Shown piece after piece: positions 1 through 64,000 of a stretch of DNA of 64,000 nucleotides. Positions within the stretch are counted from its first letter, which is position 1; each line of letters opens with the position of its first letter. The stretch comes from Eledone cirrhosa (Eukaryota), in NCBI GenBank assembly GCA_964016885.1, contig OZ024741.1, forward strand, positions 299,956,001 through 300,020,000. The letters run 5' to 3'. A program made the translations under genes and the position numbers. Under the pieces are notes generated by a model, which saw only the letters and a program-made list of their open reading frames with translations, made no database searches and was not told the origin of the DNA.

Positions 1-180
1 CTCTCTCTTGTGTCGTTATTTTAATTTTATCCTTTATACTCTTCCCTTCATTCTACACATCTCACACATCTTATACACACCACGCATCTCAACGTACACC
101 CATTTACATCTCTCTCTCCACCACCGGACCTTGTTACCCGGAGATTTACCCATTTGCATTGTCGAGGCTTCCAAACGATT

Positions 181-244
<64 letters not shown>

Positions 245-247
<3 letters not shown>

Positions 248-1596
248 CAGGAAAGAAGGTTGACATGGTTTGCTATACAAAAAAGGTTTTTAATCTCATA
301 GCTGACAATTGTTTCTCTGAACTAGTAGGTCTAGAGATCGCTATTCGCTTGTTTTCACGTTACTCGATCGCCAATACAAAATTATAACCAGTCAGTTCTT
401 CGGAGCGTGCGAGAATGAAGAGAATATACAGGCATGAAAAGAATATACAGGCTACTATATGAAGTAGTAATGGCATTCAATTAGAACAATAACAACAATT
501 ACAACAATACTATTAATAAATTATTTGAGGAGACCCTGACATTACTTAGGTGGGGAGTATAGTGTATCTAAGATTTCGGCGTATAAAACTAGCTGACATG
601 AAGCAGAAGTAAAAGTTTGGCATGTACAGATTATCGTAGTGTGTATCAATTTTAAATTTTAAAGATAAGCTGGTGTTTACAGTCTTTCTTTTCATCTTCA
701 ATAACATACATGAGTGGGACAACACTGTCAAAGCTAAATAGTGGGCGAGTTAATACAGAGGTTAAGGAGGTAATATACACATATATTTAAACACACACAC
801 ACACACACACATACACACACACATATATATATATATATACACACATGCATGTGTACATAGACACATACATACACATCAATATACACTCGTACAAAAAGAT
901 ACATACATGCAAAGAGATAAGCGTGCTAATTGTAATTATAGCAAAAGGAAGGTAAAGTTACATTGCAGAAGTGATTTGAGAAAAACTTGGATTTAGGATC
1001 AAATGATGACAGCAGCTGAGAAGGAATAAGTTTGTGGGTTGATGAGGTACTTACAGACATTTGTGTGGTATAGACCTGTGAAGGCTAGAGTGTACTTAAT
1101 GAGTATATTTCTGTGGTGATTTATGCAGGGCAGAGGGTATCCTAATTTAAAGCTATGTTGTGTTGGTTCGATTCACGGAGGTTGGAATCTTATGAATTTA
1201 GTTGCAATTCTATGTCTGCAGAAGATAGATCTTTCTAACTTATTGTTAACTAGCCTTTTTACATTTTTGAGGATATACATTAGTTCTAGATCACATAGCC
1301 CGCGGTGGGACATACCTGTACTATAGGTTTTAGCAGCCGACAACTTCGACCAGTTAATACTGTAGTTAGTGCTGCTGCTTCAGTTCCCATATTTTTTTGG
1401 CGAGGGTTGGGGAACCCATAAGTGCACGGTTTTTCATTGAGTGCCTGTGCACATACCATCTTTTTTTAAAAGAACCCGCGGTGGATCCTATGTAACTATG
1501 TAATTCCAGGTGGAGTTATCCGAGATGACCGTGCACATGTATACTATAACTGGACTATACCTAAGTGGACTGCATCTAACTAGTATTTGTTACCCC
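245..1596 (-). mobile_element. 5'-truncated Penelope-like element (Naiad-like): decayed GIY-YIG C-terminus (~1140-1590) plus 3' UTR ending in a hammerhead
   Basis: Minus strand reads ...YIGSTAGSFKKRWYVHRHSMKNRA..., homologous to ORF 15579-15944 (YIGSAAGVLKNRWYIQRHSMKNRA). 3' part is homologous to 13200-13800. Flanked by (TA)n on both sides. Confidence 0.8.
301..406 (-). ncRNA. Type I hammerhead-like motif with long stem II insertion
   Basis: gct CCGAAGA a-ctgactggt...actagttcag-a GAAAC aatt GTC agc. Stem I gct/agc, palindromic stem III ACAATTGT, U4C core change. Confidence 0.7.
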
Positions 1597-2944
<1,348 letters not shown>

Positions 2945-3009
2945 TGTATATATATATATATTATAAAATAACAGCAGGCTGGACTGATGTTCCTTAAAAA
3001 GGCTTATTA

Positions 3010-3065
3010 TACTATGATCATTTCAATGACCGGGTTCGATATGAATCCGGTGACATCATCAGGTA
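3010..3065 (-). ncRNA. Type I hammerhead ribozyme
   Basis: tac CTGATGA tgtc-accgg-attc-atatc-gaac-ccggt-catt GAA ATGATCAT A gta. Palindromic stem III, AUA cleavage triplet. Confidence 0.75.
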
Positions 3066-3224
3066 TTCGAAATATAACAAAGGAATATAATAGACAAAAT
3101 CCATGGGCCTGAAAAGCAGAGACATGGGGGCGGCCGAAAATATAGCAGCTTCTAGCCCGGTCAACCGCTCTCTATATATATATGTAAGTGTTGGTGCTCT
3201 GAAATAGCGATGTATACATGAATG

Positions 3225-3604
<380 letters not shown>

Positions 3605-3608
3605 TGTA

Positions 3609-3643
<35 letters not shown>

Positions 3644-6289
3644 GTTTGTGTGTGTATTTAACTGAAAGATACGAAATTCGATTTGCCTGGCCACTTTTTT
3701 CCCTTCTGATTATTCCTACTTTATTTCCTTCTGATTTTGTAATCTATCATGCTTAGTAACCGATTGTATTTACAGATAATATCTCCGTCTGAGTTTCCGA
3801 CATTTTCTATATATCTAATACATAGATAGGTATGTAGTTTTGTATATCCTGGGTGATTTAGTCTATGCAGACTCGAATTTTAGTTCATAAATTACGACTC
3901 CAATGTTTTGAAAATGCTATTTTTATGAGAAAAGTAAAATATTGTAGAATCGCACCAACTTGTAACCCTGGTTTATTTATTTGGAGTATTCATCATTAGG
4001 AATCAAACAAATTATATATGATAGGAAACTAAAACTTGAGGTATTTAATTATATCAATTTAAACCCTACCTTAGCTGGGAGATACAATTCAATGTTCCGA
4101 TGCCAATATAACGATTTACAGTCAGATACTCGAGTCAAAGGAAAAAAGGGTAATACTCTCAATCAGGTTATGTGATACAAATGAAGATATAGCTAGTCTT
4201 TATTGGTTCAAGGACACATTTTACCACTGGTTCTTGTTTGGCGATCTCAGCGGAGTATGAAAAGCATAGTCGACTTTCTTAGGAAATTGTCTCAAAATGA
4301 AGAAGACAAAATGAATAAAAGATAAATATATTAATGAAAGACGAAGCAGTTTCATTCAAAATCAGCCATCATCACCACAATTAATAGTTGAATACTTTTG
4401 AACGGCTTCGGGAGTTTCGAAACATATTTTATATTAATTTCAGATTAAATTGCGTGATTCTAAACAAACTCTTTCCTCATATATTATATCTCACAAATGA
4501 TTCGCTTGTCTGAAATATAAGGATATACGTTCAACGGTTTGAAAAGATAATTAAAAAATATATTCTCTGGAGTGTATAAAGATACCTTGTTGAGAGGACT
4601 TTATTGTGTATCTGAGCAGTGAAGTCTGATAATTTGTATTAATGCTCTGTCGTTTGGAAACATTGTGATGCGTAAAGTACAGGTTAATATAGGATTACTA
4701 GTTACAATAAAATCTGAAGTCTACAAAAGTGCTATTTGTATCTCTTTTTCTTATAATTGTTACTTTAATTATTATGTGGTGTGATAGAAACATACTCTGC
4801 TCTGGGTTAGAATCGTTATTAAATCTAATGGGTAAACCAGTTTCGTAACTATTTTCCATTGAATTTTATTCATTATTGAATCTTTGTTACTCATTTTTAA
4901 ACCACTCTAAATCTGATATCCGCCTCCTATCACACAATAATGCGAAGTGGTTTCTTAAGTATAACACTTCGTAGTGGAAAGAAATATTTTGTTATATTAA
5001 TGCTCTACTTAAGAAGTGGATTCGACATGTCCACATGTTTACGATCTTCACTTTTAATCATGAGGCCTTGGATTCAGTACCATGGCGTGGAATGTTGGGC
5101 AACTGGCTATTATGACAATTTCTGGTCGAGTCAAGAATTGAATAGGTTGAATGCGAGGAAGTCTGCCAGACGTATTGTACTGCTAATTCAAACGACCAAC
5201 AGTGTTATACACTATTTACGTTTAATTCAATCTGAGAATTATATTAGAGGTACGCGTATATGAGGTGTACTCAATCATTGAAACATGAATTCAAGCGAGC
5301 TCGTTTTTTACTTAACCGAAAAACTGAATTCTCATTGTCAAATGCTACTAAGATCTATTTACGTAGGAAATATTAAGATTGGAAATGGAATTAATCCATT
5401 TCACTTTGGAATTGAAAGTTATAATCCGACACAGTTTGACAAATGACTATCTTGCTCTCTTTACCAGTGACAAAAGATTCTAATTAATAAGAATATTTGT
5501 GCATATCCGGTATATAAATCAATATCAAATTATTGAAATTCAAGTGTCGGCATTTTTCAGTCTTACATTACTGTGATGAAGCCGAGCTATAGAAAACGTA
5601 ATCCAGTCTTGAAACTTTCCATACATGTTCTATTATCATGTAACCTGAACTCCATTATAAATAGAGCAAATCTCCTTTTTTAAACACAGTAAAGTGATAT
5701 AAGAGAGAAATTTGAAAGCCATATTCCAGCTCTTGAGGCGACTACAAAACTTGAATCTTTGTTGAAACTGAAATAAGTATGATCACTAGTATACCTAGTT
5801 TATTCATAAACAGTACCAGTTAAGAGATTTTCGAGAATATATAGCGTATATATCGCCTAAAAGTACAAGGATAAGCATGAATTTTCTTCGTATTATATAT
5901 TTATGACAAATTTATCATAGAATATAATAGGCGGTTCACTAATAATTTAATTTATATTGTACCACCTTAAAGATTGTCACAGTTGCGACAATTGTTTTGA
6001 ATCCTCGGCTTAAATATGTTATTTTGTATTGCCTTCAGTAGTACAACACATATTTAATATTGTATTCTATAATATATCCGATTAATGCATTATAAAATAC
6101 AATAGCACATTTGCCATGCATAATTAATCGATATATTGTGTCCTATTGATACATATGAATATATAAATGTGTATGTATATATATATATATATATATATAA
6201 GAGAAATAGGATTTCGCTTCAAGCATAGCTTTATACAATATGTATAAATATTTCGTATCTCCATCGAAATACAGTTTTAGGAAGCCGTA

Positions 6290-6369
<80 letters not shown>

Positions 6370-6759
6370 GCATAAGCATAAATTACTATCTTCCAGAAGT
6401 CATTTTCTTCCCCTATCCATCTATCTTTCTCTTTCTCTCTCTCTTTCTTATATATGTGCATACATACACGCATAGAAACGCGGCGGGGATTTCAATTGCA
6501 TCTATGGATATATGCGTATTCGGACTTGAAAATCAGGGATAACCATATAGCAGTGTCGCCATTGGGATACCTCAATATAGAATGAATTAATTAAATGCTA
6601 CACATTGAGTACCCTTTTTAGCACAATTATATATCTATATACATATATATATATATATATGTTCGCACACCAGTACACAGTTTGACATATTTTAATACTT
6701 GTAAACTTCGTACGTAAATGTGATAAATGTTCTTAAAAGAATTATTATGTTTAGTTTAG

Positions 6760-7530
6760 AACCATGTCAGAGAAGTTACCAATAGATGAACGTGTTGAAG
6801 TTATCGTTTTGTGTGGTACAGTTGGAAATTGTAATTGATCGGTTGCACTTCCGAAAGAACGCCTATTGGTCGTTTAACATTAGGAAGATTGTTAAAAATG
6901 GTTAAAGAAGGTGGAAGTGTCCATGATCAACAGCGTAGTTTTAGAACAAGGATAGCAACACATGAAGGAACTACCTTTGCTGTACTTACACATATTCAAC
7001 GGATCCCCCAAAAACCAACAGGACAACTATGGCAAGAAACTGGTGTCAGAAGACGTTCGATTCAGGGTATTTTAGAAATGCATGTTTCCATTAGTATACA
7101 ATCAATTTAGTTCAGGAGTTACATGACAATGACAGAGAGCAGAAAATGGAATTCTGTTATTGGATCCTTTCTAAAGCGCAAAAACTGTATTTCATCTTAA
7201 GAGATCGGCGAAAAAGCGTAATGCCCTGTATTGATCAGATTAAATAATAATTGGACCCTACTTCTTCGATAGTGTAGTGAATCGTGGATCATATTGACGA
7301 ATGTTCGAATCTTTTTTGAAGTCTCTACTAAATAAAATGATTGCTGAAGAAAGAGTTCGCACATGATTTCATAATAACAGTTTCATATCCCTCTAGCAAT
7401 ATTCTACTATCGTAAAAACGGAAGGAAATCATGGACATTGTTGTGCCTAGATATCCGAGAAAGTGGAATGGATATGATTGGAACTCTTTTAATAATTGTC
7501 CTCCCAAATCAGAATTGACTCTGCGGCTAA
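6760..7530 (+). pseudogene. Heavily decayed Tc1/mariner-like transposase
   Basis: Fragments MSEKLPIDERVEVIVLCG, an HTH-like stretch in ORF 6835-7110, IGPYFFD and PPKSELT, with many frameshifts. TIRs not recognised. Confidence 0.55.
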
Positions 7531-9037
7531 TAATACAAGTATTAACTGCATTTACTATGCTTTTGGACCCCCCCCCCCCCCACTTCCTGTATTTCTGTAA
7601 TAATTTCAGTTCTAAATTTATTTTCATTTTTAAAATTATAATTTTATCCTTCACTCTTGTTTTTCTTATATTTTTTCCATTCAAAATGTTATTCCATTTA
7701 CAATCGGTTTGCTTCTGGTACGTACGTTTCCTGTTAGCAAGTGTTATATTTGCCAAGAAACAAAAATAAAATATAAAATAAAATTGGCCAAGGAATCTAG
7801 TGTTGGTTAATAACGGTCCTAATGTTTTTCATGCGCCATGATAAGTGAATTCGGAGGTTTTTGTTCAGTTCTTCGTAAGAAAAGAAATACACAACCCAGA
7901 GTTGATTTTGACAAGAAGAATAATTATTGATAGCGTTTAGGCTCTGTGGAAGTTGGATAGAAGATTAATGTTATACATGGCAACAACAAAACGTTGAAGA
8001 TAGATAAATGAAGATAAGTATGATATATAATTGGAAATAGATTCAGAATGTGTGAAGCAATCTAAATACCTCAAAAAAAGAAATAAATACAATGTGTGAT
8101 GCAATGATATTAACAGAGCTAGAAATATTAGGTAATCTTATACACACAGGAAGAGATGGAGATATGTATAAAGAAAGAGAAAGAGGAATGATGATAGTTC
8201 TTGATAACATTTTCCGGATTGATGAAATATGGCACAAGGACATATAATTCAAAAGCTTGAAACTGAGGACAGGGTTATGATAATAACCGTTTCTCAGGAA
8301 GAAATGTACGCGGAAGAAATGTATGCGTTCGCCACTTATGTCCAATAATTCAGGGACTGACTAATTTGACCGTTACCAAACCGGACCTTGAGCAAGTTGA
8401 CTGGTCCATTCATCCAGCCTCCCATTACATTCTTTAACGACATGGTCTTCCAGTGCTAAACTGCAAACCTACCTATTTTTCCGGTTTAATCTTTGGTCCT
8501 GTCAAAATATATTTAAAAATACTATCATAGCCCAAAACTGCGTTGATTTTCAAGATCCTTTCGACTTCTCGTTGTCTAATTGATATTGTCATTCACTGAT
8601 AGACTACTGCTAGTGCATACAAATTCTTGTTTTTGTTTGTGTTATTTTTATTTTTATTTTTATTGTTGTGTTGGCAGCGTTATCAGCTGTTTACAATGCT
8701 AGAAATAACCTTATAATTGTGTTGTTTCGCGTGATTTACATTTGGTGCTGTTACTGTTGTGGTCTTATGAAGTGCTTGAACTTTGGTTGTTTCACATAGT
8801 GGAAAGCTGGATGTTCTCTGCAGATGAAATATTTCAAAATGCTTTTTCTTTTTACTAAAACAAAATAAGAGATACATTCGTCAATTACACAGATTTTGCC
8901 ATTGTGGGCTGAAATTACAGGGATGCCAGCACACACAAACAAAACACGTTTTAAAAACACGTAAATATATGAAGAGGTCACAAGCAAATGTGTACGAGCT
9001 GTTTCGTTCAGCGTTAACAACAATATTATTATTGGCA

Positions 9038-9200
9038 GTGTCAGTAGAGCGTCAGATGCCATGCTTTGTAGCATAGAGTTATGAACCTTTACTTTCTGAG
9101 ATCAAATCCCGCCGGTGGTCGATAAAATAAAGCACCAGTAATGCACTGGGGCCGGTATAATCGACTTTCCCCCCCAAACATAATTGCTGGTCTTCTGCCT
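9038..9200 (+). mobile_element. tRNA-derived SINE, internally deleted copy
   Basis: ctgagatcaaatcccgcc (B-box-like) ... gtcgataaaataaagcaccagtaatg, matching the 39390-39560 copy. Confidence 0.75.
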
Positions 9201-9209
9201 ATAGTAGAT

Positions 9210-9975
9210 ATTATTATTATTATTATAGAGTGCAACAATTAAAGGATACGAGAGCAGATTTAGCCAGTATAGACAAAACCGCATGTTCCATAACAGATCT
9301 CATTTGAACAGCTTGAAGGGAAAAAAGAGGGAACGATGATATTTCTGTGACTGAAAAGACCAACATATTTTGGAAAGGTATATGGGACCAGTATGTTGAG
9401 GATAATGATCGCGCAGAATGGATTGAGACTGTTAAAAATGAGATTAATGAACAAACACACCAACAATCGGATTTGATTATCTTGGTTGAAATCCTCACAA
9501 TGCAGGCCAATAAATTAACCTACTAGAAATTACGTGGGCCGGATGGTACGTAAGGTTATTGGATTAAAAATATAACGTCTCTCCACTCGATAATGACGGC
9601 CATGTTCAATGACAGCTTGATGTTGGGTGAAATACTGCAGTGGTTGACAAAAGGTACCATGGTTCTAATAATGAAACATCAAGCCGAGGAAAACGACATT
9701 TCCAACTATAAGCTTATCACATATCTGTTCTTGATGTGAAAATTGCTAACAAGCAATATGTCTGAGGAAACCTACCCCCAAATCCTTATAAACAACTTAT
9801 TGTCGGATGAACGGAAAGGATGAGGAAAGATGCCCCATAGTTAACAAGATCAGTAACTCATTGACAAGATGGTAATAAGGAACTGTAAGAAGATACATAC
9901 TGGTCTTACCATTGGATGGATAGATTTCAAGAAGGCATTTGACATGGTTCCTCATTCTTGGATATCATCAGACTG
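9210..9975 (+). pseudogene. Non-LTR retrotransposon RT fragment (R4/Dong-like)
   Basis: Decayed frames give GPDG, NYKLIT and WIDFKKAFDMVPHSWI. Confidence 0.75.
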
Positions 9976-10147
9976 TTATTATATAATATCATGAAGCCCT
10001 GGGAGTAGAGAGCTAAAATCGGGGGAAGAATACTTGGGATGAGTGAAAAGGAAGTGAGGTATCTTCCAATGAGATAGTATATCCCCTTTATTGTTTGAGT
10101 TTACCAACATAGACTTGTCCCTCGTATTGTGAAGAGTGAAGGCAGGA

Positions 10148-10148
<1 letters not shown>

Positions 10149-10178
<30 letters not shown>

Positions 10179-10255
10179 AAGAAGAAGAAGAAGAAGAAGA
10201 AGAAGAAGAAGAAGAAGAAGAAGAAGAAGAAGAAGAAGAAGAAGAAGAAGAAGAG
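10149..10255. repeat. (GAA)n microsatellite
   Basis: Directly visible. A second (GAA)n lies at about 21166-21218. Confidence 0.98.
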
Positions 10256-11034
10256 CTTTTTTTACAAATTAACGATGTTGTAATATCCATTACGACAACA
10301 GCTTTTGTTTCAAAATCCCTGCAATATGTCAGATTTTATTGTTCTTTATTTGTCCTTTGAGACTCTCGACTGGTGCATAAATGAAGGATCTATTATGCAG
10401 TAGTTAAAACATAAGGACAATGCCACTAGGATTAGTCTGACATTTTTATTTATATTATTCAATGAAACGTTTTTTAAATATGTTAATGCCAGTTGCACAA
10501 CGAAAATAGTGACAGGTTATAAATCATCAATACCATTTAAAAAGAAAGAAAACCAACTTTTGTACAGTAAACAAAACTGCTTCAAACGTGTCTGGTAAAG
10601 AGAAAATTATTCGAAAGCTTTGGGCAGATTCCGTAATCTACATCTTGGTTGGTTGGATTTGTAACCCTGTTAGGGCCTCACGCAGAGGCAGAGAATTTGA
10701 CCCCTCAAGATACATACTACACTATCTGCCGATGCATGCATTTCTATACGTGACATCGTATTTACAATGAAGGGCTTAAATCAGAGAATGTGTTGCTGTT
10801 TGAATGTATCAGAATTTGTAAAAGAGATGTATCTGAATATCTATGAGCTCAACAGAAACCTGAAAGATAGATTGTCTCCTTCATTCCCTTACCTCTGTTC
10901 TTGATTTTCTGCCATAAAATCTATCTTTCTCTACATATTCCCCCGTCTCCTATTACTGTTTGTTTTATATTTACTTTCAATTTATGTTTACATTTCTCAT
11001 GCCTAATGTGAAATGGAGCAAAAATGTATATATG

Positions 11035-11095
<61 letters not shown>

Positions 11096-11220
11096 ATGTA
11101 TATATAATGTATTTTGCAATACACTTTATGCTTAATTAAAAGCATTTTGAAGACCGTAAGCTATTGTTTTAAAGTAGTGACAAATTCACTCACTTTGATC
11201 TCAGCAAACAGGGGAGATAA

Positions 11221-11262
11221 GCCGACATGACATGTTTCGCTTTTGTTGAAGCTTATCAAGGC
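11221..11262 (-). ncRNA. Type I hammerhead, U3-A8 variant
   Basis: gcc TTGATAA gctt caacaa aagc GAAAC atgtcat GTC ggc. Confidence 0.85.
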
Positions 11263-11680
11263 CAACTACCCCGCCTGTCTACTGAGATCAATGATGTGAT
11301 ATTCTTATAGAAATCTAGTAAATAATCAGGAGCTGATTATGTAGAGCGGTTGTTGGTCAGGCATAAATTAAAAATTAGAATTGGAGCTCTGAAATAGCAA
11401 TATATATATGGATGTATATTTGCAGAGATCAAAGTGAGTGAATTTGTAACTACTTTAAAACAATAGCTTACGGTCTTCAAAATGCTTTTAATTAAGCATA
11501 AAGTGTAGTGCAAAATACATTATATATACATCCATATATATATTGCTATTTCAGAGCTCCAATTCTAATTTTTAATTTCTGCCTGACCAACAACCGCTCT
11601 GCATAATCAGCTCCTGATTATTTACTAGATTTCTATAAGAATATAACATCATTGATCTCAGTAGACAGGCGCGTTAGTTG

Positions 11681-11722
11681 GCCTTGATAAGCTTCAACAA
11701 AAGCGAAACATGTCATGTCGGC
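11681..11722 (+). ncRNA. Type I hammerhead, U3-A8 variant
   Basis: Same motif as 11221. Distal stem I extension ttgatctcagtagacagg / cctgttt(t/g)ctgagatcaa. Confidence 0.85.
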
Positions 11723-11996
11723 TTATCTCCCCTGTTTTCTGAGATCAAAGTGAGTGAATTTGTCACTACTTTAAAACAATAGCTTACGGTCTTTAAAATG
11801 CTTTTAATTAAGCATAAAGTGTAGTGCAAAATACATTATATATACATCCATATATATATTGCTATTTCAGAGCTCCAATTCTAATTTTTAATTTCTGCCT
11901 GACCAACAACCGCTCTGCATAATCAGCTCCTGATTATTTACTAGATTTCTATAGGAATATAACATCATTGATCTCAGTAGACAGGCGCGTTAGTTG

Positions 11997-12038
11997 GCCT
12001 TGATAAGCTTCAACAAAAGCGAAACATATCATGTCGGC
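11997..12038 (+). ncRNA. Type I hammerhead, U3-A8 variant
   Basis: Same motif with one change in loop III (atatcat). Confidence 0.85.
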
Positions 12039-12194
12039 TTATCTCCCCTGTTTGCTGAGATCAAAGTGAGTGAATTTGTCACTACTTTAAAACAATAGCT
12101 TACGGTTTTCAAAATGCTTTTAATTAAGCATAAAGTGTATTGCAAAATACATTATATATACATCCATATATATATTGGTATTTCAGAGCTCCAA

Positions 12195-12248
<54 letters not shown>

Positions 12249-12335
12249 TATGTAATGTAATAGGTAAATATTTAAATTATATATTTTTTATGTATTTAAA
12301 AAAATTGTTTGAATCTTGTTTGCTCCGCTTATCTC

Positions 12336-12396
<61 letters not shown>

Positions 12397-12533
12397 TGTA
12401 TGCATAGTATATTTGGTAATATACCGTATGTTTAATTAATAACATGTTCAAAACATGTTCAAGACCTTACAATATCATTTTAAAGTAGTGAATATGTCAC
12501 CTACTTCTTTTTTCAGCAAAGGAAGGGAGAGAA

Positions 12534-12574
12534 GCAGAGAGATTCTGTTTCATACTGTTGATGTTCCTCAGAGC
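12534..12574 (-). ncRNA. Degenerate hammerhead in a diverged relative (~12420-12705) of the 316-bp unit
   Basis: gct CTGAGGA acat-caac-agtat GAAAC agaatct CTC tgc. Several stem mismatches, but distal helix ttttcggcagagg/cctttgctgaaaa is retained. Confidence 0.55.
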
Positions 12575-12989
12575 AACGTACCCGCCAACCTCTGCCGAAA
12601 ATTTTAGAGGCTGGATTCTTATAGAATTCCAGTAATAATCGGGAACTGATTATACAGAGCTTTACTGAGAAAAGAAGTAAGTGACATAGTCACTACTATA
12701 AAAGGAATCCAGGAAAAACTTGAACCGTTAAGGTATTTTTTATTGGTTATGTCAATATTTATAAAACAAACTTTGTATTTTATCTCATGAGAGCGTACCA
12801 AACTGTTGGTACCCTTGAAATGTATATAATAGAATAAATATGGTTTTATAAATATAGTTTCCCATTATTTAATATCATTGAATAGTATACTCTAGAAAAC
12901 CTGTCAAGTGCTCTGAATCAGTTATAAACATTTATATTTGTTGATCTACCAACAAATTGAATATCCCTTTTGCTTATATATATATATAT

Positions 12990-15900
12990 GGGATAACAGG
13001 TTATCGTTATAGGTAGTCCACTTAGATGTAGTCCAGTTAGATTACTCTGTGCTGTGGATGGTATTAACGTATGGCTTAGTTTGTCCAACAAGACGTTTCC
13101 ATACTGATACTGCGAATTCGCGGTGCTTTCTATGTAGTTTAGACTTGGAGTAATAATAATTCAAGAAAGAAGAGTAAAGCCCTTATTGGCTATACATTAA
13201 GGGCTTTACTCACATTGATGACAATTGTTTCTTTGATCTGGTAGGTGTAGAGTTCGCTAATCGCTTGATGTTGCGTCAATCGATCTCCAATACTTTGTTT
13301 ATAACCAGTCATTTCATCAGGGCGTGCGAAAGTGAGGAAGATACTCCAGACATGGCTTTTATAGAGGAGTTGTATTAAACCAGAACAATAATATCAATAA
13401 TAAAAATAACTAGATCCTGAATAGTTAGAATAATAACATCAGTTTAAGTAAAAAATAGAGTATAATGATAAATCTAGCATATTAAACGAACTGATATAAT
13501 ACAGATGTATGAAATTGACATGTGAAAACTGCTATAGGGTACATTAGATTTAGTATTAATGTGTTGAAGAGATAACTGATAAAATGTTCTTAGAGTCAGG
13601 ATTTAGGAGTAATTATGAGGTATATACGTGTGCTGTAGGTCTATAAACACACTAGCAATAAACCGGAGATTGATTTATAGTTTGACAGATAAGTATTTTC
13701 GTTGTATCACCTTAGTGAGAATGATAGAGTGGGTGCATAGAAATATATGGTTCTTATGTGGTATTAAGTGAGGTTGTAGATTCGGTAGTTAAAGGTTTAG
13801 GTGGCCTATTGTAAAAGTTGGTATTGTTAGTTCGAATGATGGGGTTTACTTTACACCACACCAATAACAAATCGTGTATAAATAAGACAATAATAACAAC
13901 AATAATAGAGATAATAAAAGTAATAAAATAGTAAAATATGCATGGTTGATAGAGATAACATGATGAATAATATTAGGGATACATTGAGATGATCATAATA
14001 ATAATAAGAAGAAAATAAGATTTCAAGGAGTGTAGGAGTAATAAGATAATGTACTTAGAATTAAGTTCATCAGTTAGAGATCGTCAGTGCTAATATGAGA
14101 TACGTAGATATAATTGTTTGGTCCGAAGGATTAAACAACAGCAAAGATGGGATTGATTTATGGGCTGACAAGATAATTGTAGACATTACTGCCCCATCCT
14201 AGTGGTATATATATGTAGGGAGGCTAGAAAGAGTTTACAGAAGGTTATGGTTCTGAAGTGTGCTGTGTGAAAATGCGAATTTCATATGTTAAATGCTAAG
14301 TGATATTCCATTAACATAGGGGATGCTGGTTCGAATAACGGTGGTTTCTAGATAGGGTAATCGCACAAATTAAGGGAAAACTAGAAATAAATTTATGGGG
14401 TAACACTATCGAAGCAATAGAATGGTTCAATAGAACAAGAAATAGAGAAACATACAACTTCATACAACTTGACATAAATGATTACTATGCATCCATATCC
14501 CCAGTCACCCTAGATAAAGCGCTAACATTTGCCCAAAATAACTCAGACCTTACCTGAGATGAAATTAAAATAATACTAGCCGCTAGAAGGACTATCATAA
14601 TAGCTTCGATATCAAAATGGGATCGAAGGAGTCAGCGCAAATAACGGATGTTGTGGGGATATTTATAGCACACAACCTACATAAAGAATTTAATAACCTC
14701 CAAGGAGGAATTTATAGAGACGAAACGCTCCTTATAGCTAAAAACTTAAATGACCAGAACATGGAAAGATTATGAAAACACATTAGAACATTCTTAACAA
14801 AACTAGGCCTAGATATTACTTACGAATTCTAAAAAGGCAAACTTTCTAGACGTAACTCTAAACCTAAACACATGATTAATAGAACCCTTCCACAAAAATA
14901 ATGAGAATCTAGCTTACATTAGTTATAACTTGAACAACACCCCGATCCATAATAAACTCCTTAGCAGGTAGTGTATCCCTTAGAATATCACGCCTATCCT
15001 CAAACCAAGTAACTATAAATGAACATGGTAATTATTATAACGCAGCATTACATAAGGCTGGACACGGGAAAAGCTGCAGTTTATAACAGATAAGGACAAC
15101 ACAAACAAACCCATTAACACCAACACTAACCGTTCATACAAAAATAAAGGTAACAGGACGAGGCATCTTCAACTCCTCTATAAGAACTAAACTACCTCCT
15201 ACGTTTTTAAAACTAATAGATAAACACTTCCCTACATCGCATATATATCATAAAATCTTCAATAGAAAACCTTTAAAACTTTCATACTCTACTGCAGCCA
15301 ACATTTAATCGTACATACGCAAGATCAACCACAAATATACATCTAAGAAACTACCCCACCTATACGCAACATAGTACTAAACACAAACACATTACTTATC
15401 ACAACCACAAACGCATAGGAATACACCACAGCAAAACTTCAATAGGCATGAATCACAACCCGCACATAACATTTTCCAAAACCGCAATATGAAAGCTGCC
15501 CGGAATAATACTTCAAACTGCAATTATCCCCTACCATAGAAGTGCCCATTAGCGAATAGGTACCTAGATTCGAGCCTAGTGTACATGTGTATTGTAAACT
15601 CGAGCAATTCCACATGGCACTATATTGGATCCGCCGCGGGTGTTTTAAAAAACAGGTGGTATATACAGAGACATTCTATGAAGAACCGTGCAGTGGTAAA
15701 TTCTACAACCCTCACCAATAAAATATGGCAACTTAAGGACAAAAACCTTGATTACAATATTAGCTGGTCGAATTTAGCGGCCGCAAAGGCCTATAGCAAC
15801 GGTATGTCCCATTGTGGGCTTTGCAGCCTTGAACTGCTACCTATCTTAAGGAACGATAAAATGCTACTCAACAGCAAAATAGAAAGGTCAATTTTCTGCA

Positions 15901-16215
15901 GACATAGGATTGCTACAAAATTCACGAGATTTAAACCACCGTGATTCGAACCAGTACCCCGTATGTTAATGGAATATTACTTAGCATTTAACATATGAAA
16001 TCCGCATTTTCACACACCCCACTTCAGAACCATAACCCCCTATAAATTCCTTCTAGCCTCCCTACATCTATACCACTAGGATGGGGCATTAATGTCTACA
16101 ATTATCTTGTCAGCCCATAAATCAATCCCATCGTTGCTGTTGTTCATTCTTTCGGACCAAACAATTATATCATATTAGCACTCACGATCTCTAACTGATG
16201 AACTTAATTCTATAT
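12990..16215 (+). mobile_element. Decayed Penelope-like element (Naiad-like) with inverted 5' pseudo-LTR
   Basis: RT remnants DINDYYASISPVTLDKALTFA and GGIYRDE (~14470-14730). GIY-YIG ORF 15579-15944 (VYMC..YIGS..CGLC..CRH). 14058-14350 is the inverted copy of 15933-16212. Confidence 0.85.
13217..13323 (-). ncRNA. Hammerhead-like motif with long stem II insertion (homologue of 301-406)
   Basis: gcc CTGATGA aa-tgactggt...accagatca-aa GAAAC aatt GTC atc. Core is canonical; stem I is decayed. Confidence 0.65.
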
Positions 16216-16770
16216 CTAACAAATAAATCGTCCCCATGTTGACAGATATATGTAATGTATCAATTGGTAAATAGGACAATACATTGATCAGAGCGACCTA
16301 CTACTGGTCGTGACGCCAATTCAATAGTTTTGGCAGACAGCCCCCTATAAACACCCATATATATATATATATGTATTTGATAAATATAACTATACTTAGT
16401 CTTAACGATAATTCTATCTAAGTTGAACAAACACATAAATCGGATGCGCACATAGACGCACTCATACATGTACACACTCACTAAGAAACATATCTACATA
16501 CACAACCACCCCCGAAACATCTGAAACATTGTATGGAAGCGTGCGTGTGTATCTGTATAAAATATTATAAATGAATTTTAAATCACTTGGAGAAAATTTA
16601 CAATTGGATAAATAAGGCATACTCTTATATGAATAAACCATGCCGCGCTGATACAGCCAGTCAAATACGAAGCCTTTGCGCCAGCAGGCTGGAATTAGAT
16701 GTTGAAATGGCAACAGCTTAGCCATCGGGTCACGGCCCATTATAATATATATACATAGGTACACACTCAC

Positions 16771-16841
<71 letters not shown>

Positions 16842-16870
16842 CATATATATATGTATATATATATATTTAC

Positions 16871-16960
<90 letters not shown>

Positions 16961-18463
16961 GTGTGTATGTGTGTGTGTGCGTGCGTGTGTGTGTGTATGT
17001 GTGTGTGTGTGTGCATGTGTGTGTGTGTGTGTTTTTGTGCATATATATTTAATATATATACAACCCATCCTTATCGAGCCCACTTCGGATTTTCTTCTTT
17101 TTATTTATTCTTACTATATTTATATATATGTGTGTGTTTACGTGTGTGTGTATGTGTGTGTGCGTATATATATATATTTACGCATATACACACATATATA
17201 TATACATGTATGTCTCTGAGTTTATGCGTGTGTTTGTACTTGCGTATCTTTGTATGTACGTTTGCTTGTTTTCTTGGACAGTCAATTTGGTATATTTTTA
17301 CTGTTAAGCATATTAAATTACCAGAAATCACACAAAATATGGTGTAAATAATAGATGTCGATTGGTTAACGTGCCACGTCCCCAACACCACATAAAAACA
17401 AATTTTAACAATCCCTGCATCAAACAAATATCTGCATCAAAGGAAACGCAACGTAGACAATCTTCCTGAAAATATACATTCGCGAGTAAAATACATAGTA
17501 TGAATTTTAGTTACGAGTGGAACCTAAGTTATCCATTGACATCAATAATGTCGATATGGCTATATAGAATTACGACGAACAGTATTATTCTGTTCGTCAG
17601 AATTGGGAGAACTGCAAACATAATAAGGCCTTGTAGTATTTAGTTGGTCCTTTTAAATTATGATTGATATCCGGTAGCAGACTAGTTTATCTTTGATATT
17701 TTTGACTGCAGGTTATAGAAAACATACGAGCCAAATAGTAACTTTGATTTAGTCGACTGTTTCACCAACCCAAATTAGAGATATATGTTGTAAGTCAAAG
17801 TTATTAGATTCATAAATTGTTGATGTAAGGCGGAGTGGAGAAAATAATTGACTGCATACACTTGAGTTCTAATTTGTCCATATTTCAACCACGTTTTTTT
17901 TCATTTTCTTCGCGATCAGGCTTTTAGCACCATATACACGAAACCATCGGAAAGTGTCACCCTTCAGGCAATACTATAGCTACGGTGTTGATCCGCCTCC
18001 TGTGCAAAAAGTGTTGGTTTTGTATACACGGATCGTGTCATAGCTAAACGGAACATCAAATCCCATAATATTTCACCACACACATCATATCAACCTTAAA
18101 TGAATGCCTTTCTTGTTTCCGTACTATATTGCCCAAGAAATATTAAATAACTCTCTCAAAGTTATTCAACGCAGAACCTCTATGTCTATTTCGATTGTTA
18201 TCGTCGCTCAACGCGTTAAAAGTTACATTTTAGAGTTGGCTCCATTTAAATGATTATTTGTCTAGTTAATTTCTACGGAGTAAGAGGAAAAATTAGGTAA
18301 ATTTTATCTGACTGTCCCTCATAAAGGAATATCGATAACATCGATCTGTCATTTCTTCAAATTTAGGTTTTAATATTAGTTGCAGGTAAATGAGTATTTA
18401 TCTAGTTAATTTCTACGGACTAAGAAGAAATTGGATAAATTTTGTCTGAATATTCTTCAAACT

Positions 18464-18494
<31 letters not shown>

Positions 18495-18505
18495 GTGTTT
18501 GGGGG

Positions 18506-18597
<92 letters not shown>

Positions 18598-19560
18598 TAA
18601 TCAGGGAACAAAAAAAGCAGTATTGCATCATATACATATTTAATGACATATTACATATGTTTCACTGCCGATATAGCTCGAGGAACGATCGATTATGTTC
18701 GCTCCTGACTCTAGAATCGAAAGCTCTTCAGATATTTGTTCTCACATGGAGACTCACCTCCGAATATATATATATATATATATATACTAATAATAATGAG
18801 TTCTAAACTCAAACAGTCCTTTACAATGAAATAGCTCAAAGAAAGAAGTATTTCTGAGCCGTGTAATACAAGTTAATATAAATTAATATATATGATAAAA
18901 CACAAATACCAACATATAAGTGTTTGTATTGTAAATGACTAAGTTAGCTAGATTGAAAAATACTAATTATAATAATACAGTTTGCCTGTCTCGATTTAAA
19001 ATAATAAATCAATAAAAACAAACGATATTTGCAAAAGGCCGTGGTACTTAGACAAATTTAAATTTCAAAATCAAACCTGTTCCGTATATAAGTTTAAACT
19101 TCAAAATCCAGTAAGTACCCTGAACAATTGGTATGCTTCACTTCAAAATATTTACACATACACATATTAACACAAATATATAAATATAATATTTATATTA
19201 ATATGTGTATGTGTAAATGTGTATATGTGTGTGTATATTTATGTGTAAGAGTGCGTGTATATATATATATATTAAATATTATTTCTGTATTTGTATTGCA
19301 TTGTATTGTATATTATATTGTAATTTTTATATCTTATTTCCCGCATTATATTACTATGTTGTATTTCGAGTTTTAGACTTGTATTGTACTTTTAACGTGG
19401 CTATTTTAATGTTTACTTGCTCTCTTGCCGTATAGTTTTTATATACCAATGCACCCTATTAGGTTTAACACGTCTTTCCATGATAATTTTTCTAAAATAT
19501 CCTTCTCTATTCTTCTGAATTTTGGCTTGTTCTAGCCGATGATATTTTTTGTCTTTTTCT

Positions 19561-19603
19561 TGCTCTGATGAGTCCTTATTACTGGGATGAAACATTGTCA
19601 GCA
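19561..19603 (+). ncRNA. Type I hammerhead ribozyme at the 3' end of a truncated PLE
   Basis: tgct CTGATGA gtcc ttattactg ggat GAAAC att GTC agca, followed immediately by AATAAA. Confidence 0.9.
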
Positions 19604-19626
19604 AATAAAGATTATTAATGTATTAA

Positions 19627-19698
<72 letters not shown>

Positions 19699-22030
19699 CA
19701 TTATACTAATAATAATAAATGTGAAAGCAGCGATTCTTTGCTTAAACTTTAATCTGTTATTTTAATAAATATATATATAGATATATTATATATATCTATA
19801 TATATATTCATTTATGTTTAGTGGTTTACAACTGGCTAGAACTGGTAATTCCTTTTACTTAACCAATATGTATTAGTAGGTAAAGCACTTTATGTTACGC
19901 AGCCTATTCCCATCGATCTTGTGGTTGGTGCAGGAAATGATTTAAATATGGATTTGATTATCATAACAGGAGGCCTGGCTGGTGATGTTCCTTTAAGGTT
20001 TTATTGTTGTAAAAACACTATATATATTTCAATGGCCTGGTTACGTAAGATTCTGGCGAAATCATGACTTTCGGATTTTATAATTAGTAGTCGACAAAGG
20101 AATTACGACAGACACAAACAGAGAAAATATAGAAAAACTATTTGCTTTGTATATGGTCTGCGACCTAAATAATATTGTTACCGCGGACCATATAGAGCCA
20201 CAAAATGCAACCGATGTAAGTCCGGAGTGGGTAGCTACCTATGAGAAGGGCCCAAATTTTATTTCAAGAAGGGACCAATTTTCAAGATTAAAAACTGTTT
20301 CTCGTGTACGTCGCACAATTTAATTTAAATTATACGTAAAGGTTGCCAATATATATTATACGTAAAACGCCTGATACCTTGACACCGTATAAATGGTCTC
20401 CCGTATAAATATTGTTTACAGAATTCCTTTAAATCATTATAAAACATATAAAGCTGAGAATATTATAAAAGAAACCAACGTTGTACGGTCATTGATGACA
20501 TCGAATGTATCTTTGTCGTTTAAAAGCTTCTATATCAAATATAAAATCACATGAAGTCAATCACGTGAAAAAGGCTTAAATTTAATATAATTATTGTTGA
20601 TAATTGATTGCTTTTTCAATCAAATATTGGTATTGTTGCCGTGATTGTTGATTAGTTGTATTTCTTTTCATTAAATATGCTACAAAAATATTTCAATTTA
20701 GGTTGGAAAATCATTTTGAAATTGTAATCCTGCATACTGCTTAACAGTATTGATCAGTTGAGCAATCATGTAGAAAATTATTTAAAAGCTCAATTAATAA
20801 AAATTTCAACAGTTTGTGTTTGTTATTCCTTCCATGTATAGTTATAACAATACATCAGTTTGTTTAGGAGGAAAATGAGATTTGTGAGAGGAAATGAACG
20901 TTAGTTAACACGTCAAGAGCAAGGAAACTTAAAGATTTAGTGTGATAGAAAAAGGAAAGGAAAAAGGAAAAAGATAAATCGTCTGAAATACGCTTTCGAA
21001 GTGTTTGTGAAAACTGTAACTATGAATAAAGGCGGTGAGCAATTTATTAAAGAGACGGGAATAAATAGAGATCGGGAATAAGGCAGAATGCGATAGAAAG
21101 AATGCGGTGAGAAAGTAAAATACATTTAGAGAGATGAGGAAAAGGAATGAAACAATGGAAGTGACGAAGAAGAAGAAGAAGAAGAAGAAGAAGAAGAAGA
21201 AGAAGAAGAAGAAGAAGAGAGGGGGTGAGAGAAGGGGAGAGAGAGCTGTGAGAGAGAGAGAGAAAGACAGAGAGATCGTGTACTTTGAAAAAAATAGAGT
21301 TAAAGTAAAACCCTTAGAGAGAGTAAGAGAGTTATCCGGAATACAAATAGTTCTAGAGAATGAGAGAAAGCAGCAAGAAAAACTAAACATGAGAAGGAAA
21401 AGTACAACTGAAAAGGATTCGGTGACGATGTTACGTAAAATAATTGGTCTGTAACTCAAATATAGATGGAAAGTAGTACATGTAATCTCTGAAGTGGAAA
21501 TCGATACTTGTACGAAATGCTTGTTATGGCGCCGATGTTTTTAAACGTCTACTGAATTATTCAATATTGTAGCCCCATAGCCCTGTGAAAATCTGAAATT
21601 TAATTTCTTCGTTATTATTGATTCATACAATAGAAACTTCACACTTAAAAACACTCTATACAGTCTGTTACATGATATATATTTGACACACAAATATATA
21701 TTTTGTAGTAATGGAAATAAAGGACCAAAAACAAATAAACGCAAAAAGAAACAAACAAAGGTAAAAATAAAAGACAAATGATATGCACGCTCATACGTAC
21801 GGCAGCATTTCAAATCAACGAACAAACTTTTGCTATTTTTGTGTTGTCTTACAGGTAAAAAAATCTGCTGGAATATTTCTCAACTTCTTTAAATTTCTCT
21901 TGGTGTAGTTAGATCCCTCTAAGAATGTACGTTCCACTCGCTTTAAGTGTGAGGTTATGATACGCTTAAATGAATAAACACACGCATTACAAACTATCAA
22001 CGTGCGTGATTGACATATAATTTTTAAAAA

Positions 22031-22061
<31 letters not shown>

Positions 22062-22379
22062 GGGGGGGGGTATGTGTGTGAAAAGAGTCAGCCATCCGAG
22101 TCCTGACTCTTTTCATATCACCTACTCTACTACCCTAAGTATTATGTACTCTGGTGCGTTATGGTCTGCCTGGTATCTTACCACGACCTCTTTGTTCATA
22201 TATAAATATATATATACTGTATATATATATATATATACATGCAGGAAAAATGCAATGGAAGTCTTTGAGAAAATCTATTAATAATATATTTAGCGGTTTC
22301 ACGTTGGGATGATTTTCGAATGTTAAGTGAGATTGAAAGATGTGTGTCTATGTGGTGGTGTGTTTCGCATCTGAAGGTA

Positions 22380-23330
22380 GAAAGACAGCATTGAATCTCA
22401 AAGACGAGACCTTAACCTCCCTAATCATGATGATAATAGCTAGGACATGCCAAACACTATGACAGAAAACAAGCGTAAAATAAAAGGGAAACAAGTAAGC
22501 TAAAAAGAAATGTCGAGACTCTGGCAAGAGAACCTATTGCATGGGCAATGTCAGGTGCAAGCTATGGATGCTGATGTAGATATGAAATGAACCCATCCGT
22601 GGCTGCATAGCACTGATATAAAAGTTGAAACAGAAAGATTTATCCTACCGACTCAAGATCAGAGTCTCCTCTCACCGAAACTATTGAGCCAATGTCTTGC
22701 ACCATGGGGAAACACAAAATGGAGGCACTGAGATAAAAAAAGACTTTAGAGCATTGACCACATTGATGCCGGTTGCTTAGCTCTTATTCCTACAGAATAA
22801 ACCTGTTCAGTTTAGCCAATATTTCACTGGAGTATATGCAGTTACTGTGATATCCTGCACCCTAAGAATAGATATAAACACTATCCACTGCTATTCAATG
22901 AGGGAGAAGATGTTACCTCCCTCTGAAATCGCGGGATACATACAGACAGGTAAATAAATATTAAAAGGCCAGAGATCGCAATAAAAGACCTGAGAAAAAA
23001 CTTGTCTATTAAGTGATATGCCGGTGCCTACTAAAAGAATCATCTTAGCAAATGAATTTGAGAAACTAACTAAATATAAAGCCCTTGAGATTGGGATATC
23101 TAGATTGTGGCGATTAAAAACCAAAATTTTCCTTGTTGTTGTGCGTGCCTTGGAAATGATCAAGAATGATACCGATAGATTCTTTGACCGGATCCCATGG
23201 AACCCAAAAAATAAACGACGTTCAGAAATATGTGCTGGCTTCAACCGCCCATCTTCTCAGGAGATTTCTCGTCATCTAATGCTTACGTGCCTTAGGTCTC
23301 TTGTTGAGACCTGACCGGACGATGAAATAC
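22380..23330 (+). pseudogene. R4/Dong-like LINE C-terminal fragment (zinc-knuckle and restriction-like endonuclease region)
   Basis: Decayed frames QDQSL, IDHIDAGC, HWSIC and KYKALEIGISRLWRLK (ORF 23018-23314). Confidence 0.7.
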
Positions 23331-23990
23331 GTAAAATGGAAAGCAAATGAAAATTAATATAATAATAATGATGTGTGGTTTAGGCACAAGTAAAAACATT
23401 TTGTGAGTGGAAAAAAGTAGTTTAAATCGTCCAGAGTGCATTATTGAAACAGCAGCGTAAGAACGAAAGGCAACGCTAGCCTCCACGGGATTTGATCTCG
23501 GAACGTAGGTAGCGATCTGACCTCCGTTGTATACAGATGGTCACGCGAAGACAATAATAGTGGTAATAGTTCCATTATGAAAATGAACGCGCGTGTGTGT
23601 GTGTGTGTATGTGTGTGTGTGTGGGGGGGGGGGGGGTAGGTGGGGGGGGGGGCGTGTGTGTGTGTGTGTGTGTGTAAATACATATATGTTTGTATGTGAA
23701 TATGTATCTACATATATATATAAATGAAGTAATTCCGTCGGAAAAGTCCAGGGAACAAAGAGTGCTCTATGTAGGTAACAGAGCTTAATAGTTATGTAAT
23801 AAACAACATAAGGCAATTATTTCATTTACCAGTGGTTTCTTAAAAGCAAAAAAATGTTGCTTTCAATCATCAGAATGAAAAAATCCTGGCGTATTTATTG
23901 ACTTTGGATTTTAAAAACAAAAATGCAATCGATATGAAAGTGAGGCTGGAGAAGGAAGAAGGAAAGGAAAAATAAAATAAAAACACACAT

Positions 23991-24029
<39 letters not shown>

Positions 24030-24661
24030 TATATACATACACACACATATATATATATATACACACATACATACACACACATATATACACACGAACATCC
24101 ACATATATATGTGTATATATATACATACACATACATATACACATACATACATACACACTTAAATATCAACATATGCATACATACACATACATATATACAA
24201 CCACACACATATATATATATACATACACATACATAGCCATACACACATACATATACATACATGCATACATACACACAATCATACGTATATACACACGTAG
24301 ATTCATACACATACATACACACATATATACATGCATACATACGCATGCTCAAAAATAGAAATATATACACACACCTCTACATACTCACACACACAAATAA
24401 ATATAAGAAAAAATATATATAATAATAAAAGGCATAAAAAACAAAATAAAGACTATTATAAAGTTGACAGCTATACAGGCAACAAATAAATGAACAAACA
24501 CACGTGGTAAGCAATACACACAAATGCACGTACACATACATACGTAAAAATAAATACATACACTCACTCTCACACATAAATATACATATACAAATACATA
24601 AACACATACATACGCATACATAAATACATACACATACACACACATATATACATATATACAG

Positions 24662-24758
<97 letters not shown>

Positions 24759-25332
24759 CACACACATACATACATAGCCATACAATTATACACATACATA
24801 TACATACATATCACAAACACGCACAACTAAATACAAACACACACATATATATATACGTTGTGTAAAGCTTATTGTTAGATAATTCACATGAACCATTATA
24901 TGCATCATTACATATAGTGATTTAATGATTATTTTCATTGATCTTTTACCCCAGGAACTTGTTGAGTACTCTAAATCTGCTATAAGCATTTATACCCTTT
25001 GCTAAATATATATTTTTTTATTTATTAGTTGTCGTATTCCTAACTTTTTATTTTCATTTTTATTTTTATTTTTATTTTTATATATACAAAATTTTTATAA
25101 TATATACAATATTTATTTTATAATATTTATGCTCTTTCTCATATATATATATATTGAGTTATATATGTAGATGTGTGTGTGTGTGTGTGTATGTACGTAT
25201 CTGTATGTATATATGTGTGTGTAGGTATATATGTGTATGTGAGTATGTATGTGTATGTATGTGTATGTGTATATATATATATATTATGAAAGTAAAACAA
25301 AGAAGCCTTCAATACATCAAAGGTCTTTATTA

Positions 25333-25370
25333 GCCAACAATGTTTCGTCCTATTAAGGACTCATCAGGGC
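25333..25370 (-). ncRNA. Type I hammerhead ribozyme
   Basis: gcc CTGATGA gtcc ttaata ggac GAAAC att GTT ggc, then t-AATAAA. Confidence 0.88.
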
Positions 25371-25863
25371 AATTAAAACAACAAGAAGTATAATCGGCCA
25401 ATACAAGCCGAAAACTCCGAAGAATATGGAGTGTACATACACTAAAGTATTGCAAGATTATGGGTAAAAATATATAATAAAAATCACTAAGGAGGTGTAT
25501 AATATTTAGAACCATATTACAAATATAGTCCAAAGGAAAACAAATCTAGAGCTAAACAAAGGTTGTTATATAGAGCGGGAATTATATATAGTACTATATA
25601 ATATAATATAATATACTTGTAACAATATTAAAATTACAATAAAAATTAAAAGGTACAATATACATATGTATATATGTACGCACACGTACGCACATATACA
25701 CATACATCAATAAACATATCCATCTTCAACAGCACAAAATAAACCTTATTAAGAGTTTAAATATAAATAAGCATGATAGGAATAAAAATAATAATAATAA
25801 TAATAATAATACGTATATCTAATATACATGAGGTAATAATATGATATGATTATAAGTAGCACA

Positions 25864-26666
25864 TCTCTATATATAAAACTGTGGTTGTCTGTCTGTCTAT
25901 CGATTTTTGGCACACATCTCCTCTTAGAATCTCTCACGGAATTGCACCGAAATTGCTATACTAGTACATTGAGCCCTAGCGAAGACATCGGAAAAAAAAT
26001 ATTTCAAATTGACCCACCCTATGTGACGAAATCGAATATAATGTATCGATTTTTGAGCGTAAGTTATCAGTTATTTCCCTTTGTTCTGTTTACATTGAGC
26101 GTCTTACGTAAACAATTACGCTGGCTTTAACAGTTGTCGAGCCAGCAAAATATTGACCTGCAAAATTCATCAGTTCGAACACTAAGCTTCCGTTTTGCTT
26201 CATTTCCATTTAAAAGCATTTTAAAACAATATTTTTACTTGAAAACAAGTCTATTTAAAGACTACGTAAAACAAGCAAATATTTCGTCGTTAGGCGTGCA
26301 GACAGACAGTCGTGCAGACAGACAGTCGTGCAGAGAGGTGATATAGGCGTGCAGACAGACATAACTGATAATTTGGTTACGCTAATGTTTTTCTCTGCGT
26401 TGCAGTGTTTACATTTTCGATCTTTGTTAATAAATAACCAGTGCAGTTTTTATCCCCAGCATCCTCTTTTGTTATAACATTCGGGTTATCGTTATGTTTT
26501 CTTAACTTCATAAGGCATATTGTTGGTTGAGGGAATATTAATCAAAAACACCACATGCAAGTCTGCACAGTAGACACTACAGTTTTTAAGCCAAAAAAGA
26601 AACTTAACATTGTAACTTTAACACAGCTACTGAGCGACCCCGAGCAACGCCGGGCTTTACTGCTAG
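25864..26666 (+). mobile_element. Non-autonomous Helitron (803 bp) nested in the PLE 3' UTR
   Basis: Starts TC(tctatatataaaa) after an A. Ends with hairpin cccg-agcaacgc-cggg (26638-26654) then CTAG before a T. No TSD. Internal (cgtgcagacagacagt) repeats. Confidence 0.85.
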
Positions 26667-29351
26667 TATAATATATAATAAACTATACAATTATATACTA
26701 TATAATATAATATAATAGATAATATCCGGTTAATTTACACAAACTATATAGATGTCACAATAATACTATAATAATAAAATAATAACATATATAATATATA
26801 ATATATAATGGCATGCAAGTTAACAAATCAATTCATATAGAGTTACAGAGTAGGTGAGAAAAAAATATAAATTGTACAATACCCAAAATTATGATGGTAC
26901 AAAAATATAAACATCTTACATGATATATAAAATTTAACATATCATAATAGTACATATAATCAACGGTAAGTAATAAGGATCGATAGTACAATAACAAATA
27001 CAATATAAAATAATTAACATAATATAATTACTTATAATTACAAGGTTGGTAAACAGACATATATGTGGATGAGTGAGTAAGGGCCAGACAGTAAATAGAA
27101 TGCACAGTAGTATTAATAAATAAATAAATAAATAAATAGAATCAACCGGAAATTAAAAAACAAAAACAAAAGTATATACTTAGGTCTCACATGCAGTTAA
27201 GTAAAAACTTAGGAAACAACCCCGGTGATTGACTCGAAAACCCTATTTGATAAATTAATATTAAAAATATTTAAAATATCTGATAAGGCAATACAATATT
27301 AGCTATGGTTTAAGTAATCAAAATTTATAAACGTTAATATTTCACTACAAATCTATATATATAAAGGAATGAAATTTTCTACTATCATTTACATAACGAT
27401 ATCTAAAAAAACTGACTTAAGCAGACTTATGATAGGCTAATAGGGACAGAAAAAAAGAAATGTATGGAGGATACAAAGGAGCATAAAATCATAGTCAATA
27501 TACTATATTAAATAATAGAAAGGAGCGTAAAAGAGGGGGGGATTAAATATAATCATAATCTATTTGAAGGGGTTGACAATAAGTTTATGTGCGCATGGGG
27601 GAAGGGAGGGGGAGAAAGTGGGTGGGGTGGGTGGTTATCCAAAGAAGAATCCAAATAAAATAAAATGAAATAAAATACAATAATGTAAAATATATAATTA
27701 GATATATACTCATAAGGTGTTAATAGTGAACATTTAATGCGTAAGAAGATAGATATGGTATAGTAGCCAAAAGATTATGAGAGCTAGAATAAAGAGTTGT
27801 CAAAAACCAATGATAATAATGATGATAATAATGGTGGTAAACTAAAAGAACCTAAACTAAAAAATAAGTAATGGAATATATCAGCTAATGGATACAATTT
27901 ATACTACTAGAACCTTTAGGTTTATAATAAAAGTAAGAATTAGAAATAGCGTGGGGGCAAGAAGAGAATATCTCAGACTTTCTATTAAGTAAGGATTCGC
28001 TAGAGAAAATTATAGAGTGTGTCTCGAGGATACAGAGATTACAAAATTTAGTATGTGTAGAAAGGTTATGAGAGCGTGCTACTAAACGCCAATTAAGGCT
28101 ATATGGTATATTAGCCCCCTTAAGATCCCAGATATAGTGTGCTAAAGAAGTAGAATTCTTAAACTTAACATGTTTGAAATTAGAGATATGAGAATTAAAC
28201 CTAGTCTTAAAAGTGTTAGATGTAGAGTCTATATAAGTTCTATTAGAGGAATTAGTTATAACTACGCAAGCATAGACGATGTTCTTAGAGAGGCAGTTAC
28301 CGTTTAAAGGGCAGTTAGCACTCACTCTACAGTTACACTTCCGGGTGCTATTGGTTGGCTGAAGTAGTGATGCATTACACGTAGGATTGCTATTAGATAA
28401 GGTCTGTTCTAGTGGTAAGGCATTTCCAGATCTGTTCAGACCAGTAGTATGTAGAGAGGAGAATCGATCCCTAATTTTCCTATTGTTAGTGCTAGCTAAA
28501 TGAGAACTAATATTAGGGGTGGTAGAGAATGAAAGTTTAATAACAATTTTATTAAAAATACTATGGTATTTATGAGAAGGGGGAGATTTTTCTCTAAGAT
28601 AGAAAAAAAAGACCTAGGGATATTAGTTAATACTTCCTGATTATATGGCGGGTTAAAATAAGTATTTAGTCTCCTTCTATTTTTATCCTTACCGACTCTA
28701 CCATTATCTAATATCCCACTATTAAGACTAGGGTTACTACAAGGATTAGTTAAAACCGCATTTTTAGAATCAGCCAAAATCCCATTAAGTCTCTTACTGT
28801 TTCTACCTCCAGTAGATCTGCTGTCGTCTGGAATCCCATCAAAAGGATTAGGGCCAATAATAGGATCACTAGAAGCAACATTATTAGAATTAGATCTAGC
28901 AAAATTATCACTCAGAGGGTTCGACTTGTTTCCTTGAGGTATTATATTCCCTATTACGAGTCCCGTGGGTTAACTTATGGATGGGTTTAGATACACCTAT
29001 GTAATTGTTACGGTTATTATGCTTCCTACTCCTTTTTATTCCTATCATGCTTAATTATATTTAAACTCTTAATAAGGTTTAATTTGTGCTGTTGAAGATG
29101 GATATGTGTATTGATGTATGTGTATATGTGCATACGTGTGCGTACATATATACATATGTATATTGTATCTTTTAATTTTTATTGTAATTTTAATATTGTT
29201 ACAAGTATATTATATTATATAGTACTATATATAATTCCCCCTCTATATAACCACCTTTGTTTAGCTCTAGATTTTTTTTGTGTATGTACACTCCATATTC
29301 TTCGGAGTTTTCGGCTTGTATTGGCCGATTATACTTCTTGTTGTTTTAATT

Positions 29352-29389
29352 GCCCTGATGAGTCCTTAATAGGACGAAACATTTTTGGC
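29352..29389 (+). ncRNA. Type I hammerhead (inverted-arm copy, stem III mutated)
   Basis: gcc CTGATGA gtcc ttaata ggac GAAAC att TTT ggc. Confidence 0.8.
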
Positions 29390-29702
29390 TAATAAAGATC
29401 TTTGATGTATTAAAGGCTTCTTTGTTTTACTTTCATAATTCTTCGGCTCTGTTTAATTACATTGAGCTATACCTTTTACTGTCATTTCTATAATACGAAG
29501 AGGGTGTTTAACTCCAACACGCTCCAGTATTTTAATCCTTATATATATATATATATTTATTTTAGAGTTAAATAAGGTTCATATGAATTATCTAAGAATC
29601 AGTTTTACACACATATATATTTATGTGTGTGTTTGTATTTGGCTGTGCGTGTTTGTGATATGTATGTATATGTATGTGTATAATTGTATGGCTATGTATG
29701 TA

Positions 29703-29771
<69 letters not shown>

Positions 29772-30179
29772 ATGTGTGTTGTGTGTATGTATTTGTGTAT
29801 GCGTATGTATGTGTTTATGTATTTGTATATGTATATTTATGTGTGAGAGTGTGTGTATGTAGTTATTTTTACGAGCATTTGTGTGTATTGCTTACCACGT
29901 GTGTTTGTTCATTTATTTGTTGCCTGTATCGGTGTCAACTTTATAATAGCTTTATTTTCTTTTTTATGCCTTTTATTATTATATATATTTTTTCTTATAT
30001 TTATTTGTGTGTGTGAGTATGTAGAGGTGTGTGTATATATTTCTATTTTTGACCATGCGTATGTATGCATGTATATATGTGTGTATGTATGTGTATGTAT
30101 GTACGTGTGTATATACGTATGATTGTGTGTATATATGTATGTATATGTATGTGTGTATGGCTATGTATGTGTGTGTCTA

Positions 30180-30220
<41 letters not shown>

Positions 30221-30371
30221 TTTAGAGTTAAATAAGGTTCATATGAATTAAATAAGAATGCGTTTTACACAACGTATATATATATGTGTGTGTTTGTATT
30301 TGGTTGTGCGTGTCTGTGATATGTATGTATATTTATGTGTATAATTGTATGGCTATGTATGTGTGTATGTA

Positions 30372-30462
<91 letters not shown>

Positions 30463-30943
30463 GTATATATGTATATATGTGTATATGTGTGTGTATGTGT
30501 ATGTATTTGTGTATGCGTATGTATGTGTTTATGTATTTGTATATGTATATTTATGTGTGAGAGTGTGTGTATGTATTTATTTTTACGTATGTATGTGTAC
30601 GTGCATTTGTGTGTATTGCTTACCACGTGTGTTTGTTCATTTATTTGTTGCCCGTATCGCTGTCAACTTTATAATAGTCTTAATTTTCTTTTTTATGCCT
30701 TTTATTATTATATATATTTTTCTTATATTTATTTGTGTGTCTGAGTATGTAGAGGTGTGTGTATATATTTCTATTTTTGTGCATGCGTATGTATGCATGT
30801 ATATATGTGTGTATGTATGTGTATGTATGCATATGTTGATATGTATGTGTGTATGTATGTATGCGTATATGTATGTGTATGTATATATATACACATATAT
30901 ATGTCGGTGTGCGTGTGTATATATGTGTGTGTATGTATGTGTG

Positions 30944-31000
<57 letters not shown>

Positions 31001-31233
31001 ATGTATATAATTATGTGTATGTGTGTGTGTGTTTGCATGTGTGTTTTTATTTTATTTTTTCCTTTCCTTCTTCCTTCTCCAGCCTCACATTCATATAGAT
31101 TGCATTTTTGTTTTTAAAATACAAAGTCAATAAATACGCCAGGATTTTTTCATTCTGATCATTGAAAGTAAATTTTTTTTGCTTTTAAGAAACCACTGGT
31201 AAATGAAATAATTGCCTTATGTTGTTTATTACA

Positions 31234-31326
<93 letters not shown>

Positions 31327-32078
31327 TTATATATATGTATATATATATATATACTTAAGTAATAAACAACATAAGATAATTATTTCATTTACCAGTGGTT
31401 TCTTGAAGGCAGATATTTATATCTGTCTTCAATCGTCACAATGCATAAAGAACATGGGGTTTTATTTAATATTGATTTGAAAACAAAATTCAGGAAATAT
31501 GAAAGTGAGGCTCAAAAATTGGGCAAAACGGATTTAGGAGAAACATATATAGATAATTATCCAGAACATAAACATACACACACTCAAGCATGCGCTTATA
31601 CGTAATAGTACGTAGACGTATACTTTCTCACATAACCGTATTGGCGTCTCCATGGAAATAAGAACAGACACATAAAACGTGTGGTCTTTTGCTCAAATAT
31701 TTGAATACACAACCTGTATAGAGAGGTTGAAGCCTTTAAAGAAGGCTGTGAGTTCTTTTCTGAACCTGTCGCAAGCTCGAGGTCCGCACTTAGTCATGGT
31801 CAAAAGACCATCGTCACGGTACAAACAACCGCCCGCGTTGGGGAATTCGTCCTTGATAGAGAAAAGAAGGAAAAGGCCAATAAGATCAGTAACCTCCGCA
31901 GAGTCACTGGCGCCCATACTCACGTCGAATGGGGCACTATTGGATTTTTTAATCCAAATAGAGTCGTCGAAATTAATCACCGACTTTCGGGCATTAAGGC
32001 TTTAAAGGCTTCAACCTCTCTATACAGGTTGAGGCCAATCTCTCGGTCGTTAATTACCTCGACGTTACCCTCAATTTA

Positions 32079-33014
32079 TTGAATGGGTTGTATTACCCGT
32101 ATAGAAAGCCGAATGATACGCTTAATTACATAAGTAAGTATTCCAACCATCCTGTAAGCATAATCAAGAGCCTGGTAAGAAACGTTTCGTTGAGGCTTTC
32201 CCGTCTTTCCACCAACGAGCGCATTTTCAACGACCATTCCACTTATTACAATGAAGCTCTTGCTCGAAGTGGATTTGTCGATAAGGTAGCATATACAGTG
32301 TACGAAAATAGACCTAGAAGAAATAGATCCCGTCGCATTTGTTGGTTTAACCCACCATATAATATGGAGGTGGCCACACCATTAGCTAAGATCTTTCTTT
32401 CCCTTATTACGAAGCATTTTCCCCCAGCACATAAATATAGTAAAATTATTAATAGAAATACTATTAAAATGTCTTACTCTACGACTCCTAACTTTGCACA
32501 TAACATCACAGCTTCAAATTTAGCTAAACTACCTAGCCGTAGGAACACGTGCAACCCTGTAGGTAGTACTAACTGTAATTGTAGCAATCGGGCTGATTGC
32601 CCCCTATCCGGGAAATGCCTCTCTAGTAACATTGTCTACAAATGTAAGTTTGTAACACCCACGTCACGTAGGGCCTACATAGGGTTAACCGCCAATAGTT
32701 TCAAGCAGCGTCTTTACATGCATACCCATTCTTTTCGTTACCCTCTAAGAAGGAATATGACGTCACTTTCAGCTTATATCTGGAGTCTAAAAGACAACCA
32801 CCCCCAATATAAGTTACACTGGGAGATCCTAGCTAGGGCTAGATCGTATAACGGAAATAAAAGACCATGTGACTTCTGCGCCGCTGAGGCCCTGGAAATA
32901 CTCTACGCTACAGACCACATCTTAAACAAAAAATCTGAGGCAATTTCGGCTTGTAAACATAAATTGCACAAAACTTTCCTGTATTACAGCCCCACGTTAT
33001 ACCTTAACGGATAG
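32079..33014 (+). CDS. PLE RT-thumb, linker and GIY-YIG endonuclease (open partial frame)
   Basis: PYRKPN, YISKYSNHP, WFNPPY, MSYSTTPN, CNC..CPLSGKCL, IVYKC..YIGLT..FKQR..H, CDFC, LNKKSE..CKH. Confidence 0.9.
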   Translation: MNGLYYPYRKPNDTLNYISKYSNHPVSIIKSLVRNVSLRLSRLSTNERIFNDHSTYYNEALARSGFVDKVAYTVYENRPRRNRSRRICWFNPPYNMEVATPLAKIFLSLITKHFPPAHKYSKIINRNTIKMSYSTTPNFAHNITASNLAKLPSRRNTCNPVGSTNCNCSNRADCPLSGKCLSSNIVYKCKFVTPTSRRAYIGLTANSFKQRLYMHTHSFRYPLRRNMTSLSAYIWSLKDNHPQYKLHWEILARARSYNGNKRPCDFCAAEALEILYATDHILNKKSEAISACKHKLHKTFLYYSPTLYLNG

Positions 33015-33944
33015 CACGATCTATACGTGGATATTTTACGTATTGATGTGGGAGCTAAGTATATGTTTTGTTTATTCCTTTACGTATTTGCATAGGTAAG
33101 TATATATTACCCGTATGTTTTGTGAAGGTATGTATACCTTCTCGTACGTATATTTGACTGTTATAGCGTATCATTTTTACATATTCTGGTATTTAGGGTT
33201 TGGCTATGCGTATACGGGAGTTTTGCGTCCGCGTGAGTGTGCAGGTTCGTACGTATGGTGGGTGTGTGTATATGTGTACTTCTTGTTTTAGTTGACTTAC
33301 GTCTCCGAACATTCGTGTATTTATATGTAGGTATGCGTGTGCGCTTGTTATATACGTATTTATTTACTTATATACGTTTATATAATTATTTATTTATTTG
33401 TACACAAGCATACACACACACACATATTTATATGTGCGTGGTTTTGTATACCCATGGTAAGGTTTTGCGTATGCTTGTGTATGTACGTATCTGTTTGCGT
33501 GTATGTATTTATTTGTTCCTATTACTTCTGTATTGTATTTATTTACTTTGTTCTTAACTCTGTAGCGGAGATTCATTTGGTCTCCTAGTTAGAATTTTAG
33601 TCTACGATTTCTGCTATACCATTTACGTGGTTTTGTCTTTGCGTGCTATTGTTCTCCACGCTCCACATATGACTTATTATCTTCGTTTTTTCGTTCATTG
33701 CCAGAGAACGTCTCTATGCACCACCTAAGAGAACATTAGTCTACGACCTCTTTTATACCATAAACGTTGTTTTGTCTTTGCGCGTAATTGTTTTTCACCG
33801 CTCCTATTAATGACGTATTATATTCGTTTTTTCCCGTTCTTTGCCAGCGAACGTTACCACGAACCAAAGTATCGTCTTCCTGTCTTCCTCCGGTTGCAAC
33901 GTTTTTTCAAATATCCAGTTCTGCGTTTACAGATTGACTTTGTT

Positions 33945-33995
33945 AGTTTCAGAAGATCCCGTTAAGGGTGAAAGCAGCGATTCTTTGCTTAAACT
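33945..33995 (+). ncRNA. Hammerhead-like motif (U4A variant or decayed)
   Basis: agttt CAGAAGA tccc gttaa gggt GAAA gcag-cgattct-ttgc TT aaact. The identical 3' half recurs at 19721-19770. Confidence 0.65.
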
Positions 33996-34104
33996 TTAAT
34001 CTGTTATTTTAATAAATATTTGCTCTACGGTTCTTATATACTTGATATATATTTTCCTTATCGAGCCCTCTTTGGATTTTAGTCTTCAATTTTATTATTA
34101 TTAC

Positions 34105-34135
<31 letters not shown>

Positions 34136-34489
34136 AAGTATGACCCCGACGGAAGAGCTCTGCCCTCGGGGTCATACTTTTTCCTATTTCCCACTCTACT
34201 ACCCTAAGTATTGAGTAATCTGGTGCGTTATGGTCCATGTGATTCCTTACCTCAACTCCTTTGTTATATATATATATATATATATATACATGCACATGCA
34301 GATATTCATATGTACAAACCACCAGGAAGTAGTTCAGAGGCAGAAATAACTAAATAAAGAAGATCAAAAATATTCAAAAAATGTATAAGAAAATCAAAAT
34401 CCAATAAAATGAAAAATAAAGTCATAAAGGGACGGTTTGACAACGAAACGGGGAAAGAAAATATGAATACAAACAACGTAAAAATAAAT

Positions 34490-34706
34490 AATTGTTACTA
34501 GATTTAGGCATAAGGCCAGCAATTAACCAGTACATTACTGGTGAATTATTTTATTGACACCGTAAGGATGAAAGGCAAAGTTAACCTCGGCGGGATTTGA
34601 ACTCAATATAATTGTTTCTACTTTAAGCACAAGGCCAGTAATTACCCAGTGCATTACTGGAACTTTATTTTATCGACCCCGTAAGGATGAAAGGCGAAGT
34701 CAACTA
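34490..34706 (-). mobile_element. Two tandem partial SINE copies
   Basis: aaggccag...cattactgg...cgtaaggatgaaaggc occurs twice. Confidence 0.85.
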
Positions 34707-34982
34707 CACAAACGATATGTATATATATATGCATATATATATATATATATATATAAAAGTATGTATACGTACATACATATATGTATACAGACGTACACTA
34801 GAATGTATATACATACATGCATGCACACATATATATACATACATGGACACATATATATGTACGTATGGGTTTACCGAACATTTATTATAATGCTCGGTTT
34901 GTTTGTAAACAAACAGCCCGAATTAGTAGCCGTACAGTGTTCGGCAACCATCGTTGCCATTCTGATCAACACTGGCAAATGA

Positions 34983-35025
34983 ACGATGAACTAGTTTCTA
35001 GCGTATTAGCTGTCATCAGCATCGT
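34983..35025 (-). ncRNA. Type I hammerhead ribozyme in a ~300-bp ORF-less island
   Basis: acgatg CTGATGA cagc taatac gcta GAA ACTAGT T catcgt. 6-bp stem I, palindromic stem III. Confidence 0.85.
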
Positions 35026-35177
35026 ATACCTTCCTTTCAGTCGATTGAACGTTTGAAAGTATATACTTTCCTTATGCATATTAACGGCTGAGCAGCCTAA
35101 TTTGCATATCAAGTGAGTTAGTCGGCCGGGTGAACCAAAAACGATAAATGGAAAAAATGAAAATTCATTTCTCACAC

Positions 35178-35280
<103 letters not shown>

Positions 35281-35489
35281 TGTGCATGTATGTATATACA
35301 TACTAATGTACGTTTGTATACATATATATATATGTACGTATACATACTTACATTTAAGTATCAGCCGTACTAACAGTGAGAAATGAAATTTCATTTAAGA
35401 GACACAAAAGGCTCTATACATACGCTAACGTATATATACACACACATATCCATACACACATACATAGATGCATGCATACATATATATAT

Positions 35490-35587
<98 letters not shown>

Positions 35588-35596
35588 GTATGCATG

Positions 35597-35638
<42 letters not shown>

Positions 35639-36099
35639 TGCATGTATGTGAGTATGGATATGTGTGTATATATGTGTATGTGTGTATATACGTGCGCTTA
35701 TGTATAGAGCCCTTTGTGTTTGTATGTATATATGTGTATGTGTGTGTATACATATTTATATATGTGTGTGTGTGTTTGTGTGTACATATATGGGTGCGTA
35801 TTTATTTGTGTATATATGTGTGTGTGTGTGTGTGTGTGTATATAAGGATATATATACACACATATTTATATTTGTGTATATGAGAATGGAGAGATATGCA
35901 TGTGTGTAAATGTAGATTTTACGCTATTATTGAGTACATGCGGGAGTGTGCGACTGTGTGTGGAAATATGTGTCTCTTCGTATTTCCATGTAGACGCAAA
36001 TACGCTTATGTGAGAAAGTATTACGTATAAGCGCGTGGTTGAGTGTGTGTATGTTTATGTTCTGGATATTTATCTATATATTTTTTCAAATAAATCCTT

Positions 36100-36317
36100 T
36101 TTGCCCGATTTTTCAGCCTCACATTCATATTTCCAAAATGTTGTTTTCAAATCAATATTAAATAAAAACATCATGTTATTTATTCATTCTGACGACTGAA
36201 GAAGGAAACTACTGGTAAATGGAATAATTATCTTATGTTCTTTATTACATAACTAATAAGCTCGGTAGCCTACATAGAGCACACTCTTTTCCTGTACATT
36301 TCCTATGGAAATACTTC

Positions 36318-36320
<3 letters not shown>
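36100..36320 (+). repeat. Dispersed repeat, probable PLE terminal region; relatives at ~23720-23950 (-), ~31060-31240 (+), ~31360-31515 (-)
   Basis: Shared agcctcac..tcatat, ctggtaaatg.aataatt and cttatgtt.tttattac motifs. Confidence 0.75.
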
Positions 36321-36360
<40 letters not shown>

Positions 36361-36439
36361 GAAACAATTGACCTCGGAAATGTTTAACTGTGGTGAAAGT
36401 ACTTCTACCACACTCGTCCCTTGGACTGAGTGCTCTACT

Positions 36440-36540
36440 AGTGCGGATATAACCCTACGTCCCTTTACGATCTGAGTTCAAATCCCGCCCAGGTTGACTT
36501 TGCCTTTCATCCTTACGGGGTGCCTAAAGTAGAATCAATT
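36440..36540 (+). mobile_element. tRNA-derived SINE fragment
   Basis: ctgagttcaaatcccgcccaggttgactttgcctttcatccttacgggg, with B-box GTTCAAATCC. Confidence 0.85.
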
Positions 36541-36685
36541 ATGTATATATGTAGGTATGTGAATGTTTGTGTATATATGTGTGTATATATATGAATGTTT
36601 GTGTGTATATATGTGTATATATATATGTATATGTGTATATGTGTGTATATATATGTATATGTATGTATATATGTATATGTGTGTA

Positions 36686-36744
<59 letters not shown>

Positions 36745-36800
36745 AAAATATGGGGAGAAGAATACTGCATGGTTGCACATGGATAACATGTTATAAAATG

Positions 36801-36871
36801 AGTCCCTCATCAGTGATGTGCCAACGGTCATAGGTATTTCATTGCATTAAAAATCATATACCTAACGTTGG
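36801..36871 (-). ncRNA. Candidate non-circularly permuted hammerhead (copy A1)
   Basis: ccaacg tt aggtaT A tgattt ttaatgcaat GAAA tacct atgac cgttgg c acatca CTGATGA gggact. Confidence 0.6.
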
Positions 36872-37336
36872 TGCTATAATAACTAAAATAAGTTATTAGG
36901 ATAATTAAAACGCGTAAAGCGAGTGAGACAAGTAAACAACACAGAGGAAAGCTAACCGAAGATAGGAAGATACACAAGCTACATAGGTATTCTATCAGTA
37001 TAAGCTGGGTGAATATATGAGCGAGTAAGAATAGACCTTTCGAGATGAATCCGATGTAAGAAAGAAGGAAAATCGTTTTCGTCGCGAACGGGGGGAAGTA
37101 AGAAGGGGAGAAACAGTGAGTGAGTGAGTGAGTGGAAGTGCGAGGAAGAGGTCAGTAGAGAGAACGTGTTAACTGACATGACAGAGGGGACGAAAGAAAG
37201 TAAGAGAAACAGAGAGAACGAGGGAGCAGTAAGAGAGAGAGAGAGAAAAACAGAATCGCAGTTTAGGTAAATATATGTGAAAAATATGGGGAGAAGAATA
37301 CTGCATGGTTGCACATGGATAACATGTTATAAAATG

Positions 37337-37407
37337 AGTCCCTCATCAGTGATTTGCCAACGGTCATAGGTATTTCATTGCATTAAAAATCATATACCTC
37401 ACGTTGG
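37337..37407 (-). ncRNA. Candidate non-circularly permuted hammerhead (copy A2)
   Basis: As A1 but with a perfect stem I tgattt/aaatca. Confidence 0.62.
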
Positions 37408-37491
37408 TATATATTTATATATATTTATGTGTATATGTATGTATGTGTGTATGTCTGTATGTCTGTGTATGTGTATGTATATATATGTGTA

Positions 37492-37555
<64 letters not shown>

Positions 37556-38485
37556 AATATATATATATATATGTATATATGCATACGTGTATATGTGTAT
37601 ATATGTATATATATATATGTGTGTGTATATATACGTGTGTATGTGTGTATATGTATGTATGTGTGTATGTGTGTGTATATATATATATATAATTTACGAA
37701 CTTGTGCATCTGCTGTGGTGTCAAAAACAAACGCGCATGACCGCACAGATAAACAATGGACTATGCCACGTGGCTTGAACCTGTAAGTGAATTGAAGGTT
37801 CCGTAACTCTGATACACAGATTATTTATTATTAAGATGTATAAACTTGACATAACTATTATCATCTTATATTCTCTCAACTAATCACATTTGATCATATT
37901 TCTCTATCCCGTTTTCTCCCCCCATAATTATTATATTTTTATTTTTATTTGAAAAAATCGGTTTTTTACATTGTGTTTTCCCCTCCAAATATTCGCTTAT
38001 ATTTCTTTATATATTCTCTATATATTTTTTTACATATATATATTTTATTTTATCTTTATTATTTCCACTTTTATCCTCCTTTATATTTTACCTTATTCTT
38101 ACTTTTATACCTTATTATAGTGTAATCTTCCCCATGCCTTATTATACACTATTAATTATAGATTATTATTATTACTCTTTTTCCATTTCTAATTACCTCA
38201 TGTACTTTCTCATCCGCTATATATATATATATATATATTGTATGCCCTTTGTGTTTGTGTAGCCTCTGCACACCCTCTGCACCATACTATCGACGCCACC
38301 CCATCTATGGTTCAGCTAACCACTCGACTCCCGGGAATGAATATGACCGCAGCTAGCAAACAAGGAACCACACCCCACCCTCCAGCACCAAAATTAGACT
38401 TATCGTCCCCTACTTTTGCTCTTTACTCTTTGTTCTTGAATGTTTGGTTGGTAGAGTCCATAACACCAATCAAAGCCATTTTATA

Positions 38486-38530
38486 GCTCTGACGAATCCT
38501 ACGGTTACGTAAGGAAGAAACATTGTAAGC
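38486..38530 (+). ncRNA. Type I hammerhead ribozyme
   Basis: gct CTGACGA a-tcct-acg-gtta-cgt-a-agga-a GAAAC att GTA agc, then c-AATAAA. Confidence 0.88.
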
Positions 38531-38571
38531 CAATAAAAATCTTTTGATGTTGTAGACGCTCTTGTGTTCTT

Positions 38572-38619
<48 letters not shown>

Positions 38620-38688
38620 ATGTGTATATATGTGTATGTGTATGTGTGTGTATATATATGTATATATATATATGTATGTATATATATG

Positions 38689-38750
<62 letters not shown>

Positions 38751-38999
38751 TATATATATATATATGTTCGATATGTCTCATATGAAATAATACAGCCAAT
38801 TTTCCACACAATAAATTTAGTTAGCACCCCAAACGCTTAATTAGGAATATACTCACTTATTTCCTAATGTTTGTTGAGTGAGTTGGAATTTGGCCGGTGT
38901 ATCGCTAAAAGCTTTCTCCGATAATGTATTTATTTATATATATATATATGTATATATATATATGTATGTGTATATATATATATGTACATGTGTGTATGT

Positions 39000-39054
<55 letters not shown>

Positions 39055-39389
39055 ATATATATGTGTATATATATGTATGTGTGTGTGTGGGTGCGCGTGT
39101 GTGTGAGTGTGTGTGCGTTTGTGAATGTGACTGTTGTCATTTGGAATATAGCTTAAGAGAAACTTGAAGATAATGGTATGATAGGCACTCAATATTTGAA
39201 CTGGTCTATAGAATTCTCTAGTCCTTTGTCACTCTAAGTAGAACCCAAAAGAATGAGCTGTTAATGAATTTCCCTTTTCTTTAAATCCATCAACCATGAC
39301 TGACCCCCAACAATCTTATAGAGATAAACTTAAAAATAATATATACATATGGATATATATATAGAGATATATATATTTTAATATATATA

Positions 39390-39562
39390 TAATTGTTTCT
39401 ACTTTTTGGCACAAGGCCAGTAATTACCCACTACATTACTGGTACTTTATTTTATCGACCCCGTAAGGATGAAAGGCAAAGTTAACCTCGGCGGGATTTG
39501 AACTCAGATCGTAAAGGGACGTAATTATGCTGGAAAGCATGGCGTCCGACTCTCTACCGATA
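39390..39562 (-). mobile_element. tRNA-derived SINE, near complete
   Basis: cacaaggccagtaattacc...atcgaccccgtaaggatgaaaggcaaagttaacctcggcgggatttgaactcag...ctctaccgat. Confidence 0.88.
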
Positions 39563-39703
39563 ACACACAAGTTATTATATATTGGTAAACGGAATAGAAA
39601 ATGCTGACAAATTGTTCACAGTTGAAAAATGGTTTAATTAGGAATAAAAAAGTATTAGTGATTGTATGGGTTAGTATTCAGTTGTGGTTTTAAGTTTTTA
39701 AGT

Positions 39704-39740
39704 TTTTACCGGTTGCGCATTTCTAAATGCTTTTCAAAAA
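39704..39740 (-). ncRNA. Hammerhead-like motif, U3-A8 with A13C
   Basis: ttt TTGAAAA gcattt ag aaatgc GCAAC cg GTA aaa. Confidence 0.65.
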
Positions 39741-40390
39741 TAATTTTGAGATAGAGTGTCCGTGCTGCTTGCTCTGATCTGATTAGTTTTGGGAATTCTA
39801 CCTGTTTTTATGTTAAAAAAGTGGCTCCAGCGTTACTTTGGTGTTGCAAAATTTCTTGTGGTCAAAACAATTTTGATTGGTCGGTAGAGTGTAACAAATT
39901 GATTTTGCGCCAAGACTGTTTTTATGTTAAAGATACGCAAACACACATGCTCTATGGTGCAACACAAGAAAATATATGAGCATATATATGTGTATATGTA
40001 TGTATATATGTATATATATATATATGTATATAGTGAATATATGTATGTGCGTATATATATATATAGTGAATATCATTTCACACCTTTTATTGTTAAGATT
40101 TTTGATGTTCTATTAAGAGAACCGATTTTACTGAAAAAATCGAATAATGTACACCATTTTACCAGGGGAAAAAAATACTGGTCCCCCCCCCCCCCCCACA
40201 CACACACATATATACACACACACATACACACGCGTACATCAACATACAAAGTGACTTATATACACACACACACACACACGCACTTCTCCGAATAAGACAA
40301 AAGCTGAAAAATATATTTTGACATGCTAAAATACCCATTGCTTTCAGACACATTCTTACTGACCATCCCTGCCACCACGAATTAATCTGC

Positions 40391-40425
<35 letters not shown>

Positions 40426-40497
40426 ATCTCAATAGCCATTTGACACACATCACTGCTAACCATTATCACAACATCAAACACCTTACTACTACTACTA

Positions 40498-40533
<36 letters not shown>

Positions 40534-40849
40534 TTGTTGTGAAAGAGTCATTTCTCAATCTTGGCGCAAAACTAATTTTTTATTCAGATGACCTCTACCG
40601 ACCAATCACAATTGTTTTGACCACAAGAATTGTTGCTGGAGCCACTTTTTTAACATAAAAACAGTCTTGGCGCAAAATCAATTTTTTACACTCACATCAC
40701 CTCTACCGACCAATCAAAATTGTTTTGACCACACGAAATTTTGCAACGCCAAAGTAACGCTGGAGCCACTTTTTTAACATAAAAACAGGTAGAAATCCCA
40801 AAACTAATCAGATCAGAGCAAACAGCACGGACACTCTATCTCAAAATTA

Positions 40850-40886
40850 TTTTTGAAAAGCATTTAGAAATGCGCAACCGGTAAAA
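40850..40886 (+). ncRNA. Hammerhead-like motif, U3-A8 with A13C
   Basis: Identical to 39704-39740 on the opposite strand. Confidence 0.65.
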
Positions 40887-41011
40887 ACTTAAAAACTTAA
40901 AACCACAACTGAATACTAACCCATACAATCACTAATACTCTTTTATTCCTAATTAAACCCTTTTTCAACTGTGAACAATTTGTCAGCATTTTCTATTCCG
41001 TTTACCAATAC

Positions 41012-41047
<36 letters not shown>

Positions 41048-41073
41048 ATGTGGGCATGTATGTATATATATAT

Positions 41074-41475
41074 TAAATACAGTATGTTGAAAGGGTAACA
41101 CCATAGGGAGAGAGAGAGCGTGTACCAGCAATAAAACAGGGAAAACTACCAGTGTATGGAATCTATAACCTATGGAAGGCAGAGTAGGCACATAATAATT
41201 AAAAATATAAATTAAAATGCATATACACACCTCTATAACTATATAACACTCGCGTACAAATCCAAAGAGATCTGTTTCGCGCTGATAGGCGATCCCATTT
41301 CAGTCAACAAATTGCTGGCGAAACAGATCTCTTTGGATTTGTATGTGTGTGTTATATAGTTATAGAGGTGCGTATATACATTTTAATTTATATTTTTAAA
41401 TATTGTGTCTACCCTGCCTCCCATAGGTTATAGATTCCATACACTGGTGGTTTCCCTGTTTTATTGATGGCACAC

Positions 41476-41531
<56 letters not shown>

Positions 41532-41560
41532 GTGTGTTACCCTTTCAACAGATTGTATTT
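41074..41560. repeat. Inverted repeat (~210-240-bp arms, 37-bp spacer)
   Basis: Arms 41074-41280 and 41318-41560. (CT)n is expanded in the right arm. Confidence 0.9.
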
Positions 41561-41651
41561 TAAAGAGCTCAGGATTCCTTTTCCTTTGAACACATAATTT
41601 ACAGGGAGTAACGAGAGTCTATGGCGCCGGTAATTTATCGGGATATATATA

Positions 41652-41918
41652 TATAATACAAGGACGATTTCTTAAGCTTTCATTGTGTTTTTTGATTGGT
41701 GATGCATGTTTCGCTATTGATCAGCTCAAGGTTCGATCTGTACCGATCTGGCCCGACTCTAGACAACAGCAGTCATTACAGCAGCAGAGATCCGACAAGC
41801 TTTTGATTCCAGAGTCGGGCCAGATCGATACAGATCGAAGCGTGAGCTGATAAATAGCGAAAAACGCGTCACCAATCAATAAACGCAAAGAAGGCTTACG
41901 AAATCGTCCTTGTATTAT
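41652..41918. repeat. Inverted repeat (~110-bp arms) containing the 3' half of a hammerhead
   Basis: Arms 41652-41761 and 41811-41918. Right arm reads GA gct-gataaat-agc GAAA aacgc GTC acc aatc AATAAA. Confidence 0.8.
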
Positions 41919-42856
41919 TATATTACACTCTGTTTAACTCTACAATTCGCCAATGACATATATATATATATATATATATAGGAACGAGTATTACCCACTC
42001 TACTACCCTAAGTATTGAGTACTTTGGTGCGTTATGGTCCATCTGGTTCCTTGCCACATTTCGTTCGTTATATATATATATACATATATAGTAGCTAATT
42101 ACTGTGTTATTTATCCATAATAGTTGTGTTGTGATATCTCGTTGATATACAGTTCTATGCAGATAAGAGTACCAACATAAGTTGCATCGATCCAGCATAA
42201 AGGTAACAATCAAAGGTAACGGAGTTTCCATGTATGAAAAATACTCTGAGATTGAGATAGATGTTGCACGATTACATTTATTATATGCATGTGATACAAC
42301 CGAGCTCTTTTTCAACCTTTACAACAGCAACCAGTACCGGTGTGACGTCATCAGATGTTAACATTATATATGAGTGGGCTGATATCTTGGTAGATAACGC
42401 TATCGTGTTTGGAATATTTTGGGGTACATATGACTTGGCTCTTATTTCTATCTTGCTTTCCGTTCTCTTCTATCTATTTTTCTTTGGTGGATTCTAAACG
42501 TTATGATGATTTGATGAATTTAAGTGTCGACAGTTCAAGTATGTTGTATGTTGTCTATTCTAATTTAAGTTTCATCATTTCTGTCGAGCTTCTGCCCGTA
42601 CAATCTCAGTATGTTCAATATCTCAATATCTGCTTTATATATGTGTTGTACATATATATATGTTCTATATATATTTTATATATAACAAAGGAAGTGTGGT
42701 AAGGATCCAGGTGGAACATTACGCACCAGAGTACTCAATGCTTAGGGTAGTAGAGTGGGTAATAGGAAAATGTTGGAGACCCTGACGGCAGAGCTCAAGC
42801 AGAAATAGCTGGCGAAACAGCTTGAGCTCTGCCGACGGGGGTCGAACATTTCCTGT

Positions 42857-42889
<33 letters not shown>

Positions 42890-42957
42890 AAAAAGATGAA
42901 ATCGAAAAAGCAACTGGGGGTCTTATTTAAACATATATATATATATTTATTTGGTTC

Positions 42958-42993
42958 CTTTACCGGTTTCGCAGTTCTTCTGCTTTTCAAAAG
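42958..42993 (-). ncRNA. Minimal type I hammerhead, U3-A8 variant
   Basis: ctt TTGAAAA gcag aagaa ctgc GAA ACCGGT A aag. Confidence 0.85.
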
Positions 42994-45900
42994 TAGAGTT
43001 GAGATGGAGGGTCTGTGGTTTTTCTCACATCTGGTTGGTCTCTGAATGTTACTTGTTTTATATGGAAAAAGTGGCTCGAAATGCCAGGTTTTTCGAGAAG
43101 TAATTTGATTGGTTGGTCAATAATTATAATAAATTTCGCGCCAGTTCGCGTTACAAAGTTCTTCAAACAAGGTGTCACAGGTTGTTTTTTCATATATGAG
43201 TGTTTGAATGTTTTTTACTTAAAAAAAGGGGGACTCACGAAGGCTTTTTTTAAATAAACGTAATTTGATTGGTTATAAATGAAATTATGGCTGTCATGTG
43301 AACAAGTTTTCATTAAATTTTCGCGCCCTTATTTGTAAATCTATTCTGTAGCCTTTTTAGAGAATTTTATGACAAGCAAAAGATAATGGTCAAGAGAAAT
43401 TGGATGGGAGAATTGTTCTGGCGCAGGAAATATGGTTAGTACGCTGTGGTGTCAGAATTCAGATTTTCTATTGAAGTAACGAAAGTAAAGATGTGTATGT
43501 TTATTTGTGTCCGTGTGTGTGTGTGTGGGGGTGGTGGTGTATTGGAAGATACCACATGCACAACAAATAACAAAAAAGTAACAAAACGTCCAACATACCC
43601 CAGCAAAACTATAACGATAATCCCAGAAACCGTAGGAAAAACTATAACCCTACTAACAAAAACCGAAGATCCCAGAACACAAGGCAGGACCCGATCCGCA
43701 GATCATAACCCACATAAAAACTATTCCAAAACCGTAGACCCCTGCCCACACAGAGCCTGTTCCAAAACCGTATATCCCATCCCACACAAAGGAACAAAAT
43801 CTACAACCCGGACTATCAACAAACCGGACCTCAATACGTCCGAAACATCTATACAAGATCACACAACAACAGGGGAAATACCATTAGATATAATAATACC
43901 ATTGAAAAAACATTCCAGAATAATCATTTTTTAGACCAAGGCTACAGGACCCACGTCACCCGGTGGCACAAACCGATTTTGAAAAACCGAAAATAATCAA
44001 CCTTTCAAATACAAACCTCTCAGCCAAACAAGTAAAAATTATCTCCAAAGGACTTAAATTCACACCAACACCACAATACTCTAACTCCAATGAGATAAAT
44101 GACGATATCTCACAATTCTGTAGAAAATTACGTCTCACAGAGGAATTCTTTGACAAGGAGCATAACGCCGAATCAATTGTACGGAATAAAAGCAGCTACA
44201 ACCCAACAAAGGGTAGAAAGAGAGTTCTGGACAAATTTTGTGACCACATAGTAACTTTCCCATACCATGAACTACCGCAACCTAAACCCAAGCCCAACAC
44301 GAATCGAAGGGAATGGGAGATTATCCATGAACTAAAAAACAATACGGACATTATAATTAAGGAAGCGGACAAGGGAAGTACTGTTGTCATTATGGAGGCT
44401 GAAAAATATAAAAATGCTATGTTCTCTCTCTTACAAAATACTAATTACTATGAAAGAGTATAAAACTACCAGCTATCAAAAACAATGACCAGATTAAACA
44501 CACTGATTTATCGATACCAGGAAAACCTAACTAAAAAGGAACGCGATTATTTAACACATGTTGAAATACAAAACCAGCAACCTTTCCGGACTTCCGAAGA
44601 TCCACAGGTGTAAAATAATTAACGATGCCTGTAAACAATCCACCTCAGCCTGTGTGAACATACAATACCCTGCAGACCTTAAATTAAAACCTATTGTAGC
44701 GGGTGCACAATGTGAAACACACAGACTGAGGAACTTTATAGACATACTACTAAAACCAATTCTCAAACACATACGAAGTCTTGTAAGAGACGATCTGGGC
44801 CTCTTAAACCACCTCTCCAAACATGTCAACAACGACACTATTATTGTTTCTTTCGATGTAGTGAATCTCTACACAACGATCCCACACCAATACGGACTAG
44901 AAAAGCTTCATCACCGAGGGATTAAAATTCATCTTACAGAACAACTTTTTTGATTTCGATGGCAGTACTTACAAGCAAATATCGGGGACTGCGATGGGTA
45001 CAAAAGCCACTCCAACTTATGCCAACTTAGTCATAGCATACTTAGAAGTCCAGATATATGAACAGTCCAAATCAAAATACGGATTGAACTTCCACAAATA
45101 TTTATCAGAGGATTGGAAACGCTACTTGGATGATTGTCTCATTCTTTGGTCCCACACACTCGACCAACTGAAGGATTTAAAAAACTTAATAAACGGCATC
45201 AATAACCACATCTAATTCTCAATGGAATACAGCCAAGATCAACTCCCATTTCGGGACATCTTAATCTCTAAAAAAGACACAAATATTGAAACTGACATAC
45301 TCTAAACCCAACAGATTCCAAACAATACCTGTTATTCTCCATCAACCATCCAAAGCACACGAAGACGAACATTCCTTTTAACCTAGCAAGAAGTATTTGC
45401 ACAATTGTCTCCAATTATGAAACACGAAATAAAAGACTTCAAGAATTAAAGGAAATTCTACTCGAAAGAGGGTACCCACCATTACTAATAAATAATGGAA
45501 TAGAAAAGGTTAAAGCAATAGGCATTGATGAATTACGAAAACAGAAACAAATTCAATGTACGTCCAATATTCTATCATATATCTCAACACACAACCCAAG
45601 AAATGCGGAAGCTTACAACACTATTCACAAGAACATCCCACTACTAAAACAAACCCCAAGAATGAAAAAGGCCCTTGAAACACACAAAATAATCAAAAGC
45701 AAATGACAACCGAAATCACTGAAAACATTACTCACCAATGCCAAATTACCTACCACAAACCCACAACCAAGTGTCAAAAAATGTGGTCGCTCTAATTGTG
45801 GAACCTGCACTCACCTCATTGAAGGCAACAAGTATACATTTAAATCAGGACAAAATGTTACTGTAAAAAATCACTTCACTTGCTCATCAAAAATCTAATT

Positions 45901-46360
45901 TATGCCATTAAATGTAAAGTATGCAATGAAGATTATATAGGACGAACTAAACTCACACTCAGAAACAGAATGACAGTTCATCGCCAACAATTACGAGATC
46001 CAACCACGAGACAGATACCACTAAGCGCACATCTAGACATATGCGCAAGTAATAAGACACCCAAATTCCAAGTCTTCCCATTTTACCTTTGCGCTAACAT
46101 TACAACAGAACAAATACGAATAAATAAGTAAAATATGTTTATTCAAAAATATGGTTTAATATACATTATGTCAACACCATAACATGCTAACCATCCAAAC
46201 AGACACATACACACACATACGTAACACCTACTTTAGAAAATAAAAACCCGAACTAAATAAACCTTAACATACGTTTGCACTGACAATACAACAGAACAAA
46301 TACGAATAAGTAAGGAAAATATGTTCATTCAAAAATATTCCTACTAAAGGTATCATTGTC

Positions 46361-46417
<57 letters not shown>

Positions 46418-47019
46418 ATATATATATTCTCTTCATCTTAACATGCCAACCATACTCCCATACACAAAACACCCATACGCACATAACAACCCCTACCCCC
46501 ACACACACAACTCCCTCCCCCATTTCTACTAATAGAATCACTTTCCTACACACATATATACACACACACAAAATATATATATTCTCTCCATCTTAACATA
46601 CTCCCACACATACACACATAACACCCATATACACACACACACACAACTCCCTCACCCATTTCTACTAATAGAACCATCTTTCAACACACACACACACAAG
46701 CACACAGATAAACATACACATCTTTACTTTCTTTACATCAATAGAATATCTGAATTCTGACACACCAGCGAACTAACCATATTCACTGAACCAGAACAAT
46801 TCTCCCATCCAATTTCTCTTGACCATTATCTTTTGCTTGTCAAGAAATTCTCTAAAAAGGCTACAGAATAGATTTCCAAATAAGGGCGCGAAATTTAATG
46901 AAAACTTGTTCACGTGACAGCCATAATTTCATTTATAACCAATTAAATTACGTTTATTAAAAAAAAGCCTTCGTGAGCCCCCTTTTTTTAAGTAAAAAGA
47001 AATTCAAACACACACACAC

Positions 47020-47062
<43 letters not shown>

Positions 47063-47596
47063 GGACACAAATAAACATATATATCTTTACTTTCTTTATT
47101 CAATAGAAAATCTGAATTCTGACACCCTAGCGAACTAACCATATTCACTGAACCAGAACAATTCTCCCATCCAATTTCTCTTGACCATTATCTTTTACTT
47201 GTCATAAAATTCTCTAAAAAGGCTACAGAATAGATTTCCAAATAAGGGCGCGAAAATTTAATGAAAACTTGTTCACCTGACAGCCATAATTTCATTTATA
47301 ACCAATCAAATTACGTTTATTAAAAAAAAGCCTACGTGAGCCTCCTTTTTTTTTGTTTTAAGTAAAAAGAAATTCAAACACTCATATATGAACAAAACAA
47401 CCTGTGACCCCCCCCCCCCTTGTTTGAAGAACTTTGTAACGCGAACTGGCTCGAAATTTATTATAATTATTGACCAACCAATCAAATTACTTCTCGAAAA
47501 ACCTGGCATTTCGAGCCACTTTTTCCATATAAAACAAGTAACATTCAGAGACCAACCAGATTTGAGAAAAACCACAGACCCTCCATCTCAACACTA

Positions 47597-47632
47597 CTTT
47601 TGAAAAGCAGAGGAACTGCGAAACCGGTAAAG
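47597..47632 (+). ncRNA. Minimal type I hammerhead, U3-A8 variant
   Basis: ctt TTGAAAA gcag aggaa ctgc GAA ACCGGT A aag, with AATAAA 6 nt downstream. Confidence 0.85.
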
Positions 47633-47954
47633 GAAACAAATAAATATATATATTTTTTTAAAAATAAGACTCCAGTTGCCTTTTCGGTTTCATCTTTTTG
47701 TCTTTATTCTTTCACTCGTGTAGGACACCTCGGTTATTTTTCATTTTGTAAAAAAAAACCCACTTTCTAATATATATATATATATATATAAAACATATAT
47801 CATACTATAATAATGTAGTGAGAAATCTGGGGAGCAGCTGGTAGCTCTAGGGATGTAAACATCGTGTGTATTTCTAGAAATTGGCGCACCAGCACCCCGG
47901 TAAAATTGACTTAAACGTTTGAGCAATAATCTGACTCTTTGAAATAGATAATAA

Positions 47955-48150
47955 TTAATGGTTTCTTATATAAGCACAAGATCAGCAATTTTGCTAGTCG
48001 ATTAAATCGATCGCAGAGCGTAACTGACACTTTATTTTATCGACCCCGTAAGGATGAAAGGCAAAGTTAACATCGGCCGGATTTGAACTCAGATCATAAA
48101 GGGCCGTAACTCTATGCTGCAAAGCATGGTGTCCAACCATCTACCGATAC
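47955..48150 (-). mobile_element. tRNA-derived SINE
   Basis: Same family as 39390-39562. Confidence 0.85.
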
Positions 48151-49604
48151 TGATATTAATTAATACAGAGAAAAAAAAACAACTACAAATTCAATTGAAC
48201 GTTGACATGTAACGAAAGTAATAAAATGGATAACTGGCACAGAGAAGCTACAATGAATATTACCCTCTGGACAATGAACCATCTTACAATTAAATTTGTA
48301 TGGTTCCCATAATGTAGTTATTCTATTGTTATACTGAGAGAGCGGTTTCAATCGGTGTTCGCAGCGTATAAAAATCAATATCTTATACATGCATTTACAC
48401 AAGCTTAATATTTAAAGAACGCAGTGTAAAATTGAAGCAGAGTGCAGTGGTGCATTTCTTTAAATGGTATGTATGCCATGTTGCATATCGGAAGTGCTAT
48501 GTTTCAGCATGCAATAGGAATCAGAAAAACAATCTCCACAAAAGTATTATGTATGAATAGTAAAGAGAGAATCCCGGAAGAAAAGAATTACACTCAAATA
48601 GAAGAGGAAATGTCTAATTAGCAAAAAATGTATGTGAATACGAATCAGGAACAAAAGGTATCGTATGGCTAAATTGTATTAACGTAATAGTTATTTATTT
48701 ATTAGAGAAATGTGCATCTTTTATCTTGTTGCTTCGTAGAGATTTGTTCTACGAGAAATAATCTGCTTTTCAGTGATAAAATTGCCACTATACCCGCAGC
48801 AACACAAATCACAGCTACACGGATAATACCGTATCAGAAAATTTAAACTACAAAATTACGCACTGTGAATCAAGATATGAAAGAGCTGTCGTGTAGAGAA
48901 CCAAAACGTTCCCTTTAAAATACACGCTTTTCTTATTCACATTTTTGTTTTACTTGTAAACTCAGCATTTTATTAATTTACAGTATAACCATCAATATAT
49001 TTGATACTGAATAATGGTTTTGATTGTTTGCATGGGTCGACACAAGGCTATACTAATAACACTTATTAAAGTTGCCAGGAAATAAGATAGAACATTGGAC
49101 CCAAGAATCATGAGATGGCATATATAGATATCTCATGCCAGCAAGGTCCCGTAAATCCCAAGGGAGTTATAGGGGTACCGTATTGACATACAGATTATCC
49201 GGAACATATTTACACCTGACAGAGCCCATCTTTTCTCCAGCTCTGAACAAAGCGGATTTCACCTAGAGATGAAAAATACGTTTTCATTTCATACAATTTT
49301 GTTAATTATAGGTTGGGTGATTGCAAAGTTGTATTATTCATTCAAGGGTTTATATGTTTCTGAAGGATTCTTTATATACGATATATTCGTACCCTCCAAT
49401 CTAATATCAATCAGGTTATGATACGACGATTTGTCTCTGAAAGAGTAGAAGATACTATTTATACTAACTCAACTACGTCGACTACTAATACTACTACAAC
49501 TACTACTACTGCTGCTGCTGCTGCTAGAAATACTACTATAAAGACTAGCAAAACAACTGTTACTATTGCTGCTGCTACTACCACTACTACTACTACTAAT
49601 AAAG

Positions 49605-52600
49605 CTTTCATTTATTGGCCAGAACAGCCGACACATAGGGGACAATATAATAGATGCGGACAGTGAGGAGTTTTATATAAAAATTGAGTAAATAAATAAG
49701 AAAACAATAACAAGAAACAAGAAAAATACAACAATGAAAATTCCCCAATAGGGGGGATAACCGCGCGGAGTTGGCTCACGTACCCCACCAATCCTGAACT
49801 GCCGGACACTTTGAGGGAACCCGGGAAAGGCACCCCTCTCTTCCTCAAATTCACTAATCTACAAGCGCATGATCAGAGTAGGCCCACTCACACGGGCCAT
49901 TCTCGCCACATTCACCCTCCTTTCAGCGAATGTACTGGAGGGCTACACTTCACTCTCCACTCTTACCTTCCGTTCCAAGTTAAATTTGCAGTCCTTTCAA
50001 CCTGGACAACCACACAACCTCTTTCGCCACTGCCACCAGACAGAGGAAACGTTTCTGCTCTTCCTGGCAGAGGAAGGCGCTGGGTCGATCTTCACTATGA
50101 ACTCAGCCGATAGTCGGATCCGTTCTACACGCGAAAACAACTGTTCGACATAACTCCACGAGCCAGTAATGCACGGACTTTGGACGAGTGCGTATAGAAC
50201 AGTTTCGTCGCTTTCCTCGCATCTCGGGTAGTTCCGTCTGACAGCTCCTCCATGCATGTAGAATTTATGTCGAACCGGAAGTGCTCCCCGGTAGCACTGC
50301 CGAGCAAGGAATTTTTGGAAGTCATCCATCGTCCCCGGCAAGAAAGTCCTCCGGAACAGACTGATTAGTTCTACTACGTCGACGCCCAGAACCTCTGCGA
50401 ATGCGTCGTCGCACTTGCCCATCACTAATTCTCTATAGAAATTGAGAGTGGAAGTTCCATTGACTGCATTACCAGCTTGGTAGAGGGCAGTGAGTGCCTG
50501 GCAACATTCCAGATGCCAGTCACCCAGTCTTGGTGTCTTCTTTACCCAGGATTGCAGCTCAGACAAAGAGACGAGCTGCGGAAAGGCACGTCTGACAAAC
50601 GGCGACCACACCTGTTCACCGTTTAGGCAGAATATCTGGAAATGCCACAGCCTCAGCGCATGTCTGCGCATCGTTAGCCACGGCATGCGCAGCCCTCCAC
50701 ATAGAGGGTGCTGGAAGCAGATGGAACGGCTCACCAACAGGACCCGTCTCCTCCACAAGAATTTGAAAAGGCGCCGTTCCAGCTTGGCGAGGCGCGGGCT
50801 TGAGCAAGGCGATAGTAGTTGACGGACGCGATGTACGCATTCGCCACATCCACCCGACCTTTCAGTGATTGCTTCCTCACAGCCCATTTTTCGGTGAGAC
50901 TGGCTACACTGCACGTCACCACGTCTCAATTCTTAGCCACCTGGATGTCTAATCCGAACGAAACCCCGAGCAACTGTACCACTCCGTCCATCCAGCACCC
51001 AACGAGGCTGTTGGACGGCATGAACTTTCCTCTCCAGGTACCCAGGTGCAAGCCCACCGACTTTTCCGGGTGAAGTTTCATTCCAGTCAACATTTCATAT
51101 TCCTCCAATAAGGTGCCCACCATCTCGATTTCCGAGGTGGCCGACACCATCACGGTGATATCGTCCGAATATGCTGTCACAGCCTTTCCACGTTCCGGTT
51201 CAAGCGGGATGCCCTGCAACAGCTCCAGTTTTCGCACTAAAGGCCGAGATTCAATATAATGTAGAATGGAGGAGAGAGGACAATCTTGGCGGATGGGGAG
51301 GTTTGGAACGTATCCGAAAGAGGGCTATTAACTTTGACTACCGAGCTGATACTGCTGTGCATTGCAGCTATCCAGACTCTGGAGACGAGGCCGATGCCAG
51401 CTGTCTTGAGGACAGCATCTATGTATCGATGCTCGATCCTATCGAAAGGTTTCGATTGATCTAAATTCATCAGAGCCTCACCGAAACCAGGTTTACACAC
51501 TACACTCTATATGATGTATAGCATGCGATAGAGGTTGTCTTCTAAGGATCTGGCGGGGAATGTGCTAGTTTGCGCCTCCCTTACCAACATCTTTGCTAAA
51601 ATCTTAAGCTTTTGTGTGGAGCAGATTTAAGGGCCTGAAGTTGTATAACAATCCCTCTTGTTCTAGTCTTTCTTCATCAGCATCACTACGCACCGTGTCA
51701 CAAAAGTAGGAATACTCCCCTCCTGTTTCCGTTTACAGTAAAGTTTTTCGACGAGATCGGAACAAAAGTCTGGCATACCTACGTAAAGCTCGAAGGGCAC
51801 ACCATTCAAACTGGGTGACTTGTGCCTCGTTCAGGGGACTAGCTTATCCCGAATTTCGACTAGGTTATCCCGAAGTTATTGGCATTTTGCAGCGATCAGC
51901 ATCTGCTAGCGCAAGCGCCTCCAACCCGACTAATCGAGCGAAGTGTTGGAGGAAGGCCTCACACATCTGCCTGGTATCATTCATCTCGCGTTTGTTTTGG
52001 TCTTTCAAAGACCAAATTGTGGTTTTGTTACAAAGTTGCACATCTGCCACGCGGGCCCATCGAACAGTTTAGGTTCCCTGCTTTCTTAGACTACGCGCCT
52101 TAGTTCTGACAATGGAAACTTCGTGTTTCGCATTGAAGAAATAGCATAATGCCATTCTCTCCGCTATCACGTCAGTTGCAATGCCACTACAAATAGCCTC
52201 GTCTAACATAGCTACCACACCCTCCTTCCTAATTTTCTCTAACGCTACAAAAGCTCTCAAGATTACTCAAATAAGGCTTTTCAGAGTTACCCACCACCTG
52301 TTTTTGACGACCCCCATGTAAACCTTTGCTTAACTAAACTGTTGACCCGTTCCCTTTAAGCATTACTTGCTAGAAACGACATGTTCAGCTTCCGGTAACC
52401 AGTTCCTAACCTGCGTGTCTTAAATAGATTAACCATACTGACCACAAACTGGTGATCTGAATTGGCCACCGCTCGGAAATTTGGACAATCGATACTACTA
52501 TCATTATCGATTGACTTAATAACAAAACCAATCTATATAAGATCTAAATGACCCCAGCATTTTGGTGCAAGTCCACACTGTCGCATTAGGAAAACCAAGC

Positions 52601-53010
52601 TAGTAATATTTAGACGGTTGAAACTGGGTGATCAGGTACTTGAGGCTCTTACACACACCCCACTCCTATCAGGTACTCCCACACAATCCTACGCTGCATC
52701 TAAGATGCCGTTGCAGTATCCTGCTAACTGTAAACAGAACGTCGTCCTCAGAAAGGCTTCCAGGCGCCAAAAGAATACCGGCCGGCCGGCCCCATTCGGG
52801 CGTAGACAACCACCAGTATAAAGGCACCACCTTCGATTTTGTTCACGCCCAAGACCACCAACTTACACTCTGAGTACCGAAAGTTCGAACTTACCTAGAT
52901 ATCCAGACCTTTTCTAAACAGCACTGTTACCCCACCTCTCATTACCAGCTGACTAAAGATGCGAAGATCCGATAAACGTCGAAAAAGGGAGCTAGTGCGC
53001 GCATGTCGGA
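49605..53010 (-). mobile_element. L1/Tx1-like LINE, ORF2 disrupted (APE endonuclease, RT, C-terminal domain)
   Basis: GC-rich block. LDQSKPFDRIEH (51237-51500), AYSDDITV (50926-51237), LFKFLW and C-terminal region (49997-50929), SDH-like motif near 52450, 3' AATAAA next to a (TAC)n tract. Confidence 0.88.
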
Positions 53011-54095
53011 AATACTGTTATATACTATTAGGCAACTAATTGATTATCTTTCATTTACAATATTATTTACATTTCACTTGTTGAAGCTCATTAACAACTA
53101 ATAAAAATGTCTCTTAAATGTTGTTATCTAACATTCTACCTCACGAGGAAGGACTAATGTCAGAGCCGTTAAGAATCCTTTCCTACTATATCAATAGTTA
53201 AACTAATATTTATCTTCATTGTAGTGTATCGTTTTGTTGTCATGGCAATCCGTTTACGTTCAAACACTCATATACACACACACACACACACACGCATACA
53301 CACATAAAAACACATACACATATATATATACACACACACACACATATATATATATATGCGATTTTCTTTCGTACATCAATACACACACAAATAGACAAGC
53401 AGACAGACACATATATTTCCATATATGACTTTAAGCTCGATTAAAATCTTCGATGGAAAGTTATGCGATGAAAGGCAACTGAAAAAAAACTATAGCTCTC
53501 ACAGCATGATCTGGTTGAAATCCTCCCTTCAAGTCTCCAAGACATATATATATATATTCTTACGTGAGACCCCCTAACGGCCATATTCCTGGCCACCGTA
53601 ATGGATTTTCTCCATATATACACTATTAACCCCTGGACAAATTCTAACCAAGTATTGCCTTTATTGTAGGATTCCTTCTTCGGTGATGTGTATTTATTTT
53701 TAAATTAATATGTTTAAAGCGTTTCTTTTAGCTCTGAAGAGCGTACTCAATCATGCTTTTATTTTTCAGTGTACGCTCATAGATTTCTAGGTCGGTAATT
53801 ATATCATCAATGTAAAATTGGATGATTCAGTCTCCGTAACATGTTATCAGCCAGTAAATATATATATTCAAAAATTTGTTGTTGTTTTTTATGACATTTA
53901 ATTCATGCTTTTTAGCACTACTTATAATAATTTTGCGAGACATATTTCCTTTGAATTACTCGATTCATTCGCTTATCTTGTAAACTATATGCATCAAGCA
54001 CACTAACCTCCCAGTAATGGCTTTTAATCTTCTTAATTAAACACTTATCTCTCCTCTTTGATTGGTTTGTATATAAATTAAGAATAAGCGATACA

Positions 54096-54174
<79 letters not shown>

Positions 54175-54318
54175 TTCGCTCTACATGGCTGAATACAATA
54201 AATGTAATCTGAGCTTTTCGAATATTAATAATAATATTCGATTAGTTTGCAAACAAGCCTATTTTTTAAAAACCCATGTCAGTTATGGTCCACCTGGTTC
54301 CTTACCACATTTCCTTCG

Positions 54319-54390
<72 letters not shown>

Positions 54391-57300
54391 GATTAAATTG
54401 CATTTGTACATATATAGAATAGAAGTAACCGAATGTGCATGAGTGCACATATAAATGTATACATTTCCATTATGAGGACATATGAGGATGAAGGATTGGC
54501 AGCACAATTAGTGTGTCGCACATGTTTACGCCATATATTTGCGACCCTTTACATTGCGATTTCAAATCCCATATATATATATATATATATATATACTTTA
54601 AATGTGTTTTCCTGTCATATAATATGCTTTCATGCATTCGACTCCCAGATCTATCACTCTTCAAACTTGTGTAACTTTCAACAGCTAATTGGCCATTTTA
54701 TGCTAGTTTACATTCATCTGTGTGTGTATGTGTCTGTGTTTATTTTTGTGCTAGTGTTAAATTTCAACCGCTACTGACCATATTTCTTTCTTCTGAACTT
54801 TATGTATTCGTGCGCACACGTTCTTGTGTGTGAGTACCTCAGCGACTGTTTTTATGCTCAGTGATTATCCAATAATAGACCACGCATCGGCACTGCGTGA
54901 AGCAGCTCAATCATGGCAATGACAGAAAAAAAAATATGTATAATCTATATTTAGAAATGTTGAGCGAATATTTATTTATTTAGAATTATATTAGAAGATT
55001 CAACACAAGATCTTTCTTTTTTCTGTATCTATGAAATATACGTTAAGTTGAAGGTTCCAATGCTTTCAGTTTCTAGTTAGTTTATATTCTCCATCTTTTT
55101 TTCATTTTTCGTAATTCTTTATAGGTCTTGCTCCATCGATCTCGTTCCCGCTTTTCTCCTCTCTTCTCCTCTTTCCATCTCTCTCGCTCTATAACCCTCT
55201 CATCATATAAACTCTCTTTCTTTCAATTTCGCCCACTTTTCGTTCGATATGAGGTTATATCTTAACCTGAATTGTTACTATATATATAGTATCCTGGTGT
55301 TTTTACGGCTACCTTTCTCGCTGAGAATACTACAATTTTACGAGAATTCATAAACACTCATCGCTTCAAACCATCTCAATTAACGCTTATATAGATATTG
55401 CATTATAAATAATTTCCAAGTTATATACATTGAAATAGACATATTAAAATGAGATAGAAATGTGTTCCCGGAAACTGCTATTTTTTAATCAAACAAGTTA
55501 ATAATAAATGGATTATAGACAAAGAACTGATTTTTTTTTTGTGAATTTTAATTATTTTCTGTTAATAAATTAGCTTTGGCTTCAGTTATTTGACATCTTA
55601 CTACTAATGTTGCAAGTAATCCATAATGCCGTTTCCCCGGGTTCCGTAAAGCAACAGCCTGCTTAAAATTCATAATAGAAATGTCACAAATTTGAAGGCA
55701 ATTGTAGAACATATTTCTTTTCTTATGACAAGCGAAACTTGCTTACATCTCAAGAAATAAAATTGAGCAAAAAATATTTTTAAAATCAGACATCTGTCAT
55801 ATATAGGACATCAAAAATTTCGAATGAATTCTAGTTTAAAAAAACACGAAGTTGTTTCCAGGAAATATGGAGAAACTATAGTGGTTACGAAAATTGTTAT
55901 AAAAATATTTGCAATAATAACTCATAGAAAACATGAAAGTTTGAAAGCACGTTAAAAAAGGAGAAGACTTGAATTAGAAAATGACGCGAAAGTGAAATCT
56001 TAATATTCTATATGTAGGTTGAGAAATAATCTTTCAAAGAACATCTGGCAGTTTACTTTTAATAATTATGTTTTAAGAATGTATATCGATTATACTACAT
56101 ACTTATTTAGGGGAAAAGGACTGTATAATACATCCGGGTATAAAATCTGAAACACGATAAATTCATCGATTTAAACATAATGATTTGAAGCAAGATTCAA
56201 CGGTTATAGATGCAGAGCAGTTAACAAATCTAAGGTTTGCACATTACACAGCAATCAGGCGAAATAAATTTAGGAATTAGGACAACTAAAGAGTGAATAA
56301 CCCATGAAGGGAAAGACCGGGTGTAGTAGACACAGGAAATAATAAATATGGAAGACAAAAAAAAATAGATAATTATAAATGTCTATCCCAGAGAATTAAC
56401 ATGTCAAATACAGGTGAAGAAACAAGAACAACGATAATGGCAAAATGTAGTGATCTTCCCTGTAAACTAGAACAATGCAATATGCCATCCATTTAAAAAT
56501 GATATATGTCGTCGGATTGATAAATTATCATGGTACAAAATATACAACTCTTTTTTATATGGAACAATAGCTCCCGAGTGTAAATATTAAAAGTATCAAA
56601 TTATATGGCACTTCTCGATTAAAATTATAAACGCTAAGCACAAACATATAGACTTTTATACATTTGTACGTACGTATATTAGAAACATTATATTCATGTC
56701 ATTTGTAGCTGATGACTGCCATCATGGAAATTAGTTTTCGTTTAAAATATGCAAAAATGTGATATTTGAGAAACGTGATATTTGAGAATGAATGATAATG
56801 TGTTAAAAAGAGCAGTAATGAATAGAAATATGTTCAGGGTTCGATCATGTTAGTTCGATCATATATTAGTATATTATACCCTCGTAATCAGGTTGAAATA
56901 TTAGTAATAGTAGTGTCGTCAATATTACTAAAACCTGAGTATGATTTCAGGTTGTGGTTGTTTTTCTTTGTCGTTTTCAGTTTTAGTTTTTCAATAAGTA
57001 TTCTCATTCATGTGTCACGATCGAACACTAACATAAATGTTTGCGAACCTTCTTTTATCTATGAAAAGTAACGGTACATTTTGCAACATACAGTAAATGA
57101 AAATACTCAATAGAGAGATGGTTGCGAAATCATATCCCATTAACAGTATTTACGCGTTTTCAAAGTTGTTGTCAGTATATTTTTTATTCTCTGCAGGAGA
57201 GTATTTCAAATTATCTTGTTTTCCACTTCCGTCCATTAACCTTTGTTATTTACATATACATGGAATTCATTATTGATTGATGTCACCATTGAAATTGCTA

Positions 57301-58549
57301 CATAGGAAGTTAAATGACCAGTTTCCCATCTCTGAGTACATTTCGATTCGGTGTCGCTCGTAAATTGACATACCTTCGTCCTAAGCTTCTGTTTTAATGT
57401 CAAAATCTATAATTTCACTAAAGCCATAATCTATAGATATTAAAATACTGAATCTCATGCATATGTGTAGCTTATATTATCGATCAACATACAAATATTA
57501 CTGCTTGCAAAATACATAAATTTCATTGAACATATACCAATGGAAGGATTAAATTAAAACGTTTTTTTTTTTTATCGATTTGTATAAGTATAACATTTTA
57601 TATACTTCTTACTTCCCTGAGAGCTCTAAGAAGGATTAGGGATAAATGTACTTTATAAATTAAGCAGAACATTTGGCTTTTAATCTCAGTTATATCTATG
57701 TGCTAATAATTCTGTTATTAACCTGTAATGTCACGTCGTTATAGATATGTAACCTTATGCAAATAAAATGTATTTACTATGTTAAATATTTGACACGAAA
57801 TAGATTCATAATTCTGTGACATGTATTCTTTTATACAGACAAATTACGACAAGTGAAAAGGATATTGTAGAATATAACATACTGCCAGAGAAAAAGAGAA
57901 AAAGAGGCGTGCATGTTAAAAGCAGCAATTAAAATACTTCCCCTTCAGCTCAAGCAATTTCCACGGATGAAGCCTATTCTGACACTTCAGACATAATGCA
58001 TTATAAATATGAAATATGTAACACAGGTCTCTGCAACAGTCTTAAATTCATAAACCACGTATATGTAATGACACAAAGAGGTAACATCACACTACATGAA
58101 ATATGATATGATTAATTATGTATAAACATGTATATCGTATGCCACAAATATAATATGCTGATATAACTAGTGTTACTTAGTATGTGATCAGGGATGGATT
58201 GCGATTTCAAGCAATGTGGATTTCATTCATCATCTAATTGTACCACCGAATTGTACAAAACTCTCTTGGTAAATATAGTCATAGTACAGTTCGGATTAAT
58301 ACGTCTGAAACAGAAAGAACAAACCAGTTTGCTTAGAAATAATGATACACCCCGGATAATACTGTAAGTATACAATAACCAATTTCGTTATTTCTGCTGA
58401 CATATTACTCTTGTTTGCCATACCCAGTGAAGCACAAACCACTCTGTACGTGTCGAGGTAGTGCATAAAATATCACTAAAACCTACATTATCGTACATAA
58501 GCAGGCGTGACACATTATAAAACTTTCATATGAATCATCAAATATTAAA

Positions 58550-60110
58550 TCGGGCCTGCTGGCCATCACCTATATGAACCAGCTAGAATGCCGAGCCCTC
58601 AACACTTGCCATTCCCATACCTTCTTCACCCGATATGTAGATGACATACTCATCCATACATCATCCCGCGAGGAGGCGGATAAAATATACACGACATTCT
58701 CCAGCATGGACGCCAGTGTAAAGTTCAGCATGCAACACACCGATGACCGCGGATACTTATCCCTACTGGACTTCCAACTCAGGGTAACAGAGGAAGTCAA
58801 CATCCACACCTGCTTCTATTAAAAAGCGCCAGCAGGGACCTGTTTGTACATTTCAGATTGGCTCTCCCAGCCGGCGCTAAGTTCGGATATATAAGGAACG
58901 AACTAACACGTATCCGGAACAAATGCACTGACGCTAGAGACCGAGACAGACCCACCACACATTTCCTGGAAGTACTCAAACTAAACGGATGCCCGACGTC
59001 CACCACGAACCGTGTCAGAAAGGACAGAGGACACCAGACCCGAGGCACTAACAACTGCTTCCTGAAGATCTCACACTTCAGTGGGGAAACAACAACCACC
59101 ATCCGCAGAGCTATCAGACGAGAAGGAATAGATATCCAACTATCCCACTCAGGACTCTCTCTACGCAGACGGTTAACCAAAAGACACTCCACCAGACATG
59201 ACAGCCGCTGCAGGCTAGCCAACTGCCCCATCAACAACACAGACCTATGCCACCAGGTTACGTCGTATACAAATTAGAGTGCGACAAATGCAGCAACTTC
59301 TACGTAGGTAGCACCACCAGACCACTTCACATAAGAATAAAAGAACACCTCAATACTAACGCTTCCTCATTTAAGAAACACCTAGTGAAATGCAAAAACA
59401 CCGACAAAAACATAACAGTTAGGATAGAAACTAAGGAAAGAAACGTCGGCAATCTTAGCATTAAGGAAGCACTGATTATACACAACCACCAATCAATAAT
59501 AGACTATAACTCAACACCCAATTTATAACTTGATAAAGCACCTAGCCCTATACTTAGACCCACCCCTCTCACACACACGCACACGCACTCACACACACAC
59601 ACACACACACACACACAGCCATACACACACGCACGCACACACACACACACACACAAATACCAGTTTAACACGATAGAGCATGTATCCCCCACATTCACGT
59701 ATATAGACATATCTTCTCACACTCACACACACACACACACATACTTACACCTTCAATTATTCTCCCACACACTTAAACATACGTATACACAACCCCTTTT
59801 AAGGGGAGACTATTCTTTATCTACCTAACCTTCACTCTTTGACATTAGAGATAGAACAGATTCTCTATACCATTTCCTGTCAGCATGACTTGGAAAGCTA
59901 TTTAGAACGCTGGTTTAACAACTTTATTTCCCTCCGAAGAAGAGATATTATCTCGAAAATTAAGGATATTTAAATACATTTAAGGTAAAAGACTAATTGT
60001 CAACAACATCTTTTGCATTTATATTCTATATCCATACCTGCATTGTTTTGGCGTTACAAATACAAACGTGTATACCCCATTACACAATGCTTCAAGTGAA
60101 TTGTAACTTC
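58550..60110 (+). mobile_element. 5'-truncated Penelope-like element (Penelope/Poseidon-like)
   Basis: FFTRYVDDIL, LSLLDF, CRLANCPIN, VVYKLECDKCSNFYVGSTTRPLHIRIKEH (GIY-YIG); 3' HHR. Confidence 0.9.
59931..59965 (+). ncRNA. Minimal hammerhead-like motif (U4C, one extra A)
   Basis: cct CCGAAGA a gagat att atctc GAA AATT A agg. Palindromic 4-nt stem III. Confidence 0.7.
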
Positions 60111-60113
60111 CTC

Positions 60114-60215
<102 letters not shown>

Positions 60216-60234
60216 TTATATATATATTTATATA

Positions 60235-62880
60235 AGAGAAAATAAAGAGCGTTTATAACATCAATCAATTTTTATTCACTGACAGTGTTTCATACATACC
60301 ATGGGGCAGGACTCATCAGAGCGTTGAAAACAAAAATACAATAATGAAGATAAGCTCTACCGACCTACATCATAAGAACAATAGATATATGGTACAGGAT
60401 CATAGGATAATAGTAAAAATGGAGATGATACATAATAGGGCTGTTAGTCAGAGTAAGGAAAAATAAGAAAAATAAGAAAAACTAAAATAAACTGAAGTAA
60501 TCTCACAAGATATACAAGGAATCAGTCAAGGCGATAAAGAAAAAAGAAATATTTAAAACAAATAAATAAATAAAATGAAATAAAAATAAAATAATAATAA
60601 ATAAAATAAAAAATAATAATAATAATTAATTAAACAATAATTAAAAAATTAAAAATTAATAATTAAAAAATAATTTTAAAAATGAAAAAGATATTAAAAA
60701 AAATATATATAAAAAAATAAAAACATATATATATTAAAAAAAAATAATAATTAAAAATAATTTAAAATAATTTAAAATAATAAAAAAAAAAAAATAAATA
60801 AAAAAAATCCATATTAAAAACTAATTAAAAAACTAATTAAAAAATATATATTTAACAAAATAATTAACAAGAGAGAGGCATAGATGCATATGAGGGCACA
60901 CAAACACAAAGAGAGAAAGCATGCATTGGTCAGTCGAATAGGCCAGATGATTTCCCATGACAAAGAGTCTTATGTCCTATAGTTTCACAGGCTGAGCCAC
61001 AGAGCACTCGAATATTACAGGTGTAAAAGTAGGGATATCCAGCAGATAAATTACAATAGGCATCAGCCGGGGTGTCATATAGAAAAGTGCCATGTAAGCC
61101 CTTAAAGTATGGTAATAAGGGTCAGAGGGGATTTAGTATTCTCCAAATTCAGCACGGTTAGGGTAACCATAAAATAGTGGAGCTGTGCGGATAAGAGGTG
61201 TCAGTCTTGCATAATGATGAGTACAGCACAGGCAGAAGCAGGAACACAAGCAAAGCAGGGTAAGTGTATAGAAGAAGCTGAAGCAGTCAATTCACAACGA
61301 ACAATTCATAACAGACAGTTCATACATGGTTTAAACCATGTTTGAGGCATATCCGGCAAGGGGAACAACAAACCTATATATATGGTCAGTAGATGGTAAC
61401 TCACGAAATTTCACAACATATATAGACACATGTATATATATATATATCCTTATACATCCACATGTACGTATCATAACGTATGGTACTATATGTTATGAGC
61501 CGGTGTTCAAATCAAAATCCTCATATAAGTAGTGCTCCAGATTGCGGTATTATACTATTCTCAATCACTCACAGTAATGTACATCTAATTCCGTGTTCTG
61601 AGGGTATTATTGTCCGAACATTACATGAACACACATCATAGCAGTAGCTTGTTGACTATTCACATGAATCACGTGGTTAGACAAACAAACTTAAAATATA
61701 ATATATAATATAACATGACATATAACATGACATATAAAATATACAAGTGTACAGACCGAATCAGTGATTCTGCCCAGCGCAACTGTGAGTCAATACACTT
61801 ATACATGTGTTCATTAACTAAACAAGACAGCGACCATATGATATAGCTCCGCAAAAATTAAACAATGACAATAAACACATACGTTACAAATGGTGACGTA
61901 AAGGGCACACATAGTGGATAACTCCCTGTTACTCACGACTAAATACGTTTCTAAGGCTAAGGAAGGGAGACTCCTCTACCACTTCATCTATGAAATCAAA
62001 AATTCAAAAAACTCAAAAGTTTAGACCGTAGAAAAAATAATAATAAACTCCTACACCGTATATATTAGCTGTATTTCTAAGGCAATGGACGGGAGGCTAT
62101 TCTACCACTTCATCTATGAGATCAGAAATCCAATAGTAAATTCCTACACCGTGTATATTAGCCAGTATATTAGCCAGAGTAACAATAACATTCGTGTATA
62201 TACAAATAAATATTATCAGACCTATAAGGAGTTATGCTATTAACAGATCTCCAAAACAGTCAAACTGATAATACGAAAGCCATTAAATCGTTATTAACCT
62301 AGTGTAAGTTTATATGACTATAATCAACTGTATTAAAATTATTATGGGTTATGTTATAAACATAATTCTTAGCCTATAGGTTTAACGGCAGACAAACGGA
62401 ATCCTAATATATAAGTATAGGTAGGTGGTCTATCCCCGCGGTTGGAGACATAGTCATTGCCGAATGGGAAGAGTGAGCAGTATACGTAAGGCATCCGACA
62501 AGAAGGGTCATTGCATGGGGCTAGATACTCTCATAGGAATTATCTTGGATCAAGCTGGATGGGACTGGTTAATTCATTACCTCACTAATACAATACTTTC
62601 CATTATCCAGGAGTTACGCCCATTAGGATACAATAGTATTCATCAGTGAACAAATGCTCGATTAATTGAAGATAGAATTCCCTCCATACAAAGGGAGCAT
62701 AGATGGGTTGAAGGATTAAGGAGTCAAAGATTTGAAGGATTACTACGGAGTTATAAGAGAGGAGTGAGTGATACCCAGCCTATCTAGTTAACTGGCTTAA
62801 AGTAGTAGAAGGAACTAAGGATCATGTGTGGACAAGAATAACATATTTCAGTTTTCCTATTGAGTAGGTTGCCTCTAGAG
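60235..62880 (-). mobile_element. Severely 5'-truncated Naiad-like PLE: last ~30 codons plus ~2.5-kb 3' UTR
   Basis: Minus strand at ~62790-62880 reads NLLNRKTEICYSCPHMILSSFYYFKP, matching LLNRKSEIFSSCPHAISNSYFYYKP of ORF 27885-28325. HHR at its 3' end. Confidence 0.75.
60277..60323 (-). ncRNA. Type I hammerhead ribozyme (stem II partly decayed)
   Basis: cgct CTGATGA gtcctgcc ccat ggtatgtat GAAAC act GTC agtg AATAAA. Confidence 0.8.
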
Positions 62881-62902
62881 TATATTATATATATATATAT
62901 AT

Positions 62903-63155
62903 ATATGAATAAAAATAGACCGAGAAACAGGAAAAGTCCGTCATCAGTAGTCTGCTGATTCTCATTGGTATTTCTTCGAATTAAAGACTAGATACCTAAA
63001 CTCAGTGCGAGCGATAACTAAATTAAGTTATCGGGAGAGAGGAAAGTGAACAAACAAAAATACGAACCACAGCGAAGGGAAAAATATATGCGAATGAAAA
63101 ATGGCATGCTGCGTTGTTGCGAATATGAACATATGAATAAAAATAGACCGAGAAA
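62903..63155 (-). mobile_element. ORF-less 228-bp unit with 25-bp terminal direct repeat carrying a rearranged hammerhead-like motif
   Basis: atatgaataaaaatagaccgagaaa at 62903 and 63131. (TA)n flank. Confidence 0.7.
62935..63005 (-). ncRNA. Candidate non-circularly permuted hammerhead (copy B)
   Basis: ctgagt tt aggtaT C tagtct ttaattcgaa GAAA tacca atgag aatcag c agacta CTGATGA cggact. Confidence 0.62.
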
Positions 63156-63221
63156 ATATATACATATTGATGATTTCTAAAGAATGAAACAGTTCTAGTC
63201 CTATAGAATCTCATCTATATT

Positions 63222-63273
<52 letters not shown>

Positions 63274-63314
63274 TATATAAATATATATATATATATATAA
63301 ATATTTATATATAT

Positions 63315-63361
<47 letters not shown>

Positions 63362-64000
63362 ATCTTATCATATCTGATGGGAAGTGCAATGAAAGTCTAC
63401 CTAGAAATAAATATCCGGGGCAGAAAACTGAATCAAACAATATGAGTTGAAGTCTAATGCTATTTCCATTAAATATGCAAAACCTGGTCTCATGTTGTCT
63501 TTATTATTAAATCGTACAGCATTAGTATTGTGGCATATACACGCAATTCCTAGTATTGATGAGTACCGTCCTAATATATCTTAAAGTCTATGCCAGAGAA
63601 TTGGCTGCAGAGGAACAAATCTGTAAAGTTGACATTTTGTGTAAGTATAATACCTGGTTTATCATTGTAAGTTAACTTTACTGGCGCATTTGCTCATCTA
63701 TTAAGGTACAGACTAACGTAACTATCTCTGTAGTCCATTAATGCATATGTTTATGTAAATATACACATTTGCGAATACGCATGCATCTCGTTATAATAAT
63801 GTTTCATAAATTATTTGTGCGAAGTGAACAAGATACATATCAGTTTAGTGCGCTATGTCTATAGAAAAAAGTTTTTTTTCTTTACTAATAGGAAAACCAC
63901 TTCAGTAACATATATTGTGGCATTATGTGGCTATAAAAAAATATTTTTTCATCCAAAATAAAAACAAAACATAATTGTTAATAATTCCAAATTTAATTTA

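Follow-up and report, generated by a model that had tools for sequence, protein, structure and literature searches.

The window, a stretch of 64,000 nucleotides from Eledone cirrhosa (assembly GCA_964016885.1, contig OZ024741.1, positions 299,956,001 to 300,020,000), contains near its downstream end a minus-strand insertion at 62903-63155. It is bounded by an exact 25-base repeat (62903-62927 and 63131-63155; 25/25 bases; offset 228), and represents a whole insertion of 1.1 units with a 25-base terminal redundancy, belonging as an internally deleted member to a subfamily with units of 508-546 bp and the stem I sequence TAGTC/GACTA. The 3′ end of its RNA, at approximately 62903-62908, abuts a (TA)n tract (62884-62907), and a second (TA)n tract (63225-63357) lies on the opposite side of what is a composite insertion. 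Through an 11-base TA-rich filler the unit is joined head to head to a plus-strand, 5′-truncated piece of another abundant repeat (63166-63225), which ends in the second (TA)n tract and carries a hammerhead-like motif of type I order, read by eye. Fuller copies of this very abundant repeat occur at loci L039, L155 and L255, and Rfam gives a hammerhead score neither to the piece at 63166-63225 nor to the copy at L039. A companion copy of the insertion (36742-37408, minus strand; 536-bp subfamily; offset 536) extends over 1.25 units. A search within the window identified a 97-base block common to both places (73% identity; e-value: 7e-4), and each has a hairpin on its minus strand (63012-63033 and 36877-36898), in which two pairs differ by changes to both partners. 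The longest ATG-started ORFs in the tripled 228- and 536-base units comprise 56 and 66 codons, respectively. A sequence-only reading of this DNA had described both places as 1.x-copy tandems beside (TA)n without an ORF, with offsets of 228 and 536 bp and a hairpin preserved by two compensatory pairs; both do abut (TA)n, their ORFs do not exceed 66 codons, and the offsets and the minus-strand hairpin sequence are as it quoted them.

Other repeats are scattered through the window. Sub-threshold Rfam hammerhead matches are located at 29349-29393 (+), 25329-25373 (-), 11203-11273 (-), 11666-11740 (+) and 11982-12056 (+). Two of these fall inside a 316-base tandem repeat with an inverted partner (11419-12201), which is probably a canonical retrozyme. 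Remnants of Penelope-like GIY-YIG endonuclease frames were detected by tblastn at 15252-15656, 28200-28559, 32442-32711 and 45788-46047, and partial tandem repeats are present at 46684-47352 (period 362) and 34488-34704 (period 119).

The 228-base unit is a one-off and not a family. When the genome (3.0 Gb; 1,796 contigs) was searched with this unit, 1,511 candidates were returned, of which 40 were scored; nearly all of the latter match bases 79-228, extend into bases 1-52 or 1-80, and part from the query at a single point. A genome-unique junction of an approximately 300-base deletion lies at 63055-63060, and the 23-base junction word has a single match genome-wide at up to one mismatch, namely the window itself. 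In related loci the flanks of this junction are 279-319 bases apart in 19/20 measurements and 160 bases apart in the remaining one, and are never contiguous. Nine relatives have a measurable period of 508-546 bases, and the units of other subfamilies range at least from 492 to 640 bases among the loci listed. A separate subfamily defined by a 228-base unit, yielding a small circle of its own and having nothing but the ribozyme in common with the 536 family, would find its support in the offset, which is real in the window, and in locus L005, which has an equal period. However, the junction is unique and the relatives hold the additional 279-319 bases, while L005 lacks part of the motif, reached its period via different deletions in an inverted insertion, and owes its selection to the short, 228-base query. 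Furthermore, when the 293-base central part of L011, a full-length relative, is aligned with the middle of the 536-bp unit, the local score is 87, as against 26.1 ± 3.6 (maximum 44) in 200 dinucleotide shuffles, so that more than the structured RNA is conserved between the two. Such a subfamily is therefore very improbable, and the earlier proposals of a 228-bp subfamily, of conservation restricted to the structured RNA and of an approximately 228-nt circle as a family trait are not borne out. In three contig runs from one sample, none of the contig pieces listed spans the deletion junction, and coverage of the unique flank, low and even, points to DNA; the deletion may date from copying, from a later event or from assembly. 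Joints that seem to go back by 220 bases were rejected as circles, as they correspond to relatives continuing beyond the 25-base redundancy. The copy at 62903-63155 carries little weight alone; its lesson is that the unit length is to be taken from the family and not from one locus.

The conserved structured region covers approximately 102 nt (62936-63037, minus strand) and contains a hammerhead-like motif, present once in this copy, in which the core blocks follow an unusual order. Block S (62985-62996) comprises a stem III strand, U16.1, C17 and a stem I strand (62985-62990); block G (62967-62975) comprises N11.1 (62975), GAAA and a stem III strand; and block C (62940-62953) comprises a stem I strand (62948-62953), CUGAUGA (62941-62947) and N10.1 (62940). 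The 5′ to 3′ order S, G, C with CUGAnGA and GAAA is that of the type-SGC hammerhead. By analogy with the published examples (PMC10085705), cleavage is predicted between 62991 and 62990 in this copy and after 37393 and 36857 in the companion copy, which has two S blocks. A pattern built on the S-G-C order has 9,291 exact matches genome-wide, as against 0 for the reversed control; the stem I of the present subfamily accounts for 255, with 0 in the control. A pattern that specifies a different stem III sequence and leaves stem I free has 145 matches, as against 8 for its control. The invariance of the core and of stem III is in part imposed by the search pattern. The earlier idea of a family with a permuted ribozyme stands as regards a dispersed permuted hammerhead motif, and requires correction as regards its extent, which had been put at 71 nt. 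Young subfamilies share 94-97% identity, whereas old, decayed SGC families (L190-L209 and L210-L255) share approximately 75-83% identity and have other stem I and stem III sequences, indicating that the origin of the motif well predates the young subfamilies. Rfam searches of the whole window and of 62880-63240 returned no hammerhead at the motif, only weak unrelated matches. Scans with the pattern gave 23 stretches in metagenomes and two in viruses, in none of which the architecture was seen on inspection, and which were read as chance. Five metagenome contigs (L122, L128, L134, L136 and L138) have in common a structured-looking non-coding stretch with a pattern match; it was rejected as an SGC motif because stem I is missing.

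For the fold, 36 motifs were chosen by hand from approximately 110 to span the subfamilies and were aligned. In the proposed structure 92.6% of the 1,296 cells pair (shuffles: 84.9 ± 0.4) and 17/36 pairs change on both sides, figures that are to be read with the kinship of the motifs and the derivation of the structure from them in mind, such that covariation counts are inflated and shuffle counts are not probabilities. When the structure is slid by 1-3 columns, pairing falls to 25-47%. Stem I flanks N17 and C3 directly, as in type SGC, is 96.8% paired and covaries, with 3/6 pairs changing on both sides. A more independent test is provided by the second-stem-III set, where stem I lies outside the search pattern: in the first 30 of the 145 matches, stem I pairs in 126/180 cells, as against 86.5 ± 6.7 after shuffling (0/2,000). 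Stem III, with the A15.1-U16.1 pair of type SGC, is invariant in the main set through the choice of pattern, and is changed on both sides in L144, L148 and L149 and in the 145-match set. Position 17 is A or C in 36/36 motifs and position 7 is T or C; G at position 17 is never seen among these motifs or the family-1 matches, most searches having excluded G.

The motif differs from type SGC in lacking a true stem II helix. The strands after CUGAnGA and before GAAA form no helix and share one pair only (10.1-11.1), which is U-A, G-U, A-U or G-C in 24/36 motifs and is absent from 12/36, including most of the window subfamily (C.A or A.A). In the usual hammerhead this pair is G10.1-C11.1, and a variant with the canonical pair occurs in L108, L043 and many matches of the stem I pattern of the window subfamily. 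The partner of both stem II strands is instead a block lying upstream, and a four-way junction results, closed by helix A (G-C in 21 and A-U in 10 of the 36 motifs), hairpin P5 and helix B. Beyond a 3-base bulge and tandem G-A positions, stem III is prolonged by helix P4, for which covariation is strong. At this internal loop the sequence resembles a kink-turn (G in 36, A in 35, A in 34 and G in 30 of the 36 motifs, with the 3-base bulge); 30/36 motifs fit the sequence, and the window subfamily has U for one G, giving A-U at the second position. Eckert et al. raised the problem of how far stem III lies from the stem I-II side, and a kink in stem III would solve it. Nested folding gives unremarkable z-scores for the window copy (-1.16 for the motif strand and -2.21 for the other strand) and z-scores of -0.97 to -3.06 overall, with a method that cannot represent a pseudoknot; P4, P5 and helix A fold locally in these predictions. 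Taken together, the pairing and register argue strongly for a conserved fold derived from the hammerhead, a conclusion in which we place high confidence.

In the window copy, the hairpin at 63012-63033 corresponds to P5, one arm of the four-way junction. Helix A is formed by 63034-63037 with 62936-62939 and helix B by 63007-63010 with 62976-62979, each with one pair lost through changes that are absent from most relatives. The kink-turn-like loop (62961-62966 with 62997-62999) lies at the far end of stem III and leads into P4 (63000-63005 with 62955-62960; overall 62955-63005) at its distal end, and C at N10.1 (62940) stands opposite A11.1 as a mismatch. The core and stem I are otherwise kept; among the 30 best matches, ten retain core, stem I, helix A and helix B together. 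Its single motif and two weakened helices probably leave the window copy unable to produce a monomer, which would make it a dead end.

The insertions are dispersed, non-coding units in tandem or partial tandem with one ribozyme motif per unit, as in non-LTR retrozymes. In the 536 family, 29 of 30 full-unit copies stop at one and the same base in front of (TA)n, a count biased by the 536 query itself ending at that site, while the 5′ ends are scattered (lengths 533-799). Copies in other subfamilies terminate at one or two CAUAU-like sites rich in U, and the motif adjoins the preferred 3′ ends, just upstream of them. Tandem copies have units 526-637 bases apart, and most loci hold one motif. An inverted partner, with the 3′ ends facing out, accompanies 11/29 relatives of the window copy. 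Partial tandems, inverted segments and microsatellite targets are traits of Penelope-like elements (PLEs), as set out in PMC8557442. Moreover, an SGC unit has been joined head to head to a truncated PLE on two independent occasions, at L091 (near-identically duplicated 1 Mb away as L092) and at L095. The element concerned (L091:2936-5700, L092, L095:4860-7400) is C-rich, with Cx4Cx2C before a C-terminal GIY-YIG; it has a canonical-order hammerhead-like motif of its own, and lies antisense to the SGC motifs in L091 and L092. Mobilization by a Penelope-like enzyme is thereby made very likely, although the autonomous partner that the sequence-only reading had envisaged, a PLE with the motif in its pseudo-LTR, was encountered at 0/17 loci read for approximately 5 kb upstream; the two antisense chimeras involve a PLE bearing its own canonical-order motif. 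The description as a dispersed, non-coding, retrozyme-like family has held: further copies are numerous, and they are not those of a fixed-ended DNA transposon or satellite.

The likely origin of the motif is the 3′ end of Naiad elements. In the supplement of PMC8557442, the SGC layout is visible by eye at the 3′ end of three of the five cephalopod consensus sequences. Stem I, stem III, P4, both helices A and B, the kink-turn letters and a hairpin with the same loop can be made out at the ends of Naiad_Ovul and Naiad_Obim; in Naiad_Esco the block order is recognizable by eye, as are stem I, stem III and P4. The layout was not seen by eye in Naiad_Omin and Naiad_Adux, both marked incomplete, or in Naiad-1_Skow. 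Craig et al. (2021; PMC8557442) detected no hammerhead of canonical form among Naiads and flagged eight 'half cores'; two of the three layout-bearing Naiads are among those flagged 'HHR_half_core'. The two units in the window have no ORF above 66 codons, as against the ORF with N-terminal GIY-YIG and C-terminal RT that characterizes Naiad. Neither an intact autonomous element nor a Naiad ORF with the motif was found at any of the 17 loci for which approximately 5 kb upstream was read, and a DNA search with the Naiad-like motif locus matched only the flank of that locus. Motif pairs 2-3 kb apart were considered as pseudo-LTRs, and none of the ten regions checked fits. Since the young subfamilies are 94-97% identical, cephalopod Naiads are long inactive (Craig et al., PMC8557442) and no Naiad ORF lies upstream, the young subfamilies likely use a Penelope-like helper other than Naiad. 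The two chimeras, thin as their number is, may point to a helper of Neptune type.

We favor, as the reading we consider probable with some reserve, that the window copy is a one-off deleted member of a non-coding family of approximately 500-640-base units with an S-G-C core predicted to self-cleave, likely copied into (TA)n by Penelope-like enzymes. A transcript of more than one unit would fold into the pseudoknot, with stems I and III closing the core, the single 10.1-11.1 pair stacked on the four-way junction in place of stem II, and the kink-turn bending stem III back to stem I. If successive units were each cut after N17, a monomer would come free, and its ligation would yield a circle, as happens with known retrozymes of animals. 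The endonuclease/RT of a Penelope-like element would then nick (TA)n and prime at U-rich CAUAU, approximately 85 or 125-130 bases past the cut site; copying more than once round would give the 1.x-unit copies, and priming of the second end on the same or another RNA would give the inverted and head-to-head joins. Catalytic activity in the family is reasonably probable, and a circular intermediate is favored by a narrower balance. To explain copies of more than one unit that extend across the predicted cut site, either a circle or an uncleaved multimer is required, and most copies of the 536 family do cross it. Among 30 truncated copies, four join TA at the cut site and eight do so eight bases further on; in 11 the stem I strand is retained and the junctions are others, and in seven the break falls inside this strand. 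As a sign of cleavage, the 5′ ends of 908 truncated copies were set aside as confounded, since the pile-ups at the cut site and eight bases beyond both coincide with TA microhomologies; the 5′ ends thus give no cleavage sign. Fold-back inverted junctions at the predicted cut site were observed at L161/L162 and at G000:C1:293138684-293138782, and others lie elsewhere.

The same observations may be accommodated by a conserved, hammerhead-derived RNA that does not cut and acts as a recognition or packaging signal for a Penelope-like RT, perhaps via a kink-turn-binding protein, with the copies above one unit derived from uncleaved read-through transcripts instead of circles. This would agree with the stem II pair missing in 12/36 motifs, with 5′ ends showing no clear excess at the cut site, with an RT that crosses this site in most copies, and with a motif placed just upstream of the preferred 3′ ends. 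It sits poorly, however, with core letters and core-closing helices kept in exact register across unrelated stems, old families and Naiad ends, with the lack of G at position 17 (in the 36 motifs and family-1 matches, most searches having excluded G), and with a variant that has G10.1-C11.1 (L108); we regard it as unlikely, yet deserving of serious consideration. An ordinary circularly permuted hammerhead, assembled across neighboring units or in an RNA dimer and scrambled in appearance only, is improbable. Tandem copies with units 526-637 apart exist, and dimer-dependent hammerheads are known in animal retrozymes (PMC7229834), but tandems here read S-G-C-S-G-C without a C-G-S run within two units, most loci hold a single motif, and all partner strands lie within 102 bases, where P4, P5 and helix A fold locally. 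Still less credible is a DNA-based element (MITE or satellite) or a chance likeness to the hammerhead. The missing Rfam match, which might speak for it, is to be set against Rfam hammerhead models that represent the canonical block orders; the copies are dispersed, keep one end constant while the other varies, and include inversions and chimeras, and pattern controls stand at 0.

Should the motif of the favored, self-cleaving reading cut, the type-SGC hammerhead would move from environmental RNA to animal retroelements, a core architecture without conventional stem II would be added to those known, and a possible answer would be at hand as to why Naiads seemed to proliferate without a hammerhead. 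Censuses of type I-III hammerheads and retrozymes would, moreover, be missing thousands of copies per genome. A bolder extension, against which we hold the odds to be somewhat weighted, is that animal genomes harbor a large group of active hammerheads that are not circularly permuted and have been overlooked, with stem II rebuilt as a four-way junction and a pseudoknot closed by a kink-turn that a host kink-turn-binding protein may switch. This would be the missing Naiad ribozyme, and would here have outlived the Naiads as thousands of circular-RNA retrozymes hijacking other Penelope-like enzymes. No prior report of SGC motifs in animal genomes was found in the open literature, including the accessible part of PMC13725137, with subscription papers and some supplements lying outside that scope; within the open literature searched, the term 'type-SGC' appears only in PMC10085705, and no paper treats hammerhead, Penelope and kink-turn together.

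By its sequence the family is retrozyme-like and SGC-ordered, yet it falls outside the type I definition of non-LTR retrozymes, given the order S-G-C and no Rfam hammerhead match, and outside the stem II definition of type SGC. Eckert et al. (2023; PMC10085705) named the S-G-C order type SGC and demonstrated cleavage for HRIMA-1 and an SGC variant, with published rates of 0.007-0.19 per minute; their examples come from metatranscriptomes, and none from the genomes of known organisms. The Eledone family resembles these in the S-G-C order, CUGAnGA, GAAA, the hammerhead register of stems I and III and a pseudoknotted topology. Published SGC hammerheads have a true stem II, a linker of approximately 3 bases, a stem I-II helix and demonstrated activity, whereas this family occurs in thousands of copies in the genome, has a stem II reduced to one pair and set on a four-way junction whose formation depends on an upstream block, ends stem III in a kink-turn-like loop, and is predicted to self-cleave. 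At the level of sequence, and in keeping with the kink-turn definition (PMC5499556), a 3-base bulge follows a canonical helix (stem III) and is succeeded by tandem G-A and A-G in 30/36 motifs; the window subfamily departs from it with A-U at the second position. Metazoan non-LTR retrozymes, proposed to derive from and depend on PLEs (PMC7229834; 10.64898/2026.07.22.740005), are likewise non-coding and low in GC, occur in tandem or partial tandem and have one hammerhead-type motif per unit. They possess type I hammerheads, units of approximately 150-450 bases and circles that have been shown (Cervera and de la Pena 2020; Li et al. 2026), whereas the SGC family has the S-G-C order, units of approximately 500-640 bases and putative circles. 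With Naiad (PMC8557442) the family shares (TA)n targets, partial tandems and inverted segments; Naiads encode an endonuclease and an RT, whereas the SGC family encodes nothing.
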